Shown: piece after piece, positions 1 to 64,000 of the stretch
Position numbering within the stretch: the first letter of the stretch is position 1
How the letters are laid out: every line of letters begins with the position of its first letter
Origin: Candidatus Borrarchaeum weybense
GTDB lineage: Archaea > Asgardarchaeota > Sifarchaeia > Borrarchaeales > Borrarchaeaceae
Assembly (NCBI GenBank): GCA_019057385.1
Contig: JAHQJS010000008.1
Coordinates: 1 to 64,000, forward strand
DNA length: 64,000 nt
Direction: 5' to 3'
Made by a program: the position numbers and the translations under genes
The notes under the pieces: model-generated
Database searches by the model: none
What the model was told of the DNA's origin: nothing
What the model saw: only the letters and a program-made list of their open reading frames with translations

Positions 1-354
1 GAAGAGACGAAGAAGAAGCGAGATGGAGAACCAGAAGAGCGGATGACGCAAGGAGAATGGAAGAAGAAGAAACGTAGCAAGAATATCTATAATTTCCAGC
101 ATGGGTTAGGGAAACTCGAAGAAAGTCCTATCCGTCTGGATGGGATAATTCAAACAAATTCTTCCTGAAACCAAAAGGAAGGGCTCTTATCACATTTTTT
201 TCTATGGAGGATCTCAAAGAACTTCATACAGCATTAAACCAACTCATTTTTCTGTAAAATCAAAAAGGAAAAGTTTATTTTTCGAGAAAATACATGGGTT
301 CGAACTCAAAATTTACGAACTAAAAGAGCGTAAATATTTTTCCTTTGAATTATA

Positions 355-1419
355 ATGCCTCGTGATTTTATGAGACACATTCTAAGAGTTGCATTATTGA
401 TAGCTATTGGTCTAGGTCTCGTCTATCTACTTGTTTATATGGTTGGAGGGCGCGAAGTCCTCGTTCTACTTGTTAATACAAATTTAATATACGTAATCTT
501 TGCATTGTGTCTTTATATTCTAAGTCTTCTTATAAAATCTCTTATATGGCAAATTCTTCAAAAAGCAAAATATCCTAATCTCTCATTAATATCAACTTTC
601 CCTGTATGGGCGTTTGGATACGCATTGAGCACTGCATTGCCAGGAAAGACTGGAGACATTGTGAGATTAGAAGTACATCGAAAATACCAAGATCTCTCAA
701 TAGGTGATTCTGCTAGCATTGTCCTCTTTACGAGAATCTATGATATGTTATTTATAATCACATTTAGTGCTCTTGGAGTCATTATAGTGCTGCAACAATA
801 TTTTCTATCGCTTAGTTCGATTTATTTTACATTATTCATCTTTATTTTATTCTGCTTTGTCATAATTTTTGCGATTCTTGTTGCATTTAAAAGATCTGTC
901 GGCGAGTTACTTCTGAAAATGCTCCAATCACTCTTAAGGAAAATGCCATCACGTATGAAGCGCCTTGCTGAACGAATTAATAATTCCGCAATCAATGAAC
1001 TTGATAATTTCTATGAAAGTGTTGAATTGTATAAAACACTCAAATACCCCCTGATTGCTGTTCCAATGCTAACTGCTTTACGCTGGTTTATTGAATTATT
1101 CGCAACGGTTCTAGTATTCCGCAGTATAGGGGTAAGTGTTTCTATATGGACAATTACATTAGCTATCTCTGTCAGCATTCTAGTGGGAATAGCAACAGCG
1201 ATGCCAGCATCGATTGGTACGGGAACGCTTGCTGGTTTTGCGATATACCGTTTACTTGGTATTTCTGATGATATTGCAGTTGCCGCAACATTGATTGGCT
1301 TGTTTCTTGGGCCTGGCATTACCATCATTTTTGGAATCGTTAGTCTTGTCATTCTTGAGTTAAGAAAATGGAATAAGCAAAGACATATCGAAAAAGAGAA
1401 TCATCCTAGATTCCCGTGA
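355..1419 (+). CDS. UPF0104 / lysylphosphatidylglycerol synthase TM-domain (flippase-like) membrane protein
   Basis: Multi-TM protein with LPGKTGD..R, RIYD and PASIG motifs typical of the family. Confidence 0.8.
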   Translation: MPRDFMRHILRVALLIAIGLGLVYLLVYMVGGREVLVLLVNTNLIYVIFALCLYILSLLIKSLIWQILQKAKYPNLSLISTFPVWAFGYALSTALPGKTGDIVRLEVHRKYQDLSIGDSASIVLFTRIYDMLFIITFSALGVIIVLQQYFLSLSSIYFTLFIFILFCFVIIFAILVAFKRSVGELLLKMLQSLLRKMPSRMKRLAERINNSAINELDNFYESVELYKTLKYPLIAVPMLTALRWFIELFATVLVFRSIGVSVSIWTITLAISVSILVGIATAMPASIGTGTLAGFAIYRLLGISDDIAVAATLIGLFLGPGITIIFGIVSLVILELRKWNKQRHIEKENHPRFP

Positions 1420-1469
1420 AATATTTAATCTTTCAATCTATTTAAAAATTGATAGTGATTAAAATAGTC

Positions 1470-1766
1470 TTAAAATTGAGACAATATATCTTTCACGTTT
1501 TCTTGACTCATTTCTAGGAAAATAGTTTTTCGAGAACTTGAATGCCCCGAAACGATGTTAATACGATCTTGTGAAACATTAAATAATTTACTTAACTCAC
1601 GTAAGAGTTCTTTATTCGCTTTTCCATGTCGAGGAGGCGATTTTATTTTTACATATATGATATTTCCTTCAACACGTGTTGGTACTTCTGTCTTTTTTGA
1701 ATTAGCTTTAACAACAATCTCTATGTAAATCCCTTGAGTTTTCGGATGATCCATTTTTACACCCAT
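1470..1766 (-). CDS. DUF167 (YggU/UPF0235) family protein
   Basis: PP..GKANKEL and I.SGHSSRKK-like motifs. Confidence 0.9.
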   Translation of the reverse strand: MGVKMDHPKTQGIYIEIVVKANSKKTEVPTRVEGNIIYVKIKSPPRHGKANKELLRELSKLFNVSQDRINIVSGHSSSRKTIFLEMSQENVKDILSQF

Positions 1767-1987
1767 TTTCTAAATAATCTTTTCAAAAATTGTTTAAAGA
1801 TTTATTTATGTTTCGCTAAACAATGGAACAGAATTTCCCAATACTATTACAGAAGAACATAAAGAAATTCACATAAACCAGAGCGCGCTCCCAAAAGAAT
1901 CAAAAACTTTAAGTAAAACGGATGAGTGGATCTCTCAAACAAAACGCTATATTTGTAAACAGGACGTTTAGGAGGCTTTATTAAACA

Positions 1988-2350
1988 ATGAGCGTGGAAG
2001 GATATGCAAATAATTTACTAAATTCCGGCGCTGTAGGTGCAGTTGCCGTAGTTGCATGGAATGGTGGAATGTGGTTCAAGACAAATAATTGGGAGCCATC
2101 TGGTCCAGACCTTGTGAACGCGTTCAGTAACAAACAATCTGTCGTGGTTCAAAATGTAAAATATGCATTAATGCAAGCTACTGAGGATAGATACGTAGCT
2201 AAGAATGTTCAAGGTAGTGGCTCACTGGTAATGGCAATGATCCCACCGAATAAAGGATTAGTCGTAGCTTGGAGCCCCCCTACAGTAGAAACTACTCTTG
2301 CGTATACCGAAACAGCAAAGACAGCAGCATCAGTTTCTAAAGTAATATAA
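1988..2350 (+). CDS. Asgard-type profilin
   Basis: 120 aa; AVAVV..NG.MW.KT.NW, SVVVQNVKY, EDR.VAKNVQGSGSLV pattern recalls Asgard profilins; GGAGG RBS upstream. Confidence 0.8.
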   Translation: MSVEGYANNLLNSGAVGAVAVVAWNGGMWFKTNNWEPSGPDLVNAFSNKQSVVVQNVKYALMQATEDRYVAKNVQGSGSLVMAMIPPNKGLVVAWSPPTVETTLAYTETAKTAASVSKVI

Positions 2351-2417
2351 TTACCTTAAAACTAAAATACGATGTAAATCAGCACCTACAATCGTTTTTT
2401 ATTCTTAGATCTCGATC

Positions 2418-3182
2418 CTAAGAATATTGTAGAGTTGGGCGAAGTTTTATTTTATGCAGCATATATTTTATTAAAACCTTCAGAATTCGCATTCCATATC
2501 GCGTTGGGCTAAGATACGAGATCTCTTGTCCATAGTACGTAGGTATAGGCACTTCCTTAATTTTAAGTCCTTTTTCTCTACATTGAATTAAACTTTCGCT
2601 ATCATACACGTATTTTTCGGAGTTTAGATGGAAACGAGTCTGTTTTAACGCTTTACGAGAAAACGCCCGATATCCAGTATGGTATTCGGATACCGGTGGT
2701 TTCATTCCAACAATTAGATTTTCGAGTCGAGTGAGCAAACGGTTCCCAAAATATTTGAAAAGAGGCATACCTCCGTGAATCATCTGCCCTCCAAGTGCCC
2801 GTGAACCTAAAACAACGTCTGCCTTCTCTTGCAGGAACGGTTGAAGTATGTTAGGTAATTCTTCTGGTGGATATTGGCCATCTGCATGGACAAGAACGGC
2901 GATATCTCCTCCTCGTTTTAACGTTTCTGAATAAAGCGTTTTTTGGGAGCCTCCGTAACCTCTATTTGGCGAATGCTGCAATATTACAACCTGTTTTCCA
3001 CGTCTTTTCGTATATTCCTCCCCTAACTTCTTTGCAACGTTGTATGTATCATCTAGACTTCCATCATCAACAACAATTATTTCATCGAAGTATTCATCAA
3101 CCTTTTCAAGACGTTTAAATACTGATGGCAGTGTATCTGCTGCTTTGTAAGCTGGAATCGTTATAATGACTTTTTTTTGCAT
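2418..3182 (-). CDS. GT2 glycosyltransferase (dolichol-phosphate sugar synthase-like)
   Basis: IPAY, VVDDGS.D, NRGYG, HADGQ, VLGSR motifs. Confidence 0.9.
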   Translation of the reverse strand: MQKKVIITIPAYKAADTLPSVFKRLEKVDEYFDEIIVVDDGSLDDTYNVAKKLGEEYTKRRGKQVVILQHSPNRGYGGSQKTLYSETLKRGGDIAVLVHADGQYPPEELPNILQPFLQEKADVVLGSRALGGQMIHGGMPLFKYFGNRLLTRLENLIVGMKPPVSEYHTGYRAFSRKALKQTRFHLNSEKYVYDSESLIQCREKGLKIKEVPIPTYYGQEISYLSPTRYGMRILKVLIKYMLHKIKLRPTLQYS

Positions 3183-3201
3183 ATCATCACTTTTTAAAAG
3201 A

Positions 3202-4143
3202 TTATTCTTTGAAAAATGGTTCCCTTAAGGCGATCGCCTGCAGTAACAGTTGATATATTTCTTCATCAGAAACATTTCTTCGAATGGGTGTAATAATATC
3301 TATTAGATTATCTTCTCTCATTAGACACGGTTTCAAATGACCATCACTAGTGACACGCAATCGCTTACAATTCGCACAAAAGGCACTATTATGCATTGGA
3401 CGGACTATTTCGATAACAGTTCCATCATTTAGATGGTATCTTTTTCGTTGTTGCATTTGTCTGACCTCTATGTGCTTCGCAATTCCTTCGAGGACTTCTT
3501 CGATGGGACTTGGATCCACATGATACCTATTGAAGAAAGTATCATTGTTTTCATCGAAAGTCATTAATTCTATAAGCTGGAGTATGACTCCTGTTTTCTT
3601 TGCGAATTCGATAAATTCACGAATTCTTGTGTCGTTAATACCTTTTAAGAGAACTGTATTTATTTTAATTGGATTTAAGCCAGAATTTTGGGCATGAGTA
3701 ATGCCATCCAGTACTTTGGTTAACATATTTTTTCGAGTTACATCAAAATATGTTTGTGAGTCTAGTGTATCTAAACTAATATTAATTCGTTTTAGACCTT
3801 CATATTTTAGTCTATCACATGTGTCTTGATCAAGAAGCACTCCATTGGTAACCAGAGAGACTTCGTTAATTCCTTTTAACTTAGAAAGTTTTGATATTAT
3901 CTCAAAGACATCATGTCTTAAGAGTGGCTCACCGCCAGTTATTTTAACACGTTTTATACCTACACGTCGGCTCACTGAAACTAGCCTTTGAATTTCTTCT
4001 GCAGTCATTTCAGCTCTTTTTACTGAGTTAGACCTTTCATGATATCCTTCATGATGGCAATATATGCAATTTAAATTGCAGTGTTGTGTAATAGAGACCC
4101 TAATATCTACTATTGTTCTGCCATATCTATCACATATCTCCAT
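3202..4143 (-). CDS. moaA: GTP 3',8-cyclase (molybdopterin biosynthesis)
   Basis: Radical SAM CNLNCIYC, TGGEPLL, C-terminal FCANCKRLRVTSDGHLKPCL. Confidence 0.95.
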   Translation of the reverse strand: MEICDRYGRTIVDIRVSITQHCNLNCIYCHHEGYHERSNSVKRAEMTAEEIQRLVSVSRRVGIKRVKITGGEPLLRHDVFEIISKLSKLKGINEVSLVTNGVLLDQDTCDRLKYEGLKRINISLDTLDSQTYFDVTRKNMLTKVLDGITHAQNSGLNPIKINTVLLKGINDTRIREFIEFAKKTGVILQLIELMTFDENNDTFFNRYHVDPSPIEEVLEGIAKHIEVRQMQQRKRYHLNDGTVIEIVRPMHNSAFCANCKRLRVTSDGHLKPCLMREDNLIDIITPIRRNVSDEEIYQLLLQAIALREPFFKE

Positions 4144-4375
4144 GCAGTTCCTCCCTTCGATGGGATTACAGATAAATGACTTCGCCTGATTTTTAAAAGA
4201 TTATCAAATGCTACTATGGACTTTTTTTCGTGTAACGTTTCAATTTTTTAGGACTTTTCCATCCTGATGATTATCGTTTCATCCAAAAAAAACTCATAAA
4301 TACTTTTCCCTTTACTTATCTCACAAAGATAATTATTTGAGATAAATTACGTTAAGATCATCTGGATGAAGAAAA

Positions 4376-4846
4376 ATGGATAGCTGGTTTAATTTTCAAG
4401 ATTATCTAAAGATTTCCTATCAAGATTTAAAACAGATTCTCACAGACAAAGCGCTTTCAAAATTCGGAGATTCATTGGTCAATTTTACATATTCAATAGC
4501 AAAATCAATGGTTCTAAGAATGCCAACTGGTGAAAAAGTACCAGATAAAACATTGGGCAGTGCATTGCGTGCAACGACATTAAGAAAACAAGTGCCTTCA
4601 CATGCTAAGATGGGTACATTAGGAGATGTAGTAGAGGCTTTTATTGCTTTTATGTGGATTACAGAAAGATTATCACTTCAGCAAATAGTTGAAATACTTG
4701 TTGACAATCTCAGGCATAGAGATCTTTCAGATCGCAAGAAAGAAAGCAGAGCTGCGCGTGATGCTTATCTTTCTCTTCTTAACATTTCACTAAAAATACT
4801 GAAAGAGTTGCCAATCCAAATGACTAAAGATATAACTGAAAAATAA
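4376..4846 (-). other. No separate feature; opposite strand of the RNase III-like CDS listed next
   Basis: No ORF on this strand in the track; see the + strand entry. Confidence 0.05.
4376..4846 (+). CDS. Archaeal stand-alone RNase III-domain protein
   Basis: LSKFGDSLVNF signature and GDVVEA second acidic motif; no dsRBD. Confidence 0.8.
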   Translation: MDSWFNFQDYLKISYQDLKQILTDKALSKFGDSLVNFTYSIAKSMVLRMPTGEKVPDKTLGSALRATTLRKQVPSHAKMGTLGDVVEAFIAFMWITERLSLQQIVEILVDNLRHRDLSDRKKESRAARDAYLSLLNISLKILKELPIQMTKDITEK

Positions 4847-4990
4847 ACGAAGACTGAATTCTTTGTATGTTCACAGAAACTGTACTATTATAATAGTTAG
4901 AAACTGAAGATGTGTAATTGAATTATGATTTAATTGAAAAACTTAAGAAAATAATGAACAACTAGCTATTGCTGATTAAGGAGGGGTTAA

Positions 4991-5314
4991 ATGAGCGATG
5001 TAATAAAAAGACAAGCCCCCGCTCGTATACGACGTATTAATGAACTTAATGATACTGATTATAGAGTTCGAGTCATTGGAACAGTTGTAAGCGTATCATC
5101 AGATGAACAGATCCTTGATGACGGGACTGGCACTATAAATGTAAGAACAGATCAAAAATTAGAAATGGGTGCATTGAACCGAGCAATTGGACGTATCTTT
5201 CGTAAAGATGATGGTACTTTCGAATTAAATGCTGAAATAATTCAAGATATGAAAGGATTAGACATTGAACTCTTTAATAAAGTTAGAGAATTACAAAAGA
5301 AGCATTCAGTTTAA
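4991..5314 (+). CDS. Small OB-fold RPA subunit (RPA3/RPA14-like)
   Basis: RVRVIGTVV, LDDGTG, C-terminal helix LDIELFNKV. Confidence 0.75.
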   Translation: MSDVIKRQAPARIRRINELNDTDYRVRVIGTVVSVSSDEQILDDGTGTINVRTDQKLEMGALNRAIGRIFRKDDGTFELNAEIIQDMKGLDIELFNKVRELQKKHSV

Positions 5315-5317
5315 GCT

Positions 5318-5812
5318 TCAGAGTTCTTTGAGTTGTTGGCTTATTTTTTGATGAAGAATCAATTCCAATAAAGTACGGTATTCTGGGTCAAGACCAATTA
5401 CACCATAAGTTTCCACATTAAGAATTTCTGCTATTTCCTCAGGTTTAAGTGCTTCTGGTAAATCTTGCTTATTGGCAATGCATATTAGCCTTTGACAGCA
5501 CTTTTTTGTCTTCTCAACTATTTTTTTCGTTAAAAGAACATTATTGCGAGTAGAATCTACTACTACAAAAATCAATTTCGTTCCTTTAAGAAACATCTCC
5601 CATAGAAATGCAAACTGTTCTTGACCTGCTAAATCCCATAAAGAGAACTCGTGATGGCCAAGTTGGATATTTCCAAAATCCAGCCCTATTGTTGGTTGAT
5701 ATTCCTTTGGTAGGTTTTCTCCAGTAAGTAGAGACAGCAAAGTAGTCTTCCCGACACGTGGGGCACCAATAAAAGCCACTTTATTAACTGAAACTGCCTT
5801 ATTAATAAGCAT
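5318..5812 (-). CDS. Arf-like small GTPase
   Basis: G1 GAPRVGKT, G2 PTIG, G3 WDLAGQ, G4 NKQD. Confidence 0.9.
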   Translation of the reverse strand: MLINKAVSVNKVAFIGAPRVGKTTLLSLLTGENLPKEYQPTIGLDFGNIQLGHHEFSLWDLAGQEQFAFLWEMFLKGTKLIFVVVDSTRNNVLLTKKIVEKTKKCCQRLICIANKQDLPEALKPEEIAEILNVETYGVIGLDPEYRTLLELILHQKISQQLKEL

Positions 5813-6001
5813 TTTATCAAGTCCAAAGGATTGTAAACTAACTCATACCGTAAATCGATTTAAAAATTTGTATCATCCGACACAATCCAGTATATCAAAT
5901 TTTCTAAATAATATCGGCTGAATATAACAAAATAAAAAATGTATTAAAAAAACAAAATAAACTGGTCCTTTAATCTTAGAATTGCTCTAGTATAAAAAAT
6001 T

Positions 6002-6343
6002 TTAATCATACTCGCGCCAAGTATAGCTACATTCTTTACATCTAAAAAAACGAGTTTCTCCTTCATCTGCTCTTCTAGTTTGTAAGAACCAATACTCTGC
6101 AAGTACAAATTTTTTACATTTAGGACATTCCATTTTAGTGGTTGGCAAAAGAGACCTTTCTTCTTCAGAAACAATTATAGTTTCGTCTCTTGGAGAATGA
6201 TTTATTTTCTGAACCATTTTATACGTTTTTGCACTGTTTTCTTGAAGAGAGTAATCGATTCCACATACTTCGCATTTAAAAATAGTTTTATTTCCTTCTC
6301 TAGCAGGAAAAAGCAAAGCTCCACATTTTTCGCAAAATTGCAC
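6002..6343 (-). CDS. tfs: Transcription factor S (TFS/RpoM family)
   Basis: Two Zn ribbons and QTRRADEGET acidic hairpin; start moved to GTG 6343, which follows a GGTGAT RBS. Confidence 0.92.
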   Translation of the reverse strand: MQFCEKCGALLFPAREGNKTIFKCEVCGIDYSLQENSAKTYKMVQKINHSPRDETIIVSEEERSLLPTTKMECPKCKKFVLAEYWFLQTRRADEGETRFFRCKECSYTWREYD

Positions 6344-6470
6344 ACGATCACCTAGTAACATTGACGAATATTCACGGACACTCATTTATCGCGTCTTTCG
6401 TGATGTATCTCGTTGTTTCAATTCACATGTTGTTATATAAACCTTTCGTTAGGTGGTAGATTTATACCTT

Positions 6471-6507
6471 AAACTACCCTAACTCCCTTTAGCGTGAGGT
6501 AGCTCAC
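6471..6507 (+). mobile_element. Degenerate IS200/IS605 right-end remnant
   Basis: CTTTAGCGTGAGGTAGCTCAC matches the ends at 15146-15165 and 29494-29513. Confidence 0.7.
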
Positions 6508-8132
6508 TAGACAGTGTAGGATGTGATCAAGTAGATCACAACCTTATACTCACTTACAGTATCTAGATAAACCACTTTTAGATTAGATGGAGCGCTATTC
6601 TCGTCCAACAACCCAAATTGCTCAGGCAAGTCCGCTCGTGTCTCAGCAATAGCTCTTTCATCTATTATAATATACTGTGCCTCATATTCCCTAGCAACGC
6701 GTATTATCGTTGAAAAATCACCAAAAGGTAATCTTACTGAACATCGCTCTGCATAATAAGGAATTATATCTTTTCTGCTCATTAAAATGGCGTTAGGATC
6801 AGTATTTTCTTTCAACCAGATTCCTGCGTTGTATAACTCCAAGGAATCATTTTTTCCCTCAAAACGAACTATATTGCTGGTCGTTATGACTAATGCCTCA
6901 ATTATTACAATGAGGGTCACAATTATTATGATATATCGTTTGAGCTTGAATTTCCTAATTTCTAAATCTAAAATATTCTTTGGAATAAGATCTTGCAATT
7001 TTAATATTCCTCTCGCACAAAAAATGAATATGAACGGATAGATTGCCAGATTATATCTACTAACCGCACCGATTCTTCCTGCATAAACTGCAATTCCATA
7101 GAAAGCAAAGTTAGTAAAAATTAGAAGGAAGAGTACCAATCTTTGTTGCAACTTGTTTGTTGAAACAAGCCCTCCAACGCATCCCAAAACGAATAAAAGA
7201 GGAGTAAGATATTCTGGGAATACTTTATATTGGAGATAAATCCCGATTGTCCATTTTGAAATAACACTTAAAGGATTTGCCAAGAATATTTGAATTGGGC
7301 TTGGAGGTGCTGTTAGACCATAAAAATTTGCTTCATAGTTACCTCCAAGCATATAATTTGCTAAAGCAACACTTTTTTCTGAGAAAAAGAGAGATCCTGT
7401 TAATAGCACATTACGAATTAGCCAAGGAGATATTATGATAAAGAAGCTAGCAATGAATATAAAAAGACTATACACGCCCTTTTTCATTTTACCTAGATAG
7501 AGCAAATTGAATAGCAGAACTGGCAAAAAAATAATTGCAGAGAATCTAGTTAAGTAGGCCAAACCAAAGAAAACTCCACTTAAAATTCCGTATTTTAAAT
7601 CATTTGTCTTTGCGTTTTTAATGTTCCAGTATACACAGACTGCTAAAAAAAATGCCAAAGGGATATCTGAAAAAACCTGAATTGAAAACCACACCATGCT
7701 TCGGGAAATAGACACTAGAAGGGCACTTAAGAAACCAATTTGTTCATTAAAAAGTTCTTTTCCAAGAAAATAAATCGGGAAGACCAATAGACTACCAAAT
7801 ATCACCGAGACTAACTTTGCCGAAAAATCGCTTACACCAAATATAAGATAAAAGAAATAAATTGTGTAAGGCATTAATGGAGGCCAATAGAAATCAGGAC
7901 TCCCAAATGAACTTGAAAGATATAGAAAATTTATAAACGTAACGGTGTATCCTTCTCCGTAATATAGGTTTTTTGCAAGTTGAGCATAATTCATTTCGTC
8001 TCCTTCAAAAACAATATTAAAGAATTGAAGGACAAATCGTATGCAAAATGCTATGATAAACAAAATTAGCAATCTTACTTTATCATCAGAAAAATCAATG
8101 CGCCGTTGTATTATAGAAAATACACCGCTCAT
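6507..8132 (-). CDS. GT-C (PMT/ArnT family 39-like) membrane glycosyltransferase
   Basis: GDEMNY first-loop motif, WPPL, many TM helices, LAYLTR, C-terminal W.KENT domain. Confidence 0.85.
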   Translation of the reverse strand: MSGVFSIIQRRIDFSDDKVRLLILFIIAFCIRFVLQFFNIVFEGDEMNYAQLAKNLYYGEGYTVTFINFLYLSSSFGSPDFYWPPLMPYTIYFFYLIFGVSDFSAKLVSVIFGSLLVFPIYFLGKELFNEQIGFLSALLVSISRSMVWFSIQVFSDIPLAFFLAVCVYWNIKNAKTNDLKYGILSGVFFGLAYLTRFSAIIFLPVLLFNLLYLGKMKKGVYSLFIFIASFFIIISPWLIRNVLLTGSLFFSEKSVALANYMLGGNYEANFYGLTAPPSPIQIFLANPLSVISKWTIGIYLQYKVFPEYLTPLLFVLGCVGGLVSTNKLQQRLVLFLLIFTNFAFYGIAVYAGRIGAVSRYNLAIYPFIFIFCARGILKLQDLIPKNILDLEIRKFKLKRYIIIIVTLIVIIEALVITTSNIVRFEGKNDSLELYNAGIWLKENTDPNAILMSRKDIIPYYAERCSVRLPFGDFSTIIRVAREYEAQYIIIDERAIAETRADLPEQFGLLDENSAPSNLKVVYLDTVSEYKVVIYLITSYTV

Positions 8133-8232
8133 AACGCACGATCTCTTTGAATTTGTTTTTATGTTTTTTCTGTTAAGACATGAATTTTGTTCTTAAATGA
8201 AGTCTTCTGTGAGTTCTTGACCTTACAATTAT

Positions 8233-9759
8233 TTATAAAACAGTGTAATCATTGATATAATTCCACGTTTTATGATAATCCTCAATCTTTCCCTGAGAGG
8301 AAAGATCAGCCTTAAGGTCATCGGGCTGTGTGCTCGTCACCGAGTTCAAAACATACTTCATCACTACTGTTTTTCGCAGTATCTCGGCAGTCTTGAAGGA
8401 GGTTATCCCACTGTGCTTGAACAGGTCATGGATTTGTGACCATCTACGGTAAGGACTGCCCTGTTTCACACGGGGCTCTATAAACTCCCCGACATGTGAG
8501 AGCACCCAATCATAAATGGTTGGAAATGTTTCCTTGAAACCCAAGCCTCTTCGAGCTATTACATAACTTGCTAAGTGATGTGTTGACAAATTATGTAATC
8601 GTGAATACTTATATTTCCCAATGAGGGATGTGTATTCGGGAAATACCTTTCGAAAGGACACACCGCGCTTTTTACATTTTCGCTCCAATAATTGCAGGGC
8701 GGTGGTCTTCATATTGCTCAATTTTCGGTTGCGTTTTGTGTTGTAGGAAAACTCTTGCTCGAATTGTAAATCCTCGACCACAATGCCTTTGCCTTTATTG
8801 ATACAATAATTGACGACTTTATCCATTTTATAGGAGATATAATCTTGACGTTTATCTGTTCCATAGGTGTGAAGGTTGCCAAATGAGATGCTATGATAAG
8901 AGAGTAGTTCACCGTTCCGATCTACATTGGTTAACGCCACAAAATTATAGTTGAAATCTAAGCCGATGGCACCATGTTGGTAGCTGTAACTTGGTACAGG
9001 TTCTGGGATCTCATAGGACACATGGGCAAAATAGCGCAGCTTCCCCTTGAAGAAACTCCTTTTTACGGTTACCGTGTATTTATCAGCATTAATGACTTCC
9101 TGAAACCATTTCTCCTGCACAGAATTTACGGACATGGGAATGATCAGCCATTTGCGTCCTTTTTGCTTGGAAAAGGTTCGTAACTTGACCGTTTTATCAT
9201 TCAATAGTTTGATGTTCAGGTTTTTCACTCCGTGTTGTTTCTTTCCGATACAACTAAAGGAAGAATCCCGTCGTATCCTGAACTCCTCTCTACTTATTTT
9301 GCCAAGGATTCGGTCTCTAAATAATTTCTTAGTGCCGAACACAACAGGTTCAAGCTGTAAATGGTGTAATTTCGCCATTATCGAGGATCTACGGGCGTAT
9401 AAACCCTTTAACCGCCTGTCATGCGCATCTTGTTCCTTTATGGTGTTGATTTTTTTTGTAATGGTTTGTAGTTGTTTGGTCAGGTATTTCCGTCGTTTTT
9501 CCAGCCATGTCTTTTGTGCTTCTAGTGTCTGCTTGTTATCGGTTAGGATGGTGCCAACATAGGGGTTATTGTGACACAGGCTCATCAAACAGTGTTGGAT
9601 GGTCTGTACTTCTCCAAAGCGTGCTTTCATGTAATCCTCGCCATGAAACAACACCTTATACCCAATCCGTTTCACATGATTATAGATAGTGAAGATTTCA
9701 TTTAGTTTGTATTCCTGTTTTTTGTCGGGATAGATTCCAAATTTAACCGTTTGAATCAT
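8233..9759 (-). CDS. tnpB: TnpB-related RNA-guided nuclease, zinc-finger-less, with His-type RuvC-III region
   Basis: RuvC-I AIGLDFN, RuvC-II IVVEDL, PEYTS..G..KY, HHLASYVIARRGLG; start moved to ATG 9759 (MIQTVKF); appears more GC-rich than flanks. Confidence 0.85.
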   Translation of the reverse strand: MIQTVKFGIYPDKKQEYKLNEIFTIYNHVKRIGYKVLFHGEDYMKARFGEVQTIQHCLMSLCHNNPYVGTILTDNKQTLEAQKTWLEKRRKYLTKQLQTITKKINTIKEQDAHDRRLKGLYARRSSIMAKLHHLQLEPVVFGTKKLFRDRILGKISREEFRIRRDSSFSCIGKKQHGVKNLNIKLLNDKTVKLRTFSKQKGRKWLIIPMSVNSVQEKWFQEVINADKYTVTVKRSFFKGKLRYFAHVSYEIPEPVPSYSYQHGAIGLDFNYNFVALTNVDRNGELLSYHSISFGNLHTYGTDKRQDYISYKMDKVVNYCINKGKGIVVEDLQFEQEFSYNTKRNRKLSNMKTTALQLLERKCKKRGVSFRKVFPEYTSLIGKYKYSRLHNLSTHHLASYVIARRGLGFKETFPTIYDWVLSHVGEFIEPRVKQGSPYRRWSQIHDLFKHSGITSFKTAEILRKTVVMKYVLNSVTSTQPDDLKADLSSQGKIEDYHKTWNYINDYTVL

Positions 9760-9966
9760 TGCTTTCCTTCCTTCCCTTCCCCTAAAGTCTTTTTTTGGCG
9801 TTATCAGAAAATTATTATACAATATTATATATGTAACTTCTGGTTTATATAGTTTTTGATGTTTATAAAGGCATATAAATACCAAAAGTTATTTTATGTT
9901 ATATTCATGATATTTGGGTAATATTTTTAAACAGTATAGTCTATATAATTATTCAGGGAATGGAAT

Positions 9967-10185
9967 ATGAAACGATCATTGCTGGAGATCGTAAAAATAC
10001 TTTTTGACACGCTTGATGAAAATGGATCAAATCCATTTATTCGCACTAAAGAGATCGTTGAGAAAACTGGCATAAGTCATCGCTCTTTAAAGCCGCTGGT
10101 CGAATTAATTCAGTTTATTCAAGAATAAAAAACCCTGAAATTTATCCAACAATCGCCAAGAGTAACACTCTATTTTCTTGAGTAA
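9967..10185 (+). pseudogene. Small winged-helix protein interrupted by an in-frame TAA
   Basis: Manual translation MKRSLLEIVKILFDTLDENGSNPFIRTKEIVEKTGISHRSLKPLVELIQFIQE*KTLKFIQQSPRVTLYFLE*; stop at 10126-10128. Confidence 0.55.
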
Positions 10186-10395
10186 GGGGGACATGTTTAA
10201 ACGGAAAAAGTTCACACAAAAAAGGGTCAACGTTCACTTGTGGACTCATAAAACAAAAGAGAGAAAAAGAAAGGATAGATTCAAGAACCTAACTTGTGGA
10301 TTTACAAAGCCTAGTTAATGCCGGAATCTCCTTTCGAACCGTCGTTTGAGCGCTATATAACTTCTCTTTCAACGCTGTGTGGTAAAATTCAACTC

Positions 10396-11577
10396 TCATC
10401 GTGAGTTATAACGACTATCGAGTTCTTGATATATGTTCAGCATACGTTTGGAGATTTCTGTCCAATTATATTTTTGAGCAATTACTTGTCTCCCTCTAAT
10501 AGAAAGTTCTCTAGCAAGTTCCTTGTCTAATATAAACGTTCTAATTGCCTTTGCAAGGGCGACTGAATTTTTTGATTCAACTACAATTCCGCATTTTTCT
10601 TTTGTAAGTACCTCGGACACCCCTGCAACATCTGTAGATATTACAGGGGTTCCAAAGGCAAGCGCTTCTAACGCAACCATGCCAAATCCTTCAAGTTTGG
10701 TAATTGATGGCAACACAAGAAGATCTGCCAGAGTGTAATACTTTTTCAATGTTTCCTCTTCAATGAAGCCTGTAAAAGTCACCTTCTCGTCAATATGCAA
10801 TTTTCGTGATAATTTTTCATAGTAGGGACGAAGTTCACCTTTTCCAATAATAAAAAGCCGAATTTCTGGGACTATTTTATAGACTCTAGCAAAAGCCTTT
10901 AGCAAATATGTTAACCCCTTATAGCGATGGGATGCAGTAAGTTTAGAGACAAAAAGTATTACAAATTCGTCAGAGAGGCTCATTTCACTTTTTAACTTAT
11001 CTTTATCATATTTTGACTTAAGATATCGGAGATCTACACCAACTGGAATTACAGAAATTATTGAACGCATCTTTTTCAGAATATCTGCAGTTTCAATATA
11101 TTGATGAGTTGTAGTGATTATTTTCCTAGCAAATTTTAATGTAAGTTGAAGGAGAGAATTAGAATATAGCTTAGAAAACAGAGTATTTAATGAACTTAAC
11201 GAACTTCCACGTCCTACTTCTAAATTATGAACTGTAACGATTAATGGGATACGTCTAAAATGACAATTGAAGGCAGTAATATCATAAACCATTGGATGTG
11301 GTAAGTGAGCATGTATTACGTCTGCATCTTCTTTAATAAGTCTTAAGAATAACGATGGAAGAATAGGTGTATTATAAATCTTACAAAGAGTTGGTATTCG
11401 AATTACAGGTATTCCATCAAATTCTATTGTGGATGCTGCAGTCCGATCTGATTTTGATGTATATATCTTTACTTCATGACCTTGTTTAATGAATTCTTTT
11501 GATAGATGGTACACGTAATTCTCAACTCCACCCACAACATCAGGGAGAAAGTGTGAAGTAACGTGTATAATCCTCAT
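10396..11577 (-). CDS. GT4 glycosyltransferase
   Basis: GGVE, YKG, EGFGMVALEA motifs. Confidence 0.92.
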   Translation of the reverse strand: MRIIHVTSHFLPDVVGGVENYVYHLSKEFIKQGHEVKIYTSKSDRTAASTIEFDGIPVIRIPTLCKIYNTPILPSLFLRLIKEDADVIHAHLPHPMVYDITAFNCHFRRIPLIVTVHNLEVGRGSSLSSLNTLFSKLYSNSLLQLTLKFARKIITTTHQYIETADILKKMRSIISVIPVGVDLRYLKSKYDKDKLKSEMSLSDEFVILFVSKLTASHRYKGLTYLLKAFARVYKIVPEIRLFIIGKGELRPYYEKLSRKLHIDEKVTFTGFIEEETLKKYYTLADLLVLPSITKLEGFGMVALEALAFGTPVISTDVAGVSEVLTKEKCGIVVESKNSVALAKAIRTFILDKELARELSIRGRQVIAQKYNWTEISKRMLNIYQELDSRYNSR

Positions 11578-11874
11578 TAGAATTCACTTTATTTTATGAA
11601 AGACCTTTAAAACTAAATTATTTCAAATCTTCTTTAGATTCCCATAATTTTAGATTACTGTTTCCCTGCTGATTTCGCTAACAATAATATTTTTTCGTTT
11701 AAGTGTTCTTAATTGAACACAAATCTTTTAAGAGTTCTCAAATTATACTGTCATCGCAATAATTAAATAACAACAATTTGACGTTTAGGCTTAGCACTAG
11801 ATTTAGTAACAAATTGGCATGAACTAATTTGAAGCAAAGATTTTCACCGAAAGCAACTAATTGGGTATGAGATC

Positions 11875-13908
11875 ATGTCATTTCTTAATAGCGTTTGGAA
11901 ACGCATCAGAAAGCAGATGGTTTGGCCAAATGTTGAAATTAGTGTGGTTGTTCAGTATACTTTACTTTTCATCATCTTTTCAATTGCTCTCTTGTTACGT
12001 CTATTTCCTTTTTTTAGATTTGAACCACTTCTGAAAGCATTTGATCCATGGTTTCAATATCGTGTCACTGAATTTGTAGCAAATAATGGTTATGCTGCCT
12101 ATTTCTCGTGGTATGACACACAAAGTTGGTATCCTTATGGTCGTCCTATTTGGAAGGGTTCATATCCAGGCACGCCTTTCGCTGCAGCGACAATATATTT
12201 CATCCTGAAAGCCTTAGGTATTAATACAGATATATTAATTATCTGCTATATCTTCCCTGCATTAATGGGTGCAATCACTTCTGTACTATTATACTTCTTT
12301 GGAAAAGAAATTGCTGACACAAAAACAGGATTGATTGCTGCATTTCTATTGGCCTTTTGTCCTGCATATATTAGCAGAACAATGGCGGGTTTCTTTGATA
12401 ATGAAGGTCTTGGAATATTCTTTATGGTTGCTGCTTTCTTCTTTTTCGTGCGCGCTGAAAAGAATGGTTCACTAAGTGACGGCATCCTTGCCGGTTTAAG
12501 TCTTGGCGGACTTTCAGCCAGTTGGGGTGCATTTACATTTGCCTATGGTTTAATACCACTTGTAGCCATAGCCTTACTCTTATTAAATCGCTACTCTCAC
12601 AAACTATTGTTGTCGTATTCACTGACCGTTCTAATTGGCTTACTAATTACTATTCTTGTGCCTAGAACAGGTGTCAATTTTCTTACATCATTTATTGGAT
12701 TCTTTTCACTCATTGTTCTGGCAATTTTACTTATTTATGGGGTTTTATTCTGGGTAAAGCCACTTGTACCTGATGTTTCGTTTGGAAAACTTCTTGCTGT
12801 TGTAATGATTGTAGCAATAGGATGTGTAATTAGTATCGTCGCATATCTGGTTTCACAAGACCAGCTATCACTAATAACCGGAAAATTCTTAGCAGTAATC
12901 AATCCAATAAATCGTCCACCGCTCATTGAATCTGTTAGCGAACATATTCCTTTAGCGTGGGGTCAATTGTTTTTCAATTTAGATCTTTTGGTTTTTCTTA
13001 TGCCTGTCGGCATATATTTTGCATTTCGTAGATTAAGAAATGATGATATCTTTCTTATACTCTTCAGCATCACAACAGTTTATTTCGCGGGTTCAATGGT
13101 CCGTCTTTTACTTATTTTAGCCCCTGCGGCTTGTCTTCTTTCAGCATATGCTTTAACAAATGTTTTAAGACCGTTCTCTAGAGTTTTACTCGAACGCGCT
13201 GCAATTGTGCGTAGGAGAATTCGGGTGACAGAAGTTGTACCAAAAGATTATGCGATTTTTATTTTGATTTTCATAGGGTTTATTATGACGCTTTATACAT
13301 GGCATGGGACTCAGGTAGCGTTCGATTACTTTAGTAGTCCTGATGTGATTCTTGTAGGAGAAACCTCAAGTGGGGAACCTGTGGAATTGCATGATTGGCA
13401 GGAATCAATGCAATGGTTAAGGGAAGAGACAGACTCCAACGCAGTTATCGCAGCATGGTGGGACTACGGATATTGGATTGAAGCTATTGGAAACAGGACA
13501 ACTATTGTTGATAATGCCACAACGAATAGTACACAAATTGCGTGGATAGCTGCTGCCTTTATGTCTCCTCCTGAAAACGGAACAGAGATTTTTAAGATGC
13601 TCGGCGCAGATTATGTACTAGTACATTTTACAGGTGCTGTTGGAGGCACTGGCGGTGACGAAGGTAAATGGATATGGATGGTTCGCATCGCAGAACAAAA
13701 TTTGTTCAATGAAACAAAAATTCGCGAAGTAGATTATTATGATGAAGAATCAGGAACCCCTAAGGATCCATATTACGACTCGCTACTATATCAATTACTT
13801 TACTATAACTACTACAATGCACCCCGCACCGTATCGAGTATTACATCATCTTTCCAAGAAGCGCATACAACTGAAAATTGGCTTGTCCGAATTTATCAAG
13901 TGAATTAA
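11875..13908 (+). CDS. aglB: Oligosaccharyltransferase AglB/STT3
   Basis: FDPWF, FDNE, SVSEH, WWDYG, DNATTN, DEGKWIWMVRI. Confidence 0.96.
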   Translation: MSFLNSVWKRIRKQMVWPNVEISVVVQYTLLFIIFSIALLLRLFPFFRFEPLLKAFDPWFQYRVTEFVANNGYAAYFSWYDTQSWYPYGRPIWKGSYPGTPFAAATIYFILKALGINTDILIICYIFPALMGAITSVLLYFFGKEIADTKTGLIAAFLLAFCPAYISRTMAGFFDNEGLGIFFMVAAFFFFVRAEKNGSLSDGILAGLSLGGLSASWGAFTFAYGLIPLVAIALLLLNRYSHKLLLSYSLTVLIGLLITILVPRTGVNFLTSFIGFFSLIVLAILLIYGVLFWVKPLVPDVSFGKLLAVVMIVAIGCVISIVAYLVSQDQLSLITGKFLAVINPINRPPLIESVSEHIPLAWGQLFFNLDLLVFLMPVGIYFAFRRLRNDDIFLILFSITTVYFAGSMVRLLLILAPAACLLSAYALTNVLRPFSRVLLERAAIVRRRIRVTEVVPKDYAIFILIFIGFIMTLYTWHGTQVAFDYFSSPDVILVGETSSGEPVELHDWQESMQWLREETDSNAVIAAWWDYGYWIEAIGNRTTIVDNATTNSTQIAWIAAAFMSPPENGTEIFKMLGADYVLVHFTGAVGGTGGDEGKWIWMVRIAEQNLFNETKIREVDYYDEESGTPKDPYYDSLLYQLLYYNYYNAPRTVSSITSSFQEAHTTENWLVRIYQVN

Positions 13909-13934
13909 CTAAATTTCTTAGCAAAACGAATGAT

Positions 13935-13996
13935 ATGAGGTAGTTCACCTCAGCAAGGTCTCTAGAAGCGCACTTCTTTAGGAATAGGTAGTTTAT
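13935..13996 (+). mobile_element. Two tandem degenerate IS200/IS605 right-end remnants
   Basis: ATGAGGTAGTTCAC (13935-13948) and GAAG...CTTTAGG..TAGGTAGTTTAT (13966-13996). Confidence 0.6.
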
Positions 13997-14781
13997 CCAA
14001 TATATGATAAATCGTCTTTTTCTTCTTCGCTTTCTTGTCTTCTTGTTCCAGGTCTATGCCTTTGTTTTTGTTTCATTTGATCTATAAGTTTAGTAAGATT
14101 CTGCGCTTTGATTGCTAAAGGTCCAAGATCTAGCTCTATTTCAACAAGTTTAATCAGTTTTTCAAGAACTACTTTGGCAGAAAGTGCATCTGCCATAAAT
14201 CCAGACGTCTCGCCCAGTAGGCATGCTCCTTCTATTCCCCTCATCTTTCCAAGACCAATGAGTAACCCTGAAGCCCCCACTATAGGTCCTCCAGATTCAT
14301 TTATCTCGATTTCTTCGTCCTTAAGTTGCTTTATTAAAGAAAGACTAGTGGCAGTCCCAAAAACTCTAGGATTTTTAGAAACGCTTCCTGTGGCATACCC
14401 ACCAAGCGTATAGATTTGACTCACTTTATATTTTTCAGCTAGGTCTAATATCATATTAACTATTGTAAATTGCCCTTCTGGCGTTTGACTTTGATAATCT
14501 CCTGTAATAAATATAACATCATGTTTCCCACCACTTTTCGAAAGTTGGGAAAACCAAAATTCATTACGAAGAAGCCTTAGAATCCCATCATTATTTACAA
14601 GCACATGATAAGGAAAAGTATACGAAAAAAGTTCTGCAAAATAAATTGCTTTAAGCTCTTGGATCATGTGGCTTACTCCTAGTTTACCAACATTTCCAAC
14701 ACCTGGCAACCCTTGAATTAGTATAGGGTCTTTCAAAGATATTGGATCTAAATCCTTCAAGAAGCGGATTCTGGACTTCAT
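13993..14781 (-). CDS. Proteasome assembly chaperone PAC2 family
   Basis: GLPGVGNVGKL, TGDYQ, TLGG, CLLGET, C-terminal YIG; conserved position after nop10. Confidence 0.92.
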   Translation of the reverse strand: MKSRIRFLKDLDPISLKDPILIQGLPGVGNVGKLGVSHMIQELKAIYFAELFSYTFPYHVLVNNDGILRLLRNEFWFSQLSKSGGKHDVIFITGDYQSQTPEGQFTIVNMILDLAEKYKVSQIYTLGGYATGSVSKNPRVFGTATSLSLIKQLKDEEIEINESGGPIVGASGLLIGLGKMRGIEGACLLGETSGFMADALSAKVVLEKLIKLVEIELDLGPLAIKAQNLTKLIDQMKQKQRHRPGTRRQESEEEKDDLSYIG

Positions 14782-14787
14782 TTATAA

Positions 14788-14973
14788 TCACTCCTCTTTT
14801 TGGTGAAGTGTTAAAGTTGTTTTAAGAAGCATCCGACGATATTTTCCGTACTTATCTTGTGGGCTAAACTTTGAAGGGGCAGCAATTCTTAAGTGTCCAC
14901 CGCAATTAGGACAAATTTCTTTTGCCAAACTATACTGATAACAAGCAACACATTTCTTCAACAATTTCCCCAT
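14788..14973 (-). CDS. nop10: H/ACA RNP protein Nop10
   Basis: KC..C..YSL...CPNCG and PSKFSPQDKYGKYR; start moved to ATG 14973. Confidence 0.93.
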   Translation of the reverse strand: MGKLLKKCVACYQYSLAKEICPNCGGHLRIAAPSKFSPQDKYGKYRRMLLKTTLTLHQKEE

Positions 14974-15118
14974 ACCAAAATTCACCCATCCATTTCTTAG
15001 TAAAATCTTTGTGTTCAGGCACAATATAAGGATCCAATGTCAATGAAGTTTTGTTCATAATATGGATTATTGGCTCATTATAGAAATTGATTCGTTGAGA
15101 AATGCAACAGACCTTATA

Positions 15119-15165
15119 GCCAAGTACAGTTAAAAGCCTCACTGCTTTAGCGTGAGGTAGTTTAA
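15119..15165 (+). mobile_element. IS200/IS605 right end (same family as the 29.5 kb element)
   Basis: CCAAGTACAGTTAAAAGCCTCACTGCTTTAGCGTGAGGTAGTTTA differs from 29468-29512 at only two positions. Confidence 0.85.
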
Positions 15166-15965
15166 GTATCCTCTTCGAAGTATCCTTCTCCTCCTCCTTT
15201 CTCCAGAGCGGTAATTGTTGCACTTACGGCTTTATTTAAGATTTTCTCTGCATTTTTATAATCATTTGCTTGAATTGAGAACCTATATCGTGGTGATCCG
15301 ACCAGATTAACATCTAGAGTAATATCTTTTCTCCGAGTTGATTTTAAACCCTTTTTCAAGGCATTTTTTATTATTTCAACGCCATCTGGTTTGTAACATT
15401 TAAGTTCAACTATTTTTGTTAGTTTTACTTTCCTTATAGTTACATGTGCTTTTGCTAGTTCAACAACGGTCTTTATCCATTCGTCATCAATTCCCATTTT
15501 TTCTAGAACTGCTTCACCTTTCTCATGTATTTCTTCAAATCCAGCGTAGATTTCACCAAATTTTTCCTCTAAAGGCCATCCCACGGCATCATAGACTTCT
15601 TCTTTAGTTTTATCTAGTTGTTTTGCAACTAATTCTAAGAGATTATCTGCTTTCTGTGAACGTTTCCATTCCTGAATCTTATTTCTTCGCATCACGATTG
15701 TAACTCGCCTAAGCGAGAGATCTACGTGATTTTTTGCTTCTTCGACACGTAGCACTTTCGCAACTACCTTCTGCTTCTCCCTTACGTAGTTACGAATATT
15801 GCGGACCCACGTTGAAGCTATTTCTGAGATATGAATAAGCCCTTCTTTCCCTTCGAATTCATCTAAAGTTGCATATGCACCATGAGAGGAGATTTTTGTA
15901 ATAGTGCCTATTACAAATTCGCCTTCTTCTGGGAATTCTTTTTTCTTTTTGACCATTTCTCTCAT
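15162..15965 (-). CDS. eif2a: Translation initiation factor 2 alpha subunit
   Basis: S1 domain FPEEGE..GLIHISE, VDLSLRRV, GSPRY. Confidence 0.96.
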   Translation of the reverse strand: MREMVKKKKEFPEEGEFVIGTITKISSHGAYATLDEFEGKEGLIHISEIASTWVRNIRNYVREKQKVVAKVLRVEEAKNHVDLSLRRVTIVMRRNKIQEWKRSQKADNLLELVAKQLDKTKEEVYDAVGWPLEEKFGEIYAGFEEIHEKGEAVLEKMGIDDEWIKTVVELAKAHVTIRKVKLTKIVELKCYKPDGVEIIKNALKKGLKSTRRKDITLDVNLVGSPRYRFSIQANDYKNAEKILNKAVSATITALEKGGGEGYFEEDT

Positions 15966-16022
15966 CTTTTGTTCTATTATTGTAATAGATTAGACAAAGA
16001 AGTGAAATTCTAGCAGAAAAAC

Positions 16023-16241
16023 TTATTCTAGGACTTGGATGATTTTGCTTACAATTTGTGCTTTGCCCCTAGTAGGTTCTGCGAGAACTCTGTTGCAAAT
16101 AATGCATCTCACAGTTGTAGTCGCTGAACCAAATATTTTCTGTTCATTTCCGCATTCTGGACAGCGAACTAATAGAAATCTGGAGCGTGGTTGCGGAATC
16201 ATTTTTTCGATTTTCAACTTCATTTTCTCCTGACTATTCAA
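16023..16241 (-). CDS. rps27e: 30S ribosomal protein S27e
   Basis: PRSRFLLVRCPECGNEQ..F...C..C..LAEPTRGKA. Confidence 0.96.
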   Translation of the reverse strand: MNSQEKMKLKIEKMIPQPRSRFLLVRCPECGNEQKIFGSATTTVRCIICNRVLAEPTRGKAQIVSKIIQVLE

Positions 16242-16296
16242 ACTTATGATTTGATGTTCACTATAATCTTTTAAAAAGTTTCGTTACAACAGCTGA

Positions 16297-16328
16297 CAAG
16301 CAGATCCCAACTTTTTGAGAGATGAATT
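16297..16328 (+). mobile_element. Degenerate IS200/IS605 left-end remnant
   Basis: CAAGCAGATCCCAACTTTTTGAGAGATGAATT resembles the left end CAAGAAGACCCCTCAACTTGATGGGGGATGAATT at 33.15 kb. Confidence 0.55.
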
Positions 16329-16489
16329 ATCGTTATGTGCCTCTAATTTCATAAGTACTTCACTAAAATCGCGTTATTTTTCATTATCTTCCGAAAAAAG
16401 CAAAATGTTACGTATACAGTCCAAAAGTGGTATTTCCTGCATATATATTGGTTATAGGAAAGGATTTTTTGCCTTTAGACTACGATAGT

Positions 16490-17041
16490 TTAATCCTTTT
16501 TGATTTCAACAGCTAAAGCAACATTCCTATCAATTAATGCCTTTGCATTTTCATTTGGCAAAATGCAAATATCTTCTGGCATAAAAGGGCCGTATATCTT
16601 TAAATCTGTACCTACGAAGGAATCTAGTTGTTCTAGTATTCTAACAATCTTTCTTCCTGATTGAATTTCTTCATTTTTTGTTGTCTGATTTTCTTGAAAT
16701 ACTATTCCAAAATAAGTATTTATTGCATCTCCTAGATTTGAATGTAGAATATCTTCAATTCTAGTTAGATTTGTGAAATCTATCTCTACATTATCAACAA
16801 TACTTTTCAGTATCTTTCTCATTCGAAGGGTGATGTAGTCCTTAATTATAAAATCTAATCGTTCATGTTTGGTTTCAAATAAATTCTTTTCCAGCGGTGT
16901 TAATTCGTCGTATTGCTTTTTTACCTTGCTTTTTTTAATATATTCTCCGATTTTTGCACAAAAATCATCAGTCAATGAGAGGATTTTTATTGAGTTCCAT
17001 TCCTTGATCCATTTCCGGTACATTTCTTCATAATTGTACAT
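16490..17041 (-). CDS. GINS subunit (Gins15/51 type)
   Basis: L..DF, LRMRKI helical A-domain, C-terminal FVGTDLKIYGPF..EDI..LP.ENA..L B-domain; next to PCNA. Confidence 0.88.
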   Translation of the reverse strand: MYNYEEMYRKWIKEWNSIKILSLTDDFCAKIGEYIKKSKVKKQYDELTPLEKNLFETKHERLDFIIKDYITLRMRKILKSIVDNVEIDFTNLTRIEDILHSNLGDAINTYFGIVFQENQTTKNEEIQSGRKIVRILEQLDSFVGTDLKIYGPFMPEDICILPNENAKALIDRNVALAVEIKKD

Positions 17042-17171
17042 TTACTCCCTCAATAGGTGTTTAATTTCCTTATTATGTCTGGACAAATAGTTGCGAGGTT
17101 CTTTAGTTTATCAAGTTGAACTAAAGATCATTCTATAGTGATTTAATGCCGCACAAGAGTTTTTATCAATC

Positions 17172-17212
17172 CTTCGCAAGAAGACCCCTCAACTTGTTGA
17201 ATGGTAGTTCAC
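17172..17212 (+). mobile_element. 41-bp left-end/right-end hybrid of the 31.6-33.2 kb TnpB element family
   Basis: First 25 nt identical to revcomp 33156-33180; last 22 nt match revcomp 31570-31591 at 20/22; the two parts overlap on AACTTG. Confidence 0.88.
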
Positions 17213-17258
17213 CATACATCGTTGACTGAAAATTAAGAATCCTATAAATGAAGGATTC

Positions 17259-18032
17259 TTATTCACTACCTTCAATTCGGGGGGCTAAAAAGTATTCTAA
17301 CTTTCCTCCTCCGATAGTCTCAAATCCAATTTTTAATGGCATATCACTTGAATATTCAATTTCTAGATTTTCTGCTGCACTAACAGCTTTTGTCATATCA
17401 CTTAGATACTTAAGGGCATAAATTGCTTTTGATTCTTCTCTTACTTCATACTTATAAAGCGTATCTGTTTCCTTATCAATGATTACCTCAACTTCGCCCG
17501 TGTCTCCTTCAGCGGCTACTTTAAGCATATCTGCGGTCGTCTCCAGAAGAATATAATCCCCTACAACTTCCGCGTCTTTAATAGCATCCTTAAAAACGCC
17601 TGCAACTATATTGATAATTGTATTAAATTCAATTTTAGGAATAGGTATTTCCTCTCCACTTGTATCTCCAAGTAAAGAAAGGCTGAAATTACGTGTGACC
17701 TTGTCAGATTTTAACTTCAGTTTTAATTTATTCTTAGTCTCATCCACAGTAAGTTCTAAGGAATCTGATCCTCCTGCTCTTCGCATGATCTGCATCATTT
17801 CAGTAAGGCTAATTCCAAATTTTGTTTCGCCAGTGCATTTGTAATCTTGAAATACGCTGGATGGTACTTGGAGGTCAACCATTGCAATATGTGCTTCGTC
17901 AATCGCGCGTGCATGAAGGCCAGATTCGTCTGCAGAAAAATAAATCTCCTTTACAAGAGCTGATAGCGCTTCTATAATTGTCTTCCATGTGATAGCTTCT
18001 TCAAAAAAGGCTTTTACAACCATTTTCATCAT
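17259..18032 (-). CDS. pcna: Proliferating cell nuclear antigen (sliding clamp)
   Basis: AID.AHIAMVDL, F.DY, Y.LKYL, PLKI, YFLAPRIE. Confidence 0.96.
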   Translation of the reverse strand: MMKMVVKAFFEEAITWKTIIEALSALVKEIYFSADESGLHARAIDEAHIAMVDLQVPSSVFQDYKCTGETKFGISLTEMMQIMRRAGGSDSLELTVDETKNKLKLKLKSDKVTRNFSLSLLGDTSGEEIPIPKIEFNTIINIVAGVFKDAIKDAEVVGDYILLETTADMLKVAAEGDTGEVEVIIDKETDTLYKYEVREESKAIYALKYLSDMTKAVSAAENLEIEYSSDMPLKIGFETIGGGKLEYFLAPRIEGSE

Positions 18033-18139
18033 CTCTGTTAAATTATTTTAAAATCTCATTTAATCTATCATTCAGTTGAACTGTGAGAACAACTCCTTAA
18101 AAGATAAATTATCTTATTACGCGCTCGTTCATAGAAATA

Positions 18140-18518
18140 CCCCAAGGAAATTCCTTCCCTTAAGGGTGGAGAGGAAGTGAGATCGGACTCTGCTTACACC
18201 CCCCCCTTTCTGTGAGGCGCAGGGGATAGTTTACCCAACCTCGCTCGGGTGGTGTTTTAATGACGGGTACTCGCAAGTCCTGTCGCTCCCAACACCAGGG
18301 AGTAAGTCCACTTCGAGATTGTTGTAAAGGCTTTTTACATCAGCAGCATCGTTCCTACCCCTCAGAACTTTTAACCACCGACGACAGACCAGGGGGCTAG
18401 TGGAACACCCCAGGGTGTCGTGGCCTAAACAGCTGCTGCATCTCACTGAGAGATGCCCTCTAATCAACTAAGAGACTTGCATGAACAAGTCCCTACCCTT
18501 TAGGGTGGGGTAGTTGGC
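18140..18518 (-). mobile_element. Non-autonomous IscB/IsrB-type element (both ends kept, nuclease ORF deleted)
   Basis: End hairpins CCCCACCCTAAAGGGTAGGG and CTCCACCCTTAAGGGAAGGAA; residual TTG-start MRVPVI at 18276; residual tail HFLSTLKGRNFLGVFL* in another frame. Confidence 0.82.
18280..18518 (-). ncRNA. HEARO / IscB omegaRNA scaffold
   Basis: GCCAACTACCCC..CTAAAG..ACTTG..CAAG..GTTGATTAG, ACACCCTGGGGTGTTCCACTAGCCCC, TTAAAAGTTCTGAGGGGTAGGAAC, ACAATCTCGAAGTGGA match the HEARO pattern as I recall it. Confidence 0.85.
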
Positions 18519-18635
18519 TTACCTGTTGATCTTTAGTTTTACTTAGACTAATATAAAACATAATAGTTCTTTAAAAAAGTTATTTAGATGTAATAATCTT
18601 GATTAAAAAAGTTCATTTGTAATGGTTGTACAAGT

Positions 18636-19943
18636 ATGAATATTTGTATCGCTACGGATTTATTCCCCCCAGAAGGAGGCGGTAGTGAACTTAGCGCTTA
18701 TTTTTTGGCGAAAGGTCTTGCTAAACGAGGGCATAATCTCTTAGTCGTTATGCCTCATTTTGGTCAAAAAACAGTTTATAAAGAGCACAAATGGTTTAAA
18801 ATCATCCGTTTTCGATATCTTCGTGCGCCAAATGTGGATTTTTTAAGAAATGTTGTACAAAATGAGTTGCTTTATATTTATATGGCCCAGATGCTCAAAA
18901 AGATTGTAAAAACTTACGAAATAGAACTTATTCACGCGCAAAATATGCTTACAGTTCCTCCATCTGTTATTGCTGCTAAAAAAACTAACATTCCCGTAAT
19001 AGCCCATATTCGTGATTATTGGCCTATTTGTTTTAGGAGATCATTCATACGTCCCAATGGCAGCGTTTGCGACAGTTGTAATTCTAAAAATTTGATTAAC
19101 TGCATTCGCCTAGAAGGTCAGTTTTCCTCTTTTTTCATGCCTGCTAGTATTCCATATATTTCCGCAAATATGGGTCTTAAACAATTACTATTGAATCGAG
19201 CAGATCACGTAATTGCAATTAGTGATGCAGTACGTACGATGCTTTTAGCAAGGCGGTCTATAGTTATGAAACATTTCTCGCGTTTGACTCCACAAAAAAT
19301 CTCTGTGGTTCCAAATATAATGCCTATACCTTCAAAGAGACTTACAGAAAGTGAATTACTCGGAATGCGTCGTTATTACAAATTAGATGAAAAAGATATG
19401 CTTGTTTTATACGTAGGTCAATTGACTTATGACAAGGGGGTTCATATACTTATTAAAGCTCTTGAGCTATTATTACTCAAGAATACTTCATTAAAACTCA
19501 TTATCCTGGGAAAGGGTCCATTAGCTAGTCATCTTGAAAAAATTAAAGGTCGTTTTGGCGATCAATTAAGATATTTTGGATTTTTACCATATAACAAAGT
19601 CCTACAATTCTATCAAATGGCTGATATAGTTGTAGTTCCATCAATCTGGCCTGAAGCGCTAGGTCGCGTCAATCTTGAAGCTATGGCACTAAGAAAACCA
19701 GTCATTGCGACAAAAGTAGGTGGTATCCCTGAAATTATTACACACGAAAAAGACGGAATATTAATTGAACCCGGTGATCCTAAAGAGATAGAACATGCGC
19801 TTTACAGACTTATAAACGATCCAGATCTTAGATCACGTATTGGATTGGAAGGAAGAAAAACAGTAGAGAAACGATATAACGAAGGCATTGTTTGTGATCA
19901 GATACTCTCAATATATAAGAAATTAACGCGGTTTCGACAATAA
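18636..19943 (+). CDS. GT4 glycosyltransferase with Cys-cluster insert (copy 1)
   Basis: GGGSE, RDYWPIC..C..C..C, WPEALGRVNLEAM. Confidence 0.92.
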   Translation: MNICIATDLFPPEGGGSELSAYFLAKGLAKRGHNLLVVMPHFGQKTVYKEHKWFKIIRFRYLRAPNVDFLRNVVQNELLYIYMAQMLKKIVKTYEIELIHAQNMLTVPPSVIAAKKTNIPVIAHIRDYWPICFRRSFIRPNGSVCDSCNSKNLINCIRLEGQFSSFFMPASIPYISANMGLKQLLLNRADHVIAISDAVRTMLLARRSIVMKHFSRLTPQKISVVPNIMPIPSKRLTESELLGMRRYYKLDEKDMLVLYVGQLTYDKGVHILIKALELLLLKNTSLKLIILGKGPLASHLEKIKGRFGDQLRYFGFLPYNKVLQFYQMADIVVVPSIWPEALGRVNLEAMALRKPVIATKVGGIPEIITHEKDGILIEPGDPKEIEHALYRLINDPDLRSRIGLEGRKTVEKRYNEGIVCDQILSIYKKLTRFRQ

Positions 19944-20030
19944 CTTCAGGCGTGTCCTCTTCAATATTTCCTTTAACTTGTAAATAAACTCAGTTACAGA
20001 AACAAATCTGAGCTGAAAGGTTGTACAAAC

Positions 20031-21338
20031 ATGAATATATGTATAACTACAGATTTATTCCCCCCAGAAGGAGGAGGTAGTGAACGTAGCACTTATTTTT
20101 TGGCGAAAGGCCTTGCAAAACGAGGACATAATATCCTAGTCGTCATGCCTCATTTTGGTCAAAAAACAGTATATGAAGAGCATAAATGGTTCAAAATCAT
20201 CCGTTTTCGATATCTTCGTGCACCAGATGTGCCAGTATTCAGGAATATCGTTAAAAATGAATTATTTTGCCTTTTTATGGCAAAAAAACTTAAGAAAATC
20301 TTAAAAGATTACAGAATTGAGCTTATTCATGCACAAAACATTCTAACGATTCCTCCCTCCGTTATCGCTGGTAGAAATACCAAAATACCAGTTATTGGCA
20401 CTATTCGTGATTATTGGCCAATTTGTTTTAGAAGGTCATTTACAAAACCTAATGGCAATGAATGTGACCAATGCAATTTCAAAAATTTAGTCAATTGTGT
20501 CAGTCTTGAGGGTGTGCTTCCCTCTTTTTCTATGCCAGTAATCCTCCCCTATATTTATGCAAATTTGGCTCTTAAACAATTATTATTAAATAAAGCAGAC
20601 CACGTCATTGCAGTAAGCGAGGCATTGCGTAAATTACTTTTGACAAGACTGCCCTTAAATAAATTGAAGAATTGTATACAATTGCCTTCCCAAAGAATCT
20701 CTGTCGTTCCAAATATAATGCCTTTACCTTCAAAGATCCTTACAAAACCTGAACTGATGTTAATGCGCCGTAACTATAAATTTAATGAAAATACTAAACT
20801 GATTCTTTTTGTAGGTCAACTAACTTATGAGAAGGGCATTCTTGTACTTATCCGTGCAATTAAACAATTATCACAAAAAAATCCTTCTGTAAAGTTTGCA
20901 ATCCTTGGAAAAGGTCCTCTCACGGATTACATAAAGAAAATGCAAGCCAGTATAGGAGATCAATTTCGATATTTTGGATTTTTACCTTATAATGAAGTAC
21001 TAAAATTCTACCAGATGGCAGATATTGTTGTATCTCCCTCAATTTGGCCTGAACCTCTAAGTCGTGTTATTATTGAGGCTATGGCACTAGGAAGACCGGT
21101 TATAGCAACAAATGTAGGTGGTACTCCAGAAATTATTACTCATGAAAAAAATGGCATATTAATTGAACCTGGGAATCCCATAGAGATTGAGAACGCGATT
21201 AATAGATTAATAAACGATTCAGATCTTAGATTTCATATAGGTTTAGAAGGAAAAAAAACAATAGAAAAACATTACAATGAAGCAAGTATTTGTGATAAAA
21301 TACTCTCATTATACCATAGAGTACTTAGTAGTTACTGA
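20031..21338 (+). CDS. GT4 glycosyltransferase with Cys-cluster insert (tandem paralog)
   Basis: Same length (435 aa) and collinear with 18636-19943; WPEPLSRVIIEAM. Confidence 0.92.
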   Translation: MNICITTDLFPPEGGGSERSTYFLAKGLAKRGHNILVVMPHFGQKTVYEEHKWFKIIRFRYLRAPDVPVFRNIVKNELFCLFMAKKLKKILKDYRIELIHAQNILTIPPSVIAGRNTKIPVIGTIRDYWPICFRRSFTKPNGNECDQCNFKNLVNCVSLEGVLPSFSMPVILPYIYANLALKQLLLNKADHVIAVSEALRKLLLTRLPLNKLKNCIQLPSQRISVVPNIMPLPSKILTKPELMLMRRNYKFNENTKLILFVGQLTYEKGILVLIRAIKQLSQKNPSVKFAILGKGPLTDYIKKMQASIGDQFRYFGFLPYNEVLKFYQMADIVVSPSIWPEPLSRVIIEAMALGRPVIATNVGGTPEIITHEKNGILIEPGNPIEIENAINRLINDSDLRFHIGLEGKKTIEKHYNEASICDKILSLYHRVLSSY

Positions 21339-21440
21339 GTTTCAAAAACTTCTGCAAATTCATCATGAAAATTTTTAATATCTCAGTCCTTCTCCGTTTT
21401 TAAGCTCAAAAAATTGATATGTGATTAGACCTCAATTGCG

Positions 21441-23051
21441 TTGTGGGATCTTATGTCTACTACGAGTAAAATGATCAAAGGGTATTCTTACGTTTCTTTA
21501 GATAATCTTGCGTTTTATATTCTTGGTTTCGCTTATTGGCTATTAACAGCATGGTTTCTTACGCCCGGTCAGCTTGGATTAGTTACCTTTGCAATTTCTA
21601 CAGTTGGATTTGGACAATTATTTTCCGATTTGCGTCTTGGACTAATCCTTAGACGTTATATCGCCGAATTCAGTACATTAGGCGAAGAAAATAAGATTAG
21701 AGTTTGTTTTAGATTTATTTTAAAAATTAGGCTTGCAGTGGCAACGATTTTTTGTATCTTCTTTATTGTTTTAGCAGATTATATCGCGATTTTCTTTCAG
21801 AATCCAGGATATGCGCTTGCATTGAGAGTTGCTGCGTTTAGTATTCTATTTGGAGCATTTACAGATATTGTAATGAGTGTGTTGGAAGGATTGCAAGAGT
21901 TTAAAAAAGAATTATTCTTTACGATTTTTAGAAGAAGTGCATTGATTCTCTTCTTCGTTCTCTTCGTTATAGTCAGTGGGTTTGGTGCTGTCGGTGCGTT
22001 ACTTGGATACTCATTAGCGCCACTTATTGTTGGTATAATCTTTCTATTTTTAATTTTTCAGAAATTTGAAAAGGAATCCGAACCTAGTAAAGTCGAACTC
22101 GATATGAAGAGAATCATTAGTTATTCAAAATGGATGATCGTTTCATCTATTACATTTTATCTCTATAGCAACGTCAATATCTTAATACTCACCTACTTTT
22201 TTGATTTATTAACCGTAAGTTATTACAAAGTAGCGGTTGCCACTCTTGATAACATTATCGGCTACATCAATGTATCAGGAAGGGTCTTAGAACCGTTACA
22301 AACAAGTTTTTTTGTAACAAATAAGAAAAATGCCACTTTTTGGAAATTACAGAAAACATATTTTGAGAGTACAAAATATGCTTTCTTTTCTGCGCTTCCA
22401 ATAATTGTTTTCACATTCTTATTAGCAGATTCAGTGATTTCTTTGTTATATCCCCCAGCATATTCTTCATCAGTCATTTTTTTGATAATTCTCTCTTTTG
22501 GATACGTTGGACGCGCAGTTACTATCGGTATACGTTCAACTTTTGCAGCGATTGAAAGACCAGACTGGATTGCGAAATATTATGGTCTAATGACTTTAAT
22601 AAACACAGTACTTGCTCTCGGTTTGATTCCTTTCGTTCAGGAAATTGCTGTAGCGATCGCGTTTTCGCTTGGGAGTTGCGTTGGCGTTTTATATTGCGTT
22701 TTAAAAATTAAGGCATTTCTTAAAACTCCATTTCCTTCAATACCAGTCTTTAAATATACAATAGCAAGTATTCTCGTCTATATAGTCTGCTATGGAGTCT
22801 TAAGAGTACTCTCTTTGTTTTCAATCATTAATTTCATTCTTATTATCATTGTCATCGTCCTAGGAATCGCAATATATCTTCCCTCAGTAATCTTCCTTGG
22901 TGGTATTAACCACGAAGACTTAGATCGTTTGAAATTGTTTGCAGAAAGAGTTCCTTTTCTCAAGAGACCTTTTATCTTATTTTATGATTTCGGTTGCGTT
23001 CTTATTAGATTTAAAGAAAAGATATTAGCAAAATATGAGGGAAAATCTTGA
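21441..23051 (+). CDS. Oligosaccharide flippase (Wzx/RfbX, MOP superfamily)
   Basis: About 14 TM helices, in a glycosyltransferase cluster. Confidence 0.85.
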   Translation: MWDLMSTTSKMIKGYSYVSLDNLAFYILGFAYWLLTAWFLTPGQLGLVTFAISTVGFGQLFSDLRLGLILRRYIAEFSTLGEENKIRVCFRFILKIRLAVATIFCIFFIVLADYIAIFFQNPGYALALRVAAFSILFGAFTDIVMSVLEGLQEFKKELFFTIFRRSALILFFVLFVIVSGFGAVGALLGYSLAPLIVGIIFLFLIFQKFEKESEPSKVELDMKRIISYSKWMIVSSITFYLYSNVNILILTYFFDLLTVSYYKVAVATLDNIIGYINVSGRVLEPLQTSFFVTNKKNATFWKLQKTYFESTKYAFFSALPIIVFTFLLADSVISLLYPPAYSSSVIFLIILSFGYVGRAVTIGIRSTFAAIERPDWIAKYYGLMTLINTVLALGLIPFVQEIAVAIAFSLGSCVGVLYCVLKIKAFLKTPFPSIPVFKYTIASILVYIVCYGVLRVLSLFSIINFILIIIVIVLGIAIYLPSVIFLGGINHEDLDRLKLFAERVPFLKRPFILFYDFGCVLIRFKEKILAKYEGKS

Positions 23052-24214
23052 AGATTGGCATTCTTCACCGTTCTCTTCATACAACACGTGGCGCAGAGAA
23101 AATGGTCATAGATTTATGTACAGGGCTGAAGAAAAGAGGTCTTGATATCACAGTAATCACTCAAAATATTAGAACAAATGTTAAGAATATGTTTTCGCAA
23201 GAAGGAATTCATTTTTGTGACATAGGCGGTTCACCTATCGGTATGCAATACTGGTTTTCTATACCTAAGGTAGTGAAGAAACTACAAGAACATGTTCCAA
23301 CTGACTTAGATGTCATAAATGCACACAATTTCCCTTCTAACCTAGCTGGATACAAATACATTCAATCGCAAAACAAACCATTTATCTGTTATATTCACGA
23401 GCCTCCACGATTTTTCTATGACAGGAATTATTTCAGAGAAGCAAGTTTGTCTTTCAAGTTGTTCTTCGGGCTTATTAGACACCTTTATATGCCTTCTGAT
23501 CAAAAAGCAGTGAAATCTGCAGATTTAGTCTTGGCGAATAGTGCTTTTACAAAAGCGAAAATTGAAGCAGTTTATGAAAAAAATGCTCAGGTATTATATC
23601 CAGGTATCGATATTGAAAGATTTCATCATCGAAATGAAGGCAAAATTTACAGAGAACAGCTTTTCCCGAATATAGAGGCCGTAATTCTTACAGTATCGAG
23701 ATTATCTCCCGTGAAAAACATCGCTATGCTAATTAAATCTTTTAAATACGTGTACAAAAAATTAAATTCATGTCGGTTAGTTATTATAGGACGCGGACAA
23801 GAAAAGAACCGCTTGGTAAAATTGAGTAAAACTCTCGGTCTAGATCATGCTATTCTGTTTCTGACAAACGTACCAGACAAAGAAATGCCAATTTATTACT
23901 CTATGGCTGATATTGTAGCGTATCCTCCTCTCATGGAGCCTTGGGGCCTAGTTCCGATAGAAGCAATGTCTTGTGAAACACCTGTAGTCGCTTCAAATGA
24001 AGGAGGTCCACTTGAATCAGTGATTCATGAGAAAACAGGTCTTTTATCAAACCCAAGGGATCCTATTGCATTCTCAAATGCACTTCTCATGTTATTAAAA
24101 AATGAGGAACTACGACACAAGATGGGCAAAGAAGGAAGGGCTTTGTCAGAGGCACGATTTTCATTAGAAGTAATGATCGATAATTTTTTAGCCGCGTTTC
24201 GGTCCGTCCTCTAA
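23048..24214 (+). CDS. GT4 glycosyltransferase
   Basis: GAE, SRL...KN, EPWGLVPIEAM. Confidence 0.92.
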   Translation: MKIGILHRSLHTTRGAEKMVIDLCTGLKKRGLDITVITQNIRTNVKNMFSQEGIHFCDIGGSPIGMQYWFSIPKVVKKLQEHVPTDLDVINAHNFPSNLAGYKYIQSQNKPFICYIHEPPRFFYDRNYFREASLSFKLFFGLIRHLYMPSDQKAVKSADLVLANSAFTKAKIEAVYEKNAQVLYPGIDIERFHHRNEGKIYREQLFPNIEAVILTVSRLSPVKNIAMLIKSFKYVYKKLNSCRLVIIGRGQEKNRLVKLSKTLGLDHAILFLTNVPDKEMPIYYSMADIVAYPPLMEPWGLVPIEAMSCETPVVASNEGGPLESVIHEKTGLLSNPRDPIAFSNALLMLLKNEELRHKMGKEGRALSEARFSLEVMIDNFLAAFRSVL

Positions 24215-24253
24215 TATTATATAAAAATTCAAAAAAAGTCCAGTTTATTCTTT

Positions 24254-24532
24254 TTAAGAGTTATTTACGTTTTGGAAATGGCTCTCAATTTCTTCCATTA
24301 AATCATCGCCACACTCATCAAATAAGATTTTTGCAAATTGTTGCTGTACTTGAGCCAAATCATCACGACATTGTGCCGACAAAGTTTTTCCCCGATAACG
24401 CCTGAGAGTCAGTAATATATCTGGGTCTTTGAACGTTGCGCTCACAATCAAATCATCAATTTCAGATGCAGCAGCAAACTTTGCACAAACGAAATCCCAT
24501 TTTGAGATTTTCTCTTCTGGTGTGGCGGACAT
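24254..24532 (-). CDS. Hypothetical protein
   Basis: 92-aa ORF with AGGAG RBS; no motif recognised. Confidence 0.6.
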   Translation of the reverse strand: MSATPEEKISKWDFVCAKFAAASEIDDLIVSATFKDPDILLTLRRYRGKTLSAQCRDDLAQVQQQFAKILFDECGDDLMEEIESHFQNVNNS

Positions 24533-24753
24533 ACAAAATGTCTCCTTGTGCTCTTATTTCACAGTCTTACTGTGTTTGTGAACGAAATATTACTTAAATG
24601 TTTTCTATTCGGGGCAATGCGCTCACGTGTTTTTGCAATAAGGCGCGGAGTGATTTTGTTGAAAGTGAAATCCCTTAAGAGACAACTTATCTGTTTGAAA
24701 ACCTGCTCCCAAGAATAACTTAAGGGGTGACCTTAAACACATGGACTCCAAAA

Positions 24754-26349
24754 TCACAGCGCCGACAAAAAAAATAGACGCTTTGCAACTTTTTTCGCCC
24801 CTGCAATTGTGATATATGGACCAAGTTTAGGACCACTATCAGTTCCAAGAAGAATGTGGTAAAGTAATCGAAAAAAATTCCGAGGTTTCAACGAATTGTT
24901 TCTCGCCACCTCGAAAATGGCTTGTTGTATTACTTCTCCACTTTTATTTTCCTCCAGTATGGGTATGAGGTCCTTTATTGCATTTTTTTCATTAATAGAC
25001 AGCTCCACTGGTTCAACTTCGATTTCCTTAAAATCTTCCACCCAATTTTTCGCAAATTGAAAGCGTTCTTTAAGACCTTTGTTGTTTCCATCTTTTGAAT
25101 AGCCTAATTCTTCCAGTTTTGCCATTAAAAACTTGTCAATAGCAGTTTCTGGCGCAACGGACACTAAGTTTATTAAGATATTATATGAAACATGTTCTGG
25201 GCGGGTTTCTGGTGATTTCAGCAAATTTGTATACTCATAGAGTGCAATGTTCTTTATCCTCTTCGCCTCGTTTTTCTCTTTCCTTACTCCAAAGTAGATA
25301 TCTTCCAGATAATCATATTCGTCCATGAGTTTTGGAATATCTTCAATGCCTACCGATCTTGTTCCTTGAAACCGCTTAAGCATTAACAACATCAAAGATT
25401 TACAGGAACCATAGCGAAGCCATACTTGTGGTGTAAGAACATTTCCTAGAGATTTTGAAATCTTTGTTCCGCCCTTGTCAAGGAACATTTCATAGCGTTC
25501 ATGATACGGTGGTGCAGTTTGCAGAATTTCTCTCTGGATCTGGTCATTCACAACAACAGAATCATGTATATCTTTTCCATATGCCTCAAAATCGACCCCT
25601 AGTGCGTCCCATCGTGCAGCAAACTCTACTTTCCAATTAAGTTTGCCTTGGTCTTTTGTGTAGTCTGCAAATCCTTGATGGTCACATCCTTTAATGATTT
25701 CATCTCGCAAAGGCGAGTCTGTGCATGTATAAAACACAGAATGGGTTTCCGGATGGAACTCTGTGACCTTTGTTGTATACATCTTGCCACAGTTCTCACA
25801 AACCGCATAATAAGGCAGAACTTCTGTATATTTTTCCTGACCTGTCAAATCTTTTACAATATCACCAACTTTTTCTGCATTTGCTAGTATTAACTCAATC
25901 TGTTTCGTGAATGCGCCTTTCTTATACATCTCCCGAGCTGAAACGGATGTGAACTCTACACCACAGATATCTAATGCATCAATTAACATAGAACTCATGT
26001 GAATTCCGTAACTTTCATGGCAGTTGAAGGGGTCAGGAATATCTGTTACAGGGACACCAATATATTTTTTCAATTCGTCTGCGTTTGGCATTCCAGCAGG
26101 TACTTTTCTCAGTCCATCCATATCATCTGAATAGGCAATAAACTCAGATTTATGACCCACATCTTCAACTGCTAGCTTTATGATAAAACTGCGAGCCGCA
26201 TCAGAAAAACTTCCTATATGAGGAAATCCAGAAGCGCCTAGCCCGCTCTCAGTACGAAATAACTCCGTCTTTTCCCCCATTCGCTTTTTATATGCCAATG
26301 CATCCATCGCAAGTTTGTCTATCCATGAACCTCTGCCAATTATTTTCAT
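24754..26349 (-). CDS. lysS: Class I lysyl-tRNA synthetase
   Basis: SGFPHIGS (HIGH-like), GKLNWKVEFAARW, GKDI, KISKSLG, GPKLG. Confidence 0.96.
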   Translation of the reverse strand: MKIIGRGSWIDKLAMDALAYKKRMGEKTELFRTESGLGASGFPHIGSFSDAARSFIIKLAVEDVGHKSEFIAYSDDMDGLRKVPAGMPNADELKKYIGVPVTDIPDPFNCHESYGIHMSSMLIDALDICGVEFTSVSAREMYKKGAFTKQIELILANAEKVGDIVKDLTGQEKYTEVLPYYAVCENCGKMYTTKVTEFHPETHSVFYTCTDSPLRDEIIKGCDHQGFADYTKDQGKLNWKVEFAARWDALGVDFEAYGKDIHDSVVVNDQIQREILQTAPPYHERYEMFLDKGGTKISKSLGNVLTPQVWLRYGSCKSLMLLMLKRFQGTRSVGIEDIPKLMDEYDYLEDIYFGVRKEKNEAKRIKNIALYEYTNLLKSPETRPEHVSYNILINLVSVAPETAIDKFLMAKLEELGYSKDGNNKGLKERFQFAKNWVEDFKEIEVEPVELSINEKNAIKDLIPILEENKSGEVIQQAIFEVARNNSLKPRNFFRLLYHILLGTDSGPKLGPYITIAGAKKVAKRLFFLSAL

Positions 26350-26635
26350 TCTTAATCCTCGGTGTAATTGAACGCTTACATTAATCGCAACTTCTTAGTT
26401 TTATATGAAATGTAAAATACTTTTGAGTATAACCCTCCACAAATTAGGGTCATTGATTTTTTATGGATAACGATTGCTCACAAAGACTCAAATTTCTGCG
26501 TTATTAAAAAATGCTAAGTTTTTTGATAACAATTCATAACAACTCCATCTGCTCTTAGCATTAATTTCTTAAATTTATATTTCATAGTGTACTTAGTAGC
26601 CAAAAATAAGTCAAAAAAATGGAGTTCAAAATTAA

Positions 26636-29140
26636 ATGAGCCACCAAGATGAACCTTCTGTAGCAGATGAATGCAAAGATGAAAATACATCCTGCGCTTG
26701 CAATGATACAGCGTGCAATGATTCCCATAATCATGTAAATGACGATTCCTGTTGTGAACACGACCATGAGCACGAGCATGAACATGATCACGAACACGAA
26801 GTTGACGACGAAGAACAATTTGAAGAGTTGTTCGGGACATCAGGCACGAAGAAATTGACGTTCCATCTCGGCGGAATGGATTGTGCCAATTGCGCGTTAT
26901 CTTTGCAGAAGGCATTAGATAACGTTGATGGCGTGAAAAAGGCAACGGTGAGTTTTGGTCCAAGGATAACAAATCTCTTTTTCGATGGAGAAAAAGAAAC
27001 CTTCGAACGTGTTGAAAAGACAATCCGCTCGTTAGGGTTCGAACTCGAAGGCGAACGAGTGATACTCAATTTGGAATCCTTGACCTCAAAATCGCTTGGA
27101 AAGAAGTTAGAACAAGAATTAGGCAGTGTTAGAGGCATTCTCTATGCAGCTGTTTCATTTGACAAAAGCACACTGAATCTCATCTATAACCCATCAGAAA
27201 TTAATCTGCCGAAAATTAAGTCAGAAATCCAAAAATTAGGCGTGACTATCGCTGGCGAGAAAAAAACTGCAAAGATTTCTAAACAAAAAATAAAATTGCT
27301 TCAGACCGCCGCTGCCGGAGCACTTTTCGCGTTAGGTTGGGCAACAAGATGGCTTTTTAATACATATGGGGTCTCTTCTTTATTCTTGCCTTCAGTAATA
27401 TTTCTATTATCTGCAGTAGTTATTGGAGGCTATTCCACTGTACTCAAAGCTTTTTACTCACTTCGGTCGAAAGTCCTAGATGTTAACACTTTGGTAGCTG
27501 TAGCATTTACTGGTGCGATTATAATCAGGGAATATTGGGAAGCTAGTGCAGTTGTTTTTCTCTTCTTGTTTGGTTCATTGCTTGAGAGTTATTCTATGGA
27601 AAAAACAAGAAATGCCATCCGCGAATTAATTGACCTCAAACCAAAGGTCGCTAGGGTACGTAGATATGATACAGAGGTCGAAGTTTTCGCAGATGAGGTA
27701 AAAAAAGGAGAACTTGTTATTGTAAAGGCTGGAGAAAAAATCCCTGTTGATGGTAAGGTTATTAAGGGCTCTACTGCTGTTAATCAATCCTCTGTTACTG
27801 GTGAATCTCTCCCAATTGAAAAAACGGTAGGCGATGAGGTTTTTAGCGGAACTATCAATATTGATGGCTATATTGAGGTGGAAACAACAAAGACAGGCGA
27901 AGATACAACACTAAGTAAAATTGTCAAAATGGTTGAGCAAGCACAAACTGAGAAATCCCCAATTCAAACATTTGCGGAAAAATTTGACAAATATTACGTG
28001 CCTGCTGTGCTTTTAGTTGCTTTGGCTAATTTTTTAATCACGCAAAACCTTCTTATTACACTCACCTTGTTAGTCGTTGCGTGCCCATGTGCCCTCGTTA
28101 TCTCCACACCCGTTGCTATTGTAAGTGGGATTGGCAATGCTGCAAGAAAAGGAGTTCTAATCAAGGGTGGCCGTTCTTTAGAAGCACTAGGTAAGTTAGA
28201 TGCTGTTGCATTCGATAAAACAGGCACTATTACCCTAGGAAAAATTAAGGTATTTGAAGTCGAAAACTTCTATGACGATGTCTCCATAAAAGATATCTTA
28301 TATTGGGCGGGTATAGGCGAGAAGATGGCAGAACATCAAATTGGTAAAGCTATTGTGGAGTATGTCAGATCAGAAAATATTACTATCCCAGATCCAGACA
28401 AATTGTCTGTAGTTAGTGGTATCGGGATTAGTGCTGAATACAAAGGTAGAAAAGTAATAATGGGTAAGCGAAAACTTCTTGAAAATAATGGATTAATTGT
28501 TACAAGAAACGTTGAAAATTATCTTGAAAAGGCTGAGAGTAAAGGATACACCGTTATTCCTATTGCCGTAGATGACCGCATTATTGGTGCTATTTCTGTT
28601 GCAGATTTATTGAAACCTGAAGCGCCAGAGGCACTTAGCAAACTAAAGAAAGTAGGTATCAAACAAATCTTAATGCTTACAGGCGACAATGAAAGAACTG
28701 CAGAAACAATCGCAAAGTGTATGGAAGTTGACAATTTTAAGGCTAACCTACTTCCTGAGGATAAGGTTTCATATGTGAAACAACTCCATGAAGAAGGTCG
28801 TGTAGTTGGAATGATTGGTGACGGAATTAATGATGCCCCTGCCCTTGCGGCAGCTGATATAGGTATTGCAATGGGTGTTGCGGGTACAGACGTAGCAATT
28901 GAAACCGCAGATATTGCTTTAATGTCCGATGACGTTTCTAAAGTGCCCTATGCCATAGGATTAAGCAAAAAAACCAATGCGATTATCCGCCAAAATATCG
29001 TATTCGCCCTAGTCATGGTCTTTGCCTTGCTAATAGCTACACTCTTCGGTGTGCTTGAATTAGCGAGTGGTATTCTTGGACATGAGGCAAGTGCGCTTCT
29101 TGTTATCCTAAATGGGATGCGTTTATTACGATACAAATGA
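26636..29140 (+). CDS. Heavy-metal P1B-type ATPase (ZntA/CadA-like)
   Basis: Cys/His-rich N-terminus, GMDCANC HMA, TGES, CPC, DKTGT, GDGINDAPAL, HEASA. Confidence 0.95.
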   Translation: MSHQDEPSVADECKDENTSCACNDTACNDSHNHVNDDSCCEHDHEHEHEHDHEHEVDDEEQFEELFGTSGTKKLTFHLGGMDCANCALSLQKALDNVDGVKKATVSFGPRITNLFFDGEKETFERVEKTIRSLGFELEGERVILNLESLTSKSLGKKLEQELGSVRGILYAAVSFDKSTLNLIYNPSEINLPKIKSEIQKLGVTIAGEKKTAKISKQKIKLLQTAAAGALFALGWATRWLFNTYGVSSLFLPSVIFLLSAVVIGGYSTVLKAFYSLRSKVLDVNTLVAVAFTGAIIIREYWEASAVVFLFLFGSLLESYSMEKTRNAIRELIDLKPKVARVRRYDTEVEVFADEVKKGELVIVKAGEKIPVDGKVIKGSTAVNQSSVTGESLPIEKTVGDEVFSGTINIDGYIEVETTKTGEDTTLSKIVKMVEQAQTEKSPIQTFAEKFDKYYVPAVLLVALANFLITQNLLITLTLLVVACPCALVISTPVAIVSGIGNAARKGVLIKGGRSLEALGKLDAVAFDKTGTITLGKIKVFEVENFYDDVSIKDILYWAGIGEKMAEHQIGKAIVEYVRSENITIPDPDKLSVVSGIGISAEYKGRKVIMGKRKLLENNGLIVTRNVENYLEKAESKGYTVIPIAVDDRIIGAISVADLLKPEAPEALSKLKKVGIKQILMLTGDNERTAETIAKCMEVDNFKANLLPEDKVSYVKQLHEEGRVVGMIGDGINDAPALAAADIGIAMGVAGTDVAIETADIALMSDDVSKVPYAIGLSKKTNAIIRQNIVFALVMVFALLIATLFGVLELASGILGHEASALLVILNGMRLLRYK

Positions 29141-29179
29141 TTTTTCTTTAACCAATATATCTTTCAAAACTTCACTGAT

Positions 29180-29513
29180 CCCTCTCAAGGAAGCCCCTGC
29201 CCTTTAGGGTGGGGAGGAATTGAGGGTGTGTTTCACTTGTACAAGGGTCTCTCCACTTTTAAATATATGTTCTGGGATAGAGGTACGTGGTCTCAAGGCA
29301 CACCTCTCGTAGAAGTGGAAACGGTTAATGACCTCAAGGGTGATGAGCATTAAACTAGTATAGCCCGACTCTAGATGAGGATTACTGGGCTGGGGTCTAG
29401 TAAACGCCCCCATGATTTAGCGTGTGATGAAGTTGAAACTCTAGCTGGTGTAGTTAGAGGACTGAGACCAAGTACAGCTAAAAGCCTCACTGCTTTAGCA
29501 TGAGGTAGTTTAC
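29180..29513 (+). mobile_element. Non-autonomous IS200/IS605 mini-element with an internal structured RNA
   Basis: Left end CTCAAGGAAGCCCCTGCCCTTTAGGGTGGGGAGGAATTGAG; right end AAAGCCTCACTGCTTTAGCATGAGGTAGTTTAC; no credible ORF. Confidence 0.85.
29283..29513 (+). ncRNA. Candidate TnpB-type omegaRNA/reRNA scaffold
   Basis: TATA-like TTTAAATATA at 29258; closing stem GTACGTGGTCTCA/TGAGACCAAGTAC; hairpins AGCCC..GGGCT, GGGG..CCCC and CTCTAGCT..AGTTAGAG. Confidence 0.6.
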
Positions 29514-29520
29514 ACTATCA

Positions 29521-29560
29521 CCTCAAGGATGCTCCCCTGTTTTCGGGGGGAGAGTGATGT
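29521..29560 (+). mobile_element. Second left-end-like hairpin directly after the mini-element
   Basis: CTCAAGGATGCTCCCCTGTTTTCGGGGGGAGAG resembles 29183-29222. Confidence 0.5.
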
Positions 29561-29768
29561 TCATGGTGGGTTAAAAAAAATTACCTATTTGTTATGAAAA
29601 AACGGTCTTGTCACCTCTATAGTTAATTTTAATAAAGGCTCTACTATATTACTTTTCTAAAGCATTCCTGCTAACATCCTAGACTTTAATCAACTTCAAA
29701 GGTGGATTACGTCATCCTAGGGAGTTTTCGTAATTTTCATTCGCAGATAATGATATTGGGGTAATATC

Positions 29769-30521
29769 TTGAATATAGAAGCATTGGGTCTTGCTGTACT
29801 TGCTACTTTTATTGTAAGTGCAGCCGCATTTATTGGAGTCTTATTCATTTCACTTAAAGAAGAAACACTCAATAAATTTTTGCTTGCGCTTGTAGCTTTA
29901 TCGTCGGGAGTACTATTCGGCGGCGCATTTTTACACCTCTTGCCAGAAGCCTTGGAATCAGTAGGTGAAGAAATAATTCCAACGTCGATTGCACTTCTTT
30001 CTGCTATCGTATTATTTTTTATTTTAGAGAAGTTTTTATCCTGGCGGCACTGCCACAAGGGTGTATGTGATATTCATGCCTTTACATACATGAATTTGAT
30101 TGGAGATGGAATCCACAATTTTATTGATGGACTAGTCATCATAGCTGCATTCCTTATGAGCACTCCTCTTGGATTCATAGTGACGGTTGCTATTCTCTTT
30201 CATGAAATCCCGCAAGAAGTAGCTGATTTTTCAGTACTTGTTTATGGTGGGTTTACAAAAACAAAAGCGCTATTTTTTAATTTCTTATCAGCAATATTAG
30301 CTATAGCAGGAGCAATTGTGGGTTTTCTCATTTCTTCCAGCATACAGCAATTTACGACGTTTCTCTTACCTTTTGCTGCAGGAGGCTTTATCTATATTGC
30401 GGGATCAGACCTTATTCCAGAACTGCGTAGCAAAACAGAACTTTCAAGCGCGGTTATTCAGACAAGCATGATAATATTGGGAATTTTCCTAATGTGGTTT
30501 CTCCTTATCGTCTTCGAATAA
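29769..30521 (+). CDS. ZIP family metal transporter
   Basis: HLLPEA, WRHCH, GDGIHNFIDG, HEIPQE, SDLIPEL. Confidence 0.95.
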   Translation: MNIEALGLAVLATFIVSAAAFIGVLFISLKEETLNKFLLALVALSSGVLFGGAFLHLLPEALESVGEEIIPTSIALLSAIVLFFILEKFLSWRHCHKGVCDIHAFTYMNLIGDGIHNFIDGLVIIAAFLMSTPLGFIVTVAILFHEIPQEVADFSVLVYGGFTKTKALFFNFLSAILAIAGAIVGFLISSSIQQFTTFLLPFAAGGFIYIAGSDLIPELRSKTELSSAVIQTSMIILGIFLMWFLLIVFE

Positions 30522-30541
30522 ACTCTGATCTGGTAGAGACA

Positions 30542-30973
30542 CTACTGCACTATTTTTCCATTTTTTGTACGAGGTGCAAGCCAATCAATTAATTTCTCAG
30601 GGTTATTCGTACTGATATCCATTTCTATTGGACCTAGTGGTGATTCAGTCGTAAATTCACCAACAAAAGAAGTGTTTCCAACAAAGGCGGCCTGTTTGTT
30701 CAAATAGAAATATATTCGATTGCCACGAATTCCTCTTCTGAGAGTTCTCCTTGCAGCATCTAGAATCCTCTTTTCTCGAAAAATCGTATGTAATTTTTGC
30801 AACGTATTCTGTCCTTCGCCCCTCACAATAATTTCTGAATGATCATCAATTTCTTCAATATGAACATTTTCATCTTCTACATTTACTATGTTTAAGAGTG
30901 CCGTCTTTACTTTTTCAATACTTTCTGTGGGAAAAAGTGGGGTTCGAGCAGTTACTTTGACTTCTATGCTCAT
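30542..30973 (-). CDS. UPF0201/DUF54 RNA-binding protein
   Basis: PTES.EKV..A, ILDAAR, LNKQAA, SPLGPI, WLAPRT..G. Confidence 0.88.
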   Translation of the reverse strand: MSIEVKVTARTPLFPTESIEKVKTALLNIVNVEDENVHIEEIDDHSEIIVRGEGQNTLQKLHTIFREKRILDAARRTLRRGIRGNRIYFYLNKQAAFVGNTSFVGEFTTESPLGPIEMDISTNNPEKLIDWLAPRTKNGKIVQ

Positions 30974-30974
30974 T

Positions 30975-31520
30975 TTACAAAACGCTCTCTAAAAGTTGGT
31001 CAATTTTTCCAAATAAATCTTCTTTACTTCCCTCATTCACAAGTATATGATCAGCTAATGCAATTACTGAGCCAATACCCACTTTTAGCTCTGTTAGGTC
31101 TCTTTTATCGAACATTTCTCTGTTTTGTGGATCGTCTGATCTACCTCTTTGTTTCAACCTATTAAAGCGTGTAGGAGGTGATGCATGAACTGCAATTAGT
31201 AGGAAGTTTAGATGTTTTCTAAAGGTAGATAATTCCTCAAGCCCTCTCAGTCCCTCTATAATGGCCCATTCATATTTTACCTCGTTTTCTTTCAGTTTTT
31301 CTATGCATCTTTTTGCTACAATGTCATTACCTTCTCTTTTACGAAGATCTAACATAATTTTCCTCAAGTTGGTCGAATTTGGCTCTAGTCCTTCCCTCAT
31401 CGCTTCCTCTCGAATGACATCTCCCATTACAATATAAAAAGAATTTAATTTTTCTTTAAGGATTTGTGATATAACGCTCTTTCCACTGCCAGGCATTCCA
31501 ACAGTTCCTATAACTTTCAT
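30975..31520 (-). CDS. UPF0200 P-loop nucleotide kinase (dephospho-CoA kinase-like)
   Basis: GMPGSGKS, MGDVIR, EGLR, RGRSDD. Confidence 0.88.
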   Translation of the reverse strand: MKVIGTVGMPGSGKSVISQILKEKLNSFYIVMGDVIREEAMREGLEPNSTNLRKIMLDLRKREGNDIVAKRCIEKLKENEVKYEWAIIEGLRGLEELSTFRKHLNFLLIAVHASPPTRFNRLKQRGRSDDPQNREMFDKRDLTELKVGIGSVIALADHILVNEGSKEDLFGKIDQLLESVL

Positions 31521-31569
31521 TTTTCTCTTCCCTAGAAAATACTATGAAATAGGCTCTGATTGCATTCCT

Positions 31570-31695
31570 GTGAACTACCACCCAACAAGTTAGGTGGCTT
31601 CTGCCCTCACGGATTGTTGAGCTTTCTCTACGAGAGATAGCAAGAACCCGCTCATTGGCAGTCCGGGGTGATCCACGGCACCCCCCGTTCCTTCA
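31570..31695 (-). ncRNA. reRNA/omegaRNA overlapping the tnpB 3' end
   Basis: Nested stems CTGCC/GGCAG, TGAGC/GCTCA, TCTCT/AGAGA and end hairpin CCACCTA/TGGGTGG; predicted guide AGGAATGCAATCAGAG. Confidence 0.7.
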
Positions 31696-33059
31696 AGGAA
31701 CACTTTGGTTTTCGCCTTACGGCCATTACTGTTCTTCTTCGTCTCAGTAAGGCACTTCAGACCGTCTATCAGGATGTTAAACGCCGCATTTATGTCTCTA
31801 TCGGCAGAAAATCCGCAGTTAAGACAGGTAAACGACCTGTCTTTGACCTCTACCTTTCGCGAACCGCACATGGAACATCGGTGGGTGGTCCACCACTCGT
31901 TCATGACGAAGGCCACTCCGTCTCGTACCAGCACCGCTATAGCTATACGGTCGGCGCAGTCCTTGAACGCCCAGTGATTTACCCGTTTCCTGTTCCTCCT
32001 GTGCCCCGAACCCCTGTAATGGCAGTTACGCACTTTGTCGGGGCAACCTATAAACACCAACGAACCTGTAAGGTGATCGGCTATAACTATCGCCAGTTTT
32101 CTCCTGAAATCTTTTGCATAATTTACCCGTTTCCTGTAGAGTTTTTTCAAAACCGCGTATTTCCCTATCCGCTTCAACTTAGCGATCCTATTGTTGAGTT
32201 GGCACATCCTGATGAAGAACTCTTTGTAGTCCTCTTTCTTAAAGAAGAGGTCACGTGCTTCGCCTGCAAGCTCATATTTTACAGCAGTCGCCAGCCGCTT
32301 CAAGCCGAGATCAATGCCTGTAACGGACTTCAGCACAGGGCAAACTTCTTTTTCTATGACGACATGCACTTCGTAGCGTTTTAACCTGTAGTTTTTGACC
32401 ACCTGAAAAGACTTAACACGCCATTCTTTATCATGGAAGTGCTTTTCGGCATGCGGATACACATACAACGGTAAATGTAACTTCTTACCTTTTTTAAGCG
32501 TGGAAATCCTAGCCCAGAGAGGAAACACCTTTGATGTGCGGGAAAGGGCGATGTCGCCTACACGGTAGTCGAACATGACGGGCACCTTCCCCCTAATAGT
32601 CGGTGATGACGGTTCCCTCTTATTCCAGCGGTATAGTTTGTGCAGTAACTTCCGCAACCTTTTCTTATCTTTAACAGTGCTCTTCTTGGTAAGGCGTTTT
32701 TTACAGGTGGTTATTGACCTTTCCAGACGGTTGACGTCTCGCTGCCAGTCATGGTGCAGTTTTTGATATGACTTATACATCCAGAGGGCTTTATCACGAC
32801 AGGCTTGTGCGAAGCCTGAAGACAGCCCCGTAACCGCTTGTACGTCCTTGCGGTATTTTTCCACTTCTTTGGTAGCAGTTATGTTTTCAGAGATGATATT
32901 TTCAAGAAAAAGTTGCACCCCGTAAGTGATCCGTGAGGTAAGGTTGTCGAGGAACTTCATTTTTGTTATTGTGATCTTGTCGTCAACGGGAAGCACTAGC
33001 GTCTTGCACATTAGAAGTGGTTTGGCAAGTTGAAGTTCCATCTTTTCCCTCCATGACAC
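31590..33059 (-). CDS. tnpB: TnpB RNA-guided endonuclease with rearranged RuvC-II glutamate
   Basis: GIDLG; FIGCP where E is usual; NEWWTT..CSMCG; CLNCG..ADRDINAAFNI. Confidence 0.92.
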   Translation of the reverse strand: MSWREKMELQLAKPLLMCKTLVLPVDDKITITKMKFLDNLTSRITYGVQLFLENIISENITATKEVEKYRKDVQAVTGLSSGFAQACRDKALWMYKSYQKLHHDWQRDVNRLERSITTCKKRLTKKSTVKDKKRLRKLLHKLYRWNKREPSSPTIRGKVPVMFDYRVGDIALSRTSKVFPLWARISTLKKGKKLHLPLYVYPHAEKHFHDKEWRVKSFQVVKNYRLKRYEVHVVIEKEVCPVLKSVTGIDLGLKRLATAVKYELAGEARDLFFKKEDYKEFFIRMCQLNNRIAKLKRIGKYAVLKKLYRKRVNYAKDFRRKLAIVIADHLTGSLVFIGCPDKVRNCHYRGSGHRRNRKRVNHWAFKDCADRIAIAVLVRDGVAFVMNEWWTTHRCSMCGSRKVEVKDRSFTCLNCGFSADRDINAAFNILIDGLKCLTETKKNSNGRKAKTKVFLEGTGGAVDHPGLPMSGFLLSLVEKAQQSVRAEAT

Positions 33060-33263
33060 TCTAAGGAATTATGGGAAGGTAAACTTAAAAATGTTTCGTT
33101 ACAAAGATCATGATACGAAAAAACTATCAAAACAGCTACGCAATTCATCCCCCATCAAGTTGAGGGGTCTTCTTGCGAAGTAACTATAAAAAACTTCCAA
33201 TTTCTTTATTCAAAGAATTAAATAAAAAGTAGGTTTAATCACAAGCGTTTGCATTTCTTGAGT

Positions 33264-34406
33264 TCAAGAAAATATTCTTCTAAGTGTTTCATGCGTGCTT
33301 TCTTTTTTAATAAGAGCAAGAGTCTCATAGATTTGTTTACTCGTTATTCGATCTTCAGATTTAACCAGTGCTTGGTGCAAAGCGCTTTTTAGTAGTTTCT
33401 CTTTTAGCGCTCTACCACTAAAGCCTTCTGTGTCAACAGCCAACTTCCGAATATTCACTTCAATTTGTAATGGCAGTTTGTCAATGTACATTTCGAGAAT
33501 TTTAATTCTATCTTCTAAAGTTGGTAGTAGAAATTCAATCTCATCTTCAAATCGACTTCTTATTGCACGATCGAGGAGTTTGGGTGCATTAGTTGATCCA
33601 ATAGTCACAACACCCTTATTTTCAGTTATTCCGTCCATTTGCTGCAATAGAGCCGTAACTACTTCTGAAACATCCCCTCGAATGTTTTGATAACTTCTAT
33701 CAAGTCCTATTGCATCTAATTCATCTAAAAATATAATACATGGAGCTTGTGCCTTTGCTTCTTTGAACAGGTTCGAAATCCTTCGACTAGCATCTCCAAC
33801 ATGAATTCCAATCAGTTCAGTGGATGATATTGCGAAAATTTCGGAATTCGTTTCCGACGCCAGTGCCCTCGCAGTCATAGTTTTCCCAGTTCCTGGAGCC
33901 CCATAAAATAAAACACTTCGGGGTCTCCATTCTGAAAAGCGTTCTGGATCTTTAAGATAATTTTTGATTATTTTACATTTTTCTTTTGCTTGTTGATGAC
34001 CAATAATCTCATCAAAAGCAACTTTTGGTATTTCCTGATGCATATATGATGTTTTCTTTGACTTAGAGTCTAATATTATCTTAGTCTGAGTGCCAATTAC
34101 TCCACCTTTTTTTGGTTCGCAGTTTTTTACTTCGAATGCGTAATCTGGAACCATAAATTGGTCGAATAGAAAGTCTCCTTCGTTCACCTGAAATCCTGCC
34201 CACTGTTCTCTTGCGTATGCTTCAAAAAGCCTAGGATTGTCTGTATCAACTTCAATATCTTTTTCCTCTTGAAATCGCAGGGGGTAGCCTGCAGGTTGAA
34301 TATGTATTATATTAAGTGGTATCTTTAGTTTTCCTTTTGTTGTTTTTTTATCAATTAGATCATCTGAAGGCGCCGATGAAACATGCCAAAGTTTTGTTTT
34401 TTTCAT
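33264..34406 (-). CDS. Archaeal single-domain AAA+ ATPase (COG1223-like)
   Basis: P.GYP and F..YAREQW N-domain, GAPGTGKT, IIFLDE, LDRAIRSRF. Confidence 0.88.
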   Translation of the reverse strand: MKKTKLWHVSSAPSDDLIDKKTTKGKLKIPLNIIHIQPAGYPLRFQEEKDIEVDTDNPRLFEAYAREQWAGFQVNEGDFLFDQFMVPDYAFEVKNCEPKKGGVIGTQTKIILDSKSKKTSYMHQEIPKVAFDEIIGHQQAKEKCKIIKNYLKDPERFSEWRPRSVLFYGAPGTGKTMTARALASETNSEIFAISSTELIGIHVGDASRRISNLFKEAKAQAPCIIFLDELDAIGLDRSYQNIRGDVSEVVTALLQQMDGITENKGVVTIGSTNAPKLLDRAIRSRFEDEIEFLLPTLEDRIKILEMYIDKLPLQIEVNIRKLAVDTEGFSGRALKEKLLKSALHQALVKSEDRITSKQIYETLALIKKESTHETLRRIFS

Positions 34407-34645
34407 ATATTCAAAACCCTCTTCTTATGATCCATGTATTCAATTCTGTGCACAATTGTCAGATATTTTATCAACAATAAAAACTTCATACACCAACTTG
34501 TTTTTCAATCTATTGTTATTTTAAAAATCACAAGAACAAATCTAATACAGTTCTCTATAAAGATTAAAACAATTATTAACTAATTTGAATCCGTATTACA
34601 AAAATAATTACTTTTATTCTGGCAAAAAGTATTGTAAGAAAGGTT

Positions 34646-35224
34646 GTGGGGAAAATATCTGAACAAATACGCGCGTTTCTAGCAATAGATATAGATGAAC
34701 ATTTATTTGATAAAATCAGAGAAATACAAGATTCTCTCATTCAAATTAAGGATGATTTAAGATTAGTACCTCTTGAAAACATCCATATTACTCTCGAATT
34801 CCTTGGAAATCTCCCCCCATCGATGGTTGATGAAATTTCTCGAATAATGCAAGTAATTTCGCTAGAACCTTTTAACCTTGAGTTTAAGGGTGTAGGGATT
34901 TTTAATCCAAAATTCATAAGAGTAGTATGGATTGGTACTGGGGACGGGAGCAAAAATGCGATCTCTCTTGCTGAGGATTTAAAAAAGAGACTGAAAACTC
35001 TTGGCGTAAGAATTACCAAAAAAAGATTTACGCCACACGCGACAATTGCAAGGGTTAAGAGCAAAAGGAACACTCGCGAACTTGCTAGGTCAATTCAGGA
35101 ACTCTCGGAGATAAAAATTGGAACAATGATGGTTACTTCATTTAAACTAAAAAAAAGTGAATTGAGACCAAGAGGTCCTATTTATACAGATCTAAAAATA
35201 CGTCAACTGGAGCCTCTTCAGTAG
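34646..35224 (+). CDS. thpR: RNA 2',3'-cyclic phosphodiesterase (2H family)
   Basis: RAFLAI, HITL and HATI motifs, GPIY. Confidence 0.93.
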   Translation: MGKISEQIRAFLAIDIDEHLFDKIREIQDSLIQIKDDLRLVPLENIHITLEFLGNLPPSMVDEISRIMQVISLEPFNLEFKGVGIFNPKFIRVVWIGTGDGSKNAISLAEDLKKRLKTLGVRITKKRFTPHATIARVKSKRNTRELARSIQELSEIKIGTMMVTSFKLKKSELRPRGPIYTDLKIRQLEPLQ

Positions 35225-35254
35225 ATATTAAGAGATTGTATCAGGTATTGAAAA

Positions 35255-36673
35255 ATGAGCATTCAAAGTGTATTAAAAAATGCTATAAAAAGACTGAAAC
35301 CGACAAAGAAAGAAAGCCAAGATGTTCAGCATCAAGTTAAAACTATAATTGACGAGTTAACTATTGGGCTCAAAAACTTCTATCCAGATATCGAAGTTCA
35401 TGTAGAAGGATCAATCGCTAAGAACACTTGGATTTCCAATAGTAAGGAAGTCGATATTTTTATTCTTCTTCCTTCAGAGGCAACGCGAGAACATCTTCAA
35501 GATGTGCTGAGCACCGTAAAAAATGTAATTAAGGCTCAGTGGATTGAAAGGTACGCAGAACATCCCTTCCTTGAGTTTTCCATAAACGACTATAAAGTAG
35601 AGATAGTTCCTTGTTTTAAAGTGCTCGATTCAAAGCATTTGAAATCAGCGGTTGATAGAACACCTCTCCATACACGATATGTTAACAAAAAAATGACCCA
35701 ACAATTAAGAGATGATGTCCGCTTATTGAAGGGTTTTACCAAAGGAATTGGCGTTTATGGTGCTGAATTGAAGATTGGAGGTTTTTCAGGATACCTTTGT
35801 GAACTTCTAATCATTGCATATTCTGGTTTTTTAAGACTCTTACAAGAAGCAACTTCATGGACAACTGGAACTGTGATTGATATTCAAAATCACTACAAAA
35901 ACTTTAATGAATTACGAAAATTATTTGATTCGCCTCTTATTGTCGTGGATCCTATTGATATTTCACGAAATGTTGCATCCGCATTAAATCTCAAAAATTT
36001 CTCGATTTTTGTAGCTGCTGCTGGCGAGTTCTTAAGGAGACCTCATCTCCACTTCTTTTTCCCTCCATCTACACCAAAACTCTCTGTCAAAGAAATAATT
36101 TCACGAATGAATTCACGTGGAACTCATTTTCTTTTTCTAGTGATTCCTGCGCCATCTGTTGTTTCAGATATTCTGTGGGGACAACTCTATAAATCTGTTT
36201 CAGCACTTCATACTTTTTTTGAACATCATGATTTTCCAATATTCCGCAAAGATGTTTGGACTGACGAACAAACTCTCGTGATTTTTATATTTGAGTTAGA
36301 ACACAAAACTATCCCTTATGTTGTGAAAAGAATTGGACCTCCAATAACATCACCTCAACATGCAACCAAATTCATTAAAAAGTATATTAAAAGCAAAGAT
36401 ACTTTATCCGGTCCGTGGATAAATGAAGATGGAAGATGGATCGTTGAAATAAAAAGAGATTTTACAAAAGCAGAAGAATTACTTGCCAGAAAAATCCTTG
36501 ACAAATATTTAGAGGAAATTGGTCTTGGAAAATATATTAAAATGGAACTTCCATCGGCAAAAGTCTACTTGGATTCTGAGATCGCATCTCTTTTGAAGGA
36601 AACTCCCGATTTTCTAGATTTTTTCACTAATTATCTTGTTAAAACACCTAAGTGGCTAACAAAGAACTCCTAG
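35255..36673 (+). CDS. cca: Class I CCA-adding enzyme
   Basis: GSIAKNT, EVDIF, YAEHP, SAVDRTPLHT, GGFSGYLCELL. Confidence 0.95.
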   Translation: MSIQSVLKNAIKRLKPTKKESQDVQHQVKTIIDELTIGLKNFYPDIEVHVEGSIAKNTWISNSKEVDIFILLPSEATREHLQDVLSTVKNVIKAQWIERYAEHPFLEFSINDYKVEIVPCFKVLDSKHLKSAVDRTPLHTRYVNKKMTQQLRDDVRLLKGFTKGIGVYGAELKIGGFSGYLCELLIIAYSGFLRLLQEATSWTTGTVIDIQNHYKNFNELRKLFDSPLIVVDPIDISRNVASALNLKNFSIFVAAAGEFLRRPHLHFFFPPSTPKLSVKEIISRMNSRGTHFLFLVIPAPSVVSDILWGQLYKSVSALHTFFEHHDFPIFRKDVWTDEQTLVIFIFELEHKTIPYVVKRIGPPITSPQHATKFIKKYIKSKDTLSGPWINEDGRWIVEIKRDFTKAEELLARKILDKYLEEIGLGKYIKMELPSAKVYLDSEIASLLKETPDFLDFFTNYLVKTPKWLTKNS

Positions 36674-36989
36674 TTACACAAACTATTTTTGAACTACTCT
36701 TTCCTATCGAAATGAACTTTTTGCCGAACAAGTTAAATACTGTGTTTGAGAATAGGTAACTGCATATTCTTCGATTAAGAAGAGAATTTGTCATAAATAT
36801 GATTATTTAATTCAAAATCAAATGAAAGCAACACAATCAAATTCATTTAGCGTTAGCAATACTTCGACAAAACATCAAAAAACATGAAGTAAGTATATTA
36901 CGTTCTTAAAGAAAATAAATCATATGTAATCGTGTGAATACCAAATCAAGTTATTATTTACAAAATCTCTTTAGGATGTAGGATGGGAT

Positions 36990-38198
36990 GTGTTCGCATT
37001 GGAAGAAGAAGATCTTGTTGAAAAGATATTATTAGGTGCGTCTGTTTTTAGGGACGAGCGTTCTTTATTTCCAGAATTTCTACCTCAAAAACTTCCTAGA
37101 CGTGAAGAAGAAATTTCTCGCCTAGCTACAGATTTTCGTCCACTTATTCAAAAAAAGGGATCTTTTGCTATTAATATAGCAATTACTGGAACTGCTGGGG
37201 TTGGAAAAACGGCAGTAGCGAGATATTGCGGAACACATATCGAAAACGCTGCAAAGAAAAAGAATATAGCGATTAAATTCATTTTATATAATGCACATAC
37301 TTTTCGGACAAAAACTTCGATTTTAAGAAATCTTTTGACAGACCATTTCAATGTTACAGCTAGAGGTTTTTCTGATGAGGAAATTCTGGGCATGTTAGTT
37401 AAACGACTTGAAAAGGACGACATGCGTTTAATAATTGCTCTTGATGAAGCTAATCTTCTAGGTAGTGAGGAAATTCTGTCAATAATTCATGCTAGTGAAG
37501 TTTTTGGGATAGAACGTAGCCGAATCTCCACAATAATAATCTGCAGACGGACAGAATGGCGGGCTATACTTAATGCCCCTCTTTCTGGACATATTCACGA
37601 TCAAATTAATGTACCTGGTTATACAAAAGATGAGTTATTCGATATCTTGAGTTATCGTGCACAGTTAGCATTTAATTCCGGAGTTATTTCTGAGGATATC
37701 ATCGATATGGTTGCAGAAATTGCTAGCCAAACACAGAACGCAAGACATGGTATTGAGATTCTATTAAGGTCCGGAAAAATGGCTGATTACGAACATTTTA
37801 ATGAGATAAACGCAGAACTTGTTCGAAAGGCGAAAGTTGGAGTGTATCCTGAACTACGCCCTGATGTTCTTGACGATTTAAATGATCACGAACTTTTGGC
37901 AGCACTTGGTTTAGCAAGGCGCCTTAAACACCACGGAATAACTGCTACTACTATTAATGAAGCTTACAAATACTACCAGATCGCATGCGAAGAACGCGAG
38001 GGAATAAAAGCGCAAAGCTTGTCAGCCTTCAGAAAATATGTACATCGTCTTGATTCAGTAGGTATAATTGGAAAGGCAGTAGGACCACTTGGTAGAGGAA
38101 GACGTGGTCGAAGAGCGCGCATTACGTTATACGATCTTCCAGCAACAGTTTTAGAAGAGCGTGTGTTAAAGATATTCGAGTTGCATAACAAAAAATGA
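36990..38198 (+). CDS. cdc6: Orc1/Cdc6 replication initiator family
   Basis: LPRRE, GTAGVGKT, IALDEA, C-terminal winged helix with GRRGR wing. Confidence 0.92.
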   Translation: MFALEEEDLVEKILLGASVFRDERSLFPEFLPQKLPRREEEISRLATDFRPLIQKKGSFAINIAITGTAGVGKTAVARYCGTHIENAAKKKNIAIKFILYNAHTFRTKTSILRNLLTDHFNVTARGFSDEEILGMLVKRLEKDDMRLIIALDEANLLGSEEILSIIHASEVFGIERSRISTIIICRRTEWRAILNAPLSGHIHDQINVPGYTKDELFDILSYRAQLAFNSGVISEDIIDMVAEIASQTQNARHGIEILLRSGKMADYEHFNEINAELVRKAKVGVYPELRPDVLDDLNDHELLAALGLARRLKHHGITATTINEAYKYYQIACEEREGIKAQSLSAFRKYVHRLDSVGIIGKAVGPLGRGRRGRRARITLYDLPATVLEERVLKIFELHNKK

Positions 38199-38344
38199 AC
38201 AGAGAGCAAGTCCTTCCGTATCGCAAAGAGTAATTTATATATCAAGATATACAAAACCATCGCTAGTTAAATCAAACTAGATAGCCAATAATGCAATAAC
38301 TTGAAAGTTTTCCTCAGAAACAGTAATCATTATATCATATTAGA

Positions 38345-39076
38345 ATGGAGCAAAAATCTATGAAACAACTACAGACTGGGATATCCGGCCTAGATGAAAT
38401 ACTTGACGGTGGAATCCCTGAAAAAAAAGTAATTATGCTTACTGGTTATGCTGGTACTGGCAAGACAATTTTTAGTACACAGTTTTTAATTGGCGGTATA
38501 AAAAACCAAGAAACTGCCGTATATGTTACTTTCGAGGAAACTGCCCAAGAGATAATTGATAATACAATGAAATTTGGATGGAATTTGGAATCATTAATTG
38601 AGGAAAAGAAACTTGTTTTTGTAGAGGTGTTTGCCAGCGAAGAATCGGTAAGGATAGTCCGAGAAGTTGACGACCTGACACCTCTTATTGAGCGCATTAA
38701 ACTTGCAATAAAAAGAAACAAAGCAAAGCGAGTTGTTTTAGATTCCATTACGGCACTTTTAATGGCTTTGAAAAGTAAAGATGTTGTACGCCGAGAATTA
38801 CATCGTTTATGTGCAATTTTGAAGAATATGGGCTGCACAATTTTGATGATTTCTGAAGTGCCTGAAGTATCGTTTGAACATGCTTCTACTGTGCTAAGTC
38901 GATATGGCGTTGAAGAATTCGTGGCAGATGGGCTCATTACCTTGTACTTTAGGCCTGAAGGAATGACACGTGAACGATATATTGAGATTCGTAAACTCCG
39001 CGGCGTTCATCATAAAATTGGCGTGTATCCCTTTGAAATTACTGATCATGGTATAGAAATAAAACCACGTGCATAG
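38345..39076 (+). CDS. Single-domain KaiC-like (RecA-superfamily) ATPase
   Basis: TGISGLD, GYAGTGKT, TFEE, RVVLDS, ADG.I, IRKLRG. Confidence 0.92.
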   Translation: MEQKSMKQLQTGISGLDEILDGGIPEKKVIMLTGYAGTGKTIFSTQFLIGGIKNQETAVYVTFEETAQEIIDNTMKFGWNLESLIEEKKLVFVEVFASEESVRIVREVDDLTPLIERIKLAIKRNKAKRVVLDSITALLMALKSKDVVRRELHRLCAILKNMGCTILMISEVPEVSFEHASTVLSRYGVEEFVADGLITLYFRPEGMTRERYIEIRKLRGVHHKIGVYPFEITDHGIEIKPRA

Positions 39077-39087
39077 GGGGGAAAAAC

Positions 39088-39771
39088 CTGTCACAATCAA
39101 GGGATGATGTAGACCGAATGACATCTGGAATTGAAGGCTTAGATGATTTACTTAAAGGAGGTTTCCCTAGAGGAAGTTTTATCAGCGTTTGGGGCTTTGA
39201 TGGATATGCAGAGTCAATTTTCTCCAAACAATTCTGCTTCAAAGGACTTGAAAACAATGAAAAAGTTTTGTACGTAGCTACAACTGAGACAGAATATGTA
39301 TTTCGAAAACAAATGGAAGTATATGGTTGGGGTACATCTAGTATGTCCACTTCTCTCAACTTTCTTGAAATTCCTGAAACTGTTTTAACTGACCTTAATG
39401 CAGCCAGTAGACTAATTTATGATAAATTTGAACGTTTACAAGGAGTTGATAGATGTTGCATAGTTATGACACCACTTGTTCATCTTAGTCCACCAGCCCA
39501 CACGTTAGGAGCGACAAAAATTTGGCGTGATCGCTTCTGGAGATCACGTTCTGTTGGTATCGCAGTATATACAAGGGGCGGTATTCCTACACCACTAGAA
39601 GTGTCGATTCGGGCGAGTTTTGATGGTGTTATAGACTTCTTACCCTCCGAAAAAGAAGAATATGATGGATATTTGCGTATTTCTAAACTACATCGAACAA
39701 AAACCCCTCCGGAATATATTCCGTTTATTCTTGAACCAAAAATTGGTATCGTCTTAAAGAAAAATGATTGA
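39088..39771 (+). CDS. KaiC-like protein with degenerate Walker A (probably inactive)
   Basis: SGIEGLD..L.GG, FDGVI and ISKL kept but P-loop reads GFDGYAES; start CTG 39088 (proposed) or ATG 39118. Confidence 0.8.
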   Translation: MSQSRDDVDRMTSGIEGLDDLLKGGFPRGSFISVWGFDGYAESIFSKQFCFKGLENNEKVLYVATTETEYVFRKQMEVYGWGTSSMSTSLNFLEIPETVLTDLNAASRLIYDKFERLQGVDRCCIVMTPLVHLSPPAHTLGATKIWRDRFWRSRSVGIAVYTRGGIPTPLEVSIRASFDGVIDFLPSEKEEYDGYLRISKLHRTKTPPEYIPFILEPKIGIVLKKND

Positions 39772-39967
39772 TTTTTTGAATGCCTCTTGAAAGGTTGAGT
39801 ATAACTGGGTTTTTTAGACGTCTTTTTGACGATTTTTAACGTATCTTAAGAAAGCTAAATTATTGAATAAGTTTAAGTGTGAGAAAATTATATGAGCAAA
39901 ATCACACGAACAGATATCAGATAGCGTATCAAGTGAGACTATTCAAGGCTACAATGGATCTATCTTA

Positions 39968-40753
39968 TTGGAGGACATAAAAAAAATGCCAAAACAATCT
40001 GTCTGGGAATATTTACGAAATAAAACAGAAGAACACTCTGCTATACATCTTACACTCATTGATCCTGATCCTTTAAGTGGAACTACTTCAGAAGTAGCTG
40101 GAGAGATAGCCAAAATTGCTTTTGAAGTTGGAACTGATGGAATTATGGTAGGAGGGTCAACAGCTTTTGGTATTCTAGATGATACTGTAAAAGAAATAAA
40201 ACGATATGTAGATGTACCAGTGATCTTATTCCCTGGAAATATCACGGGTTTGAGTAAATTTGCAGATGCTGTATTTTTTATGAGTTTAATGAATTCTCGA
40301 AATCCTTATTGGATCTCTGGAGCACAAGCAATGAGCGCACCAATTCTAAAAAACTGGGATCTAGAGGCAATATCAATGGCTTATTTACTTATAGAACCCG
40401 GTGCAACGGCTGGATTCGTTGGAGATGCGAATTTACTTCCGAGAGAAAAACCTAAAATTGCAGCAGCATATGCTCTTGCATCACAATACTTAGGATTCAA
40501 ACTTGTTTATCTGGAAGCGGGATCTGGCGCCAATGCAGCGGTTCCTTTAAACATGGTTAAAGCAGTTTCACAAACAATAGATATACCGTTAATTGTAGGT
40601 GGCGGCTTAAATTCAGTAGACGCGGTTGTTAACTGTGTTAAAGCAGGGGCAAATATAGTTGTACAAGGTACATTTGTCGAAAAGACTGTCCCGATTGACA
40701 GTGGAAAATCTCTTTCCGAAATAATCCAGGCACTTAAGAAGATACAAAGGTAG
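39968..40753 (+). CDS. Geranylgeranylglyceryl phosphate synthase
   Basis: HLTLIDPD, MVGGS, PVILFPG, YLEAGSGA, IVGGG. Confidence 0.95.
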   Translation: MEDIKKMPKQSVWEYLRNKTEEHSAIHLTLIDPDPLSGTTSEVAGEIAKIAFEVGTDGIMVGGSTAFGILDDTVKEIKRYVDVPVILFPGNITGLSKFADAVFFMSLMNSRNPYWISGAQAMSAPILKNWDLEAISMAYLLIEPGATAGFVGDANLLPREKPKIAAAYALASQYLGFKLVYLEAGSGANAAVPLNMVKAVSQTIDIPLIVGGGLNSVDAVVNCVKAGANIVVQGTFVEKTVPIDSGKSLSEIIQALKKIQR

Positions 40754-40782
40754 CTGAATCTACTTTCTTGAAATAAACAGTT

Positions 40783-41973
40783 TTGCTATTAAATCTTATT
40801 TTTATTTCTACGGGGGCCCTAGTGTTGATGAATTATGATATAATTATTGTTGGTGGAGGCTTTGCTGGATTAGCTACTGCAATAACTGCATCAAGGAACA
40901 ATTTAGATTGTTTAGTAATTGAAAAAGAGAAGGAACTGGGTTATCCTGTTCATACAAGTGGAGGTTCCTGGTATAGTGAGATGCTCCATCTTGGGCTTGA
41001 TAAAAACCTTTTGCATCCCATAAATTCTATTGCTTTTCACTCTCCTTCAGGAGATGTTGTCTCTGCTAGTTTTAAAGATCAAGACCCTTATGGTTGCATA
41101 ATAGATGTAAGAGGGACAATTCAGTTTTTGGCAATGAAGGCGGCACAAGAAGGTGCGCACATCCTTCCCAATACCAAGGTACTCTCACCAATCTTGGAAA
41201 ATGGTGAGATTGTTGGTGTTAATACTAAATCTTCTGGTTCAGAGTCCAAAAACATTTTCTCAAAAATTGTTGTAGATGCCTCTGGTAGTTTATCACTTAT
41301 TACACGTCGATTAGGATTAAAAGAAGGCAAATGGCAAAGATATGGTATCGGTGCAGAATATGAAGCATATGTTCCTAAACTGCCAGATGAAAACCATGTT
41401 GATTTTATTTTGGGAGAAAGATTTGCGCCTGCAGGTTATGCATGGATTTTCCCAACAGGTAAAAATCGCGCTAGAATTGGTGTCGGGATTATAAGACCTG
41501 ATAGTAAAGAAAATCCGTTCAAATATTTGGAAGTCATAATGCAACAGCATCCAAATATTTCCAAATATCTAAAACATGCGGTGCCTATTGAGTATCACCA
41601 TGGAATTTTCCCTTGTGAGGGGCCACTTCCGAAAACAGTATCGAATAGATTTATCAGCGTTGGGGATGCTGCTGGTCAGGGGAGTCCACTAGTTGGCGAA
41701 GGAATCCGATATGCAATACAATTTGGTTATTTAGCTGGAGAGGTTGCTGCTAAAGCAATAGCAACCGATGATGTATCAGAAGACTATCTTATGCAATTCT
41801 ATGAAGAAAAATGGAAAGAGCAAATAGAAACAAATTTTAAGATAGCCTTAGAAATACAAAAAAGGCTTGCGAGACATTCTGATGACGATTGGGAACGAAA
41901 AATATCAATGCTGAAAGCACTGGATTTTGATAAACTTGTAGTTTTTTTGAATAAACTAAAGGGCGAACTTTAA
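40783..41973 (+). CDS. Geranylgeranyl reductase family flavoprotein
   Basis: GGGFAG, DASG, PAGYAWIFP, GDAAG..PL.GEGI; true start probably ATG 40828. Confidence 0.9.
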   Translation: MLLNLIFISTGALVLMNYDIIIVGGGFAGLATAITASRNNLDCLVIEKEKELGYPVHTSGGSWYSEMLHLGLDKNLLHPINSIAFHSPSGDVVSASFKDQDPYGCIIDVRGTIQFLAMKAAQEGAHILPNTKVLSPILENGEIVGVNTKSSGSESKNIFSKIVVDASGSLSLITRRLGLKEGKWQRYGIGAEYEAYVPKLPDENHVDFILGERFAPAGYAWIFPTGKNRARIGVGIIRPDSKENPFKYLEVIMQQHPNISKYLKHAVPIEYHHGIFPCEGPLPKTVSNRFISVGDAAGQGSPLVGEGIRYAIQFGYLAGEVAAKAIATDDVSEDYLMQFYEEKWKEQIETNFKIALEIQKRLARHSDDDWERKISMLKALDFDKLVVFLNKLKGEL

Positions 41974-41986
41974 CTAGATTTAATTT

Positions 41987-42298
41987 CTATATTCTTGTAT
42001 AAATCTTTATACCGCAGTATCCACATTTAATAATATTGTCAGGATTTGGTGACATTTCAATCTCTTTCCCACACTGAGGGCACTTTGGTAACGTTTCAAG
42101 TGCACTTGGTGGAAGAATTAATTTATTGAACCAGTCCACTGCTCCAGACCACTCTCCTTTTTCCCAAAGTTCTAAGATTACCTCTTTGCATCTCCTAATA
42201 GTAGGTATTTCAAATCGCTCGCAGATATCACCAAGAGTTGTACGACCTTTGATTGTGGTGTACTTTATGATCTTCTGTGCCAGTTCGTTCATTTTCAT
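41987..42298 (-). CDS. PCI-like winged helix fused to a Zn ribbon
   Basis: TTLGDICERF....EVILELWEKG..SGAVD..NKLI resembles the PCI WH subdomain; CPQCG..CGYCG. Confidence 0.55.
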   Translation of the reverse strand: MKMNELAQKIIKYTTIKGRTTLGDICERFEIPTIRRCKEVILELWEKGEWSGAVDWFNKLILPPSALETLPKCPQCGKEIEMSPNPDNIIKCGYCGIKIYTRI

Positions 42299-42566
42299 CC
42301 CTCAGCGCGCTATCATAACCTTATATTAGAAGCCTACACATCATAGTTTAAATATTTCTCGTAAAAATTTTGATCTAAATACTTAGAGATGTTGCTATAC
42401 ATGGATTTTTGGTCTTTTTCAAGCCTTCAATTTCGAATTTGGTGATCGTTGATGTCAAAAAGCAGCTGAATCGATTATTGCCGACTCTCAAGAAAGTTAT
42501 ATGAACCAGTAATTTAACAAGTTAGTTGTAGAAACCTTTCTCAATTACTAGGAGAATTGATCTGAT

Positions 42567-44105
42567 TTGATGACAGAATTCATTATCAAGCCGATTGACA
42601 TTACCTCTGGAAAGAATGAGGTCATTTTAAATGAAGATGATGCTACAAAAATGGGATTTAAAAACGGCGATCGACTCAAGATAAGACAAAGTGAAGTATC
42701 TACAGTTGGTATGGTTGAAACCACTAAGACAGTCGTAAATGAGGGCGAAATCGGAATTTATAAGGATATTTTAGAAAAATTTGCTTTTGAATTACGTGCG
42801 GGAGTAGAGGTTACAGCTGTAGGACGCCCTGATTCCTTCTACTTCATAAAAGAAAAAATGAAAAGTGAGAAGTTATCAAAAGACAAGATTTATTCAATTG
42901 TTGCTGATGCTGTTGCAGGAAACCTCTCTAATTTGGAACTTGCGGCTTTTATACTAGCTGAAGAGTTTGTTGGATTAGATATGGAGGAAATTGGGCATCT
43001 TACAAAAGCGATGGCAGAGACAGGACAAATGATCGATTTTGAAGAAACCGTATTTGATAAGCATAGCATTGGAGGCGTGCCAGGGAATAAAGTGACCCTA
43101 CTCATTGTGCCCATCGTTGCTTCAGCTGGATTACTCATCCCCAAAACCTCAAGCCGTGCAATTACTTCCCCGGCTGGTACAGCAGACACCTTTGAAGTAT
43201 TGGCGGATGTAAAATTTAATATAGACGAACTAAAAGAGTTGGCAAAAAAAGTCCGAGGAACCATTGCCTGGGGAGGCTCTCTTAATCTTGCTCCCTCTGA
43301 TGATATCTTCATTCACCGTGTTGAACATGGACTTGGCATAGATCCATTGCCGCAAATGATGGCAAGCATTTACTCAAAAAAACTGGCAACTGGTGTGGAT
43401 TTTCTTGTTCTGGACATTCCTACACTTACCCGATATTATGAAAGAGGTGCAAAGGTTAGAAGTGTCGAAGAGGCGCGTACTCTCGCTAGACAATTCGTTG
43501 AGCTTAGTGACCGAATAGGAATAAAAACAGAAGCTGCAATTACCTATGGCGGACAACCTGTTGGCCATGCAATAGGACCTGCATTGGAGGCAAGAGAAGC
43601 ACTTCAAGCTTTAGAAGGACTTAGACCCTCAGCTAGTTTAATTGAAAAATCATGTGCTCTAGCCGGAGTGCTTATTGAGATGTCTGGAAAAGCAACTAAA
43701 GGTCAAGGAAAGCAACTTGCTGAAGAAATTTTGAACTCAGGAAAAGCATTAAGCAAAATGAAAGAAATAATTGAAGCACAAGGCGGTAATCCTACTATTG
43801 AATCACAGGATGTTGCTATAGGCAATTATAAGGCGGAGTTGCGCTCATCCAGCGATGGCTATATAGTAAGAGTCGATAACAAACAGATTGTGAAGATTTG
43901 CAATACCGCAGGAACTCCTCGTGATAAAGGTGCTGGAATATTACTCCATGCAAAGGTGGGTTACAAAGTGAAAGCGGGTGACTTACTTCTTTCAATCTTC
44001 TCTAATAGTGAATCACGGCTCTCAAAGGCACATGCAATTGCACTTAAAAACAATCCAATAGTGTGTGAAGGCATGCTCATTGAAAGAATCTCTGATCTCA
44101 CCTAA
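42567..44105 (+). CDS. deoA: AMP phosphorylase
   Basis: N-terminal archaeal extension, DKHSIGGVPGNK, PKTSSRAITSPAGTAD, IGPALEA. Confidence 0.95.
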   Translation: MMTEFIIKPIDITSGKNEVILNEDDATKMGFKNGDRLKIRQSEVSTVGMVETTKTVVNEGEIGIYKDILEKFAFELRAGVEVTAVGRPDSFYFIKEKMKSEKLSKDKIYSIVADAVAGNLSNLELAAFILAEEFVGLDMEEIGHLTKAMAETGQMIDFEETVFDKHSIGGVPGNKVTLLIVPIVASAGLLIPKTSSRAITSPAGTADTFEVLADVKFNIDELKELAKKVRGTIAWGGSLNLAPSDDIFIHRVEHGLGIDPLPQMMASIYSKKLATGVDFLVLDIPTLTRYYERGAKVRSVEEARTLARQFVELSDRIGIKTEAAITYGGQPVGHAIGPALEAREALQALEGLRPSASLIEKSCALAGVLIEMSGKATKGQGKQLAEEILNSGKALSKMKEIIEAQGGNPTIESQDVAIGNYKAELRSSSDGYIVRVDNKQIVKICNTAGTPRDKGAGILLHAKVGYKVKAGDLLLSIFSNSESRLSKAHAIALKNNPIVCEGMLIERISDLT

Positions 44106-44129
44106 AGATTATCTCGTTTCTTTTTAATG

Positions 44130-44723
44130 TTAAACCGCAAGTTTTTCATAACTGGATATTAGTTTCCTACGTTCTTCATTGAGCTGCCGCAATTCTGAAA
44201 GTTTCTCAGAGAATACATTTAAATTTTCAATGCCGGCGCCTACAAAATTCTCGTTTATAATTTCATTTTTAAAGGACATTACACTCTCTTCTAACGCTTT
44301 CAGTTCAGTAAGAATATTGAATTCAAGAACTCGTACGAATTTGAAATCAATATCCTCAATTTTCTTGACTTCAAAATACGTGGAAAACCCATAATCTGGA
44401 TTGGTTACGTCGTTATAAAAGTTTTCAGCCAGGTCAATAATTGAGTCCATCTGAGTCCATGAATTTAAAAGCTGTAACTCGATGAATTTTACATGGGCTT
44501 CTTTTAATGCATCTCCTATCGTAACTAATCCTGTCTTTAAACATCCTCTCACGATTTTTTCTGCGCGATTCCTACCTTCAAGATCAATATACTTTTTATC
44601 ATCTGGTAGTTTATCAGGATCAATTTTAGTAAATTCGTCTTCTGAATCACTCTTTAGCGTAATCTTATGCAGAGTGCCTTTTGACATTTTCTTGATTTTT
44701 TTCCAAACCAAATTGAAAACCAC
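44130..44723 (-). CDS. Hypothetical helical protein
   Basis: 197-aa ORF with amphipathic helices; function not recognised. Confidence 0.65.
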   Translation of the reverse strand: MVFNLVWKKIKKMSKGTLHKITLKSDSEDEFTKIDPDKLPDDKKYIDLEGRNRAEKIVRGCLKTGLVTIGDALKEAHVKFIELQLLNSWTQMDSIIDLAENFYNDVTNPDYGFSTYFEVKKIEDIDFKFVRVLEFNILTELKALEESVMSFKNEIINENFVGAGIENLNVFSEKLSELRQLNEERRKLISSYEKLAV

Positions 44724-44837
44724 CTTGGATAATTTAGATGATTGGTAATTGTTAATCTGCTCGAAGTAAAAGTGTCTATATCATGCATTCTCTTATTACG
44801 TTTTAGGCTAAAAGCACACATACCTTACTGATAACTG

Positions 44838-45032
44838 AGCAGGAAAGCACCAATGCTTAAGCAAAGTGATGAATTGTGTTGTGGTTATATAGCTTGTTGG
44901 TGACAAAGTTTATGAGTACCTACGGGGCGTGGGGATGTTAAGCCTGTGGAGATAAGACCTCCGTAACCTGCAAGGGGATCGAGTCTGTCATAGAAGCAGG
45001 AAGCCTAAAAGCTTTAGCACGAGATAATTCAT
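44838..45032 (+). mobile_element. Non-autonomous TnpB-type mini-element (left end, TATA, reRNA, right end)
   Basis: Left-end-like GCAGGAAAGCACCAATGCTTAAGCAAAGTGATGAATTG; degenerate right end GAAGCC..CTTTAGC..AGATAATTCAT. Confidence 0.75.
44915..45032 (+). ncRNA. Orphan TnpB reRNA/omegaRNA scaffold
   Basis: GTACCTACGGGGCGTGGGGATGTTAAGCCTGTGGAG...GTCATAGAAGCAGGAAGCC is the typical tnpB 3'-end scaffold; TTATATA at 44885. Confidence 0.75.
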
Positions 45033-45074
45033 CTAACATATTCCATTCTCTATTTTATTTTTTTTTATTTTGTG

Positions 45075-46847
45075 CTATTCAATTTTCTTTAACTGACCTT
45101 TGAAAAGGTCGATTATTTCCTGTTGAGATGTTGCTTGTTCAGCTGTCTTATCATCCCTTATACGTCCAGTAAACCTTGGGAAACGCATAGCTAGACCGCT
45201 TCCCTTTCTTATCATATCTAAAGCACATGTATGCACTGGCGAAAGTGTTAGTTCAGCAGCTTGAACCTCTAAAACAATTGTTGGTTTGATCCATATGTCT
45301 GGAACTGTTGAGTTTTTGATAATTACTCGAGGTGGTTTCTTCGAGACGCGATATTGGTCTAATAATTTTTGAAGAGTCTCCAAATGTTCGTCTGTAAAGC
45401 CACTACCCATTCTACACACGCTTTTAAACTGATTTTCGATTGGGTCATAACACGCCATGAGAAGAGAGCCATAGAAACCTGTGCGCGCTCCGTACCCCAC
45501 ATATGCTCCAATTACAACCGCGTCGATCGTATCTGCAACTTCGCTTTTATAGTCTCTTTTAAATTTAATCCACAGCCAGCCTCTTGCACCCGCCTGATAA
45601 ATGGATTCTTCTTGAATGGATTTTGCCATAATGCCTTCGCATCCCTTTTCAACCGCTGATTCGAAAAATTCTTCTAATTCATCTTCAGAAGTTATCTCTT
45701 TTTGAACTGCAAGTCTAAGTTGTTCTGTTTCGTTTACTATCTTCTCCAGCGCTTTTCTACGAAGAGGATAGTTTTTATTTGTGAAATCTTTGTTATCAAG
45801 GTATAAAAGATCAAATAGGAAAAGATTAACTGGAATCGCTTTCATAGTTTTCTTTATTCCATATTTTCTGCGTCGATGCATTAGTTCTTGAAAAGGACGT
45901 AATTCTCCAGTTTCAACATTATATGCAACAACTTCTCCTTCTATAATTGCATTATTAGCACGAATCTGTGCTCTAACCATTTCACATACGTCAGGATATT
46001 GTTCACTAATTTCTTCAAGTCGTCTTGAAAAAATAAGCACCGTTTCCCCATCCTTGTGAATCTGAAGACGTTCTCCATCGTACTTAAATTCAGCAATAAA
46101 TGTTCCTTTTAACTTTGCAAATATTTCTTCTTTCTCTCCTGACCTTTGTGCCATCATCATACGAATTGGATGCCGAATCGTGACCTTAAAGTCTTTGACA
46201 GACTCTATTCCTTCCTTCACTAATCTTTCTGCAATTAGACCAAGATCAGACGAAATATTGAACGCTCTTTCTATTATAGGTCTATTTGTTGCATTATCAG
46301 TATAGGCAATTGCAAGTGCATCCATAATAGTCATATCCGCCATACCAAGTCTCATTTGACCTAAAATTGTCCGGATTATGTACCTAGCTTCTAAAGGAGA
46401 CGCATTTGTTAGCAATCCTGCTAATAGTTTAATCTTAGTGTCTACTGATCCCTTACCACTTGTTCTGCCTATCTTATCAAGTGTTTCTGACATGTATTTG
46501 ACATCAAGTAGCTTTGTGAACAAAGTTGTTTGTTTTTTAATTGCTAACTCTTCTTCCGCAGCCTTTCCTAGATCCCCTTTCTCTTTCATTTTTTCTACAA
46601 TTTGATTGGTAGTTAATCCGGTAGCATTTGCAATAGATTTTATTACCATTTTTTCAGCCATTCCGTATTGGAAATCTTCATAATCAGGGTAAGGTGAGCC
46701 TCTTATAAGGCCAATAACGTCACGGATATGGTCTGGAGGAGTCGCTTTAAATAACTCCACTAAATGGTTTGTCATCTCCGTTCGCTTTGACGTAACTTCT
46801 ATCTTACTCAATTTTCCTGCTAAGACCTGATATTTCACTTTTCCCAC
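45075..46847 (-). CDS. lig: ATP-dependent DNA ligase
   Basis: KYDGER, EGEVV, FLFD, EGIMAK, WIKFK, MRFPRF. Confidence 0.97.
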   Translation of the reverse strand: MGKVKYQVLAGKLSKIEVTSKRTEMTNHLVELFKATPPDHIRDVIGLIRGSPYPDYEDFQYGMAEKMVIKSIANATGLTTNQIVEKMKEKGDLGKAAEEELAIKKQTTLFTKLLDVKYMSETLDKIGRTSGKGSVDTKIKLLAGLLTNASPLEARYIIRTILGQMRLGMADMTIMDALAIAYTDNATNRPIIERAFNISSDLGLIAERLVKEGIESVKDFKVTIRHPIRMMMAQRSGEKEEIFAKLKGTFIAEFKYDGERLQIHKDGETVLIFSRRLEEISEQYPDVCEMVRAQIRANNAIIEGEVVAYNVETGELRPFQELMHRRRKYGIKKTMKAIPVNLFLFDLLYLDNKDFTNKNYPLRRKALEKIVNETEQLRLAVQKEITSEDELEEFFESAVEKGCEGIMAKSIQEESIYQAGARGWLWIKFKRDYKSEVADTIDAVVIGAYVGYGARTGFYGSLLMACYDPIENQFKSVCRMGSGFTDEHLETLQKLLDQYRVSKKPPRVIIKNSTVPDIWIKPTIVLEVQAAELTLSPVHTCALDMIRKGSGLAMRFPRFTGRIRDDKTAEQATSQQEIIDLFKGQLKKIE

Positions 46848-47011
46848 GATCCGTTATAGCAAAATTTAAAGTAACCATTATCACAATCAAAGCCTTGTTA
46901 TTCACAAAGTGTAATGCAAGAATTAATTTAAACATGATACCAAACAAAAGACACTGGTAACCAATTTCCAAGCTATTATTCTTTCAATTCATTTCGGAGA
47001 GGTGTATTTGA

Positions 47012-47932
47012 ATGTCACGTAAAAAATCAAGTTCAAAAGAAGATATATTTGAGAAATATAGAAAAGCCGGTCATATTGTTGCGAAGGCAAAAGAATACAT
47101 TCGACCATTTGTAAAAATTGGTACAAAACTCTTTGATATCTGCGAAAAGGCTGAACAATTTGTGATAAAAGAAGGAGGAAAACTTGCCTTTCCTTGTAAT
47201 GTCTCAATTAACCATATAGCCGCCCATTATTCATCACCACCTGGGGATAAGACAATAATAAAAGAAGGCGATATCGTGAAGGTAGACATCGGTGCACACA
47301 TCGATGGTTTTATTGCAGACTCAGCATTTACAGTAAACTTCGATCCAGATTTCGATAAATTAGTTGAAGCTGCGGTGGATTCTTGCCATGCCGCAATTGA
47401 AGCAGTGCTTCCTGGAACCAACACTAAAGATATTGGCAAAATAGTTGAATCTACTATAAAATCAAAATCATCTAAATATAGGCCTATCAAAGAACTTTCA
47501 GGACATATTCTAGATGAATATTCGTTACATGGGTCAAAAACAATCCCAAACGTCCCTATTCCATACGGGGTTAAGATCGAAGAGGGAGAAGTGTATGCCG
47601 TTGAAACATTTGCCAGTTCTGGTTCTGGCTCTGTTCATGATTTACCCTATGGCTATATCTACCGTTTACTGCCAGTTCGAACTCCAGTTAGATCAAAAGG
47701 CGCTCGAAAAATAATTAGTGCTGTTTTAAAGGAGCATAAAACGTTACCATTCAGCGAGAGATGGATCGCCAAACAAGTCAAAGCTTATAAAGTGGCCTTA
47801 AATGAACTCGTCACGAAGGGTGTCTTCCATCGATATAAAGTACTTTCAGATAAGAAAGGCTGTAAAGTTGCTCAAAATGAAGAAACGATGATTGTCACGA
47901 AAGAAGGACCTGAAATTACAACAACAATTTAG
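47012..47932 (+). CDS. map: Methionine aminopeptidase type II
   Basis: AFP, AAHYS, KVDIGAHIDG..AD, LSGH, AVETF, LPF insert. Confidence 0.96.
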   Translation: MSRKKSSSKEDIFEKYRKAGHIVAKAKEYIRPFVKIGTKLFDICEKAEQFVIKEGGKLAFPCNVSINHIAAHYSSPPGDKTIIKEGDIVKVDIGAHIDGFIADSAFTVNFDPDFDKLVEAAVDSCHAAIEAVLPGTNTKDIGKIVESTIKSKSSKYRPIKELSGHILDEYSLHGSKTIPNVPIPYGVKIEEGEVYAVETFASSGSGSVHDLPYGYIYRLLPVRTPVRSKGARKIISAVLKEHKTLPFSERWIAKQVKAYKVALNELVTKGVFHRYKVLSDKKGCKVAQNEETMIVTKEGPEITTTI

Positions 47933-48027
47933 TTTATAATGTATTTCAGAGAATTGCGATTTATACTATAAGCCCATAGATGAAACTGAGGTCAAATTAA
48001 AGAATTACAGAAAAAGGTATAAAGCCT

Positions 48028-49461
48028 ATGACTAAAGCGCAATCACTTTTTTCTCTAACCAGGGATATAAGGACACGTCTTTTTATTAGCGTCTTAATTG
48101 TGTATGTCTACTTTATTAACGGCTTTAATTCTCCCAACGAAGGGTCTCGCCTTGCTTTAATTATGGCAATTGTAGAACAGCAATCGTTTAAGATCAATGA
48201 TTTTATGGAATGGACATGGTGGATAGATTATAGTGAATACCCTCCTGGGAGCGGAAACTATTATTCGGATAAAGGACCAGGCTTGAGTTTTTTAGGAATT
48301 CCCTTCTATTTTCTTGGTAAATTTGTTGCATATAGACTGTATTCAGATCCTTTATTAGTTAACGGAACGTTGGCAAGTTTTGTAGTCTTATGTGGCTCTA
48401 TATTTACTGTACTTAGCGTTGTGGTGGTTTTCGAGTTTTGTAAGTTGCTTGAAATTAATGAAAAAACGAGTCTCCTTACAGCTTTATCTTATGCCTTTGG
48501 TACAATCGCTTTTGTCTATGGGAAAACCTTTTTTGCACATGGAACATCCGCATTTCTATTAATTTCAGCGGCGTACCTCACAGTGCATTACTTTCAAAAT
48601 GGAAGGAAAGACAGTACAAAAGTATTCCTTGCTGGCCTTGCCTTAGGATATTCTGTTTGTATAGATTACCAAAATGTACTTGCATTACCACCAATTCTCG
48701 CATTTTATGCGTTTAAACGAGAATTTAGAAAATTATTGTTATTTCTAGTTCCTTACCTAGCATGTTTAGGACTGCTCGCCTGGTACCATTTTGTAATTTT
48801 CGATAGCCCATTCTCAACGCCATATATGTATACTGGCTATTATGGAGAAGTACAAAGTTTTCAGGCGTTTTCTTATCCCATGTACCTCGGTTTGTGGGGC
48901 TTATTGTTCAGTACCTATCGTGGATTATTTTATTTTTCGCCATTTCTTCTATTTACAGCATATGGTTTTGTATTGTTCTTTAGACGTTATCCACAAGAGG
49001 CAATTTGGTTTGCGTCAACCTTCTTATTGATGTTATTTGTGTTGTCTGTGTATGTTGTATGGCATGGAGGCGGAGCTTACGGCCCAAGGCTTTTATTGAG
49101 TGTCATTCCTTTCATTGTCGTCCCCATAGGAATACTTTTAGATACTCCCCATATTGCGAATAATCGCTGGTTTCAAGTGATTTTTTTTGGTACTTTGGCA
49201 TATAGTATTTTTACCCTAGCAACTGGTGCAGTTACTGATCCAGTTCCTTTTCCATGGACTCCAAATCCGTTTTTAGAGTATAACTTACCCCTTTTGATCG
49301 GAGGAAATTTAGATAGCGCTTTATTCAAATACATTTCGCCGTATACAATCATTCTGGTACCAATATTGCTTCTAGTAGTAAATCTGCGACAAATTCACCT
49401 TCTTAAATTAAGAAATAAATTGCTTGACACAATTAACGCTTTTAGAAAGGCTCTGCCATAA
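48028..49461 (+). CDS. GT-C-like integral membrane protein
   Basis: NE.SR, YYSDK.PG, RGLF.FSP, GG.YGPR.L; many TM helices. Confidence 0.7.
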   Translation: MTKAQSLFSLTRDIRTRLFISVLIVYVYFINGFNSPNEGSRLALIMAIVEQQSFKINDFMEWTWWIDYSEYPPGSGNYYSDKGPGLSFLGIPFYFLGKFVAYRLYSDPLLVNGTLASFVVLCGSIFTVLSVVVVFEFCKLLEINEKTSLLTALSYAFGTIAFVYGKTFFAHGTSAFLLISAAYLTVHYFQNGRKDSTKVFLAGLALGYSVCIDYQNVLALPPILAFYAFKREFRKLLLFLVPYLACLGLLAWYHFVIFDSPFSTPYMYTGYYGEVQSFQAFSYPMYLGLWGLLFSTYRGLFYFSPFLLFTAYGFVLFFRRYPQEAIWFASTFLLMLFVLSVYVVWHGGGAYGPRLLLSVIPFIVVPIGILLDTPHIANNRWFQVIFFGTLAYSIFTLATGAVTDPVPFPWTPNPFLEYNLPLLIGGNLDSALFKYISPYTIILVPILLLVVNLRQIHLLKLRNKLLDTINAFRKALP

Positions 49462-49642
49462 CATGCTTTCATTAAACTTTGTTTTGAGAAAACAAGAGTA
49501 ATGTAAGTTTGTTTTTGTGTATTTGTCCGCCCACAATTTCTATAAGGTTGGTCTTTCCTCTCACGGAAAGATTGAGAATTCTTATAAAACGTGGAGTTTT
49601 ATAAATAATCATAAGGTTAGGTTGGGATTCACATATATCTAA

Positions 49643-50071
49643 ATGGGAGGTTTTCCATTGGATGACATAGACCAAAAAATTATTGATCTCTTAAAAAAAG
49701 ACTCCCGTACTTCCTTTGTAAAAATTGCTGACGCTGTGGAACTTTCAGAAACTGCTGTTCGAAAAAGGATAAAAAATCTTCAGGATAATGGCATCATTAA
49801 GCGTTTTACTGTTGAAATCGATGAAGAACAACAAACAAAGGCTATCGCGATGATAGAAACCCAAGCAAGCATGCATACGCCCGAGATTTCTCAAAAATTC
49901 ATTGAAATTGAAGGAGTGTCATATTTATTTGAAACAACTGGAGAGTACGATATCATTGCTGTTCTTTCAACTACGACAATTGAAGAGCTTAATCGAACAC
50001 TTGAAAAAATCCGGTTAACTGAGGGTGTAATTAGAACAAACACAAGTCTCGTCTTACGCAGTTGGTTTTAA
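49643..50071 (+). CDS. lysM: Lrp/AsnC regulator (LysM-like)
   Basis: LD.ID.KI..L..DSR HTH, TGEYD RAM domain; directly upstream of lysWXYZJK. Confidence 0.85.
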   Translation: MGGFPLDDIDQKIIDLLKKDSRTSFVKIADAVELSETAVRKRIKNLQDNGIIKRFTVEIDEEQQTKAIAMIETQASMHTPEISQKFIEIEGVSYLFETTGEYDIIAVLSTTTIEELNRTLEKIRLTEGVIRTNTSLVLRSWF

Positions 50072-50184
50072 TTACTTGATCGGTGGGAAGTCCCCTCCTT
50101 CGGAATGGAAGTATTTTACTAACGTAACTTTTTTATTTCTTCTTGAATTAGATTTTCGTATGTTGCTCGATTTTTTGAAAATTT

Positions 50185-50255
50185 TCACAATTTCGAACCA
50201 AAAAAATCGAATTATGAACCTCGAATTATGTTTTCAAACACAACATTTATATAGT
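50185..50255 (+). promoter_or_regulatory. Putative operator repeats and TATA box of the lysW operon
   Basis: TCGAA at 50193, 50207 and 50221 (14-bp period; TCGAATTATG twice), then TTTATATA at 50246. Confidence 0.5.
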
Positions 50256-50329
50256 GAAAACTATTATTCCGAATCAAGTATCTTAATCACGAACAATAAT
50301 CTTATCAATATTACTTGAGGTGACCCAAC

Positions 50330-50506
50330 TTGTACGATGTTGAATGTCCAGAATGTTGTGCCGCAATAGATGCCCCCGATGACGTAATGGAGGGCGAAAT
50401 ACTCGATTGTCCCGATTGTGGAGTAGAAGTCGAGGTTAGAGAAATCAATGGAAATGGTATCGAGGTCTGCATAGCTGAAATTGAAGGAGAGGACTGGGGC
50501 GAGTAA
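50330..50506 (+). CDS. lysW: Amino-group carrier protein LysW/ArgW, copy 1 (not in ORF track)
   Basis: MYDVECPECCAAIDAPDDVMEGEILDCPDCGVEVEVREINGNGIEVCIAEIEGEDWGE; GAGGTGA RBS, TTG start. Confidence 0.95.
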   Translation: MYDVECPECCAAIDAPDDVMEGEILDCPDCGVEVEVREINGNGIEVCIAEIEGEDWGE

Positions 50507-50737
50507 ATAAATTCCATGATTTTTTCTTATTATTTTTCAGCTAGTTTTTTATTATTTTTCAGCCTCTATTTTGATTTTAAACACAATGGCTCCAATATAA
50601 TCACATACAGAGACATAAAAGACTGTAAATTGCCTTTAATCACTAGTCAGCGCATTCTTTATAAACTAACTATTATTATTCATACTCCTTAGAATGTTAA
50701 CAATGAAATCTTTATGTTGACAATGAGATGACCTTGT

Positions 50738-50914
50738 TTGAAATCTATTGAATGCCCTCAGTGTGGTGCCTTGATAGACGTCCCCGAAGACGTAGTAATG
50801 GGTGAAATCCTTGACTGCCCCGATTGCGGGACTGAGCTAGAAGTAACAAAAGTCAGTGAAGGAGAAATAGAAATTTCTTCTGCTGAAATTGAAGGAGAAG
50901 ACTGGGGTGAATGA
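50738..50914 (+). CDS. lysW: Amino-group carrier protein LysW/ArgW, copy 2 (not in ORF track)
   Basis: MKSIECPQCGALIDVPEDVVMGEILDCPDCGTELEVTKVSEGEIEISSAEIEGEDWGE; TTG start. Confidence 0.95.
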   Translation: MKSIECPQCGALIDVPEDVVMGEILDCPDCGTELEVTKVSEGEIEISSAEIEGEDWGE

Positions 50915-51011
50915 TTAAAATATTTTTAACTTCAAATTTATTATTTTAAAAAACTAAATTGATCAAAATGAAATTATGTTCATACATTTGTGATAAGAGA
51001 AACTGAGCGAT

Positions 51012-51896
51012 GTGGATAACGAAATGAAAACCATTGGACTTCTTTTTGATAGGCTTAGATGGTACGAAAAATCGATAATCCAAGCGGCAGCAAAAAAAGG
51101 TATTGAAGTTGCAAAGATTGACGCAAAAGATCTCTCCATTGATATTACCCGTTCTGATAACGATTTTGGCGAAAACGATGTAATCCTGCAAAGATGTATC
51201 AGTTATTATCGTGGTCTATATCTCACAGCGGTTTTAGAAAACGAAGGCACACAGGTAATAAATCCTTTTCAGGTATCTCAAACCTGTGGTAACAAACTTC
51301 TGACTACAATGGCTCTGAAAAAGGCGAATGTGCCTACACCACGAACTATAATAGCATTTACACCAGAATCAGCACTCAAAGCGATTAAGGAAATTGGTTA
51401 TCCCGCCATAGTCAAGCCAATTGTAGGAAGTTGGGGCCATTTTATTGCACCTGTCAATGAAGATAACGTAGCAAAAGCTATTATCGAACATAGAGAATCG
51501 ATGTCACCTCCTCTTGGCAAAATCTATTATATCCAAGAGGAAGTTAAGAGGCTACCTACAGAGTTGCGGAAGCGCGATATTCGTAGTTTTGTAATCGGAG
51601 ATGACGTGGTTGCGGCTATTTATAGAGTCGCTAAAGAAGGTGAATTCATAACAAACACCTCACGCGGAGGCAAAGCTTTACCATGTGAAGTGGACAGCGA
51701 AATCGAAGAAATAAGCCTGAAAGCAGCTGAAGCTGTTGGAGGCGGGGTTCTAGGAGTCGACTTAATGGAAAGCCCTGATGGATATGTTTGTCATGAAGTG
51801 AACCACGTCATGGAATTTCGCAACACTGTTGAAGTAACAGGCATCCCAGTTCACGAAATAATAGTGGATTACCTTATTGAACAAGCTAAGAAATAA
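51012..51896 (+). CDS. lysX: LysW-amino acid ligase (ATP-grasp)
   Basis: LQRCIS, CGNK, KPIVGSWG, RDIR, ITNT, EVNH.MEF. Confidence 0.95.
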   Translation: MDNEMKTIGLLFDRLRWYEKSIIQAAAKKGIEVAKIDAKDLSIDITRSDNDFGENDVILQRCISYYRGLYLTAVLENEGTQVINPFQVSQTCGNKLLTTMALKKANVPTPRTIIAFTPESALKAIKEIGYPAIVKPIVGSWGHFIAPVNEDNVAKAIIEHRESMSPPLGKIYYIQEEVKRLPTELRKRDIRSFVIGDDVVAAIYRVAKEGEFITNTSRGGKALPCEVDSEIEEISLKAAEAVGGGVLGVDLMESPDGYVCHEVNHVMEFRNTVEVTGIPVHEIIVDYLIEQAKK

Positions 51897-51971
51897 CTAC
51901 TTAAATATTTCAAAACTCTTGTTTTGTCACGATTTTCAAGAGTTTATGATAAACGCAGGTGAGAAAAAGCT

Positions 51972-53039
51972 ATGATAAACGCAGGCATAATTGGTGCAAG
52001 TGGGTATACTGGCGGTGAATTGTTAAGACTACTTGTAATGCATCCAGAAGTAGAAATTTCATACGTTACGTCTGAAAGATACGTGGGTGAATATGTCCAT
52101 CGTCTTCATCCGAATTTAAAAGGCTTACTTCAAATGAAATTTTCGTCTCGTAAAACAGTAGATTTATGCAATTGTGACGTGATTTTCACGGCAACTCCAC
52201 ATGGCGCATCCATGAGTTATGTACCAGATCTAATAACGGAGTGTGACATAAAAATTATTGACTTGTCAGCAGATTTTCGACTCAAGAATCCAGAGAAATA
52301 TGATGAATATTACAGCCGTACGCACCCAAATCCTCAGTTATTGAGTGAAGCTGTTTACGGGATCGCAGAACTTCATCGTGAAGAGATAAAAAAAGCAAGG
52401 ATTGTTGCATGCCCTGGCTGTCTGGCAGCTAGCGCAATTATTTCTTTATTCCCTATTTTCAAAGAACTTGCCGACCAAATAGATTTAAAGCGGATTATTG
52501 TTGATAGCAAAATTGGTAGTTCTGCAGCGGGAGCAACACCTTCAACCGCAACTCACCATCCGCATAGAGCGGGCATTGTTCGACCATATAAACCCACTGG
52601 TCACCGACATACAGCAGAAATAGAACAGGAACTTCAAGAAGCTTCTGGCAAACCTGTAGAAGTCTTTATGACGCCACATGCGGTTGACATCATTAGAGGT
52701 ATTTTGAGCACCTCTCACGTTTTTCTTGATGGCGGAACTGAGGTAAGTGAAAATGCGATTTGGAGAATTTATAGAAATTTCTATAGAGATGAGCCTTTTA
52801 TTAGATTTATCAGAGACAAAAAAGGTCTTTATAGATATCCAAATCCTAAAAATGTTATAGGAACGAATTACGCAGACATTGGATTCGATATAGAATCAAA
52901 AGGCGTTAAACGTATTGTTGTATTTTCAGCAATTGATAATCTCGTTAAAGGTGCTGCAGGAGCTGCTGTTCAGAGTTTGAATCTTATGTTTGGGATGGAA
53001 GAAACAACTGCTCTCACCTTTCCGGGATTACATCCTTAA
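51972..53039 (+). CDS. lysY: LysW-aminoadipyl/glutamyl-phosphate reductase (ArgC family)
   Basis: GASGYTG, ATPHG, DLSADFR, PGC, HRH..E, DNLVKGAAG. Confidence 0.95.
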   Translation: MINAGIIGASGYTGGELLRLLVMHPEVEISYVTSERYVGEYVHRLHPNLKGLLQMKFSSRKTVDLCNCDVIFTATPHGASMSYVPDLITECDIKIIDLSADFRLKNPEKYDEYYSRTHPNPQLLSEAVYGIAELHREEIKKARIVACPGCLAASAIISLFPIFKELADQIDLKRIIVDSKIGSSAAGATPSTATHHPHRAGIVRPYKPTGHRHTAEIEQELQEASGKPVEVFMTPHAVDIIRGILSTSHVFLDGGTEVSENAIWRIYRNFYRDEPFIRFIRDKKGLYRYPNPKNVIGTNYADIGFDIESKGVKRIVVFSAIDNLVKGAAGAAVQSLNLMFGMEETTALTFPGLHP

Positions 53040-53057
53040 TTAGTTGGAAGTGATGAT

Positions 53058-53861
53058 ATGCGCATCGTAGTTAAAGTAGGAGGTACTCTTATCGCAGAAC
53101 CAGATATCTTTACAAATATCGCACAAGACTTCCAAGAAATAACAACTACAAATCAATATGTTTTGGTTCATGGAGGCGCTAAAATAGTGAATAAAGTCGC
53201 CGAAAAGATGGGCAAAGAACAAAGATTTGTTACGTCAGCGAGCGGCTTTAGAAGTAGATATACTGATCGCGAGACCATGGAAATTTTTGAGATGGTTATG
53301 GCTGGTAAAATAAACAAAGAACTCGTTGTTTCACTACAGAACAACGGTATAAATGCAATCGGCCTGTCTGGAGTTGATGGAGGCTTAATTCGTGCACAAA
53401 GAAAAGGTAGAATAAAGATTATCGACGAAAACGGACGAAAGCGGATGATTAGCGGCGATTATACTGGAAAGATTAATGAAGTCGATGGGAACTTGCTTAC
53501 CCTCCTTCTTGAAAATGGTTATTTACCTGTAGTTGCCCCTATCGCGCTCTCTCATGAATATGAACCATTAAATTGTGATGGTGATAGAACTGCTGCTTAT
53601 ATTGCTAGCGCCGTTTCAGCTGATAAACTTATCCTTTTGACTGATGTCTCAGGTCTTTTAGTTAACGATAATGTAGTTCCTGTATTGACTGCTGCAGAGG
53701 CAAAAAATGAAATCGATAAGATCGGTGCTGGCATGAAGAAAAAGGTCTTTGGAGCATTAGAAGCCCTTGAAGGAAATGTTAAAGAAGTTATAATTGCATC
53801 TGGTCTTGTAGATGCTCCAATAAGTCAGGCTTTAGAACATAAAGGTACGGTGATATCATGA
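53058..53861 (+). CDS. lysZ: LysW-aminoadipate/glutamate kinase (ArgB family)
   Basis: VKVGG, VHGG, SG..SRYTD, NCDGD, GMKKK. Confidence 0.95.
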   Translation: MRIVVKVGGTLIAEPDIFTNIAQDFQEITTTNQYVLVHGGAKIVNKVAEKMGKEQRFVTSASGFRSRYTDRETMEIFEMVMAGKINKELVVSLQNNGINAIGLSGVDGGLIRAQRKGRIKIIDENGRKRMISGDYTGKINEVDGNLLTLLLENGYLPVVAPIALSHEYEPLNCDGDRTAAYIASAVSADKLILLTDVSGLLVNDNVVPVLTAAEAKNEIDKIGAGMKKKVFGALEALEGNVKEVIIASGLVDAPISQALEHKGTVIS

Positions 53862-55057
53862 ACTCACAAGAGATAATGCAACTTGAAGATGAATACCTCT
53901 CAAATGTGTATCCGAAGCGAAATGTGGCTATAGTGAAAGGACAGGGCGCTTTACTATGGGATGCTGATGGAAAGGAATACATAGATTGTATTGGCGGTCA
54001 TGGTTCCTGTAATATCGGTCATTGCCATCCTCGTGTCATAAAAGCTATAGAAGAACAATTACCAAAACTCATGATTTGCCCTAGCATCTTATATAGCGAT
54101 ATTCGGGCTGTTTTCGGAGAAAAAATTGCAAAACTCACTCCAAGCGGTTTAAGCAAAAGTTTTTTGAGCAATAGTGGTGCTGAAGCGGTAGAATGCGCTA
54201 TAAAACTTGCACGGAAATATACCAAAAAAACTGATATCCTTGCGATGAAAAAGGGCTTTCACGGTCGTCTAGGCTTTTGTCTATCAGCGACATGGAAACC
54301 AAAATATAGAAAACCCTTTGAACCGCTTAACCCAGGTTTCTCTCATGCAAAATTTGGAGATATTCAATCGATAAAAGATGCAATAACCGAAAAAACAGCC
54401 GCCGTACTCGTTGAATCGATACAGGGTGAAGGAGGGATAAATCCCGCACCAGAAGGATTTCTTCAAGAGTTGCGAGAACTATGTAATGCAAAAGATATTC
54501 TGTTTATTCTTGATGAAATCCAAACAGGATTTGGACGAACTGGTAAAATGTTTGCTTGCGAACACTGGGACGTCGTTCCTGACATAATGTGTCTCGCTAA
54601 ATCAGTTGCTGGCGGTGTTCCTATGGGAGTGACTTTGGCAAAAGAAAACATTATGAATGCGTTCGATCCTGGCGAACACGGAACAACCTTTGGCGGAAAT
54701 CCGATAGCATGTGCTGCTGCAAATGCTTCACTTGATGTGTTGGTAGATGAGCGACTTCCTGAACGTGCTTCAGAAATAGGCGCATATTTCAAGAAAAAAC
54801 TCTCACAATTAAAAGAAAAATACAAGATCATACGTGATGTACGTGGCACGGGTCTGATGATTGGTGTTGAACTTCGATTTGACTGTAGAGATATACTTCT
54901 GGGTGCCTTGGAACGTGGTATTCTGATTCTCTCTGCCGGGCGGAACGTGCTCAGATTCCTACCCCCTCTAGTTATTAAAGAAGAGCATATTGACTACGTC
55001 ATAGATACTTTAAACGAGTTGTTTAGGGAGCAAGAAGCAAATTGGATGAAAAAATAG
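53858..55057 (+). CDS. lysJ: LysW-semialdehyde transaminase (ArgD family)
   Basis: NSGAEAVE, GFHGR, DEIQTG, LAKS, HGTTFGGNP. Confidence 0.93.
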   Translation: MNSQEIMQLEDEYLSNVYPKRNVAIVKGQGALLWDADGKEYIDCIGGHGSCNIGHCHPRVIKAIEEQLPKLMICPSILYSDIRAVFGEKIAKLTPSGLSKSFLSNSGAEAVECAIKLARKYTKKTDILAMKKGFHGRLGFCLSATWKPKYRKPFEPLNPGFSHAKFGDIQSIKDAITEKTAAVLVESIQGEGGINPAPEGFLQELRELCNAKDILFILDEIQTGFGRTGKMFACEHWDVVPDIMCLAKSVAGGVPMGVTLAKENIMNAFDPGEHGTTFGGNPIACAAANASLDVLVDERLPERASEIGAYFKKKLSQLKEKYKIIRDVRGTGLMIGVELRFDCRDILLGALERGILILSAGRNVLRFLPPLVIKEEHIDYVIDTLNELFREQEANWMKK

Positions 55058-56127
55058 AATTTTTGAAGCAAGTGCTTGAGATTTACAGCCCAAGCGGGGA
55101 TGAACAAAAGTTAGCGGAATTTCTATGTTCAAAAATGAAACAACTTGGCTTGAATTCATGGATTGATGAAGTAGGCAATGTTATTGGAGAAATCGGTAGT
55201 GGGCGTCCAATTCTTCTTTTTTTACCACATATAGATACAGTTCCAGGATATATTCCAGTCGAAGAAAGAAATGGAATAATCACAGGGCGTGGGGCGGTAG
55301 ATACTAAATCTTCTCTTGTTGCAATGATCATAGCTGCCTCAAGTTTTGTCGATAAGGAAATCCCTGGTAAAATTAAAATAATAGGGGTTGTCCAAGAAGA
55401 GACCGATTCAAAAGGCGCCAGATTTCTATTAGAAAAAGGCATTGACGCAGATTATATTGTCATTGGAGAACCCAGCGGATGCGGTGGAATTACTTATGCG
55501 TATAAGGGGAGGCTAGATTGCAAATTATCCCTTAGCACTGAAACTGGGCATACAGGTGCATGTTGGCAATATAAAAATGCGATAGAATCCGCCTTTGAAC
55601 TGTGGACTACAATCGTAGAGAGCATAGAACACTATGAAGAAGGAAGTTATTTCAACTCAGTCATTCCATGCCTTACGTTTATTCAAGGAGGAAGATACGA
55701 AAACATCGTTCCCAATGAATGCGAAATGAGGTTTGATGTCCGCTATCCACCAAAATATACTTCCAAAGAGTTGTTTAATGAGATTCAATCTTGTGTTGAA
55801 AGGTTTAAGGCTCAAAATCAAGTAAAAATTGAAATCAGCTTAATTTCAGCATCGGAAGCAATTGAGACTGATAAACGCTCAGATTTGATGAAAGCCTTTA
55901 AGAAAGCAATTAGAAAGGTTCTAAAGGGCCATCCTCGTTTGATTCGAAAGACTGGTAGTTCGGATATGAATGAAATTGGGGCACAAATACCAATTCCACT
56001 AGTTGCATACGGTCCTGGAGATTCTAAACTTGATCATTCACCAAATGAGCGTATTGAGATTCACGAATTTATTTCAAGTATTGAAGTTTTAAAAGAAGTT
56101 GTTTTAGATATTCTAAGTGCTTGTTAA
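55042..56127 (+). CDS. lysK: LysW-lysine/ornithine hydrolase (M20)
   Basis: HIDTVPG, GRGAVD, QEE, GEPS, KTGSSDMN, YGPGDS.LDH. Confidence 0.93.
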   Translation: MDEKIEFLKQVLEIYSPSGDEQKLAEFLCSKMKQLGLNSWIDEVGNVIGEIGSGRPILLFLPHIDTVPGYIPVEERNGIITGRGAVDTKSSLVAMIIAASSFVDKEIPGKIKIIGVVQEETDSKGARFLLEKGIDADYIVIGEPSGCGGITYAYKGRLDCKLSLSTETGHTGACWQYKNAIESAFELWTTIVESIEHYEEGSYFNSVIPCLTFIQGGRYENIVPNECEMRFDVRYPPKYTSKELFNEIQSCVERFKAQNQVKIEISLISASEAIETDKRSDLMKAFKKAIRKVLKGHPRLIRKTGSSDMNEIGAQIPIPLVAYGPGDSKLDHSPNERIEIHEFISSIEVLKEVVLDILSAC

Positions 56128-56142
56128 TGCGCATGCTATTAA

Positions 56143-57105
56143 TTATTCCTTTTTCTTCAAAGAATATGTATATGCAGCCGCCAGAGCTTCAATAATAATT
56201 GCAGTCGCGTTAGATGCAGTAATTCCTGCAGAATCATGAGGCGGGGCGACCTCAACTAGATCCATCGCAACCATACGTTGCCCGAGTATGGCTAACATCT
56301 TGAACAATTCCCAGGGAGTTAAGCCGCCAGGTTCATGTAATCCTGATCCAGGGGCAAAGGCAGGGTCGAGCACATCAATATCTATTGAGAGATAAAAAGA
56401 CTTTGTATTCTTTGTAGCAATCTCTACGCTTTTCTTAGCTATTTTTTCCAGACCTTCTTCGCGTATATCATATATACTAAACCTACTTATGCCTGCTTTA
56501 TCGACTTCTTCTTCGTGTTCAGGATGACTTGCATATCCTGAATACCCTATCACAACAATATTTGTTGGATCAATAAATGGCAATTCACTGGTTCTTCGAA
56601 GACTACAAGAGTGCGAATAACGTTGCCCTGGAGGGTATTCATTATCAAAATCAAGGTGGCTATCGACCCAAATAACCCCTATGTTTTCTTTGAGTATATC
56701 ATGAGCCTTTATTGCTGGATAAGTAATTGAGTGGTCGCCTCCAATAATAGCAGATGTTATATTCTTTTTAATCAACTGTTTAACAGTTTCATAAATTGCC
56801 ATGTGACTCTTTTCAACATTGCCTGGAATAACGGGCACATCACCAGCATCAATAATGGTCAAATCATTCAAATCGAATTTAGATCTAAGAGAATATCCCG
56901 AAAAACTAGTAGAAGCCTCTCTGATAGCACGTGGTGCTAGGCGGGCTCCCGGTCTATGAGTTGTTGTCTCATCTAGAGGGACGCCTACAATTGCAACGTC
57001 TACATTTCGTAGGCTTTCAATGTCTTTGATATTCACATGTGGAAACTTAAGAAAGGTTGGGATTCCTGCGTAAGGAGCTTCAAAATCCTCCAATACTCTC
57101 ACCAA
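56143..57105 (-). CDS. speB: Agmatinase / ureohydrolase family
   Basis: GGDHS, DSHLD, DIDVLDP..APG. Confidence 0.85.
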   Translation of the reverse strand: MVRVLEDFEAPYAGIPTFLKFPHVNIKDIESLRNVDVAIVGVPLDETTTHRPGARLAPRAIREASTSFSGYSLRSKFDLNDLTIIDAGDVPVIPGNVEKSHMAIYETVKQLIKKNITSAIIGGDHSITYPAIKAHDILKENIGVIWVDSHLDFDNEYPPGQRYSHSCSLRRTSELPFIDPTNIVVIGYSGYASHPEHEEEVDKAGISRFSIYDIREEGLEKIAKKSVEIATKNTKSFYLSIDIDVLDPAFAPGSGLHEPGGLTPWELFKMLAILGQRMVAMDLVEVAPPHDSAGITASNATAIIIEALAAAYTYSLKKKE

Positions 57106-57111
57106 AAAGAG

Positions 57112-57429
57112 TTAAGACTCGTGGGTTTCTACTTCCTCTATAATTACCTTTCCAGCTACAGTTTGATCAATGCTATGGATTACAGCTCCAGACTCCTCCA
57201 AGGATTTCGCAATTAACTCGTAATCCAACGAATTTCCTTCAATCGTGATTTTTACCGATTCGGTATTCTTGTCTACTTCGATTAAACTAATATTTACGCC
57301 AGCTACACCACTCAATCGACTCAATTCGACTGAAAGTTCGGGAAGAAGTGGCATATGTGGTTTTAAAACATCCAGAACTAATCGTTTTAAACCTCTTTCC
57401 TTCGTTGATTCTGACATTTTGACAGACAT
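57112..57429 (-). CDS. DUF211 family protein
   Basis: RLVLDVLKPH, GAVIHSID. Confidence 0.9.
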   Translation of the reverse strand: MSVKMSESTKERGLKRLVLDVLKPHMPLLPELSVELSRLSGVAGVNISLIEVDKNTESVKITIEGNSLDYELIAKSLEESGAVIHSIDQTVAGKVIIEEVETHES

Positions 57430-57463
57430 CCAGTTTAATTCAGTTCTTTTATTCTTATATGGT

Positions 57464-58150
57464 TTATATCTCTAACACTTTTTGAACTATTTCAGGAATC
57501 TCGTCTAGTGAATTAATTAAATAGTCATATTTTTCTTCTTTTAATAATTCCTTTTCATTTCGCGGTGTGAGAACTCCAACTGTGATTGCATTCATTAGAT
57601 TGCCTGCCTCAATATCAATAGTATGATCTCCAATTACAATGGATTCGTTTCCTTTAACTCCGAGTTTTCCGAGACAGTTGCGTAAATATTTCATTTTTAT
57701 GCTCTTTTCATAAAAATCACTCACGCTATTTCTTGTAACGACCGCATCAAAGATTTCCAAGAGGTTGTTTGCCTTTGTAAGTAATATTTCAACTATTTTT
57801 CTCTGATTGAGCGTAAAAATCCCTAACTTTAGATTCATCTCTTTTAGTGTTTTTAAGACTTCTGAAACGCCTGTGATTACTGCATTATTCTTTGCACCCT
57901 CTAACTCATAAAAATCAATGATTTCCTCTGTTTCACGCTCAAGGGTGTCTATATCTTTATTGTTCAATAATTCACGTGCCTTCTTCAATGTAACTCTTAT
58001 AGGATCTTTAACATCAAATATATCCTCAGAGATGCCCGTCTCTGCAATTTTATTGATAATTCCTCTCCTTAAAGCTATGTAATCCATCTTAAATGGAACA
58101 AGAGTTCCGTCAAAGTCAAAAACAGCCGCTTTAATGCGCAAAATTCTCAC
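57464..58150 (-). CDS. HAD-superfamily hydrolase
   Basis: FDFDGTL, IGD...D. Confidence 0.9.
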   Translation of the reverse strand: MRILRIKAAVFDFDGTLVPFKMDYIALRRGIINKIAETGISEDIFDVKDPIRVTLKKARELLNNKDIDTLERETEEIIDFYELEGAKNNAVITGVSEVLKTLKEMNLKLGIFTLNQRKIVEILLTKANNLLEIFDAVVTRNSVSDFYEKSIKMKYLRNCLGKLGVKGNESIVIGDHTIDIEAGNLMNAITVGVLTPRNEKELLKEEKYDYLINSLDEIPEIVQKVLEI

Positions 58151-58314
58151 ACTGAGTTTTTTTAATTGAAGTTATCATTTTATATTGCATTTTCTTAAAA
58201 GCTTTAAATAATTTGACTTGTCAGATATCTAACTTCAAAGAATTATGTATGTGGTATGTCAGTATATTTGACAAATTAAATACGATTTAAGTTATTTAAG
58301 GAGGCTAATTAAAA

Positions 58315-58698
58315 ATGGGGTTAATTAAAGAAAAGGCTAAGAAACAAAAAAATATTGCAGATAAAGAAATGGAAATCGCGAAAAAACGAAAGAATATTGC
58401 AAATAAATTAGAAAACATAGGAAAGGAAGAAGATAAAGTTCTAGATTTAGAAAAGGATGTCGCTAATCTTAAGAGAGATCTTGAAAATAAAAATGCTGAC
58501 GTTCATAAGGCTAAAAATGAGAAAGACAAGGCAAACAAAGAAAAGAAAGCAGCAGAAGCTAAAGAAAAACTAGCGAAGAAAGAAAAAGAAGTGGCACAAA
58601 TAAAAGAACAATTTGAAAAAAGAAAGTTAGAAGTTACGGACCTTGAGAAAAAAATCAATGAATTAGAGCGTAAGATTATAGAGATCAAAGGGCAGTAA
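58315..58698 (+). CDS. Lys/Glu-rich coiled-coil protein
   Basis: Continuous heptad pattern; GGAGG RBS. Confidence 0.7.
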   Translation: MGLIKEKAKKQKNIADKEMEIAKKRKNIANKLENIGKEEDKVLDLEKDVANLKRDLENKNADVHKAKNEKDKANKEKKAAEAKEKLAKKEKEVAQIKEQFEKRKLEVTDLEKKINELERKIIEIKGQ

Positions 58699-58808
58699 TC
58701 AATACTAATACTTTCTTGGTCATTTTTCTTCCTTTTTCAAAGGATTATCTAACGAGAAATTAGTTAATCTATTATTTCTTTCATATTTTCCTCTATTTTG
58801 GTGAAAAA

Positions 58809-59144
58809 ATGTCTTTGGATGAGTTTCTAACAAAAAAAAAGAAGGGTTCTAAAGAGCCTCCCTTAAAGGATGAACCCCTCGAACCCCTCCCTGATCCAAT
58901 TACAGAAAGTGAACCATTTAACACTAGTACGTCTGAAGATTTATGGTCTATCTTGGTAGAGGCAGTCAAAGGTGACGTTGTTTTGTTCCCTAATTTGAAG
59001 GCTTATGTTCAAGGTCAAATCCTGCCACGTGAACCCGATATTTCTCCTAAGGAATTAGCATCACGATTGAATATTTCAATTGGTACTGCAATGGTTTTGC
59101 TTTCTGAAATAAAGTCTAATTCTATATCCAACGATCAAAGATAA
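58809..59144 (+). CDS. Hypothetical protein with C-terminal HTH
   Basis: ISPKELASRLNISIGTA HTH-like segment; GGTGA RBS. Confidence 0.7.
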   Translation: MSLDEFLTKKKKGSKEPPLKDEPLEPLPDPITESEPFNTSTSEDLWSILVEAVKGDVVLFPNLKAYVQGQILPREPDISPKELASRLNISIGTAMVLLSEIKSNSISNDQR

Positions 59145-59260
59145 TTTAAAGCTTTAAGATGCTTTGTTTTTTCCTAAAACACCTTGAGATAACTTATTAA
59201 CAAGAAAATAGATCTCTCTATTTTTCGTGCATTTTTATTAGTTTAATATATCCAAATTTC

Positions 59261-59593
59261 GTGGTGCTTAAATTGCCTATCAAGCATCAAATTATGATAC
59301 TGATGGACACTCAGAGCAAAGTCAATGAAAGAAAAGAAGATATACAAACAAAAATCGCACTTCTTGAAGCATGGATAAAAGCAGAAGAACAAATCGTCGA
59401 GAAATTGGTAGAAATTGCTCATTTCATCCTGGGAGAACTTGATGGGATTTATAGTCAGAAAGAGATTTTACCCTTTAATGTAAACAATCGAGAACTTCTT
59501 TTTGAACTTATCGGCAAATATATGAGTATGTGTGCTAATATGTCAGAAAAACTGACGGCAATTCAAATCGGAAATACTATTTTGGACACCTGA
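59261..59593 (+). CDS. Hypothetical helical protein
   Basis: 110-aa ORF filling the intergenic gap. Confidence 0.55.
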   Translation: MVLKLPIKHQIMILMDTQSKVNERKEDIQTKIALLEAWIKAEEQIVEKLVEIAHFILGELDGIYSQKEILPFNVNNRELLFELIGKYMSMCANMSEKLTAIQIGNTILDT

Positions 59594-59716
59594 TTTATTT
59601 TGTACTGTTCAATCTTTTCCTTTGTTAACTTAGTTATAATTGCCTCTTTTTTCAAAATTAAATAATAGAACTTGGAATAACTATCTTCTCAAAAATAAAA
59701 AGAGTATTAGATGTGA

Positions 59717-60391
59717 ATGAAAATAGGTGTAATAGGCGGTACAGGAAGTCATGGTGGAGGATTAGCTCTTAGGTGGGCTATTGCAGGAGAAAATGTTGCA
59801 ATCGGTTCTCGTTCATTAGATAAAGCGATAAAAGCAGTCAATAAGTATCAAGATATTGTGAAAGTTAGTAGTGGCAAAGCAATAAAACTAGAAGGGCGCG
59901 AAAATCCTGATGCTGCAAAGGATTGTGATGTTGTAGTTCTTTCTGTTCCTTATACTAGCCAAGTTCAAATGCTCCATGAAATTCAACCTTTTATGAATCC
60001 AGAAACCATTCTCATAGATGTGTCAGTTCCTCTTGAATGGAAAAATGGTCAACCTACACCAGTAGCAATCCCTGAAGGATCATGTGCAGAACGCGCTGCT
60101 AGTGTCTTAAAAGATAGTGATATCATTGTGATAGGCGCTTTTAAGACAATTGGTGCATATAGTCTCCGCGACGTTCTTATTGATTTAAAGGGTGATGTTT
60201 TTCTTTGCGGTGAAGACGAAGATGCCAAAGAAACAGTTGCGCAATTGGTAAAAAAAATCAAAAAATTGAGACCCCTAGATGCTGGACCCTTAAGCAGTTC
60301 AAGAGCATCTGAGTTGATGGTTCCGCTGCTTATTAATTTGAACAAACGCTACAAATCTAAGCAAGCTTACATAAAAGTACTTAATATTTAG
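59717..60391 (+). CDS. npdG: NADPH-dependent F420 reductase
   Basis: IGGTG..G.GLA.RWA, IGSR, VPL, DAGPL. Confidence 0.92.
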   Translation: MKIGVIGGTGSHGGGLALRWAIAGENVAIGSRSLDKAIKAVNKYQDIVKVSSGKAIKLEGRENPDAAKDCDVVVLSVPYTSQVQMLHEIQPFMNPETILIDVSVPLEWKNGQPTPVAIPEGSCAERAASVLKDSDIIVIGAFKTIGAYSLRDVLIDLKGDVFLCGEDEDAKETVAQLVKKIKKLRPLDAGPLSSSRASELMVPLLINLNKRYKSKQAYIKVLNI

Positions 60392-60401
60392 GATCAATTA
60401 A

Positions 60402-61121
60402 TTATAAGGTTCCTCGTAAAGTGTTTACGATTTCCATTATCTCCTTAGCTTCATCTTCTGAGGTAATTCCAACAGCTACAGCATCAATATTTTGTTGGAA
60501 AAGGAATTCTAATGCATCTTGAGGCGCAATCTCGCCTGCGGCTAATGGTTTCATCGCGATAATTTTTGTATTTGAGCTATTTTCGTTTATGACTTTTAAT
60601 AAGTCTTTGAGATCATTAACAAACTTACCCATTGCGTTTAAAGGTGTCATAAGATATTCAAGATCCAAACCACTTTGAAGCAATTTTGGCAGCGTTTCGT
60701 TTGGGCTATGTGTTGCTGCGCCTGGGATTGCAAATTCTCGTACTTGTTTAACAAATTTTACTAAGGTTTCATAATCATTTGACATGAGAGCTTTATCAGT
60801 GATTGCTCCATGAGCGAGTACAACTTCCGCTTTCATGTCTGCAAGATTCCACAGACTTTCTTGTATTTCTCTCGGTGGCACACTTGCAATTATAGGAATA
60901 TGTTGTCCCGTATTCTCTCGTGCGACATAAAGGGCATCTAATATCCTAGGATATGCCACAGCTTGGATCCCATCAAATTTTAGCTCAATGGCCGTCATAA
61001 ACATCTTTATCATGTTTTCAGGCTTGTTCCAAAACGTTTCATAGTAAACTCTTGAGCGGCTTCCGAACTGTCCTGCTCCCATAAAAGGGCTTGTACCCAT
61101 GTAAACCTCTATTTTTTTCAA
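60402..61121 (-). CDS. Aldo/keto-reductase-like TIM-barrel protein
   Basis: GTSPF.GAGQF, ATH, IAMKPLAAG. Confidence 0.75.
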   Translation of the reverse strand: MKKIEVYMGTSPFMGAGQFGSRSRVYYETFWNKPENMIKMFMTAIELKFDGIQAVAYPRILDALYVARENTGQHIPIIASVPPREIQESLWNLADMKAEVVLAHGAITDKALMSNDYETLVKFVKQVREFAIPGAATHSPNETLPKLLQSGLDLEYLMTPLNAMGKFVNDLKDLLKVINENSSNTKIIAMKPLAAGEIAPQDALEFLFQQNIDAVAVGITSEDEAKEIMEIVNTLRGTL

Positions 61122-61195
61122 AAAAGCTCCTCCTCATAGAAAATTAAATTGAAGAAAAATCTTTCGGGTTCTAGTGCATAGAGCATTTTGATATC

Positions 61196-61933
61196 CTATT
61201 CACTATTTCGATTGTTACAATCATTTTTTGAAATTAATTCTTCCTTTGAAAATTGATGCTTTTTTGCTATCTCTTCTAATGCAAGTTCAGCTTCTTGACG
61301 AACATCGGGGCTTTTGTCCTTTTTTAATGCTTCAACTAACGGTTTTATTGCCCGTGTATCACCAATCTCTCCAAGCGCCCAAGCAGTCCAGTCTCTAATA
61401 TTTGACTCCTTTTCTTTTTTTTCATCAATCAATGAAATTAGTGGAAGTACGGCAGCTTTAGCATCTTTTATTGCTCCTAAAGCTCTGACTGCCGCCCAAC
61501 GGACTCTTCCATTATTTGAGTTCAGATTCTGCAGTAAATAGGGTACTGCTGTTACGATCTTCATCTTTCCAAGCGCTAATGACGCTTCGCTTCTTATTTG
61601 CGGATCTTTATCACTAAGAAGTGGAATCAAAAAAGGAATCGCTTTTTGTTCCCCTATTTTTCCTAAAGACTCAACTAAGGCTTCTCTAACATAAGAATTT
61701 GTCTCATCCTTTAATGTTCTAATTAAGAATGGAAAGGCTCTTTTATCTTGCATTTCGCCCAGTATTTCAGCTATTTTGTATCTTACATACCACGAATCAT
61801 GTTGAAGTGCATCAGTCAATTGACCAATAGCATTCTTCCCTATAGCAATCAGCTCTTTAATAATCTCCATATTGTCTTTGGTGCTTATGCCATTAATTAA
61901 TTCCTTTATTCTGCTGCTGGACATTTTTTCCAC
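61196..61933 (-). CDS. HEAT (PBS-lyase-like) repeat protein
   Basis: Repeated VR..A..ALG.I.D..A...L units. Confidence 0.92.
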   Translation of the reverse strand: MEKMSSSRIKELINGISTKDNMEIIKELIAIGKNAIGQLTDALQHDSWYVRYKIAEILGEMQDKRAFPFLIRTLKDETNSYVREALVESLGKIGEQKAIPFLIPLLSDKDPQIRSEASLALGKMKIVTAVPYLLQNLNSNNGRVRWAAVRALGAIKDAKAAVLPLISLIDEKKEKESNIRDWTAWALGEIGDTRAIKPLVEALKKDKSPDVRQEAELALEEIAKKHQFSKEELISKNDCNNRNSE

Positions 61934-62239
61934 GATGTTGCACTCTAAAACAAAACATCTTGAGTGTTATAGTATTTCCTTCTTGAATAGTCTAGTCAGA
62001 GTTTTAATCCATGAATAATTTTTTAATCATTTGATTTCCTTTTGATGAATGATTTCTTAAATTTCATTAAAGAATGAATTTGAAAAACTATACAATTCTA
62101 ATTGATTTCATGACATTAAGAAGCTATGTACTGTAGTGTTAGTCCTGGTATTCACACAAAATTAATTCTAATTATGTTACTTACGATATTGGATCATACT
62201 CATTCGTTAGAAGAGCTATGAAAAAAAATCCCTCGTCTA

Positions 62240-62257
62240 AAAGAAACTTTTATAAAT
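62240..62257 (+). promoter_or_regulatory. Putative BRE-TATA promoter of the rpl22 operon
   Basis: AAAGAAAC followed by TTTTATAAATA. Confidence 0.55.
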
Positions 62258-62285
62258 ATTTCAAAAAATAGGAAGAGGTACTAAT

Positions 62286-62395
62286 AGAAGGATTATTCAG
62301 ATTACGCAAAAATCATAAAGAAGGATTATTCAGATTACGCAAAAATCATAAAGAAGGATTATTCAGATTACGCAAAAATCATAAAGAAGGATTAT
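62286..62395 (+). repeat. 33-bp tandem repeat, 3 perfect copies plus 11 nt
   Basis: AGAAGGATTATTCAGATTACGCAAAAATCATAA at 62286, 62319 and 62352; partial copy at 62385. Confidence 0.97.
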
Positions 62396-62440
62396 ACTGA
62401 TACGTTCTTCTTCCTTAATACTTGTTGGAAGGAAAGAATT

Positions 62441-62902
62441 ATGCCAAATTACAAATATTCAATTTATGGTCTGGATCCAGATAGAACTGCTAAAGCAAGC
62501 GGCAGAGACTTAAGAATTTCACCGAAGCATGCAAGAGAGATTTGCGATGCTTTAAAAGATATGGATCTCGACAAGGCGAAGGAATTCCTCGAAGATGTAA
62601 TTGATATGAAGAAAATGGTGCCATTGAAGCGTCATAAAAGAAAAAAGCCGCATCATAAAGGCCTAAATAAGTGGTATGCGGGTGCGTATCCTGTAAAAGC
62701 AGCCGATGCTATTTTGACTATCCTTGATAATGCAGAAGCAAATGCGGAGTATAAAGGGCTTGATATTGACAGATGTAGGCTTATTCATATTGTGGCGCAT
62801 CGAGCAATGAAGATTAAGAACTATATTTCTCGCGCCTTTGGAAAATCGTCACCATATTTTAATACGTTAACACATATTGAGGTTATAGTTGAAGAACAGT
62901 AA
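62441..62902 (+). CDS. rpl22: 50S ribosomal protein L22
   Basis: LRISPKHAREIC, YPVKAA, NAEANAEYKGLD, RAFG. Confidence 0.97.
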   Translation: MPNYKYSIYGLDPDRTAKASGRDLRISPKHAREICDALKDMDLDKAKEFLEDVIDMKKMVPLKRHKRKKPHHKGLNKWYAGAYPVKAADAILTILDNAEANAEYKGLDIDRCRLIHIVAHRAMKIKNYISRAFGKSSPYFNTLTHIEVIVEEQ

Positions 62903-62953
62903 ATGTGAGTTTAGACTGTAAAAAATCCTAATGATAAACCTGGGGGGAAAAAA

Positions 62954-63652
62954 ATCCCAACGAAGAATCATTTCATCGAAAAAGGCATATTACAAAATGA
63001 TATTGACGAATATTTCAGATCCAAACTCGCACGTGCGGGTTATAGTAACTTGGAGATATTCAAAACACCACTTGGTACTCGTGTTATTATTAATGCTGAA
63101 CGTCCTGGTATGATAATTGGTCGCCGAGGTCGAAGCGTTAAAGAACTTACGATTGACCTTGAACAGCGGTTTAACCTCGAAAACCCTCAGATTGAAGTAA
63201 ATCAAATTGACGTACCTGAGTTAGATGCAAAAGTTATGGTCCAGAGAATTGCTAGCGGGTTAGCTAGAGGTATACATTTTAGACGTGCAGGATATAGCGT
63301 CTTAAGACTAGTAATGAAAGCAGGAGCCAGAGGCGTAGAAATTACCATCAAGGGAAAGATTACAAGCCAACGTGCTCGAACAGAAAAATTTCGAGAAGGT
63401 TTTGTTGCAAAATGCGGCGAGCCTGCCTTACTATATGTAGATCAAGCAACAACCCATGTGCCACGAAAAAGCGGTGTCCTTGGTGTCACCGTAAAGATTA
63501 TGCTCCCTCAGGGAGTACTTCCTGACGAAGTAGAATTTATTCCTGGAACCAAACCTGATGAAAAAGAAATCGTTGAAAGCCCGATTGATGAACTGATCGA
63601 AGAAGAACCAGAGAATAAAGAATCTGACAGTGATGAAGAGGTGTCCGATTAA
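62954..63652 (+). CDS. rps3: 30S ribosomal protein S3 (N-terminus extends upstream of the track start)
   Basis: In-frame IPTKNHFIEKGILQNDIDEYFRSKLARAGYS precedes TTG 63050; KH domain RPGMIIGRRG. Confidence 0.93.
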   Translation: MPTKNHFIEKGILQNDIDEYFRSKLARAGYSNLEIFKTPLGTRVIINAERPGMIIGRRGRSVKELTIDLEQRFNLENPQIEVNQIDVPELDAKVMVQRIASGLARGIHFRRAGYSVLRLVMKAGARGVEITIKGKITSQRARTEKFREGFVAKCGEPALLYVDQATTHVPRKSGVLGVTVKIMLPQGVLPDEVEFIPGTKPDEKEIVESPIDELIEEEPENKESDSDEEVSD

Positions 63653-63861
63653 TGGCGATATTACGTTCTAAAGAAATTAGAACAATGGAACCTTCTGCTA
63701 GACTAAAAAAATTGATGGAACTCAGAGCAGAATATATGGAAAATAAGGCAAAGATAGCAACTGGAGGGGCCTTAGAGAGCCCTGGACGAGTAAAAGCATT
63801 AAGAAGAACTATTGCCCGACTAGTTACCATCATTCGTGAAGAAGAAGCGAAATCAAAATGA
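63652..63861 (+). CDS. rpl29: 50S ribosomal protein L29
   Basis: MAILRSKEIR..., PGRVKALRRTIAR. Confidence 0.96.
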   Translation: MAILRSKEIRTMEPSARLKKLMELRAEYMENKAKIATGGALESPGRVKALRRTIARLVTIIREEEAKSK

Positions 63862-64000
63862 CATTAAACCGTAATGCAAAGATCCTGTTAAGTCGTGAAT
63901 TCATTGGTTTGAGAATAAAGGTTATGAAATCCACTCATAGTGAGCTATGTGGTATATTCGGTACGATTATTGATGAAACTAAGAATACGTTAGTAATTTA
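63858..64000 (+). CDS. rnp1: RNase P protein Rpp29 (partial, runs off window)
   Basis: MTLNRNAKILLSREFIGLRIKV..S.....GI.GTIIDETKNTL; usual position after rpl29. Confidence 0.9.
   Translation, partial: MTLNRNAKILLSREFIGLRIKVMKSTHSELCGIFGTIIDETKNTLVI

What the first reader, a model, noticed from the sequence alone, without database searches (positions are those of the whole stretch)
6499..15167. IS right ends supply in-frame stop codons of host genes (possible silent-insertion strategy)
Seen: in GGTAGT-TTAA (15162-15165) the TTA is the aIF2alpha stop. In GGTAGT-TTAT (13993-13996) the TTA is the PAC2 stop, directly after its typical YIG terminus. In GGTAGC-TCAC (6504-6507) the end gives the G of TAG plus an in-frame TGA for the GT-C gene. 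Known: these elements insert just 3' of a short target motif and end in TCAC/TTAC, whose reverse complements contain TGA/TAA. Inference: insertion at a TTAN/TCAN target formed by an antisense stop codon regenerates the stop in register. This would allow harmless insertion in essential operons and make the guide antisense to the gene 3' end.
Basis: partly seen in the sequence, partly recalled or inferred. Interest (0 to 1): 0.72.

Follow-up and report, generated by a model that had tools for sequence, protein, structure and literature searches.

The report
Transposon ends rebuilding host stop codons
Small IS200/IS605-type jumping elements in this Asgard archaeon land exactly on the stop codons of host genes and supply a new in-frame stop from their own last four bases, so the proteins stay unchanged; this happens about five times more often than chance placement predicts, but it follows from this transposon family's known end rules.

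Summary
Three minus-strand genes end exactly at a repeated plus-strand motif ending GGTAG(T/C) plus four bases: GT-C/PMT_2, PAC2 and aIF2alpha.

The motif is the right end (RE) of IS200/IS605-family elements: a subterminal hairpin plus a terminal tetranucleotide. The genome holds 128 such ends, on TnpB elements, IscB/HEARO elements and protein-less PATEs, and one Y1 TnpA.

Empty sites in same-genus genomes fix the rule. One group inserts after TTAC and ends in TCAC. Another inserts after TCAC and ends in TTAC. On the other strand these read G-TAA and G-TGA, so landing on a stop codon swaps TAA and TGA in register.

24 of 128 right ends sit on a co-oriented gene's stop, against about 4% expected (p about 6e-10). 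The excess holds under stricter nulls and recurs in a relative (4 of 30).

All three window copies are decayed fragments. Orthologues lacking them keep the same C-termini.

IscB-type ends (TGAC) are not silent: they add five residues.

I could not show that this is an evolved strategy rather than a survival filter. The scan has already noted the same phenomenon in other genomes. I found no paper describing it.

The parts
6485..6507 (+). 23-nt right-end (RE) fragment of a TCAC-ending IS200/IS605 element. The terminal tetranucleotide TCAC is at 6504-6507.
   Evidence: nhmmer profile positions 1-23, E = 8.5e-5. No similarity to other copies beyond that point (ext = 0).
6507..8132 (-). GT-C/PMT_2 glycosyltransferase gene. 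Stop TAG at 6509-6507; base 6507 is shared with the RE tetranucleotide. An in-frame TGA follows at 6506-6504.
   Evidence: ORF list. Pfam PMT_2, E = 4e-22. G004 has TAG at the same position with no element.
13949..13996 (+). Decayed 48-nt single-hairpin mini-element (PATE). Its RE tetranucleotide TTAT (13993-13996) supplies the TAA stop of PAC2.
   Evidence: Collinear with the 47-49-nt minis C6:735023 and C6:417415. Absent in G001 and G003, which have TGA at the same codon.
13932..13948 (+). TCAC (13945-13948) is the target tetranucleotide kept at the left side of the mini-element. It is also the end of an older RE fragment (GAGGTAGT-TCAC).
   Evidence: Sequence read. The same nested layout is seen intact at C6:549226.
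13993..14781 (-). PAC2 (proteasome assembly chaperone) gene. The protein ends DDLSYIG.
   Evidence: Pfam PAC2, E = 3e-42. The C-terminus is identical in five genomes of the genus.
15120..15165 (+). 46-nt RE fragment of the TTAC-ending, TnpB-type family. Its tetranucleotide TTAA (15162-15165) supplies the TAA stop of aIF2alpha.
   Evidence: 96% identical over 45 nt to the complete copies at window 29468-29512 and at C4:1214145. nhmmer E = 3e-8. The hairpin folds at -8.1 kcal/mol, z = -3.1.
15162..15965 (-). aIF2alpha gene.
   Evidence: Pfam EIF_2_alpha and S1. The stop is at the same position in G003, which has no element there.
14788..14975 (-). Nop10 gene, the next gene of the operon downstream of the aIF2alpha relic (context only).
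   Evidence: Pfam Nop10p, E = 6e-19.
29176..29513 (+). Complete 338-nt protein-less element (PATE) of the same family as the aIF2alpha relic. The RE ends in TTAC (29510-29513); the target TCAC is at 29172-29175. It is not on a stop codon.
   Evidence: Both hairpin ends found; sequence read; 87% identical to C4:1213850-1214190.
18302..18518 (-). Orphan IscB-type omega RNA (HEARO). It uses the same hairpin end but is transcribed on the other strand. It is not on a stop codon.
   Evidence: Rfam RF02033, 104.7 bits against a gathering score of 83, model positions 1-211.

Best explanation
The motif is the right end of IS200/IS605-family transposons: a TnpA-binding hairpin followed by the terminal cleavage tetranucleotide.

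These elements insert without duplication immediately 3' of a four-base target on their top strand. In this genome one group targets TTAC and ends in TCAC. Another targets TCAC and ends in TTAC. IscB/HEARO elements target TCAC and end in TGAC.

Read on the opposite strand, target and end are G-TAA, G-TGA and G-TCA. When the target is the stop codon of a gene on that strand, insertion moves the old stop to the far (left) side of the element. The element's own last four bases then restore the final codon's third base (G) and give a new stop in the same register. TAA becomes TGA or the reverse, and the protein is unchanged. With the IscB-type end the frame instead runs on for five codons to a TAA in the hairpin loop.

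Shown:
- the end structure;
- the target rule;
- the register, from empty sites;
- the unchanged C-termini;
- the excess of stop-codon landings.

Inferred: the excess is mainly passive. Landings on a stop are harmless and therefore kept, and right-end relics that have become a gene's stop cannot be deleted. I do not infer an active search for stop codons.
For: **Family identity**
- One Y1 TnpA is present, PF01797 E = 6.5e-38 at C7:194221-194586.
- There are 41 TnpB zinc-ribbon hits, many lying beside right ends on the expected strand.
- There are 36 HEARO matches at E of 1e-10 or better; 28 reach the Rfam gathering score. All 36 start GTCA.

**Cleavage-site rule**
- In long copies the third base of the tetranucleotide covaries, Watson-Crick, with the base next to the hairpin foot. 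GTGA goes with C in 46 of 49 copies, GTCA with G in 15 of 16, and GTAA with T in 3 of 5.

**Target**
- 43 of 45 complete TCAC-ending elements have GTAA after the left end.

**Empty sites**
- MeaB: G000 'AG|G TGA [316 nt] GTAA TAACTTATTTGCCC', G004 'CG|G TAA TAACTTATTTGCCC', G002 'GA|G TAA TAATTCATTTGCCC'.
- DUF362: G002 shows the same pattern.
- Reciprocal case: G004 is occupied and G000 is empty at C5:12676.
- PAC2: G003 has 'GGG TGA' and G001 has 'GGA TGA' without an element. G000, G002 and G004 have 'GGA TAA [mini-element] GTGA'.

**Enrichment**
- 24 of 128 against 4.1% expected, p = 5.6e-10.
- 24 of 86 against 9.2% among sites that follow a co-oriented gene, p = 5.7e-7.
- 24:6 against 463:587 for target sites 4-30 nt after a stop, odds ratio 5.1, p = 1e-4.
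- The result is stable for gene-length cut-offs of 50 to 150 aa.
- Long ORFs ending at the boundary fall 16:2:1 across the three frames.

**Host genes are real**
- 16 of the 20 tested have Pfam domains. Where checked, the matches run to the end of both protein and profile, as for thiolase, ribosomal S10 and GcvH.

**Replication**
- 4 of 30 sampled ends in G004 sit on stops. Three of these four sites are not in G000's census.

**Support for a passive cause**
- Short copies and relics are more enriched than long ones (30% against 12%, Fisher p = 0.016).
- Five stop-located copies have lost the terminal G through synonymous host-codon changes.
Against: - The passive reading does not fully explain the size of the excess. 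Target sites 4-30 nt past a stop should be about as harmless, yet they are used five times less.
- In the young 37-copy PATE family, the 6 stop-located copies are no older than the rest (5.2% against 7.3% divergence, p = 0.23). Slower decay therefore cannot explain that family's 16%.
- The aIF2alpha relic in G000 is 96% identical over its first 45 nt to complete copies of its family. G002 and G004 carry a different, more decayed end at the same junction. A single simple insertion does not explain this.
- The gene set behind the statistics is a crude longest-ORF set, not a curated annotation.
Confidence: 0.75

Rival explanations
1. Evolved landing strategy. The element-encoded guide bases are kept at values that specify TTAC/TCAC because these are complements of G+stop. 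Stop-codon landings are then favoured actively. One route is insertion preference at gene ends. Another is that the TnpB/IscB guide then lies inside coding sequence, so deletion-type escape from re-cleavage of the empty site damages the gene and only restoration of the element is viable.
For: - Excess over nearby, equally non-coding target sites: odds ratio 5.1.
- The excess persists in a young PATE family whose stop-located copies are no older than the rest.
- Both targets and two of the three end types found here are stop complements, and they are set by a covarying internal base.
- Repeated hits occur at the same stop: C6:549226 and PAC2.
Against: - No extended target motif distinguishes stop contexts.
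- About 80% of copies are not on stops.
- The IscB-type end TGAC gives no stop.
- Most stop-located copies are protein-less PATEs or relics. They gain nothing from a guide unless a nuclease acts in trans.
- AT-rich TTNAY-type targets are general in this family (Meers 2023, PMC10055086; Kapitonov 2016, PMC4810608), so no special selection need be invoked.
Confidence: 0.2
2. Host exaptation. The short hairpin relics directly after stop codons are kept because they now serve the host as 3'-end hairpins, for transcript stabilisation or termination, in the way REP elements do in bacteria.
For: - The excess is strongest for short hairpin-only copies (14 of 46).
- The relic after aIF2alpha is a stable hairpin followed by a T run.
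- A hairpin-end relic has persisted at the aIF2alpha and PAC2 stops across G000, G002 and G004.
Against: - The relics differ in sequence between close relatives at the same site. At aIF2alpha, G000 differs from G002 and G004.
- The PAC2 and GT-C relics no longer fold significantly better than shuffles (z = -1.3).
- No terminator-like site was called at any of the three junctions.
- Complete 200-320-nt PATEs show the excess too.
Confidence: 0.1
3. Coincidence or ORF-calling artefact. Any sequence containing TGA/TAA closes an open frame, so the junctions would mean nothing.
For: The tetranucleotide does carry a stop in one frame. The ORF set is crude.
Against: - Frame counts are 16:2:1.
- The distance distribution has a spike at distance 0, while other distances spread from 5 to 800 nt.
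- p values lie between 1e-6 and 1e-10 for every gene cut-off tried.
- Most of the tested ORFs are known gene families with intact C-terminal domains.
- Empty sites have the native stop at the same position.
Confidence: 0.02

Closest known systems
IS608 of Helicobacter pylori (IS200/IS605 paradigm; target TTAC, right end TCAA; my own knowledge of Barabas et al. 2008, cited in PMC7290912)
   Same: - Y1 TnpA.
- Subterminal hairpins and no inverted repeats.
- No target duplication.
- Insertion 3' of TTAC.
- Cleavage sites read by a short internal guide next to the hairpin foot; covariation is seen here.
   Different: - The right ends here finish in TCAC, TTAC or TGAC rather than TCAA.
- Two families have swapped target and end tetranucleotides, so each end is the other family's target.
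- The host is an Asgard archaeon.
- I know of no report that IS608 landings on stop codons are enriched.
ISC (IscB) and IS605B (TnpB-only) transposons with GT|RA, GT|GG and N|ATGA target sites (Kapitonov et al. 2016, PMC4810608)
   Same: - 5'-GTCA termini on IscB elements.
- Termini shared between IscB elements and TnpB elements, with TnpB encoded on the opposite strand.
- Target sites GTGA/GTAA verified through empty loci.
- Mobilised in trans by a Y1 transposase.
   Different: - That paper writes the cut inside the target (GT|RA), which is an equivalent notation.
- It does not mention stop codons at all (0 occurrences).
- The stop-register effect and its excess are measured here.
ISGst elements and PATEs of Geobacillus stearothermophilus (Meers et al. 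2023, PMC10055086)
   Same: - TnpA and the nucleases share an AT-rich adjacent motif (TTTAT, TTCAT).
- The IscB omega RNA is built from the RE with a 5' guide taken from outside the element.
- IscB elements are biased to lie behind co-oriented genes.
- Protein-less PATEs are present.
   Different: - The bias reported there concerns orientation, for omega-RNA transcription, not register with the stop codon.
- Stop codons are not mentioned.
PATEs and terminal-only IS605 remnants of Haloquadratum walsbyi (Dyall-Smith et al. 2011, PMC3119063)
   Same: - Protein-less elements with near-terminal palindromes.
- About 50-nt terminal-only forms made by core deletion between the two hairpins, matching the 47-54-nt single-hairpin minis here.
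   Different: No relation to host stop codons appeared in the passages I retrieved (12 of 29 matching places shown).
IS605 stem-loops overlapping the 3' ends of Borrelia lipoprotein genes (Delihas 2009, PMC2775950)
   Same: IS605-derived end hairpins lie just after host genes and overlap the last 8 nt of the coding region. The paper notes that other small repeats overlap gene 3' ends.
   Different: - That case involves the left end.
- There is no target rule, no register argument and no statistics.
IStrons (IS200/IS605 fused to a group I intron; Tourasse et al. 2014, PMC4227781)
   Same: An IS200/IS605 relative whose insertions are harmless to host genes.
   Different: - Harmlessness there comes from RNA splicing.
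- Here no intron is present (no Rfam intron match), and harmlessness comes from rebuilding the stop codon at the DNA level.

Membership tests
IS200/IS605 (IS608-like peel-and-paste elements) | Y1 HUH transposase TnpA available in the genome | tested here: met
   PF01797, E = 6.5e-38, with an open 156-aa frame at C7:194221-194586. It is followed by a tnpB gene and a right end of this type at C7:195885. There is none in the window itself.
IS200/IS605 (IS608-like peel-and-paste elements) | Subterminal imperfect hairpins at both ends, with no terminal inverted repeats | tested here: met
   The right-end hairpin (CCTCAC...GTGAGG) and the left-end hairpin (CACCAC...GTGGTG) were recovered in more than 100 copies. 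The aIF2alpha copy folds at -8.1 kcal/mol, z = -3.1.
IS200/IS605 (IS608-like peel-and-paste elements) | Insertion 3' of a fixed 4-5-nt target without target-site duplication | tested here: met
   Clean empty sites in congeners: MeaB and DUF362 and C5:12676. 43 of 45 complete elements are flanked by the TTAC complement.
IS200/IS605 (IS608-like peel-and-paste elements) | Cleavage tetranucleotides specified by pairing with bases next to the hairpin foot | tested here: met
   Three-state Watson-Crick covariation in long copies: 46 of 49, 15 of 16 and 3 of 5. The biochemistry could not be tested here.
IS200/IS605 (IS608-like peel-and-paste elements) | Accessory TnpB or IscB with an omega RNA overlapping the right end | tested here: met
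   41 PF07282 hits, many within 200 nt of a right end and on the expected strand. 36 HEARO matches at E of 1e-10 or better, all starting at the GTCA end.
IS200/IS605 (IS608-like peel-and-paste elements) | The three window copies are complete, mobile elements | tested here: not met
   - 6485-6507 is a 23-nt fragment.
- 15120-15165 is a 46-nt fragment.
- 13949-13996 is a decayed 48-nt mini.
- None has a left-end hairpin of its own family, and two have lost the terminal G.
PATE (protein-less IS200/IS605 derivative) | Both transposon ends present with no protein gene between them | tested here: met
   Window 29176-29513 is a 338-nt example. Genome-wide there are 45 complete TCAC-ending copies of about 48, 204 or 315 nt.
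HEARO / IscB omega RNA (Rfam RF02033) | Match to the covariance model at or above the gathering score | tested here: not met
   Met for 18302-18518 (104.7 bits against 83). Not met for the three sites of the finding, which gave no match even at E up to 1. Those sites share only the first hairpin module.
IStron | Group I intron ribozyme joined to the IS | tested here: not met
   The only Rfam match in the window at gathering score is HEARO.

The most novel reading that the evidence does not exclude
Stop-codon mimicry could be a selected property of these transposons. Their internal guide bases would be held at values that make both target and right end the complement of G+TAA or G+TGA.

This would give three benefits:
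- Landing on a stop is protein-silent.
- Complementary families can relay into each other's ends at the same stop, toggling TAA and TGA.
- The nuclease guide is anchored in the 3' end of a needed gene, so cells that lose the element cannot escape re-cleavage by deletion.

Gene ends would then be preferred, long-lived safe harbours even inside essential operons.
Probability: 0.2. Interest if true: 0.7.

Novelty: new member of a known kind. Interest (0 to 1): 0.45.

Why it matters
- **Annotation.** In genomes rich in these elements, the last bases of many genes are transposon DNA, including essential ones such as aIF2alpha and ribosomal protein S10. The IscB-type end adds a recurrent five-residue tail (S-I/T-T-P/S-P) to unrelated proteins.
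- **Transposon biology.** The result gives numbers for how a four-base target rule shapes where IS200/IS605 elements, and the guide RNAs of TnpB and IscB, persist in a compact genome.
- **A testable case.** It offers a clean way to separate insertion preference from survival. Two families whose ends are each other's targets build nested stacks at a single stop codon.
- **If the excess is an evolved safe-harbour strategy.** It would be a DNA-level counterpart to the splicing trick of IStrons.

Tried and rejected
- **All motif copies as IscB omega-RNA 5' ends.** HEARO matches the minus strand at 18302-18518, so I first read every copy this way. I rejected this for the finding's sites. TnpB genes lie on the strand that makes this the RE of TnpB-type elements, and the three sites have no HEARO match even at E up to 1.
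- **Extended target motif.** I looked for one that could explain the excess. Base counts for 12 nt on each side of non-stop insertions show only AT-richness.
- **Slower decay.** In the 37-copy PATE family the stop-located copies are not older than the rest. Short relics are, however, over-represented.
- **Gene-set artefact.** Rejected by repeating the test with cut-offs of 50, 70, 90 and 150 aa.
- **Thiolase site.** Relatives have TAG at the same position but a rearranged downstream flank, so there is no clean empty site.
- **G004 sites L051 and L052.** G000 is occupied by a decayed end at the first and is ambiguous at the second.
- **aIF2alpha history.** G000 carries a fresh 45-nt end where G002 and G004 carry a different decayed end. 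I could not decide between re-insertion followed by deletion and gene conversion.
- **Literature.** Searches combining IS605, IS608 or IS1341 with TTAC and 'stop codon' found no paper describing this effect. The library is incomplete, so this is 'not found', not 'absent'.
- **Terminator scan.** It gave no call at the three junctions.
- **Not attempted.** I did not look at RNA or read data.

Full report
**What is at the coordinates**

The window lies in a 4.18-Mb, 37% GC archaeal genome (G000, contig C8). Earlier notes of this scan, and the presence of Ras-like GTPases, point to an Asgard archaeon.

- a GT-C/PMT_2 glycosyltransferase (6507-8132);
- PAC2 (13993-14781);
- aIF2alpha (15162-15965).

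On the plus strand each stop codon abuts GGTAG(T/C). The aIF2alpha TAA is the TTA of TTAA (15162-15165). The PAC2 TAA is the TTA of TTAT (13993-13996). The GT-C TAG uses base 6507 of TCAC, with TGA next in frame.

The shared 15-mer is far more frequent in the window than in shuffles (6 against 1.26 expected).

**What the motif is**

Rfam finds one full HEARO RNA, the IscB omega RNA, at 18302-18518 on the minus strand. The genome has 36 HEARO matches at E of 1e-10 or better (28 above the gathering score), and all of them begin GTCA-AYYACCCC.

It is also the end of several other repeat families.

A profile of this module finds 128 copies. Their first four bases are conserved as GTGA, GTAA or GTCA, and everything upstream is unrelated. 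The four bases therefore belong to the element.

The other end of the elements appears in the same search. It is a second hairpin followed by about 20 nt and then GTAA or GTGA.

The genome also has one Y1 transposase and 41 TnpB hits. The TnpB genes lie on the strand opposite to the orientation used above. The TnpB omega RNA runs out of the RE into the flank.

IscB elements use the same end but are transcribed inward from the flank. Meers et al. describe exactly this arrangement (PMC10055086).

**Target rule**

Forty-five complete elements ending in TCAC were recovered. They are about 48, 204 or 315 nt long and carry no protein gene, so they are PATEs. In 43 of them the left end is followed by GTAA, which is TTAC on the top strand. 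The TTAC-ending family and the IscB family are followed by GTGA, which is TCAC on the top strand.

In long copies the third base of the end tetranucleotide pairs, Watson-Crick, with the base beside the hairpin foot:
- GTGA with C in 46 of 49 copies;
- GTCA with G in 15 of 16;
- GTAA with T in 3 of 5.

This is the pattern expected from the IS608 rule that an internal guide reads the cleavage site (my knowledge of Barabas et al. 2008).

Kapitonov et al. already reported GT|RA targets and GTCA termini for IscB and TnpB-only elements (PMC4810608).

**Direct proof of register from empty sites**

Four genomes of the same genus were available (G001-G004).

- **MeaB gene.** G000 reads AG|G TGA, then a 316-nt PATE, then GTAA TAACTTATTTGCCC. 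G004 reads CG|G TAA TAACTTATTTGCCC and G002 reads GA|G TAA TAATTCATTTGCCC.
- **DUF362 gene.** G002 is the empty site in the same way.
- **Reciprocal case.** G004 carries a 205-nt PATE on a stop that is an intact G TAA in G000 at C5:12676.
- **PAC2.** All five genomes end in DDLSYIG. G003 reads GGG TGA and G001 reads GGA TGA with no element. G000, G002 and G004 read GGA TAA, then a 44-nt decayed mini-element body, then GTGA. The mini-element is collinear with intact 47-49-nt minis elsewhere.
- **aIF2alpha.** G003 has its stop at the same codon position with no element.
- **GT-C.** G004 has TAG at the same position with no element.

None of the three C-termini was altered.

**Is it more than chance?**

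I built a crude gene set of 3657 longest ORFs of at least 90 aa. I then measured the distance from each right end to the nearest upstream gene.

Among the 86 ends that follow a co-oriented gene:
- 16 have the gene's stop as the TGA or TAA of the tetranucleotide;
- 3 have a TAG whose G is the first base of the tetranucleotide;
- 5 GTCA ends are read through for five codons.

The remaining distances spread from 5 to 800 nt. Long ORFs ending at the boundary fall 16:2:1 across the three frames.

For the null I counted all GTAA and GTGA sites. 463 overlap a stop in this way and about 10,700 lie in non-coding DNA, so 4.1% is expected. The results are:
- 24 of 128 observed, p = 5.6e-10;
- restricted to sites behind a co-oriented gene, 24 of 86 against 9.2%, p = 5.7e-7;
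- against target sites 4-30 nt past a stop, 24:6 against 463:587, odds ratio 5.1, p = 1e-4.

The excess holds for gene cut-offs of 50 to 150 aa.

Twenty stop-located host ORFs were checked with Pfam, and 16 have domains. They include thiolase, ribosomal protein S10, GcvH, MeaB, a KaiC-like ATPase, citrate synthase, MscS and a Ras-like GTPase. Where checked, the matches run to the end of the protein and profile.

In G004, 4 of 30 sampled ends are on stops. Three of the four sites are not in G000's census of right ends; at one of them G000 nevertheless carries a decayed end.

**Why the excess?**

- No extended target motif was found.
- Short copies and relics are more enriched than long ones (14 of 46 against 9 of 76, p = 0.016).
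- Five stop-located copies, including aIF2alpha and PAC2, have lost the terminal G through synonymous change of the host's last codon.

These last two points fit relics being frozen in place once they serve as a stop.

Long copies are still about three times enriched (p = 0.004). In the young 37-copy PATE family the six stop-located copies are no older than the others. Retention therefore cannot be the whole story.

My reading is that a survival filter plus retention is most likely. An evolved preference remains possible at about 0.2.

**Further points**

1. **Each family's end is the other's target.** At C6:549226 a TPR gene reads CT|G TGA, then a 314-nt PATE, then GTAA-ACGACCCC (a mini-element), then GTGA. 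The stop has toggled TGA, TAA, TGA. The PAC2 site has the same nested layout.
2. **IscB-type ends are not silent.** Five host proteins carry a tail S-I/T-T-P/S-P read from the omega-RNA scaffold, ending at the TAA in its first hairpin loop.
3. **The operon has been hit repeatedly.** The aIF2alpha-Nop10-PAC2 operon was hit several times in this genus. G004 also has a full 350-nt PATE between aIF2alpha and Nop10.
4. **One site is unexplained.** The G000 relic at aIF2alpha is 96% identical over its first 45 nt to complete copies of its family, while G002 and G004 hold a different decayed end at the same junction.

**Comparison and novelty**

The elements are ordinary members of IS200/IS605, ISC and PATE families. 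Every defining feature I could test was met, except that the three window copies are fragments (see the membership table).

The stop-rebuilding effect follows automatically from the known target rule. I found no paper that states it. Delihas noted IS605 stem-loops overlapping gene 3' ends (PMC2775950).

This scan has already reported the same effect in other genomes, including another Asgard genome where about a fifth of copies sit on stops. Those are unchecked AI notes, and they agree with what I measured independently here.

The new contributions here are:
- the statistics against several nulls;
- the reciprocal empty sites;
- the covariation;
- the relay between families;
- the five-residue tails.

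Noticed in passing
window 18302-18518 (-): A full-length HEARO/IscB omega RNA with no IscB gene after it. PCNA (17259-18032) is the next gene on that strand. Its first four bases are GCCA instead of the genome-wide GTCA.
   Followed up: partly
G000 C6:532057, C7:90630, C4:362795, C6:735023, C7:798771: IscB-type (GTCA) ends sit on host stop positions. They extend five unrelated proteins by S-I/T-T-P/S-P, and the frame ends at the TAA in the omega RNA's first hairpin loop. The hosts include a KaiC-like ATPase, a citrate-synthase-like protein and a PEMT-like protein.
   Followed up: partly
G000 C6:549226-549590: Nested relay at one stop codon. The gene is followed by TGA, a 314-nt PATE, GTAA, a 43-nt mini-element and GTGA. 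Each family's end serves as the other family's target.
   Followed up: yes
L003 (G004:C31), between aIF2alpha and Nop10: G004 has a complete TTAC-ending PATE of about 350 nt in the aIF2alpha-Nop10 spacer. G000 and G002 read TTGA at that spot, while G004 has GTGA after the element, so the target base differs between occupied and empty alleles.
   Followed up: partly
window 8233-9885 (-): A 550-aa ORF between glycosyltransferase genes with no Pfam family; the only hit is a weak HTH_OrfB_IS605 match (E = 0.004). Its nearest Atlas clusters are bacterial hypothetical proteins, and 13-14% of the members of two of those clusters carry SSO2105_N. It may be a mobile-element gene.
   Followed up: partly
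window 31590-33059 (-): A 489-aa ORF with a TnpB zinc-ribbon match (PF07282 at C8:31773-31910). A TnpB-type element therefore lies in the window outside the finding.
   Followed up: no
window 6470-6507 (+): The GT-C relic is part of a small palindrome-like arrangement, TTAA-ACTACCC...GGTAGC-TCAC. It looks like two end fragments placed head to head around one CTTTAG loop.
   Followed up: no
G000 C7:194060-195890: This is the only autonomous element in the genome (tnpA plus tnpB). Its left-end flank looks like TTTAA/TTAAC rather than TTAC. One transposase may therefore mobilise families with different internal guides.
   Followed up: partly

Follow-up and report, generated by a model that had tools for sequence, protein, structure and literature searches.

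A probable protein-less IscB-type mini transposon with a HEARO scaffold upstream of pcna in an Asgard archaeon

Introduction

OmegaRNA loci with no adjacent iscB or isrB gene, and with the nuclease encoded elsewhere in the genome, were reportedly described by Altae-Tran et al. in 2021 and proposed to act in trans. The ISC transposons, which encode IscB, have a 5′-GTCA terminus, insert between N and ATGA, have termini in common with IS605, and are mobilised in trans by Y1 transposase (Kapitonov, Makarova and Koonin 2016, PMC4810608). Derivatives without protein genes also exist: these PATE-like elements, studied as relatives of ISGst5 and ISGst1 in Geobacillus stearothermophilus, often encode omegaRNAs for use in trans, with the HEARO RNA located at the transposon right end (RE), and the motif of the ISGst5 IscB is 5′-TTCAT-3′ (Meers et al., bioRxiv 10.1101/2023.03.14.532601).

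Here we analyse a 64,000-nt stretch of archaeal DNA (the window), on contig C8 of a 4.18 Mb genome in eight contigs (G000). Its interval 18518-18133, read on the minus strand, is very likely a 386-nt protein-less derivative of an IscB-encoding IS200/IS605 (ISC) transposon, and we are slightly surer still of its identity as a mobile mini element.

Like the PATE-like derivatives, it keeps both ends and has no protein gene, its omegaRNA would need a nuclease encoded elsewhere, and HEARO is at the RE, the guide lying beyond the end of the element; the adjacent motif is that of the ISGst5 IscB, TTCAT (ATGAA on the omegaRNA strand). The host here is an Asgard archaeon whereas theirs is a Firmicute, the window family is known from sequence alone, and the minis here fall into three subfamilies and outnumber the full-length elements (20 vs. 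16). With the ISC transposons it shares subterminal imperfect hairpins, insertion between N and ATGA without duplication, and termini like those of IS605-type elements, but the window copy begins with GCCA rather than GTCA and has lost iscB. In contrast to the stand-alone omegaRNAs of OMEGA systems, this one has mapped ends and empty sites, which demonstrate that it is a mobile unit. It resembles the HEARO family (RF02033; Weinberg et al. 2009) in its full-length, above-cut-off match and its many copies per genome; the local family differs from the Rfam model in two further conserved 3′ hairpins outside it, and downstream elements missing from the model were also noted by Meers et al. for their set (bioRxiv 10.1101/2023.03.14.532601).

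Results

Host and genomic context

The host is an Asgard archaeon of the Borrarchaeum/Sifarchaeum genus, so placed because its PCNA relatives (87-96% identity) include MAGs named Promethearchaeota archaeon, Candidatus Borrarchaeum yapensis, Borrarchaeota archaeon, and Candidatus Sifarchaeum marinoarchaea. The element (Table 1) lies in a 603-nt intergenic region between a divergent glycosyltransferase gene (start 18636, + strand) and the pcna frame (18032, - strand), 101 nt from that frame and 110 nt from the likely pcna ATG.

The glycosyltransferase gene that forms the divergent neighbour is the first of two tandem 435-aa GT4 paralogues (18636-19943 and 20031-21338, + strand), the first 380 nt of which are 81% identical.

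Table 1. Features of the element and its surroundings, in window coordinates.
Feature	Coordinates	Strand	Basis
Whole non-autonomous IscB-type (ISC / IS200-IS605) mini element, 386 nt	18133-18518	-	Empty sites, base by base
OmegaRNA scaffold; RE in IS nomenclature	18302-18518	-	Rfam HEARO RF02033
Two extra 3′ hairpins past the Rfam model	18262-18302	-	Family alignment pairs 231-256 and 258-280
iscB start remnant, TTG-R-V-P-V-I	18259-18276	-	Comparison with intact IscB frames
Subterminal imperfect hairpin and terminus, pcna-proximal; transposon left end (LE) on + strand	18133-18172	-	Aligned with full-length 3′ ends
Target/transposon-adjacent motif ATGAA, host DNA (TTCAT on + strand, immediately 5′ of LE)	18128-18132	-	Present in empty sites
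Host flank, would-be 16-nt guide AAAGATCAACAGGTAA	18519-18534	-	Read directly 5′ of scaffold
TATA-like TTTTATAT, host DNA, candidate promoter element, 32 nt from scaffold	18551-18558	-	Sequence only
Second candidate A/T-rich motif, TTTTTTAAAG	~18576-18585	-	As for the preceding motif
pcna, likely start ATG 18023	17259-18032	-	PCNA_N and PCNA_C domains
gins51, same strand, after pcna	16490-17041	-	Gins51_C domain

Boundaries and insertion site

The boundaries were set from empty sites in the congeneric genomes G002 and G004 and the metagenome contig L079, together with a 386-nt joint (18132 to 18519) in run X4. In G002 and G004 the flanks are contiguous, with …AAAGATC[A/T]ACAGGT[T/A]A joined directly to ATGAACGAGCGCGTAATAAG…; over the two congeners and the metagenome contig, the precise empty site reads AAAGATC[A/T]ACAGGT[A/T]A joined to ATGAACGAGCG. 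The filled site differs from the empty one by a gain of exactly 386 nt with no base duplicated, that is, without target duplication. In the window, the insertion point in the intergenic region of pcna and the glycosyltransferase gene has ...CAACAGGTAA on one side and ATGAACGAG on the other; the element starts with GCCAACTACCCC and finishes with GGGGTATTTCT at 18133, after which the host sequence ATGAAC follows. The element was thus inserted as a unit, and in the lineage of the window genome, as dated by the intact site in its congeners. Run X4, from one sediment metagenome, contains both filled junctions as well as two contigs with a joint omitting exactly 386 nt, at a matching threshold (85%) under which filled and empty forms from one population and from two species look the same.

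TTCAT directly 5′ of the LE on the plus strand matches the canonical IS200/IS605 arrangement, as read from the insertion junction, and ATGA follows all five copies of subfamily A. The distal imperfect hairpin (~18172-18140, - strand; called by program at 18165-18140) begins ~90 nt past the iscB remnant. The sigma-70/terminator scan that made this call is not meant for archaea, and served for hairpin coordinates only. In 11 full-length IscB elements, the ends just beyond the stop codons can be aligned with the pcna-side end of the mini element, and by this alignment the latter also retains approximately the last 7 iscB codons. At the other end, the scaffold-end hairpin has 88% identity over 25 nt with the RE of the genome's only tnpA-tnpB element (…GGGTGGGGTAGTT…). 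Predicted subterminal imperfect hairpins at both ends are therefore common to the window element and its protein-coding, autonomous relatives. The terminus is GTCAAC in the family and GCCAAC in the window copy. Judged by these alignments, the omegaRNA (HEARO) scaffold of the mini element is complete and its two transposon ends are preserved, but iscB codons ~7 to 390 are missing.

Scaffold and RNA structure

In a cmscan search of the 64-kb window against Rfam, the single match above gathering score was HEARO RF02033, at 18518-18302 on the minus strand (104.7 bits vs. a gathering score of 83, E 1.7e-20), covering model positions 1-211 of 211. The scaffold thus belongs to the HEARO family by score, with the full model matched above the cut-off. 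A consensus fold (RNAalifold) of 24 family members from five genomes, mini and full-length, has 59 predicted pairs, of which 15 show changes on both sides (e.g., AU/GC 17:7, GC/AU 12:12, CG/UA 13:11); the sequences in this alignment are related, so the covariation is supportive, and carries no formal statistical test. Such compensatory changes among relatives point to HEARO membership by conserved secondary structure as well.

Past the Rfam model, the first additional predicted hairpin is CTCCC-TGGTGTT-GGGAG (18302-18286, - strand) and the second GACAGG-loop-CCCGTC (18284-18262, - strand), with the iscB TTG start codon in its loop. The second stem is GACGGG…CCCGTC in minis and GATAGG…CCTATC in full-length copies, a difference of two compensatory pairs (double changes of CG to UA and GC to AU in the pairs of the extra hairpins); the window copy has one A.C mismatch in this stem. 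The remnant codons are TTG-CGA-GTA-CCC-GTC-ATT (18276-18259, - strand). Intact IscB genes of this genome begin TTG-RVPIYVLNMRGQPLMP (TTG-RVPIYVLN...), with which the remnant agrees for M-R-V-P before departing; its frame stays open through 38 unrelated codons and does not constitute a gene. The six retained codons probably belong to the guide RNA as the 3′ half of the 18284-18262 hairpin, since they form a hairpin half with compensatory changes between mini and full-length copies; their place in the 3′ structure of the RNA would account for the retention of the first iscB codons in every mini. The sole guide-strand frame of at least 40 aa (18467-18231, 78 aa) lies inside the scaffold, where there are indels among relatives. 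With the iscB frame cut to six matching codons, the window element has no protein-coding capacity.

Much of what the earlier note had read from the letters is borne out by these comparisons: the complete HEARO-like scaffold on the minus strand from 18518, for which it had proposed the covariance-model search, the omegaRNA of HEARO/IscB type without its nuclease gene, the six codons resembling an IscB start (TTG-MRVPVI), which are a true iscB start remnant, the hairpin at the distal end, the position upstream of PCNA, and, in the host DNA 5′ of the scaffold, the minus-strand TTTTATAT and a flank reading ...AAAGATCAACAGGTAA right before the scaffold, where it had expected the guide.

Copies and families in this genome and its relatives

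Genome-wide there are 36 HEARO matches, 28 of which exceed the cut-off, and 16 RRXRR (IscB) frames, mostly of ~401 aa. An IscB frame lies within 500 nt downstream of 16 of the 36 matches, and 20 have none; one of the former 16 is a separate scaffold, 471 nt upstream of an IscB that already has a scaffold of its own next to it. A BLAST search of the genome with the intergenic region found four further loci of the window subfamily (C5:392458, C7:566993, C6:872754, and C4:921769), with 78-90% identity from the first scaffold base to the end, although the C6 locus is partial. The five subfamily copies in the genome have the same internal junction and both ends, in unrelated flanks. The second subfamily has ten copies, with a different and longer scaffold but an identical junction and tail, and the third has five. 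Four congeneric genomes contribute 22 further matches, more than 10 of them with the same internal junction at other loci. The family is thus present in multiple copies with unrelated flanks and without protein-coding capacity. Segmental duplication, considered as a source of the same-junction copies, is excluded by these unrelated flanks.

Given the identical junction in so many copies and the ends shared with full-length elements, the iscB deletion must have arisen in an ancestral element, in one event or a few, the short form spreading afterwards.

Two loci combine mini families or element types. A mini at C6:774769-775190 (+ strand) is chimeric, with a third-subfamily scaffold but a window-type 3′ hairpin and tail, which suggests recombination between mini families. 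A third-subfamily mini scaffold (C4:705743-705994, - strand) adjoins a full-length IscB element (C4:705319-704760), 471 nt upstream of it.

Possible partners in trans

The window element has no iscB in cis, and all 16 RRXRR frames, the kind of gene that the earlier note had suggested looking for, are elsewhere in the genome. The IscB whose own scaffold is closest to that of the window (C3:53837-55039, 400 aa) contains both an RRXRR and an HNH domain, and its matches to solved IscB structures have E values of 1e-38 to 1e-46. A single Y1_Tnp gene (C7:194221-194586, 131 bits) is found in the tnpA-tnpB element with the similar RE hairpin; this end similarity is what links the single tnpA to the mini element, and it may not encode the cognate transposase. 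The genome, with 36 HEARO matches, 16 IscB frames, and a single Y1 transposase gene whose element has a comparable end hairpin, thus contains putative trans partners for the window element.

Guide, target, and candidate promoters

Allowing up to one mismatch, the would-be guide occurs only once in the genome. On contig L079 the empty allele matches all 16 nt and continues with ATGAA (ATGAACGAGCGCG), and the empty sites of G002 and G004 have one guide mismatch each, so that the empty allele, with guide match and motif, would be a natural target. The earlier note had suggested looking for the guide next to a TAM in the genome or in associated viruses. Outside the L079 empty allele, the window genome itself has only a site with 2 mismatches, and a viral contig collection yielded no exact match of guide plus ATGAA, in a search by exact matching that would miss diverged targets. 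The genomic site (C7:898162-898183, + strand), reading AAAGAACAACTGGTAA and then ATGAAC, is the only near-match to the guide with the motif. One of its mismatches is in the motif-proximal half, and it falls at about codons 8-14 of a 511-codon frame. Shuffled guides produce such a 2-mismatch match with motif in 2.6% of trials (p ~0.026), so this one could be a matter of chance. Neither the genome near-match search nor the viral exact search supports trans-action on targets beyond the element's own empty site.

The usual spacing of archaeal promoters is ~23 nt. At this spacing, the TATA-like TTTTATAT would yield a guide of only ~10 nt, while the A/T-rich motif further upstream would yield ~33 nt, which would need trimming. 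The nearer motif is retained in the empty-site genome G004 and contig L079, and is altered in G002, G001, and G003.

Since the nearest upstream gene is divergent, with no co-oriented gene to read through into the scaffold, transcription would have to begin within the 118-nt flank. Across the genome, 27 copies have a long frame no more than 400 nt upstream, and 19 of them point the same way as that frame, by a crude long-ORF test; the same bias has been reported by Meers et al. (bioRxiv 10.1101/2023.03.14.532601). The window copy also has four private substitutions (18517, 18432, 18389, and 18349) at positions invariant in 23 relatives, that at 18432 disrupting a predicted pair of the family consensus fold, and another of the four placing a C opposite an A in the first stem of the Rfam model. 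Its score of 104.7 bits is 22-25 bits lower than those of three of its four sisters (126-130). In three pairs of orthologous orphan scaffolds, identity in the scaffold vs. the upstream flank is 95.4 vs. 72%, 93.5 vs. 91%, and 87.5 vs. 96%; scaffold conservation is not consistently above that of the flanks in these pairs, and gives no consistent signal of selection. The divergent neighbour, the private substitutions, the lower score, and the inconsistent scaffold conservation all count against a guide RNA from this copy that still works, and we put the chance of one at somewhat less than even.

The pcna neighbourhood

A well conserved block containing the TATA-like sequence GCGCGTAATAAGATAATTTATCTTTTAAGGAG lies downstream of the insertion point (~18124-18093) in all filled and empty genomes, and could, by its sequence and position, be the real pcna promoter, undisturbed by the insertion. 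If the pcna promoter lies upstream instead, the element is part of the pcna leader. No strong T-run terminator was found between the element and pcna, either by reading of the sequence or with the non-archaeal terminator scan, so that read-through from the element into pcna seems possible.

In two other genomes, G001 (contig L043, ~1979-2440) and G003 (contig L046, ~1044-1500), a sister mini occupies a second N/ATGA site, ~60 nt nearer pcna, reading GTTCAA, element, ATGAATAAG; the window's site is intact in both. This sister element is an independent insertion upstream of pcna.

The ribosome-binding site region of pcna (18024-18040, - strand) also varies among the genomes. It reads AGAGATGATGAAA-ATG in the window and GGGAGGATGAAA-ATG in G002 and G004, with GGAAGG at the same position in G001 and AGAGGA in G003; the filled-site genome has the weaker GGAGG match before the likely pcna start.

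Discussion

By the mechanism established for this family, a Y1 TnpA acting in trans would have moved the mini element by single-strand "peel and paste" to its place beside TTCAT. Minus-strand transcription from the host flank would then give an RNA consisting of the 5′ guide AAAGATCAACAGGTAA and the scaffold, to be loaded into an IscB encoded elsewhere, perhaps that of the closest scaffold partner at C3:53837-55039. The complex would cut the empty site, recognised by its guide match and ATGAA, whether that site was left by excision or lies on a sister chromosome without the element, and recombination would then copy the element back into it (restorative homing).

Whether this particular copy still takes part in such a cycle is another matter, and we give an even chance to its being inert at the pcna locus: a decaying mini transposon, neither mobile there nor transcribed to a usable guide RNA. 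Decay is what the private substitutions at invariant scaffold positions would suggest, one of them pair-breaking and another within the first Rfam stem, as would the score below those of three sisters and the divergent upstream gene; likewise, G001 and G003 differ more in the sister insertion at the second pcna site than in its flanks (87.5% vs. 96.3%). Nevertheless, the match spans the full model and scores well over the family cut-off, the two ends are intact, as is the flanking ATGAA, there are TATA-like motifs within the 118-nt flank, and filled and empty forms occur together in one natural sample. Loss of the nuclease gene in situ from a full-length IscB element, as the earlier note had supposed, is a different proposition. 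The first codons of iscB and, by alignment, approximately the last 7 are indeed retained here, but an identical junction (…TTG[A/C]GAGTACCCGTCATTAAAACACC…) is found in four other subfamily copies and ten of the second subfamily, as well as in many congener copies, all with different flanks. The deletion therefore predates the insertion, and in situ loss is rejected, with hardly any probability left to it: with the same junction in at least 5 copies in the genome and in congeners, and with empty sites, the element arrived at this locus already short.

Two further readings would give the element a use beyond its own maintenance. It might have been exapted into pcna control, as a structured 5′ leader or a promoter-modifying insert; it shares a strand with pcna, the frame is 101 nt away, and the interval contains no strong T-run terminator; in G001 and G003, an independent sister element has entered the region at another ATGA site. 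Against this, pcna is intact in G002, G004, and L079 without any element, the conserved TATA-like block downstream of the insertion (…GCGCGTAATAAGATAATTTATCTTTTAAGGAG) could be the true pcna promoter, and with ~19,000 ATGAA sites a double insertion at some locus would be expected about 1 time in 10 by chance (a rough estimate). We consider exaptation quite improbable. Less probable again, to about the same slight degree as in situ loss, is a guide acting in trans elsewhere, on a host gene or on a virus, for defence or regulation. The site at C7:898162 has the appeal of a perfect motif with only 2 mismatches, at the start of its 511-codon frame, but one mismatch is motif-proximal, shuffled guides do as well in 2.6% of trials, the viral contig collection has no exact guide-plus-motif match, and, as the biology of the family predicts, the guide is no more than the flank of the insertion.

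A more specific link to pcna, improbable as well but a little less so than exaptation, is that the TATA-like motifs at 18558-18551 and ~18585-18576 are the native pcna promoter, which would make the guide RNA the 5′ part of a pcna-gins51 transcript. If so, guide production, and hence homing, would be tied to replication-gene expression, when sister chromosomes serve as repair templates, and the independent sister insertion in G001 and G003 would reflect selection for the pcna context rather than chance.

Read as a mobile mini element, the window copy cleanly exemplifies a kind of element described before, and reveals no new mechanism. It does provide a natural IscB element reduced to its guide RNA, in an Asgard archaeon, for which the filled and empty sites, the guide, and the adjacent motif are all mapped to the base, and the TTCAT/ATGAA rule of the bacterial family holds in this archaeal lineage too. 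In practical terms, the guide and its natural target are a ready test pair for the 400-aa archaeal IscB, and the element is a strain-level polymorphism marker beside an essential replication gene.

Additional observations

ARAGORN finds only 17 tRNAs genome-wide, a set too small for deriving a TATA consensus from the upstream regions, with 11 of them on contig C1, which has 39% GC, tight tRNA clusters, and a run of N; this contig may be a contaminant, given the 7% estimated contamination of the assembly. Pyl machinery is found in a single Asgard family, according to a preprint. In the present genome, ARAGORN calls a tRNA-Pyl at C7:143743 (- strand).

Follow-up and report, generated by a model that had tools for sequence, protein, structure and literature searches.

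Positions 29176-29513 of the window, by which we mean the whole 64,000-nucleotide stretch of Candidatus Borrarchaeum weybense DNA analysed here, very probably constitute one complete, non-autonomous and protein-less IS200/IS605 element of 338 bp, a PATE. On the evidence of alignment it is an internal-deletion derivative of a 1.3-kb tnpB-only (IS1341-type) element, and its 3′ module, to judge from the predicted fold, is an ordinary TnpB omegaRNA scaffold, cognate to the TnpB family of the genus, from which the tnpB gene has been deleted. The element is thus of a known kind, an omegaRNA-bearing PATE, and not a new class of RNA. Its parts and flanks are listed below; protein-less copies are referred to as minis.

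29171-29175, + strand: target, or transposon-adjacent, motif TTCAC in the host flank, outside the element; about 20 of the 23 copies have a left flank that terminates in TCAC
29176-29257, + strand: left end with a compound hairpin, its boundary set by the 23 copies
29258-29265, + strand: TATA box TTTAAATA, the former tnpB promoter, nearly invariant in 23 minis and found at the same place in full-length elements
29285-29358, + strand: mini-specific leader, with a start-region remnant (29303-29317), an internal tnpB piece (29315-29334) and the 5′ arm (29283-29295) of a helix proposed in a first-pass annotation
29360-29502, + strand: remnant of the last 48 tnpB codons, recognised by comparing its translation with the C-terminus of full-length TnpB; in-frame TAG at 29372-29374
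29364-29389, + strand: predicted omegaRNA stem H1 (29364-29366/29387-29389 and 29369-29371/29377-29379)
29392-29411, + strand: predicted omegaRNA stem H2 (29392-29395/29408-29411), whose loop carries GUAAAC (29400-29405), the 5′ half of a pseudoknot
29418-29480, + strand: predicted omegaRNA stem H3 (29418-29429/29469-29480) enclosing stem-loop H4 (29439-29445/29453-29459)
29484-29506, + strand: right-end hairpin, also the predicted last omegaRNA stem, with loop UUUA at 29494-29497 (-20 to -17)
29508-29513, + strand: GUUUAC, the 3′ half of the pseudoknot and perfect complement of 29400-29405, containing the transposon end motif TTTAC
29514-29529, + strand: predicted 16-nt guide ACTATCACCTCAAGGA, taken from the flank and placed by the rule known for TnpB (PMC10097598, PMC10055086)
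29514-29560, + strand: decayed solo left end of another IS200/IS605 family, 18 nt followed by the hairpin CTCCCCTG-TTTT-CGGGGGGAG, in the register of a true left end

Boundaries, copies and mobility

The source genome, when searched, proved to contain the whole unit twice more, besides one full-length relative of 1.3 kb and a number of fragments, and a search of 40 related genomes added about 20 full-length copies, 82-94% identical and confined to four other genomes of the same genus, one of them that of the Asgard archaeon Ca. Borrarchaeum yapensis. The family stands at 23 copies in five genomes of a single genus. It is the alignment of these copies that fixes the boundaries at 29176 and 29513, the target as (T)TCAC and the end as TTTAC, because the ends are shared and the flanks are unrelated. 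The aligned copies start with TGATCCC(C/T)CTCAAGG and end with GTAGTTTAC; nearly all of the 23 begin directly after TCAC and finish in GTAGTTTAC. Left flanks have nothing in common apart from the near-universal TCAC ending, the right flanks are likewise unrelated to one another, and in 19 of the 23 copies the right flank is unrelated to the left, so that there is no target-site duplication. The end motif TTTAC is a single base off the target TTCAC.

The first-pass annotation had described intact IS605-type ends around a protein-less unit, and each component, namely the two hairpins, TTTAAATATA at 29258-29267, AAAG and TTAC, lies where it had been placed. The left-end hairpin consists of an outer stem (29181-29188/29220-29226) and an inner stem (29194-29202/29207-29214) with the loop TTTA. 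Hairpins of this type are found at 17 places in the source genome, and the outer stem covaries between IS families, reading CCTCAA/TTGAGG in one and CGCCTCT/AGAGGCG in another. At the right end, the tetranucleotide AAAG (29480-29483) directly precedes the stem of the hairpin at 29484-29506 and the element terminates in TTAC (29510-29513). Both hairpins (29181-29226 and 29484-29506) are kept in all 23 copies as subterminal palindromes, and inverted terminal repeats are absent. The combination of AAAG and TTAC to which the first-pass annotation pointed occurs in the copy studied here, but it is not a rule of the family, most copies carrying CAAG.

At 338 bp the element is too short to hold a transposase, and the longest open frames differ between copies. 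On the + strand, a P-type ATPase gene (26636-29140) precedes it and a ZIP-family transporter gene (29769-30521) follows. The insertion is common to genome G004, where it has the same flanks. In genome G003 the orthologous spacer is shorter by about 430 nt and the element is included in the missing part; the site has diverged and the exact joint is unreadable. No joints skipping the element were seen in the DNA sequencing runs searched. The element has the properties that define PATEs (PMC3119063), which are subterminal palindromes, a target without duplication, no conserved open reading frame, presence at multiple loci and the existence of both filled and empty sites.

Descent from a full-length tnpB element

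The parent-type relative in the source genome lies at positions 821405-822700 of contig C7 and matches the mini over two blocks, the left end through the TATA box and the last ~155 nt. This retained 3′ part amounts to 48 tnpB codons plus the right end, and in translation the remnant reads IARL*MRITGLG...ACDEVETL...STAKSLTALA*. The first-pass annotation had advised looking for copies attached to a protein, and these exist as full-length 1.3-kb tnpB relatives in the genome and the genus. Within the relative on contig C7, 821421-822566 is a TnpB gene of 383 codons broken by one TAA, the sole cognate tnpB of the source genome. Intact cognate genes are present in genomes G004, G001 and G025 and in more distant Asgard genomes; the intact 383-aa relatives match the Pfam families OrfB_IS605 and Cas12f1-like_TNB.

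Between the two blocks that match the parent are 93 nt (29266-29358) specific to the mini lineage. Since this interval combines what is left of the start region of tnpB with a 20-nt piece of internal tnpB, more than one internal deletion must have produced the mini. The 20-mer at 29315-29334 matches one and the same internal position in all full-length tnpB copies, with 94-95% identity. Two other minis arose independently. One (L051, in genome G003) derives from a single deletion after codon 24; the other (L046, in genome G035) is 233 bp long and has its TATA box about 25 nt before stem H1. All three deletion derivatives preserve the stretch from H1 to the end of the element.

Fold of the guide RNA scaffold

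Comparative evidence for the fold comes from an alignment of the last 170 nt of 22 minis with 17 relatives (16 of full-length type and the independent mini L051), with the structure predicted by RNAalifold. Over its 32 pairs, 97.4% of cells are paired, compared with 91.2% in shuffled alignments (0 of 500 as high); there are 63 double-change cells against 22.9 in the shuffles (0/500), spread over eight pairs, and the covariation score is 0.270 against 0.162 (0/500). The aligned copies are related by descent, so these shuffle controls overstate the significance. When partners are slid by one to three columns as a control, pairing falls to 38-49%.

The compensatory changes are distributed over several stems. 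In H1, every one of the 22 minis has U-A at the pair 29370:29378, and the full-length elements, which make up 15 distinct rows, have G-C. The minis keep this stem by a double change, CGC/GCG to CUC/GAG, though they are free of coding constraint, having a stop codon and no conserved open reading frame. The pair 29395:29408 in H2 is C-G in 19 rows and G-C in 12, and four pairs of H4 show compensatory changes. H3 is 97.7% paired, with seven of its pairs changing on one side only (G-U/G-C/A-U). The right-end hairpin reads CCUCAC.../...GUGAGG in one group and CUCCAUCC/GGGUGGGG in the Hod/H2M relatives, with two compensatory pairs. The copy at 29176-29513 has a C.A mismatch at 29500 in this stem, where most environmental contigs have G.

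The predicted pseudoknot joins positions -114 to -109 with -6 to -1. Its two hexamers, GUAAAC and GUUUAC, are invariant in the 39 sequences and appear to co-vary in distant homologues, GUAAAU/AUUUAC in a Nanohalobium element (L086) and GUAACA/UGUUAC in a Woesearchaeota element (L088), the ends of both of which were assigned by analogy from their sequences. Among other IS605 subfamilies of the genome, none of 46 right ends (GTTCAC/GCTCAC) has a perfect 6-nt complement upstream, a scan that is uninformative about the pseudoknot since the scaffolds differ and pseudoknots there may be shorter.

The region had been annotated as a highly structured RNA of about 230 nt, and this holds in part. The 3′ 155 nt alone give a modest stability signal (z about -1.9 against mononucleotide shuffles), whilst the whole 251-nt stretch is no more stable than shuffled sequence (z -0.64, matched or bettered by 47 of 200 shuffles). 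Within the unit, the promoter-like TATA box and the structured guide-RNA gene are both borne out. Rfam has no matching family for it at the gathering threshold, nor when the cut-off is relaxed to an E of 10. The best match to the sotRNA families RF02656/RF02657 scores 9.5 bits against a gathering score of 88 and is located on the left-end hairpin, and HEARO (RF02033) gives no match at the element, its match within the window being elsewhere, at 18302-18518. The first-pass annotation had also named a contrary outcome, that the region is only a decayed 3′ coding fragment of tnpB without covariation or transcription; half of this is so, in that the region is such a coding fragment, but covariation is present.

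Promoter and leader

The core TTTAAATA of the promoter element is nearly invariant across the 23 copies, and transcription would be predicted to start near 29285-29290. Beyond this lies the leader, whose block at approximately 29289-29335 is missing from the parent IS and is built from the old start region and the 20-nt internal tnpB piece. At the level of the lineage, the block 29289-29335 is as conserved as stem H1 and less conserved than the right end. The leader has no stable fold of its own (z +1.1 against shuffles). It forms a duplex with the module that is marginally better than shuffles (fraction 0.04), holds a 10/11 copy of the conserved GAAGUUGAAAC motif of the scaffold, and is wholly missing from the two independent minis.

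It is conceivable, though on balance we consider it unlikely, that the block at ~29289-29335 is a functional 5′ addition to the guide RNA, serving for example in stability, processing or protein binding. If this were true, the PATE lineage would represent an evolved stand-alone guide-RNA gene rather than a passive product of deletion.

Two other candidates in this region were rejected. A small protein might be read from a 28-codon frame at 29267-29353, but in several copies the start codon is missing or there are stops or frameshifts in the first codons; that the core of the frame stays open throughout the copies reflects no more than the near-invariance of the DNA, and the changes observed are non-synonymous. 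RNAalifold also proposed a long-range pairing between the leader and the right-end hairpin, in which all columns are invariant and the duplex energy is ordinary (fraction 0.33).

Guide and 3′ flank

The 3′ flank had been recognised as resembling a left end, and the resemblance is sound in that it has 18 nt followed by a hairpin in the correct register; its identity is that of the decayed solo left end described in the list above. It resembles left ends such as the one at position 820073 of contig C6, which follow TTCAT. The G004 ortholog has this flanking left end (29514-29560) as well, and the G003 ortholog lacks it. On the simplest reading, the mini inserted at a TTCAC that was already there in front of an older left end. 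Such a motif is reusable as a target because it stays intact after an IS605 insertion.

The further suggestion that the guide targets related IS ends is not upheld: the flank happened to be the site of insertion, and in 19 of the 23 copies the flank does not resemble a left end. The guide has no near-perfect target site elsewhere in the genome, the other best 16-nt matches carrying 2-3 mismatches. Where it matches left ends, the mismatches fall mostly in the first four bases beside the target motif, and the preceding motif is mostly TCAT, not TCAC. There is one other perfect 12-nt match in the genome, and TCAC does not precede it.

Proposed mechanism and present state of the copy

The mini goes back to a 1.3-kb tnpB-only element in which internal deletions spared the left end and its tnpB promoter, a short leader and the final ~155 nt. 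In the mechanism that we propose, a Y1 transposase, TnpA, acting in trans, would excise the element as single-stranded DNA and paste it 3′ of TCAC. From the TATA box, a transcript of about 230 nt would run through the right end into the flank, of which the next ~16 nt would serve as the guide. Guided by this RNA, cognate TnpB supplied in trans from a full-length sister element could then cleave the site that excision leaves empty (TTCAC plus flank), and recombination would restore the element.

The source genome has one intact tnpA (positions 194221-194586 of contig C7), and the ends of its single tnpA-bearing element differ from those of the mini, being only partly similar. The data from RNA libraries consist of one sediment metatranscriptome with two short contigs, each derived from a sister copy. 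The first starts 5′ of the TATA box; the second crosses the right end and extends 62 nt into the flank. They fit a guide-bearing precursor and equally the carry-over of DNA. No contig in this single run, which was available as contigs, came from the 29176-29513 locus itself. Compared with its G004 ortholog the copy is 93.8% identical, whereas identity is 95.7-97.1% in the adjacent spacers and 96.8-97.2% in the neighbouring genes, a comparison that gives no sign of purifying selection on it. Taking these data together, we read the TnpB/omegaRNA family as active now or recently in the genus. The copy at 29176-29513 itself is probably a decaying orphan, because the only cognate tnpB has a premature stop and the copy evolves at least as fast as its neutral flanks.

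Alternative explanations

The first-pass annotation viewed the region as a new ~230-nt class of omegaRNA, closed by a 13-bp helix between GTACGTGGTCTCA (29283-29295) and TGAGACCAAGTAC (29463-29475), with a guide aimed at related IS left ends. The inverted repeat is real: 12 of the 13 positions are complementary, also in the family consensus, the helix appears in the single-sequence minimum-energy fold of 29285-29513, and the marginal duplex signal of the leader, the lack of an Rfam family and the left-end-like flank all point the same way. Comparative support is nevertheless lacking. Helix cells are paired in 79.6% of cases in the 23 copies and in 79.8% in shuffles, 385 of 500 shuffles reaching at least the observed value; the covariation score is 0.067, with 0.071 for the shuffles, and at six of the 13 pairs every departure is an unpaired cell. 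Some changes common to a number of copies have no compensating partner (29286 C to A, 29294 C to A, 29466 G to T/A, 29473 T to C). The 3′ arm of the helix lies inside stem H3, where the same variation keeps pairing, since C at 29473 occurs only with G at 29424. Moreover the leader, and with it the 5′ arm, is absent from two independent minis, and the guide has no good genomic match beside TCAC. The scaffold is not a distinct omegaRNA class because its body is the 3′ end of tnpB, it has full-length relatives in the genome and the genus, and its architecture is like that of ISDra2. We regard the new-class model with its closing helix as largely refuted and highly improbable. A different proposal is that the hairpins serve the transposition of single-stranded DNA, through recognition by TnpA or folding of an excised circle, rather than an RNA. 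Single-stranded ends in folded form are indeed what TnpA acts on (PMC10055086). There is no doubt that the right-end hairpin is a DNA signal too, and covariation is equally compatible with DNA and RNA. H1-H4, however, sit 35-150 nt inside the element, past the roughly 50-nt end regions in which the known TnpA signals of IS608 lie, and H3 is rich in G-U pairs, which pair in RNA and on the + strand only. In addition, the solved omegaRNA of ISDra2 (PMC10097598) is matched in its set of stems, its guide-adjacent pseudoknot and its UUUA loop at -20 to -17, and a purely DNA role for the internal stems strikes us as very unlikely.

A more serious contender is that this copy, and perhaps every copy in the genome, is a silent relic, neither transcribed nor used, whose fold was inherited and is now idle. 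The broken cognate tnpB, the absence of RNA contigs from the locus and the divergence of the copy from its G004 ortholog, faster than that of its flanks and with stem-breaking changes in one or other ortholog, are what such a relic would show. Against this, the TATA box and scaffold of the copy are near the family consensus, the family is numerous with intact TnpB genes in sister species, and one RNA-library contig spans the right end of a sister copy into its flank. Complete silence is accordingly a possibility that we take seriously without favouring it. Exaptation of the element to drive or regulate the ZIP-family transporter gene downstream (29769-30521), as its promoter or as a regulatory RNA, would suit the orientation of the element towards that gene, its TATA box and the sharing of the insertion with G004, but other copies lie in unrelated contexts, the G003 ortholog lacks the element and the copy shows no sign of purifying selection, and we judge this explanation to be extremely improbable. 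The preferred interpretation is still a PATE with an ordinary omegaRNA scaffold, present here as a probable orphan.

Significance and comparison with known systems

TnpB was already known in Asgard archaea (PMC10691335). Our analysis indicates that Borrarchaeum carries active or recently active TnpB/omegaRNA transposons together with protein-less derivatives that retain only a promoter and a guide-RNA gene, and documents for an Asgard lineage the boundaries, the copy family, the parent element and a fold supported by covariation. This supports a modular, trans-acting view of TnpA, TnpB and omegaRNA, and reveals no new mechanism. It also defines an archaeal omegaRNA scaffold of ~150 nt and a target motif, TTCAC, for a 383-aa TnpB that is a candidate compact nuclease.

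IS608 of Helicobacter pylori is the paradigm of the IS200/IS605 family, and its rule is that the guide tetranucleotide by the right stem goes with the terminal TTAC. Like IS608, the mini has asymmetric hairpin ends, with predicted cleavage sites 18-19 nt upstream of the left hairpin and 7-10 nt downstream of the right one, and a tetranucleotide just 5′ of the right stem (AAAG in the 29176-29513 copy) alongside the terminal TTAC. It differs in that most copies have CAAG, so that the first guide position does not track the end motif, and in that there is no tnpA in the element. The sotRNAs of Halobacterium salinarum (RF02656/RF02657), which are omegaRNAs of archaeal IS1341 elements (PMC12558985), are similar as archaeal sense-overlapping transcripts from the 3′ end of tnpB, although the mini has no significant match to them in Rfam.

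The closest structural model is the ISDra2 TnpB complex of Deinococcus radiodurans, solved by cryo-EM, in whose four-stem scaffold positions -5 to -3 form a pseudoknot with -103 to -105 and a UUUA tetraloop occupies -20 to -17 (PMC10097598). The omegaRNA (reRNA) of ISDra2 is likewise encoded in the 3′ end of tnpB and the right end, has several stems and takes its guide from after the last base of the element (PMC10097598). Common to both, too, are a pseudoknot from the bases just 5′ of the guide to a loop ~105-114 nt upstream and UUUA at -20 to -17. The two have no detectable sequence similarity, and the scaffold here is ~150 nt long rather than 116 nt, with a perfect 6-bp pseudoknot duplex and the target motif TTCAC instead of TTGAT. 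Unlike that of ISDra2, the gene described here stands alone without tnpB, and it is known from sequence.

PATEs formed by deletion of the core of IS605-type elements, some with a C-terminal tnpB segment, have been described in Haloquadratum walsbyi, for example HqIRS71 (PMC3119063), and PATEs often encode omegaRNAs used in trans, as illustrated by the PATE-like elements of Geobacillus stearothermophilus (PMC10055086). The Borrarchaeum mini is like these in being protein-less, in its subterminal palindromes without inverted terminal repeats, in its 4-5-nt target without duplication and in its origin by deletion of an IS605-type core with a C-terminal segment of tnpB kept; by analogy it would depend on TnpA and TnpB supplied in trans. 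What sets it apart is its Asgard host, the retention of its own promoter and a 5′ leader, conserved and specific to the lineage, that was put together from parts of the parent.

IS200/IS605 ends in the genome

A single end design is common to many TnpB/omegaRNA lineages in the genome to which the window belongs (G000). A genome-wide count gave 58 right-end hairpins matching AAGCCTCAnnGCTTTAGCnnGAGGTAG(T/C)T(C/T)AC, divisible into five or more subfamilies whose upstream scaffolds differ. Left-end hairpins number 17, and several of these stand alone or belong to tandem or nested arrays.

Example loci of IS605-type hairpin ends in G000
C6:549226-549573
C8:156654-156685
C8:162135-162325

The family of the mini element (the 338-bp protein-less copy at 29176-29513) has one full-length cognate tnpB in G000.

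G000:C7:821421-822566, minus strand, full-length cognate tnpB (L004/L056), the sole one for the mini family in this genome

This gene carries a single TAA near codon 52, where a conserved Tyr is expected (…LQPRC*YEVKARFGLQ…), and apart from the TAA is 93% identical to an intact copy of the sister genome G004. In another sister genome, G001, contig C134 holds two mini copies in the same orientation (L034/L044, at 257-592 and 1146-1479), separated by about 550 nt.

Junction scars at left ends

The mini copy of the window has a normal consensus left end. In its two sister minis in G000, L002 (G000:C4:1213850-1214260) and L003 (G000:C7:356080-356520), the left end begins instead with sequence duplicated from the right flank. 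For L002, GCATTTCCCTT follows both TTCAC and TTTAC, matching at 11/11 bases; for L003, the whole left hairpin has given way to a direct repeat that is imperfect and about 45 nt long. A similar scar is present in L030, the only tnpA+tnpB element of G000, where ATAGACTTGG lies immediately 5′ of the left hairpin and is repeated directly 3′ of the right end (…GGGGTAGTTCAC|ATAGACTTGG). TCAC is absent from the left junction of L030.

Repeats of ATAGACTTGG in L030
L030 1387-1396 (G000:C7:194107), left copy
L030 3166-3175 (G000:C7:195886), right copy

The predicted RNA and its surroundings in the window

Within the leader, the mini-specific stretch of the element, GAAGTGGAAAC (29312-29322) is a 10/11 copy of GAAGTTGAAAC in the scaffold (29429-29439), which is conserved and single-stranded. 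This likeness could be due to chance, a rough count that allows for all positions being about 0.1. A TTTT run at 29540-29543, 27-30 nt past the end of the mini element and inside the hairpin loop of the solo left end found there, could conceivably act as an archaeal transcript end, which would thereby fix the length of the guide.

Elsewhere in the window, a solo right-end fragment of the mini family at 15120-15165 (96% over 45 nt) terminates in GTAGTTTAA rather than TTTAC. An IS605-type hairpin at 18146-18176 lies about 130 nt from a full-length match to the Rfam family HEARO, the IscB omegaRNA (104.7 bits, 18302-18518, minus strand).
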